A stretch of DNA of 40,560 bases from Selenomonadaceae bacterium (GTDB lineage Bacteria > Bacillota > Negativicutes > Selenomonadales > Selenomonadaceae): positions 1-40,560 of the forward strand of contig JAFVBP010000274.1 of NCBI GenBank assembly GCA_017479925.1, given 5' to 3'. The notes below the pieces were generated by a model, which was not told where the DNA came from, did no database searches, and saw only the letters and a program-made list of their open reading frames with translations. Position 1 is the first letter of the stretch. Each line of letters starts with the position of its first letter. The translations under genes were made by a program, and so were the position numbers. Positions 1 through 40,560 of this stretch are shown piece by piece.

Positions 1-219
1 AAAATTTTGCAGACTGGAGCGAAGTTTTTCCTCGGCGATTGAACCTTCGGGCAGACCGCCGCCGCACGCGAACGACTTCATCATAAAGCCGCCGTCGTAG
101 AGTTTTACCGCAGAAATTTTCATGTCAAGAGACCTCCTCGCGTCAACAATCGGTTGACCGTCAAGCATCAGATCGAGCGTCAATGCGCCCGCAGTTTTGA
201 TAAAGTCGCGACGATTCAT
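1..219 (-). CDS. partial CDS (N-terminal 73 codons only, continues beyond window start); twin-arginine-like N-terminus
   Basis: The reverse frame is open from ATG 219-217 to position 1: MNRRDFIKTAGALTLDLML...KSFACGGGLPEG. The ATG overlaps the TGA of the upstream gene (TGATG). It is absent from the ORF track because there is no stop in the window. Confidence 0.45.
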   Translation of the reverse strand, partial: MNRRDFIKTAGALTLDLMLDGQPIVDARRSLDMKISAVKLYDGGFMMKSFACGGGLPEGSIAEEKLRSSLQNF

Positions 220-836
220 CAGACTTTCTCCTTGAACGCCGTCGCAGGTTGACCGCACAACGGACAAATTTCGGGCGGATTGTCACCCGTGTGTTCGTAG
301 CCGCAAATCGTGCAGACCCAAACTTTCTGCGCAGGTTGAGCTTCGGCGGGCTGAGCTTCGACGGCTTGAGCGTCAATCTGCTTGAAATCTTTTTTCGGCT
401 GAGCGCAGACGGGACAAGTCCAATTGTCAGGCTCCGCGTCCAAATCGCCGACATATCTGTAACCGCAGCACGGGCACACGTAAACTTTTTGCCCTGCGGT
501 ATCGGCGGGCTTGAAGTCGGGCTTGTACTTTTTGAACAACTCGTCGATAACAACGCCGTGATGTTTTTCCTGCGCGGCGAAAGTTTCCATTTCGTCGGCG
601 GCCTTGTCGAGACCTGCGGCGCGGAATTTGTCGGCAAGAGCTTTAACGTTGCCTTCGCCCGCGTATTCGGCGGCACGGACACGGTCAAGCAGTTCCCAAA
701 AATCTTGCGGATACTTGCCGTTGAGCGTCGCGTAAAAGCCCGCGTGAACGGCTTCTTGATTGGCGGATTCGATTAACGTTTTGGCAACGTCGTCAAGACC
801 CTGTTCAGTCGCAAGGCGTGCCAATGCGTAATACAT
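219..836 (-). CDS. rubrerythrin-like diiron domain plus two rubredoxin-type modules (downstream half of a frameshift-split gene)
   Basis: Diiron motifs are present (E..NQEAVHA and EYAGE..AAQEKHH). There are two CxxC...CPxC modules (VCPCCGY..CPVCAQP and VCTICGYEH..CPLCGQP). The frame stays open upstream to 1064 and joins the 805..1818 frame at 867-874. ATG 836 has no SD. Confidence 0.6.
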   Translation of the reverse strand: MYYALARLATEQGLDDVAKTLIESANQEAVHAGFYATLNGKYPQDFWELLDRVRAAEYAGEGNVKALADKFRAAGLDKAADEMETFAAQEKHHGVVIDELFKKYKPDFKPADTAGQKVYVCPCCGYRYVGDLDAEPDNWTCPVCAQPKKDFKQIDAQAVEAQPAEAQPAQKVWVCTICGYEHTGDNPPEICPLCGQPATAFKEKV

Positions 837-1818
837 CAGCGTGCCGTTGAGTTCGGCGCGGGCGGCTTCCTTCCTTGGCAATGAATTCGAGTTCGGTGCC
901 TTTCGTCGCGCCGTGAAGACTGACTTTTTCCTTGAACACGGACGCAGGTTGACCGCAGACGGGACATTTTTCGGGCGGATTGTCGCCGACGTGTTCGTAG
1001 CCGCAGACGGAGCAAACCCAGCGTTTGCCTTCGGTTTTGGCAACTTCGGGCTTGTACTTGGCAATCAATTCGTCGATAACAACGCCGTGGTGCCATTCCT
1101 GTTCGGCGAAAACTTCAATTTCGTCAGCCGCAGAGTTAAAGCCCGCCGCACGAACGGCATCCGCAAGAGCTTTAATTTTCGTCTTGCCCGCGTATTCGGC
1201 TTTGGCGACACCCGCTACGAATTGCCAAAAGTCTTGCGGAACTTTGCCGCTCATTGTCGCGTAAAAGCCCGCGTGAACGGCTTCTTGATTGGCGGAGGCG
1301 ACGAAAGTTTTCGCGACTTCGGGCAAGCCCTGTTCGGTCGCAAGACGAGCCAGCGCGTAATACATCATGACGCCGTTCGCTTCGCCTTGAGCCAATGTCG
1401 CAATCGCCGTTTCAAGGTCGGTGCCGCGTGCCAAGCCGTAAACGCTTTCGGGCTTTTTGACGGACGCACTGCGATCAATTTTCGGGTACTCGAAGGCGTA
1501 ACCGACGCCGAAGTGAATCACCCATTCGGGCTTTTCGGGAATCGGAATCCAGTAGCCGTACGCCTTGCCGAAATTGCCTTCGTAGGTGCAAATTTGCGGC
1601 TCGCCCGTGTCGACGGCCTCGTTGCATTTACAACCGCGGTGATTTTCGGGCTTGCCGATTGACGAACATTTGACGCCCGGTTGAAGACCGAGTTCGGCGG
1701 CTTTCTTGTTGACGGCGACGATCTCGCGGCTTTTCTGCGTAATCGTCACGGCTTCGGGGAAGTTGTCCCACATCAGGTGAAATGCGCGGATAATGTCTTC
1801 GTTGCTCAAGCGAATCAC
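805..1818 (-). CDS. Cys-rich N-terminal domain of unknown function, plus rubrerythrin-like domain and rubredoxin module (upstream half of split gene)
   Basis: The 337-aa ORF contains MYYALARLATEQG...NQEAVHAGFY...AEQEWHHG followed by WVCSVCGYEHVGDNPPEKCPVCGQP. The start is GTG 1818, or TTG 1809 with AAGGGG 8 nt upstream. Confidence 0.7.
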   Translation of the reverse strand: MIRLSNEDIIRAFHLMWDNFPEAVTITQKSREIVAVNKKAAELGLQPGVKCSSIGKPENHRGCKCNEAVDTGEPQICTYEGNFGKAYGYWIPIPEKPEWVIHFGVGYAFEYPKIDRSASVKKPESVYGLARGTDLETAIATLAQGEANGVMMYYALARLATEQGLPEVAKTFVASANQEAVHAGFYATMSGKVPQDFWQFVAGVAKAEYAGKTKIKALADAVRAAGFNSAADEIEVFAEQEWHHGVVIDELIAKYKPEVAKTEGKRWVCSVCGYEHVGDNPPEKCPVCGQPASVFKEKVSLHGATKGTELEFIAKEGSRPRRTQRHADVLRIGTPCD

Positions 1819-2027
1819 CCCTTAAAATATAATACCTGTAAAAAATAACCTGCCGCGACGAATTTGGCAACGGTTTTGACGAAAAGTTTTACACTTCGCC
1901 GAAACTGTAAAGTACGCCGAAAGTTTCAGTTCGCGGCGACAAGTTTCGGTTTGCGGCGATAAACGAAGTCGACGCCGTTTCGGAAGTTGTCCAAGCAAAA
2001 TTGCATCGTCGCCGCCGTCGACGTCAT

Positions 2028-2062
2028 CATTACGCATTGCGCATTAAGCATTACGCATTAAA
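2028..2062 (+). repeat. heptad array family A (5 x CATTRMG), copy A1
   Basis: cattacg cattgcg cattaag cattacg cattaaa. Confidence 0.85.
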
Positions 2063-2090
2063 AAAACCCGTCGCGAAATTTGCAACGGGT
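2060..2090 (-). terminator. rho-independent terminator of ferritin-like gene
   Basis: Stem ACCCGT/ACGGGT is followed by a U7 run on the minus strand. Confidence 0.6.
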
Positions 2091-2106
2091 CGGGAAATTT
2101 TTTCTG

Positions 2107-2559
2107 TCAGAGCTGTTGAACGAGCCAATTCTGCTTGCCAATCATGTCGACGAGCGCAAGTTGTTGCTCCGTCCAATACATGTCGGATTCTTCGTCTTGA
2201 TAATACGTCTTCAGCAGGTCGAAAGTCGTCGGGTCGTCCTGCGCGGCACAAAGAACGTCCTTGAGCCAGGCAAGCCCGTGTTTGGAAACCTGCAAGTCGT
2301 GCTTGAGATATTCGACGACGTCCCAAATGACGGGCGCGGCGGACTTCGCTTCGAGCTTGACTTCGGCGTCCAAGTCAATCAAACGGTCAATGCATTTGAC
2401 GACGTAAGCGCGTTCCTCGGCGGCGTGCTCTTCGTATTGTTTGGCGAGTTTCGTCAAACCTTGCGCGGCGAAAATTCGCGATTGAATGACGTGACTGTCC
2501 GCCTGTTGAGCCAGCTCCGTGACGATCCTCTGAAGACCGTCGATAACTTTGTTGTCCAT
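2107..2559 (-). CDS. ferritin-like / bacterioferritin-family protein
   Basis: The 150-aa ORF has a C-terminus YYQDEESDMYWTEQQLALVDMIGKQNWLVQQ that resembles the bacterioferritin EEEHIDWLETQL..IG.QNYLQ motif. Confidence 0.65.
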   Translation of the reverse strand: MDNKVIDGLQRIVTELAQQADSHVIQSRIFAAQGLTKLAKQYEEHAAEERAYVVKCIDRLIDLDAEVKLEAKSAAPVIWDVVEYLKHDLQVSKHGLAWLKDVLCAAQDDPTTFDLLKTYYQDEESDMYWTEQQLALVDMIGKQNWLVQQL

Positions 2560-2711
2560 GAAAACACCTCCGCAAAAATTTCAATCGTTCGGGTCGGTCG
2601 CTTCAAAAGCGACGGAACAATTTGGCTGACACGCGACGAAATCTGGCCGACATGGATGTCGGCCGCCCGCAGTTGATACAGGATGTATCACCTGCGGGCT
2701 GTTTTCTTTTG

Positions 2712-2738
2712 GCAACGTGGACGTTGCATCCAATTTGG
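2712..2738 (+). repeat. P module hairpin (GCAACGTnnACGTTGC + ATCCAATTGG), copy P1
   Basis: Sequence is gcaacgtggacgttgcatccaatttgg, nested inside composite copy 1. Confidence 0.75.
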
Positions 2739-2771
2739 ACGACGTTGTCGCTTCGATTGACGAGACGGCAA

Positions 2772-2800
2772 CAAATTGTTCTCCCGCTTTCAAAGCGGGG
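2772..2800 (+). repeat. N module (AAATTGTTC + palindrome CGCTTTnAAAGCG), copy N1
   Basis: caaattgttctcccgctttcaaagcgggg. Confidence 0.75.
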
Positions 2801-2888
2801 CTTTTGCGCCAAAAGAAAAGTAGAGCATCCCGTCAATGCCGTAATCGCGCACGGGAACTTTTTTGATTATGTCGGGAAACATTTTCGC

Positions 2889-3449
2889 TCACAAACTTTC
2901 GACGAAGGCAATCAATTCGTCCGCGTATTTTTTTGACTTGTCGACGAGCGCGGCTTTTTGTTCGTCGGTGGTGACGCCCGGCACGTAAAGAATTCCGCAG
3001 ACGTAGAAAATCTTCATGAGGTCGAGCTTGCACATGCCCGCGAATTTCGCGACGGGACAGGTGAAGTCTTCGATTGTGTTACCCATGACGCCGTCTTCAG
3101 CGTAAGCGATTTCGGGCGCACCCGTCGTCACCGACACGAGTAATTTTTTGCCTTTGAGCGCGTTGCCCGTCGAGCCGTAAGCCCAGCCGTGCTCCATGAC
3201 TTTATCAATGTAAAGTTTGAGCAAACCGGGCACGCCGAACCAGTGCATCGGGTACGCGAAAATGACGACGTCCGCTTTTTCGAGCGCGGCCTGTTCCGCC
3301 TTGATGTCGAATTTGTAATCGGGATAAAGTTCGTCGAGCTTGCGAATTTCGGCTTGCGGCAGACGCGCAGAAATTTCGTCGAGAATCGTCTTGTTCGCGA
3401 CAGAAATTTTCAAGTCGGGGTGTCCGCTGATAACCAAAACGTTTTTCAT
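2889..3449 (-). CDS. flavodoxin-like-fold NAD(P)H dehydrogenase (quinone) family protein
   Basis: The 186-aa ORF contains MKNVLVISGHP...ADVVIFAYPMHWFGVPGLLKLYIDKV, typical of the Flavodoxin_2 / MdaB-KefF-like family. Confidence 0.75.
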   Translation of the reverse strand: MKNVLVISGHPDLKISVANKTILDEISARLPQAEIRKLDELYPDYKFDIKAEQAALEKADVVIFAYPMHWFGVPGLLKLYIDKVMEHGWAYGSTGNALKGKKLLVSVTTGAPEIAYAEDGVMGNTIEDFTCPVAKFAGMCKLDLMKIFYVCGILYVPGVTTDEQKAALVDKSKKYADELIAFVESL

Positions 3450-3468
3450 GATGTAACCTCCAAAAAGG

Positions 3469-3496
3469 CAATTAGGAATTTGGAATTAGTAATTAT
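3469..3496 (+). repeat. heptad array family B (NAATTWG units), copy B1
   Basis: caattag gaatttg gaattag taattat. Confidence 0.75.
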
Positions 3497-3520
3497 CGCC
3501 GACTGCGACGAATCGGTTTG

Positions 3521-3549
3521 CCAAATTGTTCCCACGATTTTAAAGCGGG
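3521..3549 (+). repeat. N module, copy N2 (degenerate), followed by an M1 half-site
   Basis: Sequence is ccaaattgttcccacgattttaaagcggg, followed by ctttcgccggtgaaagaaagtag. Confidence 0.6.
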
Positions 3550-3577
3550 TCTTTCGCCGGTGAAAGAAAGTAGATCT

Positions 3578-4369
3578 TCACGCTTCAAGAGCTTTTTTGT
3601 ACGTGTCGAGAGTGTTGTCCGCCGCCGAAGTCAAAAAGAACGTGTCGCCGCCGAGTGCCAAGAAACTCACGCCCAAATCGACGAAACGTTTCGCCTGATC
3701 GGTCGTCAAAGCGATTGTGCCGACGGGCTTGCCGAGCTTGCGAACGCGTTTAATCATGTCGTCCATTGCCGCTTCAACTTCGGGGTGGAAAATGTTGATG
3801 CCGTGACCCATGTCGACGGCCAAATCAATCGGTCCCAGGAAAATTCCGCCGACGCCGGGCGTGTTCGCGATTGCCTCAAGATTTTCGTGCCCGCGCACGC
3901 TTTCAATCTGCGGCAGAATGCAAATTTCCTCAACGTTGCGCTCAAGATAATCGGGGTGACGGTTGAAACGTCCCGCACGCACGGCAGAGGCACCGAATCC
4001 GCGGTTGCCGCGCGGCGCGTAAGAAGCCCAATACATAATCGATTCGGTTTCGTCGCCCGTTTCGACCTTCGGGATGATGATGTTTTGAATGCCGCCGTCA
4101 AGCAGCTGTTTGATGATACCCGTGCCCGCCTGCGGAATTCTGACGACGGGCGTCATGTCGTAAGCGGCGATTGCGCGGGCGATGTCCAAAATCGACGTGA
4201 CGGTGTGACTGCCGTGTTCGCCGTCGACGAAAAGCCAATCGAAATTCGACGTTGCCAAAATTTCCGCGACTTCCGCCGAAGATGTTTCTTGCCCGACGCC
4301 GTATTGAAGTTTGCCCGCCTCGATTCCGTGCTTGAATTTGTTGTAAAGATAATCTTTGACCATCGGCAT
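3578..4369 (-). CDS. HpcH/HpaI-family aldolase
   Basis: The 263-aa ORF carries [34 protein letters not shown] and LPQIES motifs. RBS is GGAGG. Confidence 0.85.
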
Positions 4370-4386
4370 AAAAAATCAACCTCCGT

Positions 4387-4429
4387 AAAAAAAATTTCGC
4401 GACAAGTTTACGATACACGCCGCGAAATT
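4387..4429 (-). terminator. rho-independent terminator after the TetR gene
   Basis: A 9-bp stem AATTTCGCG/CGCGAAATT is followed by a U8 run on the minus strand. Confidence 0.65.
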
Positions 4430-4444
4430 TCAATTTACAAAACG

Positions 4445-4999
4445 TCAAATGTGTAAAAGCAACGGCTTGAGCGGCTCCGGCATTGCCTCGACGAAAAATT
4501 TTGCCATTTCACGCGGTGAACAATCCCACTTGCCGATAATCCAATCGTTGACGAGTTCCGACACGCCGCGCATAAAAAATTTCACGCAGAAATAAATCGT
4601 CGGCTCAAGTTCGCGCAGGTTGTGACGCGTCTTAATCCACTCGACAAGCAAGTTAATCGCGTGATCGTTGGTGGCGTAGCGGAAAGAATTTTGCCCGACG
4701 GCGTTTTTCAACAGGTTGACGTAAAAAGTTTCGTCTTCAAGAATAATTTCCATCCACTTGCAAACAACGTCCTCGAAAGTGTCGCCGCGCCCGAAATTCA
4801 CAATCGACGCTTCGACTTTCTGATTGTAAATCCACGCCATCAGCTCGTATTTGTCGCAGAAGTTGTTGTAAAAAGTCGGCGCGGTCAAGCCGCAATTTTT
4901 CGTAAGTTCGCGCACGGTAATTTTGTCGACGGGCTTGCGTTGAGCCAAATCTTTGAGCGATTCGGCAAGCAGAACTTTGGTCGGCTGTCGAAGAATCAT
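4445..4999 (-). CDS. TetR/AcrR-family transcriptional regulator
   Basis: Internal start MILRQPTKVLLAESLKDLAQRKPVDKITVRELTKNCGLTAPTFYNNF is the TetR HTH signature. The upstream ORF extension looks non-coding. Confidence 0.8.
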   Translation of the reverse strand: MILRQPTKVLLAESLKDLAQRKPVDKITVRELTKNCGLTAPTFYNNFCDKYELMAWIYNQKVEASIVNFGRGDTFEDVVCKWMEIILEDETFYVNLLKNAVGQNSFRYATNDHAINLLVEWIKTRHNLRELEPTIYFCVKFFMRGVSELVNDWIIGKWDCSPREMAKFFVEAMPEPLKPLLLHI

Positions 5000-5087
5000 T
5001 TTTATCACCCGAAAGATTTTACAACAGCTTCGACACGAAAAAAAGCCCCGACGAATTGTCGGAGCTTGTTGACCGTGTTTGATGATT

Positions 5088-5933
5088 TTACCTGATGAAG
5101 ACGACCGCGCAGTTGTCGAGAAATCTGTCGTGAGCGTTCGCGGCAAGAATTTTGTCCGCGTCTGCGACGGAAATCACGGGATTGGCGTTCATGTCGTCAA
5201 GTCGCACGGCTTTGACGACAATCGGATTGGAACCTGCGCGCTGTTTGGCGGTTTGGTCGTAAGCGTCGGAAGCGTAAGCCGCCATGCCGTTGACGATAAT
5301 TTTATCGTAATCGAGATTTTGGTGCCCGTAAATCTTCGTGCCGTCGGCGTTTTTGACAACGGGACTCATGACGCAGTTGATGTTCATGCCGCGACAATCG
5401 ATAACCAAGCCCGTGAAATTTTGGCTGATGACGGTCGGCTCGTTGACGACACTGACGTTGACGGGCTGCGGAAAATCGGTCTTCGGCTCGTCTTTGAACG
5501 GCAGAAACGCGGCGTCGGACAGCGAATCGCTTGAGCCGAACAGCGGCATTTCCAAAACGACCTGACAGGTGCCGTCGTCGAAATATTGAACGTCAACTTC
5601 GCTCATGCCGCGAATAATCGTGTCGACGCGTGTGCGAACGTTGTCGTATTGAAGTTCCAGATCTTTAATCGAAGATTCGGAAGTGACTTGCACGCCCTGC
5701 ACGATTTCAGCCAGGTTGCGTTGAGCGTCCATCGTCGCGGCACGTTTTGATTGAGCGCGGTAAATGGCGATTTTGCTGCGGTCTTTGGACTTGCCCGCGC
5801 CGACACCCGTTGCACGAACAACGCCGCGTTCCCAATCAACGCCGTTTTCGGGTGCCGCGAACGCGACAGTCGACATTGCCAACGCGAACAACAGCATGGT
5901 CACAAAAGCCGCGAATTTGATTTTGAGCTTCAC
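5088..5933 (-). CDS. secreted protein with LPP20-like N-terminal domain
   Basis: GTG start follows a GGGGG RBS. The signal peptide is VKLKIKFAAFVTMLLFALAMSTVAFA/AP. The region AIYRAQSKRAATMDAQRNLAEIV is LPP20-like. Confidence 0.55.
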   Translation of the reverse strand: MKLKIKFAAFVTMLLFALAMSTVAFAAPENGVDWERGVVRATGVGAGKSKDRSKIAIYRAQSKRAATMDAQRNLAEIVQGVQVTSESSIKDLELQYDNVRTRVDTIIRGMSEVDVQYFDDGTCQVVLEMPLFGSSDSLSDAAFLPFKDEPKTDFPQPVNVSVVNEPTVISQNFTGLVIDCRGMNINCVMSPVVKNADGTKIYGHQNLDYDKIIVNGMAAYASDAYDQTAKQRAGSNPIVVKAVRLDDMNANPVISVADADKILAANAHDRFLDNCAVVFIR

Positions 5934-5999
5934 GATAAACACCCCCAAAAATTTTTACGGCTGAATTTTACTTAAATCGTCGGGCAGTGTCAATTACGC

Positions 6000-6037
6000 A
6001 AAAAAAATCCCGCGACGTTAAATCGAGCGTCACGGAA
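6000..6037 (-). terminator. rho-independent terminator downstream of tsf
   Basis: Stem CCGTGACG/CGTCGCGG has one G-U on the minus RNA and is followed by a U8 run. Confidence 0.6.
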
Positions 6038-6056
6038 TTTTTAATCGTGCGTTATG

Positions 6057-6091
6057 AATTGCGCATTACGCATTAAGCATTGCGCATTGAA
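6057..6091 (+). repeat. heptad array family A, copy A2
   Basis: aattgcg cattacg cattaag cattgcg cattgaa; abuts the tsf stop codon. Confidence 0.85.
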
Positions 6092-6093
6092 TT

Positions 6094-6963
6094 TCACATG
6101 CCGGCTTGAGCCGCGACTTCAGCCGCGAAGTCGGTTTCTTTCTTTTCGATGCCTTCGCCGAGCTGGTAACGGGCAAAGCGCACAACTTTTTCGCCGCCGA
6201 GGATGTCTTTGACGGTTTTTTCGCTGTCTTTGACGAAAATTTGTTCGACGAGGCAAACTTCCTTGTAGAACTTGTTGATTCGGCCGGCAACCATCTTTTC
6301 GACGATTTTGGCGGGCTTGCCTTCTTCGAGAGCCTGCTTGCGAAGAATTTCTTTTTCGTGTTCGAGTTCGGAGGCGTCGACGCCGTCACGGTCAACCGCC
6401 ATGGGATTGGCAGCCGCGATTTGCATTGCGATATCTTTGCCGAGTTCGTCGGAGCCGCCCGTCATGTCGACAAGCACGCCGATTTTGCCGCCCATGTGAA
6501 TGTAAGTGGTGAGCTTGCCCGAAGTTTCATACGTGACGAAACGGCGAATTGAAATTTTTTCGCCGATTGTCGCGGTCGCTTCAGTCACGAGTTCGGAAAC
6601 TTTTTTGCCGTCGATAACGCCGTCGTTGAGCGCGTCGAGGTCGGCGGGTTTCGCTTCGGCAATGTATTCGATAACTTTCTTTTCGAGTGCGCGGAAGTTT
6701 TCGTTGTTTGCGGTGAAGTCGGTTTCGCAGTTGACTTCGAGCAGGACGCCCGTCTTGCCGTCTTTGGAAATGTAAGCGGCAACGGCACCGTCAGCGGCAG
6801 TGCGACCGGCTTTTTTGGCGGCTTTGGCGATACCTTTTTCGCGCAACCAGTCAATCGCTTTTTGCATGTCGCCGTCGTTGGCGGTCAAAGCTTTTTTGCA
6901 ATCCATCATGCCTGCGCCGGTACGTTCGCGCAGTTCTTTAACATCTTTAGCACTGATAGCCAT
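6094..6963 (-). CDS. tsf: translation elongation factor Ts
   Basis: [26 protein letters not shown]...; RBS is GGGAG; it lies downstream of rpsB. Confidence 0.95.
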
Positions 6964-6996
6964 GTATGAGAAATCTCCCTTCGGTCGGTTTTTGAA

Positions 6997-7031
6997 TGAC
7001 AAGTGGCAAGGGACACGGGACAAGTGTGTTG
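6997..7031 (+). repeat. heptad array family C (NGRCANG units), copy C1-left
   Basis: tgacaag tggcaag ggacacg ggacaag tgtgttg. Confidence 0.8.
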
Positions 7032-7048
7032 GCGTCGGTGCGTCGAAT

Positions 7049-7078
7049 CTTGTCCCTTTTCCCGTGTCACTTGTCCCT
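7049..7078 (-). repeat. heptad array family C, copy C1-right (inverted relative to C1-left)
   Basis: cttgtcc cttttcc cgtgtca cttgtcc ct. Confidence 0.8.
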
Positions 7079-7083
7079 GAAAA

Positions 7084-7797
7084 TTATTCGTTGTCGTCGG
7101 CTTGAGCGTTCTCCGCGCCCTGGTTGCCTTCGAGCATTGCGTCGGCGATTTTGGCGGTCAACAATTTCACCGCACGAATCGCGTCGTCGTTGCCGGGAAT
7201 GACGTAATCAATTTCGTCGGGGTCGCAGTTCGTGTCGACAATGGCGACAATCGGAATGCCCAACTTGCGGGCTTCGGCGACGGCAATGCGTTCCTTGCGC
7301 GGGTCAACGACGAAAAGTGCGCCGGGCAACTTGTTCATTTCTTTGATGCCGCCGAGATATTTTTCAAGACGCGCCATTTCGTGACGCAGTTGCATGACTT
7401 CCTTTTTGGTGAGGACTTCAAAGGTGCCGTCTTGCTCCATGGTTTGGAGTTCTTTGAGGCGATTGATGCGCTTTTGAATCGTCTGGAAGTTCGTCAACAT
7501 GCCGCCGAGCCAGCGTTCGTTGACGAAAAATTGTCCCGAACGCACGGCTTCTTCTTTGACGGCTTCTTGAGCTTGTTTCTTCGTGCCGACGAACAGAATC
7601 GACTTGCCTTCTTCGGCGACGGAACGCACGAAAGCATAAGCTTCGTCGACTTTGCGAACGGTTTTTTGCAGATCGATGATGTAAATGCCGTTGCGTTCGG
7701 TGAAGATGTAACGCGCCATTTTCGGGTTCCAACGCCGCGTTTGGTGACCGAAGTGCACGCCCGCTTCCAAAAGCTGTTTCATTGAGATAACTGCCAT
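7084..7797 (-). CDS. rpsB: 30S ribosomal protein S2
   Basis: [27 protein letters not shown]...; RBS is AGGAGG. Confidence 0.95.
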
Positions 7798-7892
7798 TTG
7801 AGTGATACCTCCTGTTATTGTCGTCCGCGGGACATTTTTCGCGCCGATTAACAGTTATCGGGTATCAGATGACGACATGTTTCGGGAAAAAA

Positions 7893-7927
7893 CTTGTCCC
7901 GTGTCCCGTGTCACTTGTCCCTTATCC
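7893..7927 (-). repeat. heptad array family C, copy C2 (inside the rpsB 5' leader)
   Basis: cttgtcc cgtgtcc cgtgtca cttgtcc cttatcc. Confidence 0.85.
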
Positions 7928-7972
7928 GCACAGGTCGACGCTCCGCCCCGCGTGGTTGTTTAAACGGCGCGC

Positions 7973-8001
7973 ATTATATCACGGCAAATTTTCTACGGCA
8001 A
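7973..8001 (-). promoter_or_regulatory. sigma70-type promoter for rpsB-tsf
   Basis: On the minus strand, TTGCCG, a 17-nt spacer, then TATAAT. Confidence 0.55.
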
Positions 8002-8056
8002 GATTTATTTCACGTGACGGCTTGCAAGTTTCCTGAAGCGAATCTGAAATCTTAGA

Positions 8057-8085
8057 TTGACATTAAAATTTCGGCGTGTTACAAT
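8057..8085 (+). promoter_or_regulatory. sigma70-type promoter for rnpB
   Basis: TTGACA, a 17-nt spacer, then TGtTACAAT (extended -10). Confidence 0.65.
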
Positions 8086-8091
8086 TTTCGC

Positions 8092-8438
8092 GTCGACAGG
8101 CAGGAGAGGCAGTCGCGGGGAATTTTTTCCACGAGGAAAGTCCGGACTCCACAGAGCGGCGTGCCGGGTAACGCCCGGTGAGAGTAATCTTAAAGACAGT
8201 GTCACAGAAAAGAAAACCGCCGAATTTTTTCGGTAAGGATGAAACGGCAGGGTAAGAGCCTACCGGTTGTCGAGTAATCGGCAAGCCTGACAAACCTCAC
8301 GCGGAGCAAAACTAAATAGGAAAGGGTTGAGGTTGCTCGCTGACCTTTCGGGTAAGTTGCTACGACTTGAGCGGCAACGTTCAAGCTAGATAAATGACTG
8401 CCATTATACAGAATCCGGCTTATTGACTGCCTGTCAAC
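8092..8438 (+). ncRNA. rnpB: RNase P RNA, bacterial type A
   Basis: Contains GAGGAAAGTCCGGACTCCACAGAGC, ACAGAAAAGAAAACCGCC, GGTAAGAGCCTACCGG and ACAGAATCCGGCTTA. The P1 helix pairs gacaggcag (8095-8103) with ctgcctgtc (8427-8435). Confidence 0.85.
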
Positions 8439-8450
8439 ACGCGAAATTCC

Positions 8451-8490
8451 AACGTCGCTGCAAATTTCGCGGCGACGTTTTAACTTTTTT
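8451..8490 (+). terminator. putative terminator after rnpB
   Basis: Stem AACGTCGC/GCGACGTT is followed by TTTAACTTTTTT. Confidence 0.45.
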
Positions 8491-8518
8491 GTCGTTGCGC
8501 ACGACGAGCGTGTTTGAT

Positions 8519-8702
8519 CTACTTTCTTTGACCGAGCAAAGAAAGTAGCAAAGAAACTCGCCACTGCGCGTGGAGCGGATACTCGTTCGCCGCCGAAATG
8601 TCCGCGTGCACACTTACCGCCTCGGCGTCGCATGATACATCCTGTATCATACGCGACGCGCGGCCGACATCCATGTCGGCCGGAATTTACGGTAACGGTC
8701 GG
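8519..8702 (+). repeat. composite three-hairpin element, copy 2 (with about 70-nt internal insert and M5 tail)
   Basis: Contains M1 ctactttctttgaccgagcaaagaaagtag, M3 gcgtcgc-atgataca-tcc-tgtatcat-acgcgacgc, M4 ggccgacatccatgtcggcc and tail ggaatttacggtaacggtcgg. Confidence 0.85.
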
Positions 8703-8783
8703 AATCTTTGTACACGACGAAAAATTTTTGAACAGAATTCATGATTTAATCACGTCGAAAGTTTATAATCACGTTAAAAATTT

Positions 8784-9473
8784 TTGGAGAGGATGTGGCT
8801 GATTTTGAGGAGATTTTTGCGAGCGTTGATGATGGTGATGGTTTTGCTGATTTTTTGCGCGTCGACGACCTTCGCGGCTCAGGCGTACCGTGTCGGTGAC
8901 CAAGGTTCGGAAATTGCCGAAATCCAAGGCAAGCTTGTCCTGCTCGGCTACGACGTCATGGCCGACGGCGACTTCGGACCCGCGACCGTCGAGGCGATTA
9001 AAGCCTTTCAAAAGTCACAAGGTCTTGAAGTGAACGGCTTGATCGGTCCTGCGACTTACGCGGCACTGCTCGGACGCGACATGCCCGACATCAGCCGCGG
9101 CGCGAATTACATTGCCCGCAGAATTATTTCCACGTCGATGGATTATCTCGGCGTGCCCTACGTCTTCGGCGGCACAAGCCCCTACGGCTTTGACTGTTCG
9201 GGTTATGTGCAATACGTCTTCGCCAACGCGGGTATCAGCTTGCCGCGCACGGCTGACGTTCAATACGAACAGGGTACCCCGATTTCGACGGCTGAACTCG
9301 TCGCGGGCGATTTGGTTTTCTTCACCACCTACACTTACGGCGCGTCGCACGTCGGCATTTACGTCGGCGACGGAAACTTTATTCACGCCAGCTCCAGCCG
9401 CGGTGTGACGATCAGCTCGCTCAGCGAAGCCTATTACAGTTCGCGCTACATTGGCGCCCGCAGAATTTTGTAA
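8784..9473 (+). CDS. secreted NlpC/P60 peptidoglycan hydrolase with PG_binding_1 domain
   Basis: GDFGPATVEAIKAFQKSQGL is the PG-binding motif and GVPYVFGGTSPYGFDCSGYVQYVF...H is the NlpC/P60 Cys-His core. The start is uncertain (TTG 8784, ATG 8793 or TTG 8817). Confidence 0.85.
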   Translation: MERMWLILRRFLRALMMVMVLLIFCASTTFAAQAYRVGDQGSEIAEIQGKLVLLGYDVMADGDFGPATVEAIKAFQKSQGLEVNGLIGPATYAALLGRDMPDISRGANYIARRIISTSMDYLGVPYVFGGTSPYGFDCSGYVQYVFANAGISLPRTADVQYEQGTPISTAELVAGDLVFFTTYTYGASHVGIYVGDGNFIHASSSRGVTISSLSEAYYSSRYIGARRIL

Positions 9474-9496
9474 GTCATGATGACTTCGACAAACGC

Positions 9497-9529
9497 AAAA
9501 AAGCCCTTCGGTCAACCGAGGGGCTTTTT
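9497..9529. terminator. bidirectional rho-independent terminator between convergent genes
   Basis: An A6 run, a 9-bp stem GCCCTTCGG/CCGAGGGGC with a 4-nt loop, then a T5 run. Confidence 0.75.
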
Positions 9530-9557
9530 CGTTGCATTGATGATTCGCCGAAAAAAT

Positions 9558-11006
9558 TTACGCGGCTTTTTCCAAAACTTTGCGCAGACCGCGAACGTAA
9601 TCTTGCGTCGAAGGCAGATAAATTTTTTTGCGACGTTTGACGACTCGTTCTGCGCAACTTTCGATGAATTCACGCGCAAATTTTGAGCGGTCGTCGGAAG
9701 CGTACATGTCTTTTAACTTCGAGCCGCCGTCCAATTTTTCTTTGAGCGCGTCGGCAACTTTTTCGCCTTCGGACTTGTTGAGCAGGAAGTCGACGGCAAC
9801 GCTTTTGAATTCGTCTTCCAAAATACGAAACATTGCTTTGGCGTCGTCTTCGATTAAGCCGTCCATTACGGTTTGCGAAACTTTACCCGCCGCGGTACTG
9901 CCGAAAAACGCGCCGCCCAAGCCGCCGAGAAAACCGCCTATTGCCGTGCCGACGCCGGGTATAACCGAGCCGATAGCCGCGCCTGCCGCCGCGCCCGCTG
10001 TCCAACCGCCGACACCGCCCGCAACGCCCGCGCCTGTGTTCACGACGTTTTTGACGAGTTGCCCGAAGGAAATTCGTCCGCGAAAAATATTTACAACGTC
10101 GCCCGCCGACATAATCGCCACCGTCGCCAAACCCGTCACGACATTGCCGCGCAACATTTTGGAAGCACTTTTCACCGCCGCCGCGCCGTAAATGTTCGTG
10201 CCGCTCCTGAAGGCGTTGACCAGGTAAGCCGAAGCCTTCGTGCCGAGCATGTCGACAATGGCGTCGGTATAGGGCACAAGCAACGAATTCACGCCCGCTT
10301 TAGTCATCTGCCCGACAAGAATTGAACTTGCCCACGCAAGACCGCCCGTCTGCAAGCCCGCCGCTACGGATTGTTCGAGTGCCTCGTCGAAAGATTTTCC
10401 GTTCCATGTGGCAACGGCAAAAGTCACCGCCGACGAAATTCCGCCGCTGTACGCACCGATTTTGATTCCGTCGACGGCGTCATATTTCAGAGAATCAATC
10501 GTGCCGGCTTTGGCAATATTTTTCGCCTGCTCATAGGTGATGTTGCCCTTGCGAACAATTTCGCGTGCGTCCTTCACGCCGGGCACTTGACCTTTGTCGA
10601 TTCGATTTTGCATGGCTTTAACCGCGTCGTCGTATTTGTCGGACGGAACTTCGATTTGCATTGGCGAACCGTCGCTGTTGTAGTAACGGAATTTGTTGCC
10701 GTCAAAGCATTCGCGAATACATTTGGAACCCGACGCGCAGTATTTGCTTTGGATCTGCACGCCGTTGACGATTCTGTCCGCGCCGTTTTTGGCGTTGTCG
10801 TCGCCGACGATTCGAGCGTTCTTGCCCGTCAAGTTGTCGTGCAAGTTGTTCGCCCGTTCCGCCGCGAAGCCGTGCCCGCGTGAACCGTGAAATTTTTCTT
10901 CGACGGAACTTTTGGCGGCGTTCATCTGCGTCGAGTTGGTTATTCCCGCGTAGTTTCCGCCGGTGAGCCAAGTGTTTTTTCGACGTTTGTTTTCTCGGTT
11001 GCCCAT
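9558..11006 (-). CDS. orphan multi-pass membrane protein: conserved soluble N-domain, Gly/Ala-rich glycine-zipper core, charged C-terminal helices
   Basis: ATG follows GAGGTG. The N-domain reads GHGFAAERANNLHD...GDDNAKNGADRIVNGVQIQSKY. The core reads GAGVAGGVGGWTAGAAAGAAIGSVIPGVGTAIGGFLGGLGGAFFG. I do not recognise a named family. Confidence 0.7.
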   Translation of the reverse strand: MGNRENKRRKNTWLTGGNYAGITNSTQMNAAKSSVEEKFHGSRGHGFAAERANNLHDNLTGKNARIVGDDNAKNGADRIVNGVQIQSKYCASGSKCIRECFDGNKFRYYNSDGSPMQIEVPSDKYDDAVKAMQNRIDKGQVPGVKDAREIVRKGNITYEQAKNIAKAGTIDSLKYDAVDGIKIGAYSGGISSAVTFAVATWNGKSFDEALEQSVAAGLQTGGLAWASSILVGQMTKAGVNSLLVPYTDAIVDMLGTKASAYLVNAFRSGTNIYGAAAVKSASKMLRGNVVTGLATVAIMSAGDVVNIFRGRISFGQLVKNVVNTGAGVAGGVGGWTAGAAAGAAIGSVIPGVGTAIGGFLGGLGGAFFGSTAAGKVSQTVMDGLIEDDAKAMFRILEDEFKSVAVDFLLNKSEGEKVADALKEKLDGGSKLKDMYASDDRSKFAREFIESCAERVVKRRKKIYLPSTQDYVRGLRKVLEKAA

Positions 11007-11083
11007 AATGTTCACCTCGTAAAAAATTTTGACGCAGGGACATTATAACACCAATTTAAATGACGGTTGACAGTTGCGGTTTT

Positions 11084-11118
11084 CATTGCGCATTACGCAT
11101 TCCGCATTACGCATTGCA
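11084..11118 (+). repeat. heptad array family A, copy A3
   Basis: cattgcg cattacg cattccg cattacg cattgca; the last unit overlaps the secA -35 box. Confidence 0.85.
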
Positions 11119-11143
11119 TTTCAGGCGGCGACTTTGCTATAAT
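11114..11143 (+). promoter_or_regulatory. sigma70-type promoter for secA
   Basis: TTGCAT, an 18-nt spacer, then TGcTATAAT (extended -10). Confidence 0.6.
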
Positions 11144-11174
11144 TTCCGCGAAAAATTTTCGGGGAGTGATAATT

Positions 11175-13832
11175 TTGTTCGGATTCTTGAAGAAACTTTT
11201 TTTGGGCGACGACAACGACAAGCAAATCAAACGTCTGCAGAAGACGGTCGATAAAATCAACGCACTTGAAGCGCAGTACCAAAATTTCACCGACGACAAG
11301 CTCACCGCCTCGACGGACACTTTTCGCGAACGACTTGCCGCGGGCGAAACAATGGAAGACATCTTGCCCGAAGCGTTTGCCGTCTGCCGTGAAGCGTCGC
11401 GTCGAGTTTTGGGTATGCGACATTTCGATGTTCAGCTCATGGGCGGCATGTGTCTGCACGAAGGCAAAATCGCCGAAATGAAGACCGGCGAAGGCAAAAC
11501 GCTGGTTGCGACGTTGCCCGTGTATTTGAACGCGCTCGGCGGAAAAGGCGTGCACATGGTCACCGTCAACGATTACCTTGCCCGCCGCGACTCGGAGTGG
11601 ATGGGTCGGCTTTATCATTTCTTGGGCTTGAGCGTCGGCTTGATTCTGCACGACATGGATTTTCCCGAACGTAAATTCGCCTACAGCTGCGACGTCACCT
11701 TCGGCACGAACAACGAATTCGGTTTCGATTACCTGCGCGACAACATGGTCGTTCACGAAGAACAGATGGTTCAACGCCCGCTGAATTTCGCCATTGTCGA
11801 CGAAGTTGACTCGATTTTGATTGACGAAGCCCGCACGCCGTTGATTATTTCGGGTCCCGGCGCGAAGTCAACCGAAATTTACGCGGTAATGGCTCGTGCC
11901 GTCGCCAACCTGCGCGAAGGCGAAGACTACAAAGTCGACGAAAAACAAAAAACCGTCGCGCCAAACGACGAAGTTGTCCCGAAGATTGAGCGAATTCTCG
12001 GCATCAAAAATCTTTACGCGCCCGAAAATATCGAGTACAGCCACTGTTTCACGGCGGCACTTCGCGCGAAAGCTTTGATGAAACGTGACCGCGATTATGT
12101 TGTCCGCGACGACGAAATTATTATCGTCGACGAATTCACGGGTCGTTTGATGACGGGGCGACGTTATTCCGACGGTTTACATCAAGCAATCGAGGCGAAA
12201 GAAGGCGTCCGAATTCAGCGCGAATCGCAAACTTTGGCGACGATAACTTTCCAAAACTACTTCCGCATGTACGAAAAGCTTGCCGGCATGACGGGTACCG
12301 CCAAAACCGAAGAGGACGAATTTCTCAAGATTTACAAGTTGCCCGTCGTCGTCATTCCGACGAACAAGCCCGTTTGCCGCGTCGATCACCCCGACGTTGT
12401 CTACAAAAACAAGCGGGCGAAATATCGCGCCGTCGCCAACACCGTCGAACAAATTCACGCCAAAGGTCAGCCCGTTTTGATTGGCACCACGTCGATTGAG
12501 CAATCCGAAGAATTGAGCGGTTACCTCAAAAAGCGCGGCATTCCGCACAGCGTTTTGAACGCGAAGTTTCACGAAAAGGAAGCCCAGATTGTTGCCGACG
12601 CGGGTCAGCGTGACGCCGTCACAATTGCGACGAATATGGCGGGTCGCGGCACCGACATCAAACTCGGCGACGGCGTGCCCGAACTCGGCGGGCTTTTCAT
12701 TATCGGCACGGAGCGACACGAATCGCGGCGAATCGATAACCAGTTGCGCGGACGTTCGGGTCGTCAAGGTGACCCCGGCGAATCGAGATTTTACATTTCG
12801 CTCGAAGATGACTTGATGCGCCTGTTCGCCTCCGAAGCCATTGCCAAAGTCATGGACAAGCTCGGCATGGAAGAAGACGAACCGATTGAGCACACGCTTA
12901 TCACGCGGTCGATTGAGCACGCGCAGAAAAAAGTTGAGGCTCGAAATTTCGACATCCGCAAGCACGTTTTGGAATACGATGACGTCATGAATCAGCAACG
13001 CGAAATCATGTACGGCGAACGTCGAAAAATTCTGCGCGGCGAAAATCTTCGCGACAACATTTCGGGCATGGTCAACCACATCATCAAGCAGGAACTCAAC
13101 CAGTACGCGAACGAAAAGCTTTATCCCGAAGAGTGGCAACTCGACGAACTTGTCAAAGACGCCGAAAAAATTTACGCGCCGCCCGGCAGTTTGCAGGTTT
13201 CGGAACTTGAAAAACTCAGCCGCGACGAACTCAAAGAGCGTCTGGAAACTTTGGCAGCCGACGTTTACAAACAGCGCGAAGAAATTTTCACCGCGCCCGT
13301 CATGCGTGAACTTGAAAAAGTCGTCATGCTCAGAATCGTCGACAACAAGTGGATGGAACACCTTGATCACATGGACATGTTGCGCGAAGGCATCAACCTG
13401 CGTGCTTACGGGCAACGGTCGCCGCTCGTCGAATACAAAATCGAAGCTTTGGCAATGTTCGAGGAAATGGAAGCCGCCATTCAAGACCAAATTGCCTCGA
13501 CAATGTATCACGTCGCCGTTGTTCAGCAGGAAGCACCGCCGCCCGTCGAACAAAGCGTTGACGACGCGCAATCCGAAGGTGAATCGTCACCCGCCGAAGT
13601 TCAACAACCGCCGCAAATTCGTTCACGCGAAGCCGAAGCCGCCGTTCGTCGCGAACAGGCAAAAGTTACCGACCGTCTGCAAACTGCGCGAGCCTCTCAC
13701 GGTGGCGAAACTGCACCCGCCGAAAGTCAAAAGCGTGCGAAAACTGCCGACGGCAAAAAAATTGGCCGCAACGACCCGTGTCCGTGCGGCTCCGGCAAAA
13801 AGTACAAAAACTGTTGCGGTCGTAACAAATAA
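11175..13832 (+). CDS. secA: preprotein translocase ATPase SecA
   Basis: TTG start lies 8 nt after GGGGAG: (M)[20 protein letters not shown]. Also has [14 protein letters not shown] and the C-terminal SEC-C zinc motif [14 protein letters not shown]. The ORF-track N-extension reads through heptad array A3. Confidence 0.95.
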
Positions 13833-13878
13833 ATTTTCGTTACGGCTCAGCGACAACATTAAAGCGGCGAGCGGCTAA

Positions 13879-13908
13879 CCAAATTGTTCCGCCGCTTTTA
13901 AAGCGACC
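13879..13908 (+). repeat. N module, copy N3
   Basis: Sequence is ccaaattgttccgccgcttttaaagcgacc. The upstream aaagcggcg (13861-13869) pairs with cgccgcttt (13890-13898). Confidence 0.7.
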
Positions 13909-13938
13909 GGGCGTAACAAATAACGCGAGGTTTTCGTC

Positions 13939-14226
13939 ATGCGCAACGAAAAAGGTCTTTTGGTTTACGACAGAGATTATTACCGCAGTCTCTGCACTGA
14001 ACGAGAAAACGCTCTCGACGATGAGTACATGGAAAAATTTCGCGTTCTCTTCGACAAGCGTGACAGCGGCGAAATTTCAAAGCAAGAATACGACCGTTTG
14101 GTTGACGAATTGGACAACGAACACACTGCGGCTTGTGAACGGCTTTATGACGAAGAATTTTGCGACAAGCCCGCGAATAACGCCAATGAAAATTTTTCCG
14201 CGCCGCCGAATTTTGCAATCGCTTGA
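13939..14226 (+). CDS. hypothetical acidic 95-aa protein
   Basis: RBS is GAGG and codon usage resembles neighbouring genes. No recognisable motif. Confidence 0.5.
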   Translation: MRNEKGLLVYDRDYYRSLCTERENALDDEYMEKFRVLFDKRDSGEISKQEYDRLVDELDNEHTAACERLYDEEFCDKPANNANENFSAPPNFAIA

Positions 14227-14238
14227 GAGGTTACGAGC

Positions 14239-14369
14239 TTGTACGAAATTCTTTTCTACGAAGACCGAAAAGGCAACTCGCCCGTGCGTCTGAAAAATTC
14301 GTCAAGCATATTCGTGGCGAAATTTGGGAACTGCGTCCTCTGCGCGACAGAATTTTATTTGCGGCGTGA
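14239..14369 (+). pseudogene. decayed Gp49/HigB(RelE-superfamily)-type toxin remnant
   Basis: TTG follows GAGAGG: LYEILFYEDRKGNSPV. After a frame change, KFVKHIRGEIWELRPLRDRILFAA*. These match the N-terminal and central signatures of phage Gp49-like toxins, with an internal deletion, a frameshift and a truncation. Confidence 0.55.
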
Positions 14370-14371
14370 AT

Positions 14372-14403
14372 TAAATTGTTTGACCGCTTTTTGAAAGCGG
14401 CGG
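14372..14403 (+). repeat. N module, copy N4
   Basis: taaattgtttgaccgctttttgaaagcggcgg. Confidence 0.65.
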
Positions 14404-14417
14404 CTGAAAGTTTTCGT

Positions 14418-14452
14418 CATTACGCATTACGCATTACGAATTACGCATTAAA
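14418..14452 (+). repeat. heptad array family A, copy A4
   Basis: cattacg cattacg cattacg aattacg cattaaa; overlaps the stop codon of the 14448..15098 gene. Confidence 0.85.
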
Positions 14453-15098
14453 GCTTGATGCCCAAGTCCCAGGACGACGGCCAATATCTTTCGGCAATGT
14501 CGAGGATTGGCGGAACCAGTTCCTCGACGTTTTTTATTTTGCGCAGTCGCCAACTCGAATTCGTTTGACGTGACTTGCCGCCCAAAGTTTTGACCGTGTC
14601 GTCGACTTTGACGAATTCCAAAACGAAATTCAGCGTGCCGATCATCCTGCCGTATTCGGAATCGTCGCCGACCATTTTGACGGCAAGCGTCGCCGTGTCG
14701 CCCAAAATTCTTTCGTCGCCAAATTCGGCATGAATCGCGTCCAGAAGATTTTTCAGCTCTGCGGCAAGAAATTTAATCGGCGTCGAAGAAAAACTTTTCG
14801 CGTCACGAAAACTGCCGTCGAAATACGCGGCAATGACTTTTTCAATCAAGCCCAGGTGCACGCCGCGAAATTTGTCGTTGTAGAAACGCAAAATCGTCGC
14901 GCCGAATTTGAAAAACAAATCTTTCGGATACAGTGCGTGAAACTTCGCGCAGTTTTTGGCAAGCACGTCGGTCGCCTCGTCGTAGCCGACATCCATAAGC
15001 GGCTTGAGGTCGACGCGGGCGTAAAAAGTTTCGGCGTCACGCGAATCAATCGCCGCCAAAATTTTTTTCAACTCGGCAGTCGGGCTGTTCAAAGTCAA
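14448..15098 (-). CDS. hypothetical 216-aa cytoplasmic protein
   Basis: Long ORF with normal composition. No recognisable motif. Confidence 0.65.
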   Translation of the reverse strand: MTLNSPTAELKKILAAIDSRDAETFYARVDLKPLMDVGYDEATDVLAKNCAKFHALYPKDLFFKFGATILRFYNDKFRGVHLGLIEKVIAAYFDGSFRDAKSFSSTPIKFLAAELKNLLDAIHAEFGDERILGDTATLAVKMVGDDSEYGRMIGTLNFVLEFVKVDDTVKTLGGKSRQTNSSWRLRKIKNVEELVPPILDIAERYWPSSWDLGIKL

Positions 15099-15154
15099 TC
15101 AACTCCTCAAAAAAGTTATCACTGCTTGACGGTCGGTAACGAAGATTTTAAAAT

Positions 15155-15194
15155 CAATTCACATTCCTAATTCCTAATTCCAAATTCCAAATTG
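15155..15194 (-). repeat. heptad array family B, copy B2
   Basis: ...cacattc ctaattc ctaattc caaattc caaattg. Confidence 0.8.
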
Positions 15195-15213
15195 CATTTC
15201 AGGGGGCGGTTTT

Positions 15214-15612
15214 ATGAACGACGACGATTATTTCAAAAAAAATTCCGCGCCGACACACAACGAAGGCGATGCGCGTTTCGACGTGTCTTCGCTTGACGAA
15301 GTTCGCGACGAAAACGGCAACGGAATTTTCCACATGACGCGGCGTTTCAAGTGGATTCTTGCGCTGTCGCTGTTGCTTTTGATTGCGGTCGGCGTGCTCA
15401 TTTGGCTGGTGTACAACGACAAGCTTTGGGTGGAGCTGTGGCAACTGGTGCTGTGGTGCGTGTGCGCGGTACTGGCGTTCTATTCCGTCGCGAAAAAATC
15501 TTTGGCGGCGGTGATTCTCAACTACGTTTTATTTTTGGGCGTATCGCTGATACCTGTTTGGCTGTCGGCGCACGAAAACGTTCAGTCGGTCATCAAAATG
15601 TTTTCGGAATAA
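15214..15612 (+). CDS. small integral membrane protein (3 predicted TM helices)
   Basis: Hydrophobic stretches are WILALSLLLLIAVGVLIWLVY, LVLWCVCAVLAFYSV and AAVILNYVLFLGVSLIPVWL. The start could instead be the internal MTRRFKW. Confidence 0.6.
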   Translation: MNDDDYFKKNSAPTHNEGDARFDVSSLDEVRDENGNGIFHMTRRFKWILALSLLLLIAVGVLIWLVYNDKLWVELWQLVLWCVCAVLAFYSVAKKSLAAVILNYVLFLGVSLIPVWLSAHENVQSVIKMFSE

Positions 15613-15631
15613 ATTCGGCAACGTTTGCGGC

Positions 15632-15670
15632 AAAAAAAATTTCCCCGTCGAAGCGGCGGGGATTTTGTTT
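15632..15670. terminator. bidirectional terminator (CCCCGTC...CGGCGGGG family)
   Basis: An A8 run, stem TCCCCG/CGGGGA, then TTTTGTTT. Confidence 0.65.
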
Positions 15671-15671
15671 G

Positions 15672-16073
15672 TCAAAGCGTTATCGGCATGTTTGAATAGT
15701 GTCCGTGAATGATTTTCCAGCCGTCCCGTGTGCGTCGATAAACGTGAGATTCGCGCCCGTGCGTCTCATAATTTTTGCCGTCGGCGCGAGTGACTGCGAA
15801 GAAATCCCATTGGAAAACCGCAACCGCCGTGTCGTCGTAAATCTGAATTTGAACGTCGCGAAGTTCGAGACGGCGTTCGGCGAACAAGCCGCCCATGATT
15901 TTGCCATAAAAATTATCTTTCACCGACTGCCAACCGTATTCGGTGCCCAAAGGGTGAATAAACGTCGTTCGCTCGTCGGTCAGCCAAATTTCGCCGGCTT
16001 TTTGAAGATCGCAACTGCCGACGGACGCCGCGTAATTTTTTAACAATTCGTTGACGGCTTGAATGTCAGTCAT
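15672..16073 (-). CDS. SnoaL-like / NTF2-fold (DUF4440-type) protein
   Basis: The 133-aa ORF contains ...IWLTDERTTFIHPLG...VAVFQWDFFAV...HGRESHVYRRTRDGWKIIHGHYS. Its ATG overlaps the stop of the upstream gene (ATGA). Confidence 0.65.
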   Translation of the reverse strand: MTDIQAVNELLKNYAASVGSCDLQKAGEIWLTDERTTFIHPLGTEYGWQSVKDNFYGKIMGGLFAERRLELRDVQIQIYDDTAVAVFQWDFFAVTRADGKNYETHGRESHVYRRTRDGWKIIHGHYSNMPITL

Positions 16074-17017
16074 GAATAAACCTCCTCTGCCTCGGTGACA
16101 AGGCGGCGGATAATTTCTTTGGCGGGCAAAATTTCTTCGATTCGCGGCATAAATTCGCCCGTGAACACCAAGCCCGTTTCAAGGTCGCCCTGCTGTGCCC
16201 GCGTCAGTGCCCGCACGATACAAAAGTTGTGTTTGCACGCCTTCAAGCACGAGTCGCAAACTTTCGGCGGAACCTTGCCTTCCATGACGCGCTTTGAAAA
16301 CGGCGTTCGCACGGCACGACCGGGCAAGCCGACGGGGCTGTTGATGAGCACAACGTCTTCGGGACGCGATTTCAGGTAATATTCTTTGAGACTTGGTGCG
16401 CCGTTTGATTCGACGCTTGCCGCGAAACGTGAGCCGAGTTGCACGCCGTTTGCGCCCATTTTGAGCACGTCGACGATGTCTTTGCCCGTCAAAACGCCGC
16501 CGGCAGCAATGACGGGAATTTTCACCGCCGCACGAATCGGGGCAATCAGTTCGCGCACGGAAGTATCGGTGCCGAGGTGCCCGCCGGCTTCTTTGCCTTC
16601 GACGACGATAGCCGACGCGCCGAGTTTTTCGGAGATTTTTGCCAACTTAACGGAGGAAACTATCGGGACAATCGGCGTGCCCGATTCTTTGCCGAGACCG
16701 AAAATATCGCGTGAAAATCCCGCGCCCGCGACGATTAGATCGATGCCCGCGTCAATGGCCGTGCGCACGATGCCGAAAAAGTCACTTGCCGCGACCATGA
16801 TGTTGATTCCGATTATGCCGTCGGTGAGCGAACGCGCCAATTTTATTTCGTAACGCAATTCGTCATGCGCCATGCCCGAAGCCGCGATTAGACCGATGCC
16901 GCCTTCATTGGCGACGGAAGCCGCGAGCCGAGCCGTCGACAGCCGAATTGCCATGCCGCCCTGCACGATTGGGATTTTGGCTGTTTTGGTACCTATCTTA
17001 AGTTCCGGAAGTTTCAC
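16070..17017 (-). CDS. nitronate monooxygenase / FabK-like FMN oxidoreductase (second paralog)
   Basis: GTG follows AGGAGAGG. Contains IPIVQGGMA...EGGIGLIAASG...VVEGKEAGGHLG...IAAGGV...GANGVQLGSRF and a Cys-rich C-terminus CDSCLKACKHNFC. Confidence 0.8.
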   Translation of the reverse strand: MKLPELKIGTKTAKIPIVQGGMAIRLSTARLAASVANEGGIGLIAASGMAHDELRYEIKLARSLTDGIIGINIMVAASDFFGIVRTAIDAGIDLIVAGAGFSRDIFGLGKESGTPIVPIVSSVKLAKISEKLGASAIVVEGKEAGGHLGTDTSVRELIAPIRAAVKIPVIAAGGVLTGKDIVDVLKMGANGVQLGSRFAASVESNGAPSLKEYYLKSRPEDVVLINSPVGLPGRAVRTPFSKRVMEGKVPPKVCDSCLKACKHNFCIVRALTRAQQGDLETGLVFTGEFMPRIEEILPAKEIIRRLVTEAEEVYS

Positions 17018-17128
17018 GGATAATCCTCTCCTAATGCCGCCGCCGAAAAGTTTAAGGCCTTGCAAGCGACGGATATGCGACTTGTATGTCCGTCAAGCGC
17101 CGAAATTTAACTGTTAAAACTCGTCTTC

Positions 17129-17164
17129 AAAAAATCCCGCGAAGAACTTTCACCTTCACGGGAT
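17129..17164 (-). terminator. rho-independent terminator after acpP
   Basis: Stem ATCCCG/CGGGAT is followed by a U6 run on the minus strand. Confidence 0.6.
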
Positions 17165-17215
17165 TCAAGTTGAAACACCGCATATGTTTGGCGGCTGAAA
17201 AAATCATTTCGCGCT

Positions 17216-17458
17216 TTAGGCTTCGCTGCCCTTTGCGTCCTCTATGTACTTGACAACATCTTCCACGGTCTTGATTTTTTCGGCTTTCTCGTCGGGGATT
17301 TCGATATTGAATTCTTCCTCGAAAGCCATGATGAGTTCGACAATGTCGAGAGAATCCGCGCCGAGGTCGTCCACGAAGGTCGAGCTCATTTGGATTTCGT
17401 CCTCTTCGACGCCAAGCTGTTCTTTGACGATTTTCTTTACCTGTTCAAACGTTGACAC
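17216..17458 (-). CDS. acpP: acyl carrier protein
   Basis: [17 protein letters not shown]...[20 protein letters not shown] (DSL phosphopantetheine site). Confidence 0.95.
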
Positions 17459-17489
17459 TTACAGTCACCTCCTTTCAGAAACTGCGCGT

Positions 17490-18245
17490 TCACATTGCAA
17501 GCCCGCCGTTTACCGACAGGACTTGACCGGTGATATACGCCGCTTGATCCGATACCAAGAACGCGACTGCATTGGCAACGTCTTCGGGAGTTCCCATTCG
17601 CCCCGCAGGTATCTCTTTGAGCAAAACTTCTTTGACTTTTTCGGAGAGCGCGGCCGTCATGTCGGTATCGATAAAACCCGGCGCAACCGCGTTGACCGTG
17701 ACGCCGCGGGAGGCCAGCTCTCTTGCCGCGGACTTTGTGAAACCGATGATTCCGGCTTTGGCCGCCGCGTAATTTGCTTGACTGACGTTGCCGCGAAGTG
17801 CCACGACGCTTGACATGTTCACGATTCGCCCGCCGCGCTGTTTCATCATGATTTTCGTGACGGCTTTGGTGCAGTTGAACACGCCCTTTAAGTTTGTGGC
17901 GATAACTTTGTCGAAGTCGTCTTCGCTCATCTTCAACAGCAAATTGTCGCGAGCAATGCCGGCATTGTTGACCAAAATGTCGAGCCTGCCCCACGCGTCG
18001 ACGGTTTTGTTGACAAGCTCGGTTACGACTTCGAGTTTTGAAACGTCGCCTTGCAACAACATTGCTTCGGAGCCGGCCGCTTCGATTTCGCGTTTGACTT
18101 CTTCGGCTTTTGCAACGTTGCTTGCGAAATTGAGCGCGACTTTTGCGCCGTCACTTGCCAAGCGCAGAGCCGTTGCTCGCCCGATGCCGCGGGATGCACC
18201 CGTCACAAATGCAACTTTGCCCGACAAAATTTTCTCCGCACACAT
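17490..18245 (-). CDS. fabG: 3-oxoacyl-ACP reductase
   Basis: ATG follows GGAGGCGAAAGG. Contains GKVAFVTGASRGIG...NNAGI...YAAAKAG. Confidence 0.9.
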   Translation of the reverse strand: MCAEKILSGKVAFVTGASRGIGRATALRLASDGAKVALNFASNVAKAEEVKREIEAAGSEAMLLQGDVSKLEVVTELVNKTVDAWGRLDILVNNAGIARDNLLLKMSEDDFDKVIATNLKGVFNCTKAVTKIMMKQRGGRIVNMSSVVALRGNVSQANYAAAKAGIIGFTKSAARELASRGVTVNAVAPGFIDTDMTAALSEKVKEVLLKEIPAGRMGTPEDVANAVAFLVSDQAAYITGQVLSVNGGLAM

Positions 18246-18269
18246 CAACCTTTCGCCTCCCGGTTGAAG

Positions 18270-18298
18270 AATATAGCACAAAGATTTTTTCTTGTCTA
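18270..18298 (-). promoter_or_regulatory. putative sigma70-type promoter for fabG-acpP
   Basis: On the minus strand, TAGACA, a 17-nt spacer, then TGcTATATT. Confidence 0.45.
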
Positions 18299-18331
18299 CC
18301 ATTTTTGCCGCGTGTGTTAATCGGCGGTTGT

Positions 18332-18435
18332 GTTACTTTCTTTCCGCGTGGAAAGAAAGTAACCAAAGAAAGACGCGCTTGCTACGATACATCCTGTATC
18401 GTGCGCAAGCGGTGCGGCCGTCATCCATGACGGCC
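18332..18435 (+). repeat. composite three-hairpin element, copy 3
   Basis: gttactttctttccgcgtggaaagaaagtaac caaagaaagacgcgc ttgc-t-acgataca-tcc-tgtatcgt-gc-gcaagc ggtgc ggccgtcatccatgacggcc. Confidence 0.9.
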
Positions 18436-18452
18436 TGTTACTGTCGTCGTGT

Positions 18453-19637
18453 TCAGCCGCTGTAACCGAGTTGTCGCGCTTTGTCGAAGTCCGCTTGAGC
18501 TTGAGTAATGCGCCCTTGCATTTGATAACATTGTCCGCGAACGTAATAAGCCATTGCGAAGTTCGGGCGAAGTTCAATCGCCTTGTCGAGGTCGGCGACG
18601 GCTTGCGGCAAGTTACTCGTCGCAATGTGGCAAAAAGCGCGGTTGAAATAAGCGATGTCGATTTTCGGATTGAGTTCGAGAGCTTTGTTCAAGTCCTGCA
18701 GACCCTGCTGAACGTTGCCGAGAAATCTGAGCGTCGAGCCGCGATTGTTGTACGCCATTGCGTTTTTCGGGTCAAGTTCAATCGCACGGCTGAAGTCGTC
18801 AACCGCCGCAGTGAAATTGCGTAAGTTGCCGTAAGCCGCGCCGCGATTGTTGTACGCGTCGGCATTGGTCGGGTCAAGTTCGATTGCCTTGGTGCAGTCG
18901 GTGATTGACTGTTGCGGGTGATTCGTGACGCCGTAAGCCGCGCCGCGTTTGCCGTAAGCGATTGAGCTGTTCGGGTCGAGTTCGATTGCCTCGGTGCAAA
19001 GTTGAATCACCGCGTTAAAGTCGTGCGCGATAAATTTCTTCTGCGCCTCTTCGAGCTTGAGGTTGGCTTGAAAGATTTTGTCCTCGGCGGCGATTTCGGC
19101 GGTGACTTTGTCGCGTTCGCTTTGATTGTCGAGTTTGCCGCCCGCTTTGAGTTGCTTGATTTGCGCTTTGAGCTTTTCAATCGTGGCGGATTGTTCGTCA
19201 ACGGCGCGTTGAAGTTCTTGATTCTGTGCGACGATTGACGAACGTTCCTGTGCGCCTTTTTGCAACCACTTGTTGACGTCGTCGGTTTCGATGTTTGCGG
19301 TGACGGTTGCGCGAATCACAAAGCCGTTCACGTCGGCAAGCGGCTGAACGTCATATTTCACGTCGACGACGCTCATAATTCCGCAGGCGATTGTAACAAT
19401 TTCGTCGCTGACAAGTTCCATGTCCCGCGTTTCGGAGTAGCTGTTGATATAGACGCCGGCTTGTTCCTGCGCGTTGCGTTCGGCTTTTTGACGGGCGCGC
19501 TGTTTGGCAATGTCAATCGTTTCAAATTCGCTCATGACGTATTCGTCAGTGCCCGTGTAAGTTTTGATTTCGGCTTCGGCGGTCGACGCGAACAGCAAAG
19601 TGCCCGCGGTCAACAGCGTCGCCAAAAATTTCTTCAT
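18453..19637 (-). CDS. secreted TPR-repeat protein with LPP20-like N-domain and coiled-coil (paralog 1)
   Basis: MKKFLATLLTAGTLLFASTAEA signal peptide, then repeated A.Y.NRG.AY...A..D...AIELDP TPR units. RBS is GAGGAGG. Confidence 0.8.
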   Translation of the reverse strand: MKKFLATLLTAGTLLFASTAEAEIKTYTGTDEYVMSEFETIDIAKQRARQKAERNAQEQAGVYINSYSETRDMELVSDEIVTIACGIMSVVDVKYDVQPLADVNGFVIRATVTANIETDDVNKWLQKGAQERSSIVAQNQELQRAVDEQSATIEKLKAQIKQLKAGGKLDNQSERDKVTAEIAAEDKIFQANLKLEEAQKKFIAHDFNAVIQLCTEAIELDPNSSIAYGKRGAAYGVTNHPQQSITDCTKAIELDPTNADAYNNRGAAYGNLRNFTAAVDDFSRAIELDPKNAMAYNNRGSTLRFLGNVQQGLQDLNKALELNPKIDIAYFNRAFCHIATSNLPQAVADLDKAIELRPNFAMAYYVRGQCYQMQGRITQAQADFDKARQLGYSG

Positions 19638-19730
19638 GTCAAACGCCTCCTCGAAAATTTTCGTCATGATAGCAAAAAAAATCCCCCGCGACAACGTTAC
19701 TGCGGAGGATTTACTTTTCGTCGTCAAAAT

Positions 19731-20693
19731 TCAGATTTTGTAACCGAGGGCACGAGCTTTCGCCAAGTCGGCGTTGAATTGCGGAATGTTTTGCAACCGT
19801 TGCCAACACAGCGCACGGTTGTAGTAAGCGTCGGCGTCGTTGGGATTTATCTGAATCGCCGAAGTGAAGTCTATCGCGGCGGAGCGATAATCCTGCAACT
19901 TGATGTAAGCCAATGCGCGGTTGTAGAAAATTTTTTCGTCGGAGCGATTGAACGCGGCGGCTTGAGTCAAGTCGTCAACGGCGTTTTGATACTGTCCGAG
20001 CTGATAATAAATCGTGCCGCGAAGCGAATATGCAAGCGCACTGTTGGCGTTGTCGTTGATTGCCTGCGTGCAACTTTCCAACGCGCCGTTCAAGTTGCCC
20101 GCGAAATAAAGTTTCAAGGCGTCCTCAACTTTTTGATTGGCTTTAAAGATTTTGTCTTCGGCGGCGAATTGTTCGGCGATTTGCTGTTTGGCTTGACCGT
20201 TTTCGGCGGCGGCAAGACGAGCTTTGAGTTCGGCAATTTGCTTGTCTTGCGCGTCGATTGCGGCTTGAAGATCTTTATTCTGCGCGACGAGTTCGGAACG
20301 TTCGCCGGGCTTGCGGTTGAGCCATTTGGCAATATCGTCGGTGTCGATGTCGGCTTTGACGGTGGCGCGCACGATTAAACTTTTGCCGTCGTCAAGCGGC
20401 GTCAACTTATACTGCACGTCGACGATTTTCAAAATGCCGCCCGCCATTGTAAAAATTTCGTCTTTGGTGACCATCATGTTGACGACTTCGGTTGTCGATT
20501 CGACGAAGACGCCCGCGCTTTCGACGGCGACGCGTTCGGCCTTTTGTTTGGCGCGTTGTTTGGCAATGTCGATTGTCTCAAACTCGCTCATGATGTATTC
20601 GTCGCTGCCTTCGTAAGTTCGGATTTCGGCGTCGGCGGTTGAGGCGAACAGCAAAGTGCCCGCAGTCAAAAACGCCGCCAAAAGTTTTTTCAT
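19731..20693 (-). CDS. secreted TPR-repeat protein (paralog 2)
   Basis: MKKLLAAFLTAGTLLFASTADA signal peptide. By eye it is about half identical to paralog 1 over the N-domain and coiled-coil. Confidence 0.8.
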   Translation of the reverse strand: MKKLLAAFLTAGTLLFASTADAEIRTYEGSDEYIMSEFETIDIAKQRAKQKAERVAVESAGVFVESTTEVVNMMVTKDEIFTMAGGILKIVDVQYKLTPLDDGKSLIVRATVKADIDTDDIAKWLNRKPGERSELVAQNKDLQAAIDAQDKQIAELKARLAAAENGQAKQQIAEQFAAEDKIFKANQKVEDALKLYFAGNLNGALESCTQAINDNANSALAYSLRGTIYYQLGQYQNAVDDLTQAAAFNRSDEKIFYNRALAYIKLQDYRSAAIDFTSAIQINPNDADAYYNRALCWQRLQNIPQFNADLAKARALGYKI

Positions 20694-20724
20694 GTCAAAC
20701 ACCTCCGTTGTGTGACGATAACTT

Positions 20725-20765
20725 ACGCACGTTAAAAATTTCTTCGCGCAGGATTAAATTCACGC
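20725..20765. repeat. 41-nt direct repeat, left copy, flanking composite copy 4
   Basis: acgcacgttaaaaatttcttcgcgcaggattaaattcacgc matches 20893-20933 at 39 of 41 positions. Confidence 0.9.
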
Positions 20766-20784
20766 CGTTGACGATGCGATATCA

Positions 20785-20884
20785 GGCCGTCATGGATGAC
20801 GGCCGCCGCCCGCGCATGATACAGGATGTATCATAGCGGGCTGTTTTCTTTTGCTACTTTTCTTTTGCGCCAAAAGAAAAGTAG
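20785..20884 (-). repeat. composite three-hairpin element, copy 4 (inverted relative to copy 3)
   Basis: ggccgtcatggatgacggcc gcc gcccgc-gc-atgataca-gga-tgtatcat-a-gcgggc tgttttcttttg ctacttttcttttgcgccaaaagaaaagtag. Confidence 0.9.
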
Positions 20885-20892
20885 ATTCTCGC

Positions 20893-20933
20893 ACGCACGT
20901 TAGAAGTTTCTTCGCGCAGGATTAAATTCACGC
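20893..20933. repeat. 41-nt direct repeat, right copy
   Basis: acgcacgttagaagtttcttcgcgcaggattaaattcacgc. Confidence 0.9.
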
Positions 20934-20942
20934 GACAATATT

Positions 20943-21878
20943 TCACGCACGGAGCGTGTCCAACGTTTTGCGCAAGCTGTCAAGATTTTCAACGTTGAGA
21001 CTGCGAATTTTTTTGTCGATGCGACGGTTGAAGCCGCAAAGAGTTTTGCCCGGTCCGCACTCGACGAAAGTTTGAGCACCGAAATTTTTCATTGCGTTGA
21101 CGCAGGCAATCCACTTGACGGGATGATCGGCTTGCGCAACGAGATTTTCTTTAATGTCGGCGGCTTTCGTCTCAAGCGTGCCCGTAAAGTTCGCCGCAAC
21201 GGGAAATGCCGCGTCATGAAGTTCAACCTTGTCGAGTTCGGCGGCAAGTTTTTCGGCTGCGGGAGCCATCAACGTCGAGTGGAACGGTGCGCTCACGGGC
21301 AAGATGACGGCTTTTTTCGCGCCTGACGATTTGAGTTTGTCGACCGCCGCTTCGACGCCTTCGATTTTGCCCGCGATAACCGTTTGACCGGGGCAGTTGA
21401 AATTGACCGCCTGAACCTCGCCGATTGACGAAACTTCCGCGCAGATTTGGATGATAACTTCGTCGTCAAGCCCGATAATCGCCGCCATTGCGCCTTTGCC
21501 GACGGGAACGGCTTCCTGCATGAATTGCCCGCGCTTGTGCACGAGTTTGACCGCGTCCGAAAATTTCAACGTGCCCGCCGCAACGAGTGCCGAATATTCG
21601 CCGAGACTGTGACCGCCGGCAATGTCCGCCGTGACGCCTTCGGATTTCAAAATTTCGTTGACGATAACGCTGACGACGAGAATCGCGGGTTGAGTGTTCG
21701 CCGTCAACTTCAATTCGTCTTCGGAGCCGTCGAAACAAATTTTGCTAATCGAATAACCGAGCGCGTCGTCCGCCTCGTCGAAAAGTTTTTTTGCCGCGTC
21801 GAAGTTGTCGTAAAAATCTTTGCCCATGCCGACAGTTTGCGCGCCTTGACCGGGGAAAATGAAAGCCGTTTTGTCCAT
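20943..21878 (-). CDS. fabD: malonyl-CoA:ACP transacylase
   Basis: AFIFPGQGAQTVGMG...GHSLGEYSAL... Confidence 0.95.
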   Translation of the reverse strand: MDKTAFIFPGQGAQTVGMGKDFYDNFDAAKKLFDEADDALGYSISKICFDGSEDELKLTANTQPAILVVSVIVNEILKSEGVTADIAGGHSLGEYSALVAAGTLKFSDAVKLVHKRGQFMQEAVPVGKGAMAAIIGLDDEVIIQICAEVSSIGEVQAVNFNCPGQTVIAGKIEGVEAAVDKLKSSGAKKAVILPVSAPFHSTLMAPAAEKLAAELDKVELHDAAFPVAANFTGTLETKAADIKENLVAQADHPVKWIACVNAMKNFGAQTFVECGPGKTLCGFNRRIDKKIRSLNVENLDSLRKTLDTLRA

Positions 21879-21953
21879 GATAATCGTCTCCCTTCAAAAA
21901 AAGCGGGCAGCGGCGACAAATTACCCACTACCCACTTTCGGCTGTCAACAAAA

Positions 21954-22901
21954 TCACTCGTATTTGTGCTGAATTTTGGCGACGACGGGCGAAATGCCGT
22001 TTACAATGTCGTCGATAATTTCTTTGACGGACTTGATGTCGTCCAACATGCCCGAAATTTGCCCGATCATGACCGAGCCGTTTTCAACGTCGCCTTCGTG
22101 CGTTGCCTTGTGAAGTGCACCCGTGCCGAGTTGTTCAAGTTCGTCGTTTGACGCGCCCGCCGCTTCCATCTCGAAAAATGTTCGCGTTAATTTGTTCGCC
22201 AAAACGCGCACGGGGTGACCGAGCGTGCGACCCGTGACGACCGTTGAGCGGTCTTTTGCCTTGAGGACGAGATTTTTGTAATTCGGATGAGCAATGCATT
22301 CCTTGCTTAAAACGAAACGCGTGCCCATTTGAATTGCGCTTGCTCCGAGTGCAAAAGCGGCGACAATTCCGCGTGAATCGGCAAAACCGCCCGCCGCGAT
22401 AACGGGCACGTCAACCGCGTCGGCGACCTGCGGAATAAGCGGCATTGTTGAAATTTCGCCGATGTGTCCGCCCGACTCGCAACCTTCGGCAATGACCGCG
22501 TCCGCGCCGCCTTTGACCAGCCGTTTCGCCAAGGCAACCGAAGCGACGACGGGTATGACTTTCGAGCCGATTGCTTTCAACGCGGGAACGTATTCGCCCG
22601 GATTGCCCGCGCCCGTCGTGACAACGGGAACTTTTTCATCGACCATAAGTTGCATGACTTCTTTGACAAACGGCGACATGAGCATCACGTTGACGCCGAA
22701 GGGTTTGTCAGTCCAACCTTTGCACTTTTGAATTTCTTTGTGCAGGACGTCGGGTGGCATGTGACCCGCGCCGATTATGCCCAGACCGCCCGCGTTCGAC
22801 ACCGCCGAGGCCAGCTCTGCCGTACCAATCCACGCCATGCCGCCTTGAAATATCGGGTACTTGATGTTGAGCAACTTACAGATGGCGTTATTTTCAAACA
22901 T
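21954..22901 (-). CDS. fabK: enoyl-ACP reductase II (FMN-dependent)
   Basis: KYPIFQGGMAWIGTAELASAVSNAGGLGIIGAG...AEGCESGGHIG...IAAGGFADSRG. Confidence 0.9.
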   Translation of the reverse strand: MFENNAICKLLNIKYPIFQGGMAWIGTAELASAVSNAGGLGIIGAGHMPPDVLHKEIQKCKGWTDKPFGVNVMLMSPFVKEVMQLMVDEKVPVVTTGAGNPGEYVPALKAIGSKVIPVVASVALAKRLVKGGADAVIAEGCESGGHIGEISTMPLIPQVADAVDVPVIAAGGFADSRGIVAAFALGASAIQMGTRFVLSKECIAHPNYKNLVLKAKDRSTVVTGRTLGHPVRVLANKLTRTFFEMEAAGASNDELEQLGTGALHKATHEGDVENGSVMIGQISGMLDDIKSVKEIIDDIVNGISPVVAKIQHKYE

Positions 22902-22994
22902 CTAATCTCTCCTCCTCAACGGTTTGCGCCGCCCGGCAATCCGATCGATAAATCTCCTAAAAATTAAACGAATCTATTTCATTTGTCAATGTTT

Positions 22995-23029
22995 GTTTAA
23001 GGGACAAGTGGTAAGGGACATGGGACAAG
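22995..23029 (+). repeat. heptad array family C, copy C3
   Basis: gtttaag ggacaag tggtaag ggacatg ggacaag; abuts the plsX stop codon. Confidence 0.8.
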
Positions 23030-23030
23030 T

Positions 23031-24017
23031 TCAGAGCGCGTTTTTGATGTGTTCGACGGTCTTGCCCGAAACGTAATTGCACGCCACGCCGATTCCCGAA
23101 CAAATTGCCCGTGCGTCCGAAGCCCCGTGACTTATCACACAGCAACCGTCCACGCCCAAAAGCGGTACTCCGCCGTTGTCGGCAACGTCAAGCCGTTTTG
23201 CCATGTTGCGGAAAGTCGCCGTCAAAAGTTCTTCGCCCAAAAGTTTCAAGCCGCCGTTAGCCGTGAGTTCTTCGGTCAAAAGTTTCATGATCGTAAGCGC
23301 AAGCCCTTCGCCGAATTTCAACACGACGTTTCCGACAAAACCGTCGCAGATGACAACGTCGAATTTTCCTCGCGGGATGTCGCGACCTTCGGCGTTGCCC
23401 GCGAAATTAATCGTCGGCAGTTGCTTTAGCAGTTGATACGTCGCTTTGGCAAGTTCGTCGCCTTTGGTCTCCTCTTCGCCGATGTTCAAAAGCGCGACGG
23501 ACGGATTTTTTTTGCCCAGGACGTGCTCGGCGTACAGCGAACCCATGATGCCGTTTTGCACCAAAGTTTCGGGCTTGCTGTCGACGTTCGCGCCGCTGTC
23601 AAGCAAAAGTGTCGTGCCGTGCGGTGTCGGTATCGGTGTGGCTATCGCGGGACGGTGAATCCCTTTGATTCGCCGCAAAATCAGCTGTGCCGCCGCAACC
23701 GCCGCGCCCGTCGAACCTGCCGAAAGTACCGCGTCACATTCGCCGTCTTTGACCATTTGCGTAGCAACAACGATTGACGAATCGCGTTTACACCTGACGG
23801 CGTCGGCGGGGTGTTCGCTCATTTCGATGACTTCGCCCGCGTGACGTATCGTTATCGGAAAATTTTTGTCGCCTTCACGGTCAAGCACTTCGCGGATTTT
23901 CGCTTCGTCGCCGACCAAAACTATTTCGCACGGAAATTTCTGCAGTGCCAAAAGCGCGCCTTTGACAATTTCCGACGGAGCTTTGTCTCCGCCCATTGCG
24001 TCGACTGCAATCTTCAC
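23031..24017 (-). CDS. plsX: phosphate acyltransferase PlsX
   Basis: MKIAVDAMGGDKAP...SAGSTGA...GVDGCCVISHG. Confidence 0.95.
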   Translation of the reverse strand: MKIAVDAMGGDKAPSEIVKGALLALQKFPCEIVLVGDEAKIREVLDREGDKNFPITIRHAGEVIEMSEHPADAVRCKRDSSIVVATQMVKDGECDAVLSAGSTGAAVAAAQLILRRIKGIHRPAIATPIPTPHGTTLLLDSGANVDSKPETLVQNGIMGSLYAEHVLGKKNPSVALLNIGEEETKGDELAKATYQLLKQLPTINFAGNAEGRDIPRGKFDVVICDGFVGNVVLKFGEGLALTIMKLLTEELTANGGLKLLGEELLTATFRNMAKRLDVADNGGVPLLGVDGCCVISHGASDARAICSGIGVACNYVSGKTVEHIKNAL

Positions 24018-24094
24018 GTGTTTCCGCTCCTCAAAAAATTATTCACAAAAAAACGGGCAGGTACTCAATGCCTGCCCAAATTGTTTCCGTATCC

Positions 24095-24271
24095 TCAAGC
24101 CGTTTCAATGACTTCTTTGCCGTCATAGTAACCGCATTCCAGGCACACATGGTGTGGGAGTTTAGGTTCATGGCATCTCGGACATTTTACGTAGTTCGGA
24201 GCTTCCAACTTCCAATTCGCACGCCGCCTGTCGCGTCTCGCTTTGCTCAGTTTCCTTTTTGGTGCAGCCAA
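24095..24271 (-). CDS. rpmF: 50S ribosomal protein L32 (58 aa; below the ORF-track cut-off)
   Basis: TTG start lies 8 nt after GGAGG: (M)AAPKRKLSKARRDRRRANWKLEAPNYVKCPRCHEPKLPHHVCLECGYYDGKEVIETA*. It sits between the yceD-like gene and plsX, as is typical. Confidence 0.85.
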   Translation of the reverse strand: MAAPKRKLSKARRDRRRANWKLEAPNYVKCPRCHEPKLPHHVCLECGYYDGKEVIETA

Positions 24272-24284
24272 GTGTCACACCTCC

Positions 24285-24746
24285 TCAATCGAAATTGAAA
24301 TCTTTCAACGCCGCGAATTTCGGGTTGATGACCGTTCTGTCGCAACCGCAATCGCCGTCGTTTAAGTTCGCGCCGCAAACGGGACATAAGCCTTTGCAGT
24401 CCGCCTTGCACAGATTTTTAGTCGGGCGGGACAAAAGCATCTCGTCTCGCAAAAGTTCAGTAACGTCAATCGAATCGTCAAGCACCGTCGATTTGTCGAA
24501 TTCTTCGGCGAAGTCGCTTGAAAGTTTTTCCGTCGATTGAGTCAAACATCTGTCGCAGGTGAAAGTTCGCTGACATTCAAGCCGTCCGCGAACAACGAAA
24601 CATTTGCCCGCGTCGGAAACTTCGCCGAAAACTTTCACGTCGCCGAAAAATTCATCGTCGGCAAAGTCTTCGCCGAAAAGTTTTTCCGCCGTCGCGCTGA
24701 ACTCAAAAGGCAAAACGCCGCCCCTTGCCGTTTGCACGTGTGGCAT
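24285..24746 (-). CDS. YceD-family (DUF177) protein
   Basis: Contains CDRCL...CKGLCPVCGANLNDGDCGC. Start choice (ATG 24746 or TTG 24773) is uncertain. Confidence 0.8.
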   Translation of the reverse strand: MPHVQTARGGVLPFEFSATAEKLFGEDFADDEFFGDVKVFGEVSDAGKCFVVRGRLECQRTFTCDRCLTQSTEKLSSDFAEEFDKSTVLDDSIDVTELLRDEMLLSRPTKNLCKADCKGLCPVCGANLNDGDCGCDRTVINPKFAALKDFNFD

Positions 24747-24779
24747 TTTACAACACCGCCCTTTTCGTGTCAAGAATTC

Positions 24780-26003
24780 TTAAGCGTCTGTTAAAGTCTC
24801 CAGCGACGTAAAAATATCGTCGGGCACGCAATCAAAAATTATCTGCGCGAAGCCGTCGTCGTGCTCCGTTTGTCGAGTGAACCAAACCGTCAAGTCAAGC
24901 AAAAAGTCTTCGCCGAAATGTTCACGAGCCGCCGCGAAGACAAGCCACTCGAACAGTTTGTATTCGGCAACGAAGACGCCGAAATTTTTTGCGGCGACGG
25001 TCTGAAACTTCCACGGCACGCACATCAAGAACAGTTCGTTGACCAAAAAATTTTCCATGAAATTCGCACGTCGCGCCGTGAAAAGTTTTCGTTCGTCGGC
25101 AAGACGGCGGCAATTGTCGGCGATTTTGGTGACGAAGACTTGATTTTTTTCGTCGGGTACGATGCCCAGCGTTTCAAGGAACGGCTTGAAAAATTTTCTG
25201 TCGACGTCCCGAAAAGTTTCGCCGTAAAGACCAACGAGCAATTCCAAAATCAATTCGGCAAATTTTTCTGCGTCGAAGTTCATGCTTGCCAACATGCGCG
25301 GCACGTGTTTCGACAGAAATTCTTTTGACATGTACGCGTCGATTAATTCCGTCAGCGCGTTGTCGTCGAACACGTTGGAAGTTATTTCGTCGAGTTTGTC
25401 GAGGAAAAATCCCAGCACGATCAGCCGTCCGTCGATTGACAGCGTGCGCGTCTGCAGAATTGAAATCATCGCGGCTTGAATTTCGGGCATGAGTTCGGCG
25501 AAACCTTCGGTCGTGCACACGGGCGCAATGTCGATTTTTCCGCCGAGCGAGTGTTCGCGCTGTGACACTTCGACGAATTCAAATTTCAACGGTTCGTCGC
25601 GAAACAAAATCATCTTTGCCGCCACGGGACAACTCAACGTCAACGATCGCTCAAAAAATTGCCCGAAGTCAAACGTCCGTCGCGGATACGTTGCGCAGGT
25701 TTTCGACAGGAAACTTTCGCCGTAATCAAGTTGCAGGCGACACAACTTTTCGTCGGTCAAAAACGGACAACAGCCGTGTTCGTCAAGCGTCACGAGATAT
25801 TCGCCGCGTTCGTCGTTGAAGTTCATGTGCGACAAAATTTCTTCGGCGTCGAATTTCGGCTTGACTTGCGAATACCGGGCGTGCGTCCCTTCGTCGACGA
25901 AAATGTTCCAGTTGTTGCCGCAACAATGCGCGTCGCACTTCGAGCCGTCGCAAACGAAATCGCGCACGTATTCGGGTCGGAAGTGCAAAAAAGTTTTCGT
26001 CAT
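24780..26003 (-). CDS. Cys-rich FliB-family (flagellin lysine-N-methylase-like) protein
   Basis: MTKTFLHFRPEYVRDFVCDGSKCDAHCCGNNWNIFVDEGTHARY... plus HGCCPFL. The ATG overlaps the asd stop (ATGA). Family assignment is from motif memory only. Confidence 0.55.
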   Translation of the reverse strand: MTKTFLHFRPEYVRDFVCDGSKCDAHCCGNNWNIFVDEGTHARYSQVKPKFDAEEILSHMNFNDERGEYLVTLDEHGCCPFLTDEKLCRLQLDYGESFLSKTCATYPRRTFDFGQFFERSLTLSCPVAAKMILFRDEPLKFEFVEVSQREHSLGGKIDIAPVCTTEGFAELMPEIQAAMISILQTRTLSIDGRLIVLGFFLDKLDEITSNVFDDNALTELIDAYMSKEFLSKHVPRMLASMNFDAEKFAELILELLVGLYGETFRDVDRKFFKPFLETLGIVPDEKNQVFVTKIADNCRRLADERKLFTARRANFMENFLVNELFLMCVPWKFQTVAAKNFGVFVAEYKLFEWLVFAAAREHFGEDFLLDLTVWFTRQTEHDDGFAQIIFDCVPDDIFTSLETLTDA

Positions 26004-27031
26004 ACCAAACCGTCGGCAATCATGCGTTCGGCGATTTGCAAAGCGTTCAATGCCGCGCCTTTGCGAATTTGGTCGCCGCAGACCCAAAGATTCAAGCCGT
26101 GCTCAATCGAAAAATCTTTGCGGATTCGTCCGACTTCAACGTCGTCTTTGCCCGAAGTTTCAAGCGGTTGCGGATAAATCATTTCGTCGGGATTGTCGCG
26201 CACGATAACGCCGGGGAAATTTTCCAACGCTTTGCGGGCGTCGTCGACCGAAACTTCGTCCGCGAATTCGACGTTGACGCTTTCGGCATGACTGCGGTAC
26301 ACGGGCACGCGAATTGTCGTCGCCGTCACGCGAAGGTTGTCGTCCTCCATGATTTTGCGCGTCTCGTCGACCATCTTCATTTCTTCCTTGGTGTAGCGGT
26401 TGTCCATGAAAACATCAATTTGCGGCAAAAGATTCGAGGCGATTTGGTAATGCTTGTCGAGTTTGGCGACGGGCAAAACTTTGGCGGTAATTTCTTCGCC
26501 GCGTGCAAGTGCTTCGAGTTGCGTTTTAAGTTCGTCCATGCCTTCGCGACCGGCACCGCTGACCGCTTGATACGTCGACACGACAACGCGCTTTATCGGC
26601 GACAGGTTGTAGAGCGGTTTGAGTGCCATGACCATAATTATTGTCGAGCAGTTCGGGTTCGCGATAATGCCTTTGTGCCGACGAATTGCCTGCGGATTGA
26701 CTTCGGGCACGACGAGCGGCACGTTCGGATCCATGCGGAAGTTCGACGAATTGTCGATGACGACCGCGCCCGCTTTGACCGCCGCCGGTGCGAAAAGTTT
26801 GCTTGCCGCGCCGCCCGCGAACAATGCAAATTTCACGCCGTCGAACGAGTTTTCGGTTGTTTCTTCGACGGTGTAATCGCGTCCCATGAAGTTAATTTTC
26901 TTGCCCGCCGAACGCGAAGACGCCAAAAGTTTCAGCTCACCGAAGGGAAAGTTGCGCTCTTCGATGAGTTTCAAGAATTCCTGACCGACCGCGCCTGTTG
27001 CGCCGACGATAGCCGTGTTGAATCGTTTCAC
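26000..27031 (-). CDS. asd: aspartate-semialdehyde dehydrogenase
   Basis: MKRFNTAIVGATGAVGQEF...IANPNCSTI...SGAG... Confidence 0.95.
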   Translation of the reverse strand: MKRFNTAIVGATGAVGQEFLKLIEERNFPFGELKLLASSRSAGKKINFMGRDYTVEETTENSFDGVKFALFAGGAASKLFAPAAVKAGAVVIDNSSNFRMDPNVPLVVPEVNPQAIRRHKGIIANPNCSTIIMVMALKPLYNLSPIKRVVVSTYQAVSGAGREGMDELKTQLEALARGEEITAKVLPVAKLDKHYQIASNLLPQIDVFMDNRYTKEEMKMVDETRKIMEDDNLRVTATTIRVPVYRSHAESVNVEFADEVSVDDARKALENFPGVIVRDNPDEMIYPQPLETSGKDDVEVGRIRKDFSIEHGLNLWVCGDQIRKGAALNALQIAERMIADGLV

Positions 27032-27255
27032 AAAAGTTGCCTCCTTGATTAGAGCGTGTTGGTAAACTCAAAATTACGATGTGACGAGGAATTTTTTCGA
27101 CTGACGAGGCGTCAGCGCGATAGCGTATAGAAATACGCTGAGCGCGTAACAACGAAGTCAGGCGGAAAAATAACCGTCACTTGTCGGATTTTACCAAAAG
27201 CCCCTAATTTGTACGCGAAATCCTACCACAGCACCTGTCGACGCGCAACTTAAAT

Positions 27256-27284
27256 TTGCGTTTTCGGGCGACGTTTGATATATT
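27256..27284 (+). promoter_or_regulatory. putative sigma70-type promoter for the GIY-YIG gene
   Basis: TTGCGT, a 17-nt spacer, then TATATT. Confidence 0.45.
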
Positions 27285-27320
27285 TTTCCGCGACGAAACT
27301 TTTTTGGCGGAGGCGACGAC

Positions 27321-28124
27321 GTGGCAAATTCGATTGACATGAACGTAACTGTGCGTGACGGGATAACTGCGTGCACGAACAAAAACGGCGTTGAAATCAT
27401 CTGCAAAATCCCGCGCAACAGTTTGGCGGCGTGTGGCGACATTGCCGAACTCAAGCACGGCGGAATTTATTTGCTTGTCGGCGAACGTGACGGTCGTCAA
27501 ATGATTTACGTCGGACACAGCGTCGGCGGTCTTTTCGACAAACTTCGCGAACACGATCGCGATACCGATAAAAATTTCTGGACGAAAGCTATCGTTTTCA
27601 CAACGGCGGATAATTCTTTCGGCGCACGGGAAATTATTTGGCTTGAAGATAAATTTTTCGACGACCTCAAAAGCGCGGGCAACTTTGCCGTCAAAATCAG
27701 CGACGATGAATCGCTCGACAAATTTGAAGCGCACGCCGAACGCGCCCGACTGGTTTTAAGCGCAATCGGTTGCAAAATTTTTGAGCCGTTGCCCGCCGCT
27801 CAAAACGACAAAGAAATTTTTTACCTGTCGCGCACGATTAAGAAACTCGGTCGCAAAGTCAACGCGAAGATGAAACGCACGTCGACGGGCTACAGAGTTC
27901 TTGCCGGCAGCGAAATTGTTTTGGTTGACGACGGCAACCGCCCGCTTAACGTGATGAATGCCCGCCGCGACGCAAAAATTATCGACGGCAAATTGCTCGA
28001 AGACGTGGAATTTTCCAAACCGTCGCCCGCCGCCGAATTTGTCTTGGGAATGTCCGCAAACGGCTATCAAGATTGGAAAACGCGTGACGGCGTGACGTTG
28101 TGCGATATTTTGGGCAGAGGTTGA
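27321..28124 (+). CDS. GIY-YIG nuclease domain protein with C-terminal DUF4357-type domain
   Basis: GTG follows GGAGG. Contains GIYLLVGERDGRQMIYVGHS...R...WLEDKF, and the C-terminus reads FSKPSPAAEFVLGMSANGYQDWKTRDGVTL. Confidence 0.8.
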   Translation: MANSIDMNVTVRDGITACTNKNGVEIICKIPRNSLAACGDIAELKHGGIYLLVGERDGRQMIYVGHSVGGLFDKLREHDRDTDKNFWTKAIVFTTADNSFGAREIIWLEDKFFDDLKSAGNFAVKISDDESLDKFEAHAERARLVLSAIGCKIFEPLPAAQNDKEIFYLSRTIKKLGRKVNAKMKRTSTGYRVLAGSEIVLVDDGNRPLNVMNARRDAKIIDGKLLEDVEFSKPSPAAEFVLGMSANGYQDWKTRDGVTLCDILGRG

Positions 28125-28250
28125 CCGCGCAGGGCAACGACCTTGCCGACGGGCAATGTGCCAACTTGATAATCGCCGATACCGACGCTTGGCGACGACT
28201 CAACGTCAAAAAAGCGACAGCGTGACGTTTGAACAACATTACAGGAGGTA

Positions 28251-28724
28251 ATGACCTTGTCCATTGAACGAGTGAAAAAATTTTTTGCCGATATTGGCGA
28301 ACCCGAACGCGTCATTGAGTTTGAACAGTCCACCGCCACAAGCGAACAAGCCGCGCAGGCTTTGAATTGCGAAGTCGGACGAATCGCCAAAACAATTTCG
28401 GTCTTCGTTGACAAAAAGCCCGCGTTGATTTTAATTTCGGGCGACATGAAGCTCGACAACAAAAAGTTCAAGGCGCAATTCAACTGCCGCCCGCAGATGA
28501 TTCCCGTCGCCGACGTGGAAAATTTAATCGGGCACGCTGTCGGCGGAGTTTGTCCGTTTGCCGTCAACGAAGGCGTTCCGATTTACCTTGACGCGTCGCT
28601 CAACCGTTTCGACGTGATTTATCCCGCGGCGGGCAACGACCGAAGTTGCGCGAAGTTCAAGCTTGACGAACTCGACCGTTACATAAAATTCGCGGGGCGC
28701 GTCGATGTCGGCAAGCCGAAATGA
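28251..28724 (+). CDS. YbaK/EbsC-type aminoacyl-tRNA deacylase domain protein
   Basis: AKTISVFVDKKPALILISGDMKLDNKKFK...HAVGGVCPF. Confidence 0.75.
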   Translation: MTLSIERVKKFFADIGEPERVIEFEQSTATSEQAAQALNCEVGRIAKTISVFVDKKPALILISGDMKLDNKKFKAQFNCRPQMIPVADVENLIGHAVGGVCPFAVNEGVPIYLDASLNRFDVIYPAAGNDRSCAKFKLDELDRYIKFAGRVDVGKPK

Positions 28725-28733
28725 GGTGACGAC

Positions 28734-29372
28734 ATGTTGAAAAATTTTTTCGCGGGAGTTTTGGCGGCCGTGATTATTTTTGCGTCAAGCCCGACTTTGG
28801 CGCAGTACGAGGACGACGGCGAAACTATCACCGAAGTTCCGACCGAAATTTACATGTGGGTTCAGTCCACACCGCGAGGAAATTACTGGTTCAATCACAG
28901 CGATTCGGGCTATCGCGTCAAAGACGACGGCACGCTTGACCTGTACACGCTCATGGTGCCGACAGTCATCATGTACGACAACGTTCAAATTCAAGACGTG
29001 ATTCAAAAACGCAAGTGGCGCAAACTTTCGCTTGAAGGTTACGACAGACTTGCCGGGCGTGCGGATTTTTTGAAATTTGACCTGCGCAACATGACCGTTC
29101 AGGTTGTCGAACGCGTCGATTTGGACGACACTTGGGCGCATCTCGACAAAGACACTTCGGGCGAGCCTGTCAAATTGACGAGTATTCCCGTCAAAGATGT
29201 GCGCTACAATTTCTATCGGACGATTTTGGAGTGGGCACGCGCTCACAACGAATTGATTATCGCCCGTTCACGCGGACATTTAAGCGACGCCGACGGTGAT
29301 CTTTTGATTACCGAGGTGCCAATCAACAAAATTTTCATACCGCCCGCCGAAAACGATTCGACGCCCGATTGA
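28734..29372 (+). CDS. secreted hypothetical protein
   Basis: RBS is GAGGTG. The signal peptide is MLKNFFAGVLAAVIIFASSPTLA/QY. Confidence 0.65.
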   Translation: MLKNFFAGVLAAVIIFASSPTLAQYEDDGETITEVPTEIYMWVQSTPRGNYWFNHSDSGYRVKDDGTLDLYTLMVPTVIMYDNVQIQDVIQKRKWRKLSLEGYDRLAGRADFLKFDLRNMTVQVVERVDLDDTWAHLDKDTSGEPVKLTSIPVKDVRYNFYRTILEWARAHNELIIARSRGHLSDADGDLLITEVPINKIFIPPAENDSTPD

Positions 29373-29427
29373 CGGCAAAAATTTCTTGACAACGAAAAAT
29401 GCCAATGGTAAACTGCGCTTGTTTTGC

Positions 29428-29519
29428 GGAACGGTGGCCGAGTTGGTCTAAGGCGCACGCCTGGAAAGTGTGTACTCGCGAATAACGGGTCGGAGGTTCG
29501 AATCCTCTCCGTTCCGCCA
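29428..29519 (+). tRNA. tRNA-Ser (anticodon GGA), CCA encoded
   Basis: Acceptor stem GGAACGG/CCGTTCC, anticodon loop CTGGAAA, long variable arm and T-arm GGAGGTTCGAATCCTCT. Confidence 0.9.
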
Positions 29520-29530
29520 TAAAATTTTTC

Positions 29531-29662
29531 GGCTGTGAGCGCAGGATTCGGCTTCACCGGACAACGGACGCTGATTGCCTTCGGCCAGGACAATACTGTA
29601 GCAACCGAGACTTACGCAGTGTTCAGCTTCGGCTATGAAGGTCGAGTCTTGCGCTGACAGTC
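29531..29662 (+). ncRNA. ffs: probable 4.5S-type SRP RNA
   Basis: It folds as a rod-like hairpin; 29531-29556 pairs with 29636-29662. The apex GGCCAGG-ACA-AUAC-UGU-AGCAACC (29583-29606) has the architecture of E. coli GGUCAGG-UCC-GGAA-GGA-AGCAGCC. It has tRNA-Ser/dnaX synteny and its own terminator. Confidence 0.55.
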
Positions 29663-29666
29663 GAAA

Positions 29667-29702
29667 TAAAAAATTCCCCGTCACACGGCGGGGAGTTTTT
29701 TT
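29667..29702 (+). terminator. rho-independent terminator
   Basis: Stem CCCCG-TCACAC-GGCGGGG is followed by AGTTTTTTTT. Confidence 0.7.
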
Positions 29703-29715
29703 GTGTCCGTTGACG

Positions 29716-29877
29716 CAAAAATTTCCGTCACGGCGACAACGCGACACGTCTCAATCGAAGCAAACCGCGACGTTATCACAAAAAATTTCCGTCACACGAC
29801 AACGCGACACGTCTCAATCGAAGCAAACCGCGACGTTATCACAAAAATTTCCGTCACACGGCGGGGATTTTTTCGTT
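29716..29877 (+). repeat. 63-64-nt tandem duplication (2 full units plus a terminator-like partial unit)
   Basis: The unit caaaaatttccgtcac(a)cg(g)cgacaacgcgacacgtctcaatcgaagcaaaccgcgacgttatca occurs at 29716-29779 and 29779-29842. The third unit ends in the intact hairpin tccgtcacacggcgggga plus a T6 run. Confidence 0.85.
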
Positions 29878-29950
29878 GCAGGTCAAACTGTTGACGGCGC
29901 GAAGTCACTTCGATAAAATTCCGCGCAGAAAATTTACGGAGGAAAATTCC

Positions 29951-31408
29951 ATGGCACACGAAGCACTTTACGTTCGCTCTCGCCCGAAAAATCTTGGCAC
30001 TCTCGTCGGGCAAGATCACATTACGACGGCGTTGGTTCAAGCAGTTTCAAGCAACAAACTTTCGCACGCTTACTTACTCGTCGGCACACGCGGCACGGGC
30101 AAAACTTCCACGGCGCGGCTTTTGGCAAAAGCACTCAACTGCGAAACCGTACGCGAAGCGCAGTCTGCCGGTCGTCCGCTCGACAAAAGCGAAATTCCCT
30201 GCAACAAATGCGCCGCTTGCCGAAATTTCAGTTCGTCGCCCGACAATGTGGAATTCGACGCCGCGTCAAACCGTTCCGTCGAAGACATAACGCGGGTTTT
30301 GTCGACGGCTTACCTTGCGCCGCTTGCCTCACGCACGAAAACTTTCATCATCGACGAAGTTCACATGCTGTCAAACGAGGCGATTAACTCGATACTCAAA
30401 CTCATCGAAGAGCCGCCGCCGAACGTCACGTTTTTTTTGGCGACGACGGAACTCAACAAAGTACCAATGACAATTCGCTCGCGCTGTCAGGTGCTCAACT
30501 TCCGACTGATTTCGCAACCGACAATCGCGTCCTACATGAAATGGGTCGCTAAGCGGCTGTCAGTCAACTTGCACGACGACGCGGCGAAAAAAATTGCGCG
30601 ACTTGCCGAAGGTTCCATGCGTGACGCCGTAACTTACCTTGATCAGTGTTCGTCATGCGGCAAAGAAATTTCGCTTGCCGACGTTGACGAAATGCTCGGC
30701 TTGATTTCCGACGAGAAACTTGACGCGATAATTTCAGCCGTGCGTGCCCGCGACAGAAAATTGACCGCCGCAACGATAACCAAAGCTTTCGATTCGGGCG
30801 TCGCGGCAAATTCAATCGCCGAATCTTTGATAACTCGCCTGCGCGACGTGGAATTTGCCCGACTCAATCGCGGCGAAAAATCTTTACCCGACACCGACAA
30901 TTTCGTCGACGCTCTGCGCAAGTCGATAAGCGAAATGTACGGTTCGGGCATTCCTGACATTATTTTGGAAATGACGCTTTTGAAACTTGCCGCACCCGCT
31001 CAAACGACCGTGCAAAATTTCGCGCAGGTTCAAAACGTCGCGTCAACTCGTCCGACCGGCTCGAATCTTGACGCGGGCAAGAAAATTTTCTATGATGTGG
31101 CGAACACTTTCGGCGGCGGCGGCGACGGCATTGACGCTCTGCTCGACAAGGCGATTGTCACGGATTTTTCGGGCGACATGATGACTTTGGGTTTCAAGTC
31201 CGCACCGATGGCGACCATGTTCGAGAAAAATCATCTTGACAAATTTGAGCAAGCCCTCGAACAGGCGACGGGGCACAAGATAAAAGTTTCCCTGCGCGTC
31301 GACAAAAATTTTCCCGCGCCGATATTGGATCGGGTCAGTGAATCCGACAGAACGGCTTTGGCGGGCGCACTGAACGCATTCGGTGCTTCCGACGCCAAAA
31401 AGATTTAA
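29951..31408 (+). CDS. dnaX: DNA polymerase III subunit gamma/tau
   Basis: ATG follows GGAGG: MAHEALYVRSRPKNLGTLVGQDHI...HAYLLVGTRGTGKTS...CNKCAACRNF...IIDEVHMLS. Confidence 0.9.
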   Translation: MAHEALYVRSRPKNLGTLVGQDHITTALVQAVSSNKLSHAYLLVGTRGTGKTSTARLLAKALNCETVREAQSAGRPLDKSEIPCNKCAACRNFSSSPDNVEFDAASNRSVEDITRVLSTAYLAPLASRTKTFIIDEVHMLSNEAINSILKLIEEPPPNVTFFLATTELNKVPMTIRSRCQVLNFRLISQPTIASYMKWVAKRLSVNLHDDAAKKIARLAEGSMRDAVTYLDQCSSCGKEISLADVDEMLGLISDEKLDAIISAVRARDRKLTAATITKAFDSGVAANSIAESLITRLRDVEFARLNRGEKSLPDTDNFVDALRKSISEMYGSGIPDIILEMTLLKLAAPAQTTVQNFAQVQNVASTRPTGSNLDAGKKIFYDVANTFGGGGDGIDALLDKAIVTDFSGDMMTLGFKSAPMATMFEKNHLDKFEQALEQATGHKIKVSLRVDKNFPAPILDRVSESDRTALAGALNAFGASDAKKI

Positions 31409-31426
31409 CGTGAGGAGAGATTTTCA

Positions 31427-31828
31427 ATGGCACAACAAGGCGGTTTTCAAGGCGGCGGCTTTGACTTGAACGCGATTATGCGGCAAGCTCAGGCACTGCA
31501 ACGTTCCTTCGAGGAAAACAAAGCCAAACTTAAGCAGGAAACGGCCACGGCAACCGTCGGCGGCGGCATGGTAAGCGCAACCGTCGACGGCGAAAAAGTC
31601 GTTAAAGAAATCAAAATCGCGCCCGAACTCGTCCAAGACGGCGACGTCAGCGCGATTGAAGATTTGGTTGTCAGCGCAGTCAACGCCGCCAACGTCGAAA
31701 TCGAAAAGAAAATCAACGCGAACATGTCGACCTTTGCGGGCAACGCGCTCGGCGGTCTCGGTGCCAATTTGGGCAACATGGGCGACCTTATCGGCAAATT
31801 CCTCGGCGGCGGAAACCTTCCAAAGTAA
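31427..31828 (+). CDS. ybaB: YbaB/EbfC nucleoid-associated protein (with Gly-rich tail)
   Basis: MRQAQALQRSFEENKAKL...ATVGGGMVSATVDGEKVVKEIKIAPELV; it lies between dnaX and recR. Confidence 0.85.
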   Translation: MAQQGGFQGGGFDLNAIMRQAQALQRSFEENKAKLKQETATATVGGGMVSATVDGEKVVKEIKIAPELVQDGDVSAIEDLVVSAVNAANVEIEKKINANMSTFAGNALGGLGANLGNMGDLIGKFLGGGNLPK

Positions 31829-31847
31829 GTTACTTTTAAAAAGTAAC
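31829..31847 (+). repeat. minimal M1-only hairpin of the composite element
   Basis: gttacttttaaaaagtaac followed by caaac; it begins 1 nt after the ybaB stop. Confidence 0.6.
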
Positions 31848-31934
31848 CAAACAATTTGCGCGTCCTAACCGCTCGTCGTTTGAACGTTATCGCCGCGTGT
31901 CCGACGTTACCAAACGTTTGTACAGGAAATTTTT

Positions 31935-32534
31935 ATGAGTTCAAAAGCTATGACGGCTCTCGTCGAGTCGTTGATGAAATTGCCGGGCGTCGGTGCCAAA
32001 ACTGCCGCTCGGCTTGCTTATCATATCGTCGACATGAAAGCCGAAGACGTGATGAATTTGGCTGAAGCGATTCGCTCCGTCAAAAACGAAACGCACGCTT
32101 GCGAAATTTGTTTCAACACGATTGACGCCGACAAAACTGTCTGCGATATTTGCGCCTCCGACAAGCGCGACGGAAAAATCGTCTGCGTCGTCAAAGATGC
32201 CAAAGATCTTGACGCCATTGAACGCACAGGCTCGTTCGACGGCAAATATCACGTGACGGGCGGGCTGATTTCGCCGCTTGCGGGCGTGTCACAAAACGAT
32301 ATTCACCTGCGCGAACTGATTAAACGCGTCCGCGACGAAAACATCGAAGAAATTATCGTGGCATTTGAGCCGACTGTCGAAGGCGACGCGACCGCATTGC
32401 TGATTTCCCGACTGCTTAATCCCGCGGGCGTCAAAGTCACCAAACTTGCACGCGGCATGGCTGTCGGCGCGGACTTGTCGGGCACGGACAACTTGACAAT
32501 CGCCAAAGCCATCGAAAATCGCGTACCCGTGTAA
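31935..32534 (+). CDS. recR: recombination protein RecR
   Basis: LMKLPGVGAKTAARLAYH...CEICFN...CDIC...; Toprim region. Confidence 0.95.
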   Translation: MSSKAMTALVESLMKLPGVGAKTAARLAYHIVDMKAEDVMNLAEAIRSVKNETHACEICFNTIDADKTVCDICASDKRDGKIVCVVKDAKDLDAIERTGSFDGKYHVTGGLISPLAGVSQNDIHLRELIKRVRDENIEEIIVAFEPTVEGDATALLISRLLNPAGVKVTKLARGMAVGADLSGTDNLTIAKAIENRVPV

Positions 32535-32537
32535 ATT

Positions 32538-32572
32538 CAATTAGGAATTAGCAGTTAGGAATTTGGAATTGT
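32538..32572 (+). repeat. heptad array family B, copy B3
   Basis: caattag gaattag cagttag gaatttg gaattgt. Confidence 0.85.
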
Positions 32573-32595
32573 CGACTTCGGTCGGCAATTTTTTT
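32571..32595 (+). terminator. rho-independent terminator after recR
   Basis: Stem GTCGAC, UUCG loop, GTCGGC, then AA and a T7 run. Confidence 0.75.
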
Positions 32596-32631
32596 GCGAA
32601 AACATTGGATTCGTCGAAACGTCGCGGATGA
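32578..32631. repeat. 54-nt direct repeat, left copy
   Basis: tcggtcggcaatttttttgcgaaaacattggattcgtcgaaacgtcgcggatga. Confidence 0.9.
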
Positions 32632-32633
32632 CA

Positions 32634-32662
32634 CCAGTTGTTCCCCCGCTTTTAAAGCGGGC
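32634..32662 (+). repeat. N module, copy N5 (between the two direct repeats)
   Basis: ccagttgttcccccgcttttaaagcgggc. Confidence 0.75.
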
Positions 32663-32716
32663 GGTCGGCGATTTTTTTTTGCGAAAACGTCGAATTCGTC
32701 GAAACGTAGCGGATGA
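32661..32716. repeat. 56-nt direct repeat, right copy
   Basis: gcggtcggcgatttttttttgcgaaaacgtcgaattcgtcgaaacgtagcggatga. Confidence 0.9.
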
Positions 32717-32720
32717 AACT

Positions 32721-32743
32721 AATTGGATGCAACGTCACGTTGC
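32721..32743 (-). repeat. P module, copy P2 (inverted)
   Basis: aattggatgcaacgtcacgttgc. Confidence 0.7.
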
Positions 32744-32750
32744 TTCGCGC

Positions 32751-32779
32751 AAAAAAAAAATCCCGACACGTCGTCGGGA
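32751..32779 (-). terminator. rho-independent terminator after the DeoR gene
   Basis: Stem TCCCGAC/GTCGGGA is followed by a U10 run on the minus strand. Confidence 0.7.
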
Positions 32780-32787
32780 GCAACGGT

Positions 32788-33558
32788 TCAATCCGCCGAA
32801 ATGATTTTCACGCCCAATTTTTGAGCCGCACGCGTCAATTCGGCGGGAAGTTTTGTGTCGGTGATAATGCCGCTGACTTTGTCAAGCGTCGCGAAACTGT
32901 AAGTGCTTTCCAAGCCGATTTTGCGCGATTCGGCGACAATGTAATTCGTCTTGCACAGATCAAGAATTTTCGCCTTGTGCAGACCGCTTTCGGTGTTGCG
33001 CGACGTCAAAGAATTTCGCACAATGTCCACGCCGTACAAGCCGATAAACGCGACGTCGGGGCGAAAACTCGACATGAATTGCATGTTCAGCCCGTCGACG
33101 AAACCGTCGCGACTGCTGTTGATCTGTCCGCCCGCGAAAAACAAATTTATCTTCGGGTTGCGCGCCAACATGACGACAACGTCAATCATGTTCGTCAAAA
33201 TTTTATACGGCGTGTCCGTTCGCTCCAAAATTTCCGCGATGGCAATGTTTATCGTCGAGATGTCCAGGAAAATCAAATCTTGCGGCTGCATGAGCTTGAC
33301 GGCTTCGGCGGCGATTTTGCGTTTGGCCTCCACGTCGGAAATCCTGCGTCGGTGCGCTTCGGTCATCTGCAGTTTTTCGGCAATGGTAACCGCGCCGCCA
33401 TACGTGCGTTTGAGTTTGCCGTCGAGTTCAAGCGAACTTAAATCTTTGCGGATTGAATCTTCCGTGACGCCGAAAATCTCCGCCAGTTCTTTGACGAGGA
33501 CTTTGCCGTCGCGGTTGAGCATTTCAAGAATCTTGGCTTGACGTTCTTCCAAAAACAT
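32788..33558 (-). CDS. DeoR-family transcriptional regulator
   Basis: ATG follows GAGGTGAC: MFLEERQAKILEMLNRDGKVLVKELAEIFGVTEDSIRKDLSSLE, plus a C-terminal DeoR sugar-binding-type domain. Confidence 0.85.
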   Translation of the reverse strand: MFLEERQAKILEMLNRDGKVLVKELAEIFGVTEDSIRKDLSSLELDGKLKRTYGGAVTIAEKLQMTEAHRRRISDVEAKRKIAAEAVKLMQPQDLIFLDISTINIAIAEILERTDTPYKILTNMIDVVVMLARNPKINLFFAGGQINSSRDGFVDGLNMQFMSSFRPDVAFIGLYGVDIVRNSLTSRNTESGLHKAKILDLCKTNYIVAESRKIGLESTYSFATLDKVSGIITDTKLPAELTRAAQKLGVKIISAD

Positions 33559-33687
33559 TTCGGTCACCTCGCAATGGTTGCAAGAATCGCGCAAAGTATA
33601 TCACGTTTCGACGGTCGCCGCAAAGAAGTTTTTGCCCGCAGTTGAATTTTGTTGTAAAATATTCTCATTCGGAAGGAGGCGAACGCG

Positions 33688-34362
33688 TTGGCGATTTACA
33701 ACGCACGGATTGTCGAAGTCGACGCGGCGGAAACTCGACGCTACGCCGGTTTGCGAAAAGCTCAAAATTTCGGCGAACAAAATATCCGCGACGCCTGCGC
33801 GGAAGCCGTGTTGCTCATTGATGTCGGCGGCGTGTGGGAAATTTACGATTACGACGGCATGAATCACGTCGTCAAGTCGGAGCCGCCCTTTACAATCGCG
33901 GGCAATTCGATTATAAAACACCTCGACGGTTGCGAACGCGTCATTTGCATGGCGGCGACGGTCGGCTTTGACATTGAGCGCGAAATTAGCCGCAAGTTTG
34001 AGCGCGGCGAATATCTTGCGTCAATTCTTTTGGACGCGGCGGCGACTGCGGCAGTCGAACAGGCAGCCGACGAGATGGAAAAACATTTCGCTTCGACGTT
34101 CGCCCGCGACGGTTTCAAGTTGCGTTGGCGTTTCAGCCCCGGTTACGGCGACTGGGCTTTGACCGAGCAGGCGAAACTTTTTGATGCGGCGGGCGCGTCA
34201 CGAATCGGTTTAACGTTGACTTCCGCAATGATGTTGGAGCCGCGAAAATCCGTCACGGCAATTATCGGGCTTGAACGCGTCACGAAAGCTCAACCGTTGC
34301 AAGCGTCAAAAAAATTCTGCGCGACCTGCGACAAAATCAACTGTCCGTCGCGGACATTTTAA
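33688..34362 (+). CDS. methionine-synthase activation-domain-like protein (standalone)
   Basis: TTG follows GGAGGC. Contains RFSPGYGDW...LEPRKSVTAIIG and a C-terminal CATCDKINC. Assignment is from motif memory. Confidence 0.5.
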   Translation: MAIYNARIVEVDAAETRRYAGLRKAQNFGEQNIRDACAEAVLLIDVGGVWEIYDYDGMNHVVKSEPPFTIAGNSIIKHLDGCERVICMAATVGFDIEREISRKFERGEYLASILLDAAATAAVEQAADEMEKHFASTFARDGFKLRWRFSPGYGDWALTEQAKLFDAAGASRIGLTLTSAMMLEPRKSVTAIIGLERVTKAQPLQASKKFCATCDKINCPSRTF

Positions 34363-34407
34363 ATAGCGGTTATGGCGTGTCTCTTCGATTAAATTTGTTT
34401 ATTGAAC

Positions 34408-34513
34408 GTTACTTTCTTTCGGCGTCGAAAGAAAGTAACCAAAGCAAGACGCGCCCGCTATGATGCATCCTGCATCATGCGACGGGCGGTTGCGGCCGTC
34501 ATCCATGACGGCC
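34408..34513 (+). repeat. composite three-hairpin element, copy 5
   Basis: gttactttctttcggcgtcgaaagaaagtaac caaagcaagacgc gcccg-ct-atgatgca-tcc-tgcatcat-gcga-cgggc ... ggccgtcatccatgacggcc. Confidence 0.9.
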
Positions 34514-34556
34514 GGAGCTTCGTTCATTTCAAGTCGAGGATTTAACTATGTTTTCC

Positions 34557-34591
34557 AATTACGCATTACGAATTGCGCATTACGCATTGAA
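34557..34591 (+). repeat. heptad array family A, copy A5
   Basis: aattacg cattacg aattgcg cattacg cattgaa. Confidence 0.85.
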
Positions 34592-34613
34592 GTTCAAGGA
34601 GATGTTGCGAAAC

Positions 34614-35486
34614 ATGAAACGAAACGACCCGTGTTGGTGCGGCAGCGGCAAAAAGTACAAAAAATGTCACGCGGACTTTGACGCACGAATCGACGAGATG
34701 AAATTCGTCAAGGCTCACAATCAAATTCGTCCCCCGAAACGGCTTATCAACAACGCGGCGGACATTGAAGGCATCAAGCGGGCGGCAGTCATAAACACGG
34801 GCGCGCTTGACTTGATGAACGAACTTGTTCGCGAAGGCGTCGACACCTTGACGCTCAACGACGCGGCGCACGAATTTATCACAAGTCACGGCGCGCATCC
34901 GAGCTGTCTTGGCTTCGAGGGCTTCCCGAAAAGTATTTGCATTTCCGTCAACAACGTCGTCTGCCACGGCATTCCGTCGCGAAAAGAAATTCTCAAGTCG
35001 GGCGACATTTTGAATATCGACATCACCACGGACTTGGACGGCTACTTTGCGGACGCGTCGCGCATGTACACGGTCGGCGAAATTTCTGCCGAGGCTCAAC
35101 GCTTGATTGACACTACACGCGAAATTATGGAAGTCGGCATTGCGGCGGCTCAACCTTGGCATTTCGTCGGCGACATTGGCGCGGCTTGCGGAAAATTGGC
35201 GCACGAAAACGGTTATTCGGTCGTCACGGACTTGGGCGGGCACGGCGTCGGCAAAAAATTTCACCTGGAGCCGTTCGTCAGCCACGATTGTCGCGCCAAT
35301 ACGGGCATGTTGCTTGTACCCGGCATTGTGTTGACCGTCGAGCCGATGATTAACGCGGGGCGCAAGGAAGTCACCGTCGACGACAAAGACAACTGGACTG
35401 TTCGCACGGCGGACGGTTCACTTTCCGCGCAGTGGGAAAAGACGATTTTAATCACCGAGACCGGCGCGCAGGTTTTGGCAAGCTGA
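34614..35486 (+). CDS. map: type I methionine aminopeptidase with N-terminal SEC-C zinc motif
   Basis: [19 protein letters not shown]...CHGIP...DITT..DGY.AD...HGVG...EPM. ATG 34602 is an alternative start. Confidence 0.9.
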   Translation: MKRNDPCWCGSGKKYKKCHADFDARIDEMKFVKAHNQIRPPKRLINNAADIEGIKRAAVINTGALDLMNELVREGVDTLTLNDAAHEFITSHGAHPSCLGFEGFPKSICISVNNVVCHGIPSRKEILKSGDILNIDITTDLDGYFADASRMYTVGEISAEAQRLIDTTREIMEVGIAAAQPWHFVGDIGAACGKLAHENGYSVVTDLGGHGVGKKFHLEPFVSHDCRANTGMLLVPGIVLTVEPMINAGRKEVTVDDKDNWTVRTADGSLSAQWEKTILITETGAQVLAS

Positions 35487-35488
35487 AC

Positions 35489-35659
35489 GTTACTTTCTTT
35501 CCGCGTGGAAAGAAAGTAACCAAAGAAAGACGCGCCTGCAATGAAACCATCACGGTTTCAACGCAGGCGGTTGGCCGTCATCCATGACGGCCTATTTTCG
35601 GCGACGCTTGTGTCGACATCTATGTCGACCGAATTTACGTTGCGATTGGAGGTAGCGTC
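35489..35659 (+). repeat. composite three-hairpin element, copy 6 (extra M4-like hairpin and M5 tail carrying SD)
   Basis: M1 starts 3 nt after the map stop. M3 is cctgc-a-atgaaacc-atcac-ggtttca-a-cgcagg and M4 is ggccgtcatccatgacggcc. An extra hairpin gtcgacatctatgtcgac follows, and the tail is gaatttacgttgcgattggaggtagcgtc. Confidence 0.9.
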
Positions 35660-35932
35660 ATGAAACCAATTACGCTGATTAAAATTAACGGCTGTCCGTA
35701 CTGTGCGGCGGCGTTCAAGGCGATTGACGAACTCAAGAAAAATTTCCCGCCCGCGACGATTGACATTGTCGACGAAAAAATTGAGCCGTCACGTGCCGCC
35801 AAGTTCACCGATTATTATTACGTGCCGACAATGTACGTCGACGGTCGAAAGATTTACGAAGCGCACCCCGGCGAAACTTACGGCGAATGTTTTGCCAACG
35901 TCAAGAAAGTTTTCGAGGTCGCGCAAGCTTGA
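35660..35932 (+). CDS. glutaredoxin/thioredoxin-fold protein (CPYC)
   Basis: MKPITLIKINGCPYCAAAFKAIDELK...VPTMYVDGRKIY. Confidence 0.75.
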   Translation: MKPITLIKINGCPYCAAAFKAIDELKKNFPPATIDIVDEKIEPSRAAKFTDYYYVPTMYVDGRKIYEAHPGETYGECFANVKKVFEVAQA

Positions 35933-35979
35933 CGATTTACTTGCGGAGGTCGATATTTTGAAAGCTGTGGCGTGTGTTC

Positions 35980-36144
35980 GTTACTTTTCTTTTGGCGCAA
36001 AAGTTGCGGTTGATCTACTTTTCTTTTGGCGCAAAAGAAAAGTAGCAAAAGAAAACAGCCCGCTATGATACATCCTGTATCATGCGCGGGCGGCGGCCGT
36101 CATCCATGACGGCCGAAATTACCGTTGCGATTGGAGGTCGCGTC
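35980..36144 (+). repeat. composite three-hairpin element, copy 7 (partial M1, full M1-M4, and M5 tail carrying SD)
   Basis: gttacttttcttttggcgcaaaagttgc..., then ctacttttcttttggcgcaaaagaaaagtag caaaagaaaacagcc cgc-t-atgataca-tcc-tgtatcat-gcgcgggc ggccgtcatccatgacggcc gaaattaccgttgcgattggaggtcgcgtc. Confidence 0.9.
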
Positions 36145-36831
36145 ATGATTAAAGCTGTGGTACTTTCAAGCGGGGGCATTGATTCGACGACGTGCTTGGC
36201 GTTGGCGGTTGACAAATTCAGCGCGGACAACGTCGCAACTTTGTCGATTTTTTACGGGCAACGTCACTCCGCCGAACTTCAAGCTGCCCGTGCCGTCGCG
36301 AAATTTTACAACGTCGCGCATTACGAACTTGACGCCTCGGAAGTTTTTCGCAATTCGGATTCGGCTTTGCTGGACGCCTCAACCGCTCCGATTGAAAAAA
36401 GTTCTTACGCCGCGCAGATTCAAAAAAACAATTCGCCGCGTGTGTCGACGTACGTGCCTTTCCGCAACGGGCTGATGATTTCGATGGCGGCAAGTTTCGC
36501 GGACGCTTTGGGCGACGAAATTGATCTTTATGTCGGCGTGCACTCGGACGACGCGGCGGGCGCGGCTTACGCGGATTGCAGTGCTGATTTTATCGCGGCA
36601 ATGAACTCGGCGGTTTCAATCGGCACTTACGGCAAGATTAAAATCGTCGCGCCGTTCGTCGACAAAACGAAAGCCGAAGTCGTCAAAGTCGGGCTTGAAC
36701 TCGACGCGCCGTATCACCTGACGCGCAGCTGTTACGAACGCGGCGATACTCCTTGCGGACGTTGTGCCACCTGCATTGATCGTGCGAAAGCTTTTGAACT
36801 CAACGGCGTCAAAGATCCCGCGTTGACTTAA
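36145..36831 (+). CDS. queC: 7-cyano-7-deazaguanine synthase
   Basis: MIKAVVLSSGGIDSTTCLA...YGQRH..E...C..C..C..R motifs. Confidence 0.9.
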   Translation: MIKAVVLSSGGIDSTTCLALAVDKFSADNVATLSIFYGQRHSAELQAARAVAKFYNVAHYELDASEVFRNSDSALLDASTAPIEKSSYAAQIQKNNSPRVSTYVPFRNGLMISMAASFADALGDEIDLYVGVHSDDAAGAAYADCSADFIAAMNSAVSIGTYGKIKIVAPFVDKTKAEVVKVGLELDAPYHLTRSCYERGDTPCGRCATCIDRAKAFELNGVKDPALT

Positions 36832-36878
36832 AATCTGTTTGACGAAACGGTCGCGGCTGTCGGTGACGTTCGGATTGC

Positions 36879-36908
36879 ACAAATTGTTCTGTCGCTTTTA
36901 AAGCGACC
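36879..36908 (+). repeat. N module, copy N6
   Basis: cacaaattgttctgtcgcttttaaagcgacc, containing the 17-nt perfect palindrome gtcgcttttaaagcgac. Confidence 0.75.
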
Positions 36909-36937
36909 TTGACGCGAAAATCTTCCTGTGTTAAACT
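36909..36937 (+). promoter_or_regulatory. sigma70-type promoter for rpsO
   Basis: TTGACG, a 17-nt spacer, then TAAACT; followed by an ~80-nt leader. Confidence 0.5.
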
Positions 36938-37025
36938 GCGTCAACTTCAACCTCGGCGCGGTTCTGCGACACTGCGACGCGAACTCTGCCGACGGAAATA
37001 CTTTCTACGCAGGAGGACTTTACAC

Positions 37026-37292
37026 ATGTTGGACAAACAAGCAAAGCAGGAGATCATGCAGAAATTCGCGGTTCACGAAGGCGACACCGGTTCGCCCGAA
37101 GTGCAAATCGCGCTGTTGACCGCTCGCATTTCTTACTTGACCGAACACCTCAAACAGCACAAAAAAGATCATCATTCGCGCCGCGGCTTGCTCAAAATGG
37201 TCGGACACCGCCGCCGCCTGTTGAGCTACCTGAGCAAAAAGGACATCAACCGCTACCGCGAAATCTTGGCACAACTGAACTTGCGCAAATAA
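37026..37292 (+). CDS. rpsO: 30S ribosomal protein S15
   Basis: ATG follows AGGAGG. Contains ...[53 protein letters not shown]. Confidence 0.95.
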
Positions 37293-37362
37293 TTTCACAC
37301 GCACGCAAACGAACGGGTCGGGCATTGACGCTCGGCTCGTTTTTGGATTAGGAGGCGACAAT

Positions 37363-38496
37363 ATGAAAAAATTTTTGACGGCGTTGTTGCTCCTGTCATT
37401 CGTTTTGACAGGTTGCGGTGGCGAAAAAACTGCCGACAATCCCGCTACAAAAGCCGAACAAACGAACGAAGTATCGCCTTCCGATAACGAAAAATTTTTC
37501 GCTAACGGTCAGTTCAAAGTTGGCACAGATTTACCCGTCGGCGAATATCTTGCGGTCGGAACAGGTTACGTCGAAGTGGCGACAAGCCCCGAAGGCGGCA
37601 ACTCGATAGTCGTAAATGACAATATTGTCTCTGCCCAACGCTACGTCACGGCGCAGGCTGGCGAATACGTGAAACTTCAGGGTGACATAAAACTTTATCC
37701 CGCATCGTCTGCACCGAAAATTGACGCAAGCAACGGAAAAATTCCGACGGGGCAATTCAAGTGCGGCACTGATATTACGGCTGGCGAATACAAAATCACG
37801 TTGGACAAAGACGGTTATTTTGCCGTGACGAAGACTACGGGACGCGATTTTGTGAAAAATCAGTTCGCGCCCGAAGGCGGTTCGTTTTACGCGACGGTTG
37901 TCGACGGACAGTTTCTTCAGATAAAAAACGGCACGGGTGAATTCGTCGGAGCAGTTCAACCACAAACCGCTCAGCCCGCACCTCAACCCGCAAAAGTTTT
38001 GAATCTGGGTATGACGTTTGGACAATTCAGAGATGCATTAAACGCGAATATAGCGACATATATCCCTGAATTCGGCTGGGATGTCAGCGCAATGAATTTA
38101 ATGGTCGGTAACCAACAAGATGTGTTTCTGCACCAATTCACAGACCGAATTGCGATACTGGGGACAACGGAGAAATCTTCAGGTTTGGTGCGCGGCATCG
38201 TTGTAATGTCGTTACCACAAAATCAGAATGACTACGACGGCGCACTACTGGCGTACTCGCTCGTGATGGCGACTTTGAGTCCGCAAATTGGTTACGGCGA
38301 ACGCAGTCAACTTTGCAGTGAATTGCGCATTTTTAGCGATTTGCCTGACACCTACGCTGAATTAAAAAAACAAAGTTACTCCATCCTTCGCGGCAATGTC
38401 AAATACAGCTCGGCATTTAATGCTGAAAAAGGCGCGTTTCATTTCTTCGCAACGGCGAAAGATCTTCCTCTGTCGACAATTGTACCGTCGAAATAA
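37363..38496 (+). CDS. lipoprotein of unknown function
   Basis: RBS is GGAGG. The lipobox is MKKFLTALLLLSFVLTG/C. There is an internal duplication of the G(Q)FKVGTD(L/I)..GEY motif. Confidence 0.75.
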   Translation: MKKFLTALLLLSFVLTGCGGEKTADNPATKAEQTNEVSPSDNEKFFANGQFKVGTDLPVGEYLAVGTGYVEVATSPEGGNSIVVNDNIVSAQRYVTAQAGEYVKLQGDIKLYPASSAPKIDASNGKIPTGQFKCGTDITAGEYKITLDKDGYFAVTKTTGRDFVKNQFAPEGGSFYATVVDGQFLQIKNGTGEFVGAVQPQTAQPAPQPAKVLNLGMTFGQFRDALNANIATYIPEFGWDVSAMNLMVGNQQDVFLHQFTDRIAILGTTEKSSGLVRGIVVMSLPQNQNDYDGALLAYSLVMATLSPQIGYGERSQLCSELRIFSDLPDTYAELKKQSYSILRGNVKYSSAFNAEKGAFHFFATAKDLPLSTIVPSK

Positions 38497-38504
38497 CCTT
38501 CACA

Positions 38505-38760
38505 GGCAAAAAAATTCGTCAGAGGTATTGGTGCGTTTGCCTTGAAAAAATCGAGACCGAAACGGGCTTGACGGGCGCAGATGTCGACGAGATTTTGTAA
38601 CTGTACTTCGCTGACGCCGAACTTTGCCGTGCGGACAATTTCGACGCGTTTATTGTCGACCGTGCGAAAAAAATTCTTGACGCCATCGAAAAGATTACAG
38701 AACGCGAAGTAGTCGGTCGTGACAGCCCCGAAATAAAAAAATCTTCGGCGCATCGCTCAT
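38505..38760 (+). pseudogene. possible gene remnant (no start codon, one in-frame TAA)
   Basis: The + frame reads ...KKIRQRYWCVCLEKIETETGLTGADVDEIL*LYFADAELCRADNFDAFIVDRAKKILDAIEKITEREVVGRDSPEIKK with genome-typical codon usage. The opposing ORF 38439..38753 has antisense-type F/R/V/N-rich composition. Confidence 0.3.
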
Positions 38761-38793
38761 CTGAACAAAAAATTGCCTCGTCCGTGTTACGGG

Positions 38794-38819
38794 GCAACGT
38801 AGACGTTGCATCCAATTGG
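38794..38819 (+). repeat. P module, copy P3
   Basis: gcaacgtagacgttgcatccaattgg. Confidence 0.75.
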
Positions 38820-38850
38820 TGTGACCCGCAACGTTATCGTAATCAATCGG

Positions 38851-38877
38851 CTCCGTCACAAACGGCGGGGTTTTTTG
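38851..38877 (+). terminator. terminator-like hairpin of the CCGTCACA..CGGCGGGG family
   Basis: ctccgtcacaaacggcgggg plus a T6 run. Confidence 0.5.
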
Positions 38878-38986
38878 TTTGCGGGAACGTCGCTTGCTGA
38901 AAAAATTTTGAAAAACCGCAGACACGGCACAAGTTTCGTGATAAAATGACCGCGTTTAAGCATCACGCCACGGAGGTGAAATTTTT

Positions 38987-40366
38987 TTGCAGAACAAAAC
39001 GAAGGCGACGGCGACGCTTGCGGGCAGTGCACTTTTGGCGATTTCGACGTTGCCGGAAATTTCTCCGCTGAAATTTGTTTTAACGGGCGCGGGCGGCTCG
39101 TTCACGTTGGGATTGTTGAATCACGGCTTTTTGGCGGCGACAATCGGCGGCATGGCGGACTGGTTCGGCGTCACGGCACTTTTCCGCAAACCGCTGGGTA
39201 TCGGCTTCCACACCGAAATTTTGCGTCGAAATCGTGCGCGAATCATGGATGCGATTGTCGAATTCGTCGGCACCGACCTGCTCAACACCGAAAACATCAT
39301 GCAGACCGTTCGCGACGAAAACACCGCGCAACTTTTGATTGACTATTTCGAGCGCAACAACGGCCGTGCGAAAACCAAAGCTATGGCGCGTGACGTTATG
39401 AGCGAACTTTTCGGGACGTTGGACACGGCTAAAATTTCGTCCGCCGTCGCCCCGATACTCGAAAACGAAATCAAAAATCTCGACGCGCAAAAATTCTTCG
39501 ACGCGGTTTTGAAGGTCGTCACGAGCGACAAGCACAGCCGAAAAATTTTAATCGCGCTGTTCGACACGGGGCACAAAATCATCCAAAGCCGCCACATGCA
39601 GGAAGAAATTCTTCGGAAAATCACGCAACTGCGCGAAGCTTACGAAGGCGATTCGGCGGGACGTGCGCTTGTGCTGTCGAGCATGGGCTTGACCGACGAA
39701 AAAATTTTGACGATTCTCAACGAGACCGTCGAAAAGAAAATCTCCGACGCCGAAAAAATTTTGAGCGCGACGGGCATGGTTGAACGCGACACCGCCAACG
39801 CCGCAAGCGACATGATTCGCACGTTCGGCGGCTTTATTCAAAGCGCGGCAAGTTCGCTCAACACGAAAAAATTTCTCGACGACATCAAGAACATGTTCCT
39901 GCAGAAATTTGACTCGGCTACCTTCGTCAAAACTTGGCTCGACGTGAACGTCAAAGGCGAAACCGATCCGAAAGTTCTTGAAAAAATTCGTCGTCAGCAG
40001 GCGAACAACCCCGGTGCCATGGTCGTCGAAATCGAACGCAAAGAAGTCGTTTGGAAAGCCGCCGTCGATTATCTCGTCGACGCGAAAATTGACGAATTCA
40101 TCAACAGCACGGCGCAACAACAACGTTTCGACAAGCTCATCAAAGATTTTATCGCGGGCTTGCTCGACGAATATCGCGGGCAAATTCCTTTGATGATTCG
40201 CGAACGGCTCGACAAGTTCAACGACGACGAGTTGACCGAATTCGTCGAAGGGCACGTGTCGGACGATTTGCAGATGATTCGCATCAACGGCTCGGTTTGC
40301 GGCGCGCTTGTCGGCATGGCATTGTTCGTCGTGTCGCAGGTTATCGAACACTTTGTTGCGCGTTGA
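38987..40366 (+). CDS. DUF445-family membrane-associated protein
   Basis: TTG follows GGAGGTG. Contains GGMADWFGVTALFRKPLGIGFHTEILRRNRARI...RINGSVCGALVGMALF. Confidence 0.8.
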   Translation: MQNKTKATATLAGSALLAISTLPEISPLKFVLTGAGGSFTLGLLNHGFLAATIGGMADWFGVTALFRKPLGIGFHTEILRRNRARIMDAIVEFVGTDLLNTENIMQTVRDENTAQLLIDYFERNNGRAKTKAMARDVMSELFGTLDTAKISSAVAPILENEIKNLDAQKFFDAVLKVVTSDKHSRKILIALFDTGHKIIQSRHMQEEILRKITQLREAYEGDSAGRALVLSSMGLTDEKILTILNETVEKKISDAEKILSATGMVERDTANAASDMIRTFGGFIQSAASSLNTKKFLDDIKNMFLQKFDSATFVKTWLDVNVKGETDPKVLEKIRRQQANNPGAMVVEIERKEVVWKAAVDYLVDAKIDEFINSTAQQQRFDKLIKDFIAGLLDEYRGQIPLMIRERLDKFNDDELTEFVEGHVSDDLQMIRINGSVCGALVGMALFVVSQVIEHFVAR

Positions 40367-40368
40367 AT

Positions 40369-40498
40369 GTTACTTTTCTTTTGGCGCAAAAGAAAAGTAA
40401 CCAAAAGAAAACAGCCTGTGTATTTCGCATCACGCGAAATGGCACAGGCGGCGGCCGTCATCCATGACGGCCGGAATTACCGTTGCGGTCGGCGTCGT
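40369..40498 (+). repeat. composite three-hairpin element, copy 8 (with M5 tail)
   Basis: M1 gttacttttcttttggcgcaaaagaaaagtaac starts 3 nt after the stop. M3 is cctgtg-t-atttcgc-atcac-gcgaaat-gg-cacagg, M4 is ggccgtcatccatgacggcc and the tail is ggaattaccgttgcggtcggcgtcgt. Confidence 0.9.
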
Positions 40499-40526
40499 GC
40501 ACATTCCAAATTCCAAATTGCAGTTG
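40499..40526 (-). repeat. heptad array family B, copy B4
   Basis: gcacattc caaattc caaattg cagttg. Confidence 0.75.
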
Positions 40527-40560
40527 TGACGACCGGAATTACCGTTGCGGTCGGCGTCGT
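40527..40560. repeat. second copy of the M4-end/M5 segment (direct repeat of 40465-40498), truncated by the window end
   Basis: tgacgaccggaattaccgttgcggtcggcgtcgt versus tgacggccggaattaccgttgcggtcggcgtcgt. Confidence 0.9.

Follow-up and report, generated by a model that had tools for sequence, protein, structure and literature searches.

The 104 bases at positions 18332-18435 of the window (the whole 40,560-nucleotide stretch of Selenomonadaceae DNA analysed here) are one copy of an abundant intergenic repeat of rumen Selenomonadaceae, present in the window at about one copy per 5 kb. The repeat is made up of two portable modules, each folding in single-stranded form, and both folding modules also occur in unrelated bacterial phyla. 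The explanation that we favour, at somewhat less than even confidence, is that these copies constitute a MITE-related mosaic repeat that is co-transcribed in 3' and intercistronic spacers and functions in a folded, single-stranded state, much as REP/BIME elements do, a function that we infer. According to this explanation, the Selenomonad copies would have descended from mobile DNA, would now spread and be homogenised mainly via recombination or gene conversion, and would be transcribed together with their flanking genes, and the folded modules, like those of REP/BIME, ERIC or Correia elements, would resist nucleases, bind protein, and delimit and stabilise the neighbouring cistrons.

Organisation and copies of the repeat

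A previous sequence-only reading of this DNA had described a modular, dispersed, intergenic element with eight full copies, and both the description and the copies held up: all eight lie where it had placed them. Across 0.75 Mb of Selenomonad loci, we found ~70 short-form and 45 long-form copies, and among the at least 101 loci listed, nearly all came from Selenomonadaceae MAGs. The short form consists of three hairpins (M1, M3 and M4) that fold with energies of -51 to -59 kcal/mol (z = -7.7 to -10.3). Short-form copies are located at 20785-20886(-), between fabD and a TPR gene and co-oriented with both; at 34408-34513(+), upstream of map; at 35489-35659(+), 2 nt past the map stop codon, with a degenerate second M4 and a tail that terminates in the grx RBS/ATG; and at 40369-40498(+), 2 nt past the stop codon of the DUF445 gene, with a tail followed by a heptamer array. 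The copies at 20785-20886(-) and 36013-36114 are 100% identical. These two copies sit 15 kb apart.

Other copies proved to be more elaborate than had been described. The copy at 8519-8702(+), located downstream of the rnpB terminator, is present but belongs to a "long form" that carries an additional module (~65 nt), its order being M1, linker, P2/variable module, M3, M4 (GACAT variant) and tail; the long form is the dominant type in other Selenomonadaceae genera. The copy at 2645-2823(-) is likewise present, but it is a composite rather than a plain copy: its M1 is interrupted after CAAAAG, such that only the 5' half remains, and ~92 nt of another dispersed repeat are fused in ahead of the linker, M3 and M4 (GACAT variant). 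The same type of fusion was found again in three other loci (L001, L072 and L090). At 35980-36144(+), a truncated M1, broken at CAAAAG as in the composite copy, precedes what is a complete short-form copy with a tail terminating in the queC RBS/ATG. Membership of the proposed M1-only copy at 31829-31847 is doubtful, as it is just a 9-bp palindrome with a weak A-rich tail.

Features absent from that reading include a semi-conserved tail after M4 and a G/T-rich leader, ~10 nt long, ahead of M1 (GGCGGTTGT-type; 18322-18331(+) in the copy at 18332). In 85 anchored copies, leader positions -14 to -8 are ~50% T and 30% G, with A and C at <10% each, and neither a fixed target sequence nor a target-site duplication was found in these copies.

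Module A pairs a hairpin with a mirror copy of its own purine arm

M1 of the copy at 18332 (18332-18363(+), delimited by folding and arm parsing) is an A/T-rich hairpin with a 5' arm of GTTAC-TTTCTTT-CC, a GCGT loop and a 3' arm of GG-AAAGAAA-GTAAC. Its base is variable (GTTAC, CTAC, CAAC, CTTAC or CTTCC) with co-varying base pairs (GTTAC/GTAAC, CTAC/GTAG, CAAC/GTTG and CTTC/GAAG), and outside the Selenomonads conservation of the base is restricted to ACT/AGT. The purine tract that follows, C-AAAGAAA-G (18364-18372(+)), had been described as a purine-rich linker. Far from being passive, it mirrors the purine arm of M1, reading as the reverse of the 3'-arm tract and hence as the parallel complement of the 5' arm, and no other part of the element is as constrained or as informative. 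The mirror form was present in 20/20 asymmetric Selenomonad copies and a direct repeat in 0/20, and a scan of metagenome loci from soil, marine, freshwater and gut sources, in which the hairpin alone was fixed in the query and the linker was left free, returned the mirror form in 89/120 loci and a direct repeat in 0/120. The rule extends to two-G and shifted-G variants (TTTCTCTTT/AAAGAGAAA/AAAGAGAAA and TTTCTTCC/GGAAGAAA/AAAGAAG) and holds across phyla and at least six tract variants.

The 4-6 bases past the linker pair with the M1 loop, forming a stem (S2) that had also gone unnoticed. In the copy at 18332, ACGCG (18373-18377(+)) pairs with CGCGT of the M1 apical loop (18346-18350), and in the copy at 8519-8702, the post-linker CTCG pairs with the loop CGAG. 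Among Selenomonads, S2 occurs in no fewer than 12 different co-varying combinations, and metagenomes add dozens more; the loop/post-linker pairing was reached in 0/2000 permutations, and 4/4 S2 pairs change on both sides among 49 distinct Selenomonad copies. One subfamily, with loop GGCGC / CAGCC (including the window copies at 20785, 36014 and 40369), has just three complementary bases. Elsewhere, the corresponding pairs are GCTG/CAGC in Burkholderiaceae and TGCC/GGCA in Ilyobacter. Adherence to the mirror and loop-pairing rules in 89 of 120 blindly drawn loci is unusually clean comparative evidence for a triplex or pseudoknot interaction.

The stem of Module A is A/T-rich, spans 10-14 bp and carries pyrimidines along one arm; a turn of 3-5 nt and the mirror purine tract come next, and from the sequence we predict that M1, the linker and the next 4-6 nt form an H-type pseudoknot with triplex geometry. 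The tract mirrors the purine arm base for base, which is the relation needed by the third strand of a triple helix. The complement of the module reads pyrimidine tract, turn, pyrimidine arm, loop and purine arm, the predicted arrangement of a classical U·A-U / C+·G-C major-groove triplex. No description of Module A was found in Rfam or in PMC2864571 with its supplements. The sequence is near-identical across phyla (ACTTTCTTT...AAAGAAAGT...AAAGAAA), suggesting a specific conserved partner; a generic role as a structured spacer fails to explain such near-identity.

A purine-motif triplex has little support in RNA; were the mRNA strand to be the functional one, something else would have to account for the mirror rule. 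In DNA triplexes, by comparison, the purine motif (G·G-C, A·A-T) is well established, and homopurine mirror repeats are the classical H-DNA/triplex signature. These two points on DNA argue for a possibility that we consider doubtful, namely, that the element works at the DNA level only, with hairpins and an intramolecular triplex forming either in single-stranded DNA (the lagging-strand template, or intermediates of transposition or conjugation) or, when the DNA is supercoiled, as cruciform/H-DNA, and with any effects on RNA being incidental. A transposase, recombinase or nucleoid protein would recognise or process the folded DNA, and M4, which is a perfect 9+9-bp palindrome of invariant sequence, would be the putative protein site. 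As in H-DNA, Module A carries mirrored homopurine tracts on either side of a short spacer (AAAGAAAG-TAACC-AAAGAAAG) and a complementary pyrimidine tract on the same strand, and a Y-R-R or Y-Y-R fold-back triplex is allowed. Its tracts, however, are only 7-9 bp, which is short for H-DNA, and the element has a loop-pairing stem and cross-phylum sequence conservation, whereas generic H-DNA tracts have neither.

Module B resembles two orphan RNA motifs, one on each strand

M3 (18375-18413(+)) is a two-tier hairpin with outer stem GCGCTTGC/GCAAGCG, inner stem ACGATACA/TGTATCGT and loop C-AUCCU-G. There are more than 20 different versions of the inner stem, and approximately two-thirds of M3 loops are xUCCx and ~30% are AUCAC. 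M4 (GGCCGTCATCCATGACGGCC, 18416-18435(+)) has an 8-bp stem and a UCCA loop and is near-invariant across genera; in the 49 distinct Selenomonad copies it is invariant except for a T/A to A/T swap. Exact copies of M4 (GGCCGWCATCCATGWCGGCC) number eight in the window, against none in any of 100 dinucleotide-preserving shuffles. The loop sequences (RUCCU, UCCA) and M4 are kept across genera in which the flanks are at 83-88% identity.

No Rfam family reached its gathering threshold on the repeat, the window yielding RNase P RNA and a tRNA only. The claim that the repeat matches no known family stands with regard to matches above threshold but not otherwise, as there are sub-threshold likenesses to Bacillaceae-1 (RF01690) and TwoAYGGAY (RF01731) and the metagenomic relatives are MITEs. 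Both likenesses surfaced with very short inputs only; when 2 kb of sequence, Burkholderia loci and 10 metagenome loci were scanned against Rfam with permissive settings, there was no relevant match apart from sub-threshold Bp1_684 on flanking sequence.

In a 151-nt search, the linker, M3 and M4 scored 21.5 bits against Bacillaceae-1 (gathering score 35, E = 0.037), and the whole model (1-67 of 67) aligned to window positions 18366-18433(+), such that M3 corresponds to hairpin 1 and M4 to hairpin 2. Bacillaceae-1 shares with the repeat an A-rich leader and two hairpins, the first of them two-tiered, with RUCCU-type terminal loops in both; the loops here are C-AUCCU-G in M3 and CAUCCAUG at the apex of M4, with ~30% of M3 copies carrying AUCAC. 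It differs in having been described in Bacillaceae only, as a presumed trans-acting sRNA and not as a high-copy dispersed repeat, and the M1/mirror-tract module is absent from the flanks of the published alignment. Bacillaceae-1 occurs in many gene contexts with unknown function and was rated as certainly RNA, its loops being "suggestive of binding to a homodimeric protein" (PMC2864571).

We consider it unlikely that the repeat is a functional RNA of this kind, read from the strand shown here and regulating the translation or stability of adjacent cistrons in cis. Its RUCCU/UCCA loops would bind a homodimeric protein or pair with SD-like AGGA, as do the C-rich loops of firmicute sRNAs, and Module A would be an H-type pseudoknot with the A-rich strand along the long stem. 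The full-length RF01690 alignment and the rating of Bacillaceae-1 by its discoverers (PMC2864571) favour such an RNA, as does the excess of TCC over GGA apexes after Module A in metagenomes (20/66 vs 8/66), but its score of 21.5 bits falls short of the 35-bit gathering score, and the ~30% of M3 loops that read AUCAC are not UCC. In addition, the A-rich loop 3 would lie in the minor groove, leaving the strict mirror placement of the G unexplained. In a canonical H-type pseudoknot, base identity is not read by loop 3 in the minor groove. RUCCU hairpins come after Module A in just 20/66 metagenomic copies, indicating that the modules are separable and may have separate functions.

On the opposite strand, TwoAYGGAY was matched at 24.0-26.6 bits at 8625-8682(-) and, at best, at 29.4 bits at 1241-1312(-) of another locus (L151), all below the gathering score of 43 and covering model positions ~43-121 of 168. 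The complements of M4 and M3 (M4' and M3') each correspond to one of the two hairpins with AYGGAY loops in this motif, M4' aligning to hairpin 1. The M4' loop, AUGGAU, fits AYGGAY, whereas the M3' loops, AGGAU or GUGAU, are not exact fits. TwoAYGGAY is known from gut metagenomes, Clostridia and gamma-proteobacteria (Weinberg et al. 2010, PMC2864571), and its "very large P1, e.g. 24 bp" (PMC2864571) is comparable to the 15-bp terminal inverted repeats (TIRs) of the 330-bp metagenomic units described below, although the Selenomonad copies have no closing P1 and TwoAYGGAY has no described triplex-type module. The hairpins of Module B present RUCCU and AUCCAU loops, and the module would be equivalent to Bacillaceae-1 on the strand shown and to TwoAYGGAY on the other, motifs for which a homodimeric protein partner has been proposed (PMC2864571).

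It is quite unlikely, in our estimation, that the complementary strand is the functional RNA, with two GGA/AYGGAY hairpins (M4', M3') preceding a 3'-terminal triple-helix pseudoknot in which U·A-U / C+·G-C triples sequester the A-rich 3' arm, giving a telomerase- or SAM-II-like fold or an ENE-like protected 3' end. In its favour are the hairpin-for-hairpin RF01731 matches and the position of the pyrimidine tract as loop 1, predicted to run along the deep groove of the long stem; among canonical topologies, this is probably the only one that would account, through Hoogsteen pairing, for the base specificity of the mirror rule. We also count for it the loops CA-UGGA-UG and C-AGGAU-G, which resemble the CsrA consensus. 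Against it, the matches are partial, at model positions 49-107 of 168, and reach 24-29 bits versus a gathering score of 43, and the GUGAU loops (30% of M3') have no GGA. The triple helices of telomerase RNA, SAM-II, preQ1 and ENE/MALAT1 likewise combine a stem, a loop-to-downstream pairing and a homopurine or homopyrimidine strand along an A-U-rich stem; here, the U-rich loop 1 of the complementary strand would face the deep groove of the long stem, and a single C would lie opposite a G-C pair, as in U·A-U / C+·G-C stacks. Those RNAs are single-copy and regulatory, whereas Module A belongs to a dispersed repeat with hundreds of copies and has no sequence or Rfam relationship to them.

Together, these comparisons suggest a larger class of mobile, mosaic elements that would take in both orphan Rfam motifs, which have lacked an explanation since 2010; Bacillaceae-1 and TwoAYGGAY may be opposite strands of one and the same element. 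We propose tentatively, as a possibility and no stronger, that Module A is a new cross-phylum triple-helix knot of 45-55 nt, MITE-borne and recognised by a conserved cellular partner, that links Bacillaceae-1 and TwoAYGGAY as opposite strands of a single element class. If so, its third strand would read a long A·T/U stem base by base, and the complementary strand would match, in chemical terms, the U·A-U/C+·G-C stacks found in telomerase RNA, SAM-II and the MALAT1/PAN ENE; should transcripts carry the folded knot at their 3' ends, it would be the first case in bacteria of 3'-end protection by an ENE-like triple helix. With the present results, a local curiosity becomes a testable, widespread motif.

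The helices are maintained, with no bias toward either strand

Paired substitutions had been proposed to preserve the helices, and a formal covariation test on 49 distinct Selenomonad copies, using our own structure with shuffled and slid controls, agrees: 91.4% of paired cells were complementary versus 83.2% after shuffling (0/500 shuffles reached the observed value), compared with 36-48% when partners were slid, and 22 pairs change on both sides, including 12/13 M3 pairs. RNAalifold on a MAFFT alignment of long forms recovered M4 alone, the alignment being too poor. The further claim, that the repeat is under selection as a folded RNA or single-stranded DNA, is supported insofar as the helices are maintained, but covariation alone is not proof of selection on RNA, because neither strand folds better than the other, G·U deviations are no commoner than A·C deviations, and copies occur in both orientations. 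Across three data sets, the two kinds of deviation were few and equally frequent; G·T and A·C numbered 164 and 145 of ~4,000 pairs, and a consensus-based count in a deeper subgroup gave 46 and 51 with 84 compensated changes. Fold energies and G·U counts showed no difference between strands, and an impression that TIR mismatches were all G·T was contradicted by the counts. Folded single-stranded DNA, use of both strands and palindrome-correcting replication errors are possible alternatives to selection on RNA.

The retention of Watson-Crick pairing on both strands, with equal and rare G·T and A·C deviations, speaks for action as DNA only, as does the invariance of M4 alongside a covarying M3, and the lack of a G·U excess on the strand shown and on its complement counts against a functional RNA read from either. 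Under the mosaic-repeat explanation that we favour, selection would act on both strands or on single-stranded DNA, which would account for strict Watson-Crick pairing without wobble bias. A further alternative, very unlikely in our judgment, is that the repeat is a selfish or neutral palindrome with no selected function, its "compensatory" changes arising as template switching corrects quasi-palindromes and as copies undergo gene conversion with one another. This alternative is consistent with stems in which Watson-Crick pairing is perfect and wobbles are scarce, with the identity of two copies that lie 15 kb from each other, with the exchange of one subtype for another at an orthologous site, and with mosaic and truncated copies. 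Template switching, however, yields inverted repeats and not a mirror copy, which is reversed but non-complementary; the mirror rule holds across phyla and at least six tract variants; and the loops (RUCCU, UCCA) and M4 are conserved across genera while the flanks diverge. Equal and low G·U and A·C counts are, as a separate observation, atypical for functional RNA.

Orientation appears to track transcription

M1 had been reported to begin right after the stop codons of ybaB, map and the DUF445 gene, and we confirmed this, with distances of 0-2 nt. With gene calls from a codon-usage model, short-form copies were placed as 30 tandem sense, 14 tandem antisense, 10 convergent and 1 divergent, and 41 copies overall were sense versus 20 antisense (p = 0.01). 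Both ends of the element lie near stop codons, and in many sense copies an RBS/ATG follows M4 by 11-50 nt. Many elements have an RBS and ATG 25-40 nt or less beyond them, too near to accommodate a promoter, in line with the proposed co-transcription. Within the 40-kb window, orientation flips with gene direction while GC skew is flat, and an orientation set by replication strand is not supported; the gene-strand bias and the flip suggest that orientation tracks transcription rather than replication.

The 2:1 sense orientation, and the placement of M1 0-10 nt past stop codons with an RBS/ATG 11-50 nt past M4, are as expected for an RNA transcribed from the strand shown, but one-third of tandem-gene copies are antisense to their genes. 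For an RNA from the complementary strand, the corresponding fraction is two-thirds, and these copies would need their own promoters, none of which is evident; moreover, the prediction that antisense copies lie farther from the next start codon failed (median 82 vs 64 nt, p = 0.5). The occurrence of both orientations relative to genes would suit an element acting as DNA alone, whereas the bias to the gene strand (p = 0.01) and the flip with gene direction would not.

Canonical terminators are present elsewhere in the window, suggesting that the element is not simply this lineage's terminator. M4 is followed by a weak U-run, and the copy at 35573-35592 alone passed a terminator scan. On the opposite strand, M3'/P2' are followed by UUUCUUU tracts, and P2' of the copy at 8519 was flagged by the scan; this terminator-like succession of a GC-rich M3' and U-rich tracts is a further point for a complementary-strand RNA. 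A preQ1 riboswitch upstream of queC was considered and rejected, as the same element flanks unrelated genes and there was no Rfam PreQ1 match. Since the element fills a large share of the 3' and intercistronic spacers of rumen Selenomonadaceae, it likely matters for operon expression and for MAG assembly and binning.

Relatives outside the Selenomonadaceae include a true MITE

Module A is also present, without annotation, in Burkholderiaceae, Pseudoalteromonas, Ilyobacter and many environmental metagenomes; it was absent from 5,426 E. coli genomes, and searches of viral contigs and phages gave no matches. A lineage from metagenomes is a true MITE: its units are ~330 bp long and have inverted ends of 15 bp (CTGATGTTACGCAGT/ACTGCGTAACATCAG) and 8-bp target-site duplications (TSDs; TAAATTAA in L148, TTATGAGT in L203 and TTAATC in L117), and the very large P1 of TwoAYGGAY fits this picture of TIR-closed units. 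No match to the 330-bp TIR-bearing unit was found in plasmids or chromids. Module A lies ~110 bp inside the MITE-lineage element and not at its ends, and it is thus not an obvious site for end binding by a transposase. That these relatives are cut-and-paste MITEs would fit a role at the DNA level only, but the internal position of Module A, the lack of TIRs or TSDs in Selenomonad copies, and the lack of a recurrent neighbouring protein gene in 94 metagenomic loci (where the search returned just spurious ORFs through the repeat and a chance ABC transporter) weigh against it.

Like REP/BIME, ERIC, Correia and MITE sequences, the repeat is high-copy, non-coding and hairpin-forming, consists of mosaic modules in both orientations, and lies after stop codons between tandem or convergent genes and rarely between divergent ones; one related lineage, moreover, has the TIRs and 8-bp TSDs of a classical MITE. 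It differs from these families in that there is no sequence similarity or Rfam match, in that its stems are hypervariable and its loops conserved, whereas copies of those elements are near-identical, and in that the Selenomonad copies have neither TIR nor TSD. REP/BIME is further distinguished by its GTAG-headed unit and RAYT, the former having no counterpart here and the latter none among 18 window proteins scanned. We know of no report of a pseudoknot/mirror-repeat module in any of these families. The M1 and M4 sequences, core-site arrangement and gene content uphold the view that the element is neither REP/BIME nor attC. The GTAG/GTGG-headed imperfect palindrome of 20-40 nt that defines REP was rejected because the M1 base is variable and M4 has no GTAG head; attC, with its R''(RYYYAAC)...R'(GTTRRRY) core sites, extrahelical bases and arrays beside intI, was rejected because M1 ends GTTAC...GTAAC, with GTT outermost, the opposite of the core-site arrangement, and because the flanking genes are housekeeping genes (map, queC, fabD, dnaX/ybaB) with no integrase seen.

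Mosaicism and a cassette-like indel

No transposase had been seen in the window, and a Pfam scan of 18 window proteins likewise found none. We found no TIRs for the window or Selenomonad copies, no TSD in Selenomonad flanks and no empty site for the Selenomonad repeat among 284 homologous locus pairs, so any mobility of the Selenomonad copies in their own right is putative. At the site orthologous to 34408-34513 in MAG bin.34 (L045), the copy is of a different subtype in which the loop and its partner have co-changed, and the segment from grx to the copy at 35980-36144 is missing from the same locus. This indel of grx plus element between two copies is cassette-like, an example of mosaicism and recombination that also accords with an element acting at the DNA level only. 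The repeat likely matters for recombination-driven gene gain and loss, as illustrated by the grx cassette with its two flanking copies.

A modular family of hairpin elements with covarying stems

The sequence of the element at 18332-18435 agrees with its description in the sequence-only reading. Its M4 hairpin (GGCCGWCATCCATGWCGGCC) occurs 8 times in the window, which comes from a metagenome scaffold (ENA ERZ28654209), and had 0 matches in 100 dinucleotide-preserving shuffles. A repeat finder returned the same copies, including an inverted pair at 20785-20886 and 36013-36114 (102 nt, 100% identical), and each short copy adopts the three-hairpin fold (-51 to -59 kcal/mol, z = -7.7 to -10.3), the opposite strand folding almost as well. 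The full copies listed earlier stand, with the composition of three amended: 2645-2823 (- strand) is a composite in which M1 breaks off after CAAAAG and continues into ~92 nt of a different dispersed repeat, a fusion seen again in other loci; 35980-36144 is an M1 truncated after CAAAAG followed by a full copy; and 8519-8702 is a long form carrying an extra module, the form that predominates in other genera. The proposed minimal copy at 31829-31847 is a small palindrome only, and its membership is doubtful.

Among the matches listed in a one-genome-per-species scan, the M4 string came almost only from rumen Selenomonadaceae/Selenomonadales metagenome-assembled genomes (MAGs), and a covariance-model search of M4-bearing Selenomonad loci (0.75 Mb) recovered ~70 short-form and ~45 long-form copies. 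Paired substitutions had been claimed to preserve the stems, and counts on 49 distinct short copies, against a structure that we wrote by hand, bear this out: 91.4% of cells were paired versus 83.2% in shuffles (0 of 500 reached 91.4%), and 36-48% in a control in which partners were slid. Both sides changed in 22 pairs, including 12 of the 13 M3 pairs, while M4 was invariant except for one T/A to A/T swap.

Module A obeys a mirror rule and a loop-pairing rule

Parsing M1 into arms and loop yields two rules for Module A (M1, the purine linker and the next 4-6 nt). First, the linker repeats the purine tract of the M1 3' arm in mirror image, which makes it a parallel complement to the 5' arm. The mirror form was present in 20 of 20 copies with asymmetric tracts, and a direct repeat in 0 of 20; these tracts include TTTCTTTT/AAAAGAAA/AAAGAAAA, TTTTCTTT/AAAGAAAA/AAAAGAAA, TTTTTCTTT/…/AAAAAGAAA and TTTCTTTTTT/…/AAAGAAAAAA, and long forms supply the variants TTTCTCTTT/AAAGAGAAA/AAAGAGAAA and TTTCTTCC/GGAAGAAA/AAAGAAG. 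Second, the M1 loop ends in 4-6 bases with Watson-Crick complementarity to those immediately 3' of the mirror tract, in at least 12 combinations in Selenomonads (GCGT/ACGC, GCAG/CTGC, GCGG/CCGC, CGAG/CTCG, CGAA/TTCG, CGGC/GCCG, TGCCC/GGGCA, TGTCC/GGACA and others). A permutation test of this pairing gave 0/2000, and in the 49 short copies all four loop/partner pairs covary; the complementary bases are reduced to 3 in a subfamily with loop GGCGC.

For an unbiased test of the mirror rule, metagenomes were scanned with a pattern that fixed the asymmetric hairpin only (ACTTTCTTTT-N4-12-AAAAGAAAGT) and placed no constraint on the 3' flank. The 120 loci came from soil, marine, freshwater, bioreactor and gut samples; the mirror AAAGAAAA lay at most 16 nt away on one strand in 89 of them and the direct repeat AAAAGAAA in 0. 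Dozens of covarying combinations of the loop and the bases after the tract were again seen. Because we know of no copying mechanism that yields a reversed, non-complementary repeat, structural constraint is the economical explanation of the mirror rule.

The topology of Module A is that of a textbook H-type pseudoknot, with a Stem 1 of 10-14 bp, a Loop 1 of ~3 nt, a Stem 2 of 4-6 bp, a Loop 2 of 0 nt and a Loop 3 comprising a 3-5-nt turn and the mirror tract. On the window's + strand the third strand is purine-rich; triplexes of the purine motif are well established in DNA and have little support in RNA. In the complementary strand, loop 1 consists of the pyrimidine tract, which would occupy the long stem's deep groove and form U·A-U triples and one C+·G-C, the same arrangement as in telomerase RNA, SAM-II and ENE elements. 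A complementary-strand RNA built of GGA hairpins and this triple-helix pseudoknot is the last of four ranked readings of the element. Compared with Rfam 15 and the motifs of Weinberg et al. (PMC2864571), Module A appears undescribed.

Module A in other lineages

A BLAST search of plasmids and chromids with the first 41-49 nt placed Module A in Caballeronia, Burkholderia and Paraburkholderia (at least 40 places per replicon), Ralstonia (134 records), Variovorax, Pseudoalteromonas and Ilyobacter (Fusobacteriota), never annotated in the matched records; it was found in 0 of 5,426 E. coli genomes and in none of the phages or viral contigs searched. Loop pairing is kept outside Selenomonads (GCTG/CAGC, TGCC/GGCA). 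In Ilyobacter, Module A heads a discrete 170-nt unit, and in one metagenomic subgroup it is internal to a 330-bp unit that is bounded by 15-bp terminal inverted repeats (CTGATGTTACGCAGT/ACTGCGTAACATCAG) and has 8-bp target-site duplications (TAAATTAA, TTATGAGT and TTAATC at loci L148, L203 and L117, respectively); this unit is therefore a genuine MITE. Among the neighbours of the metagenomic loci, no protein family recurred beside Module A.

One metagenome contig (L216) has a copy of Module A beginning 3 nt past the CCA terminus of a tRNA gene, with another copy nearby; an integrated element may be delimited by the two. The Rfam family Bp1_684, a Burkholderia sRNA candidate predicted by SIPHT, gave sub-threshold matches (30-37 bits, gathering score 44) at L102/L103 1406-1511(-) and L103 1995-2109(+). 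The matches on L102 and at L103 1406-1511 span, on the opposite strand, the leader and GC hairpin 5' of the Burkholderiaceae Module A, and this predicted sRNA may be part of a Module A-bearing repeat. Weinberg et al. described a multi-copy "Burkholderiales-1" motif of doubtful RNA status with 33 copies in Polaromonas JS666 (PMC2864571).

Module B and its Rfam relatives

In Module B (M3 and M4), the M3 stems are hypervariable (more than 20 versions) and the loop is conserved, as C-AUCCU-G or similar in about two-thirds of copies and C-AUCAC-G in ~30%; the M4 apex is constant (CA-UCCA-UG). The same two hairpins in the same order, C(A/U)UCC(C)UG and then CAUCCAUG, also lie 3' of Module A in Pseudoalteromonas and unrelated metagenomes. 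The link between the modules is significant but partial: TCC-apex hairpins occur downstream of Module A in 20 of 66 cases versus 8 of 66 for GGA-apex hairpins (p = 0.018), and upstream in 9 of 66 (p = 0.034).

The element had not been recognised as a known family, and all Rfam matches were indeed sub-threshold; resemblances to Bacillaceae-1 and TwoAYGGAY do, however, exist. With very short inputs, 18332-18435 matched Bacillaceae-1 (RF01690) over the full length of the model on the + strand (21.5 bits, gathering score 35), and a long-form copy and a metagenomic unit matched TwoAYGGAY (RF01731) on the other strand (24-29 bits, gathering score 43), the complementary-strand versions of M4 and M3 aligning hairpin for hairpin. 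Both motifs are orphans (PMC2864571, supplement). The two RUCCU loops of Bacillaceae-1, which occurs in many gene contexts, are "suggestive of binding to a homodimeric protein", and the closing P1 of TwoAYGGAY is "often very large (e.g., 24 base pairs)" (PMC2864571), which fits inverted transposon ends. Unlike the present element, neither has Module A in the flanks of its published alignment. A Bacillaceae-1-like RNA made from the sense strand ranks third among the readings.

A separate gamma-proteobacterial repeat, in the Steroidobacteraceae MAG JBEVDW01 (L041, L047, L096, L100), has GGCCGACATCCATGTCGGCC beside a GTGAATACATCCCTGTAC hairpin and carries the same CATCC-apex hairpin pair in another lineage.

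Strand symmetry and genomic placement

Among 94 copies, sense and antisense strands folded equally well (48 vs 46), and G·U made up ~4% of pairs on either strand (164 vs 145). In the MITE subgroup, 84 changes were fully compensated, and deviations from consensus Watson-Crick pairs comprised 46 G·T and 51 A·C. This symmetry fits folded single-stranded DNA or selection on both transcripts, and is atypical of a one-strand RNA. Selection on folded RNA or single-stranded DNA had been proposed; conserved loops and covarying stems do require some single-stranded form. A purely DNA-level role ranks second. Element orientation flips with gene direction within the window and tracks transcription rather than replication; GC skew is uninformative.

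With genes called by a codon-usage model, short forms lay in tandem sense (30), tandem antisense (14), convergent (10) and divergent (1) positions, and with both forms pooled sense exceeded antisense (41 vs 20, p = 0.01). Stop codons lie near both ends, M1 beginning 1-10 nt after a stop in many sense copies and M4 lying 0-20 nt from the stop of a facing gene. Many sense copies are followed after 11-50 nt by a ribosome-binding site and ATG, from which we infer co-transcription with the downstream gene. Ordinary intrinsic terminators are present at other window sites, so this lineage does not simply use the element as its terminator. We rank first a MITE-related mosaic repeat, co-transcribed in spacers, that would act as a REP/BIME-like folded, protein-binding, nuclease-resistant structure.

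A syntenic locus in MAG bin.34 (L045, 83-95% identity) holds a different element subtype upstream of map, loop and partner having changed together. Found in the window only are grx with one element copy, flanked by two copies, and the heptamer array beside copy 34408. These differences point to recombination and conversion among copies; no empty site for the element itself was found among 284 homologous locus pairs. In the spacer 5' of its map-proximal element, the bin.34 locus also has a ~200-bp tandem duplication (three partial units, L045 3440-3900) that the window lacks.

Other repeats in the window

At ~27,050-27,320, between genes for aspartate-semialdehyde dehydrogenase and a DUF4357 protein, the predominant gene orientation shifts from minus to plus and the sign of AT skew reverses, with GC skew flat; no dnaA was seen nearby in the window. 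Eleven intergenic heptamer arrays of ~4.5 units each (CATTACG, ATTGCGC, AATTAGG, ATTCCAA, CTTGTCC, TGTCCCG) lie at 2028-2060, 3470-3495, 6058-6089, 7049-7078, 7895-7921, 11084-11115, 14418-14450, 15163-15193, 32539-32570, 34558-34588 and 40503-40519, most just 5' of start codons and several directly 3' of a hairpin-element copy. Other MAGs (L031, L077) have similar arrays 3' of M4, and in Ralstonia (L107) Module A directly adjoins an array of 11-mers, (GGGTTGGTATT)n. A second dispersed family, Element B, combines a CCCGCTTT-GAAA-GCGGG-type hairpin with CCAAATTGTTC (2595-2625, 2700-2797, 3514-3547, 13872-13909, 32626-32659, 32703-32736, 36830-36908 and 38802-38835). Its GCAACG-TCCA-CGTTGC hairpin has the UCCA apex common to M4, element copy 2645-2823 has one Element B copy fused into its M1, and L045 cleanly lacks the 81-nt copy that lies upstream of rpsO (36830-36907). 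Between tRNA-Ser(GGA) (29428-29519) and dnaX lies a 63-nt tandem repeat (29716-29860; 2.3 copies, 95% identical).
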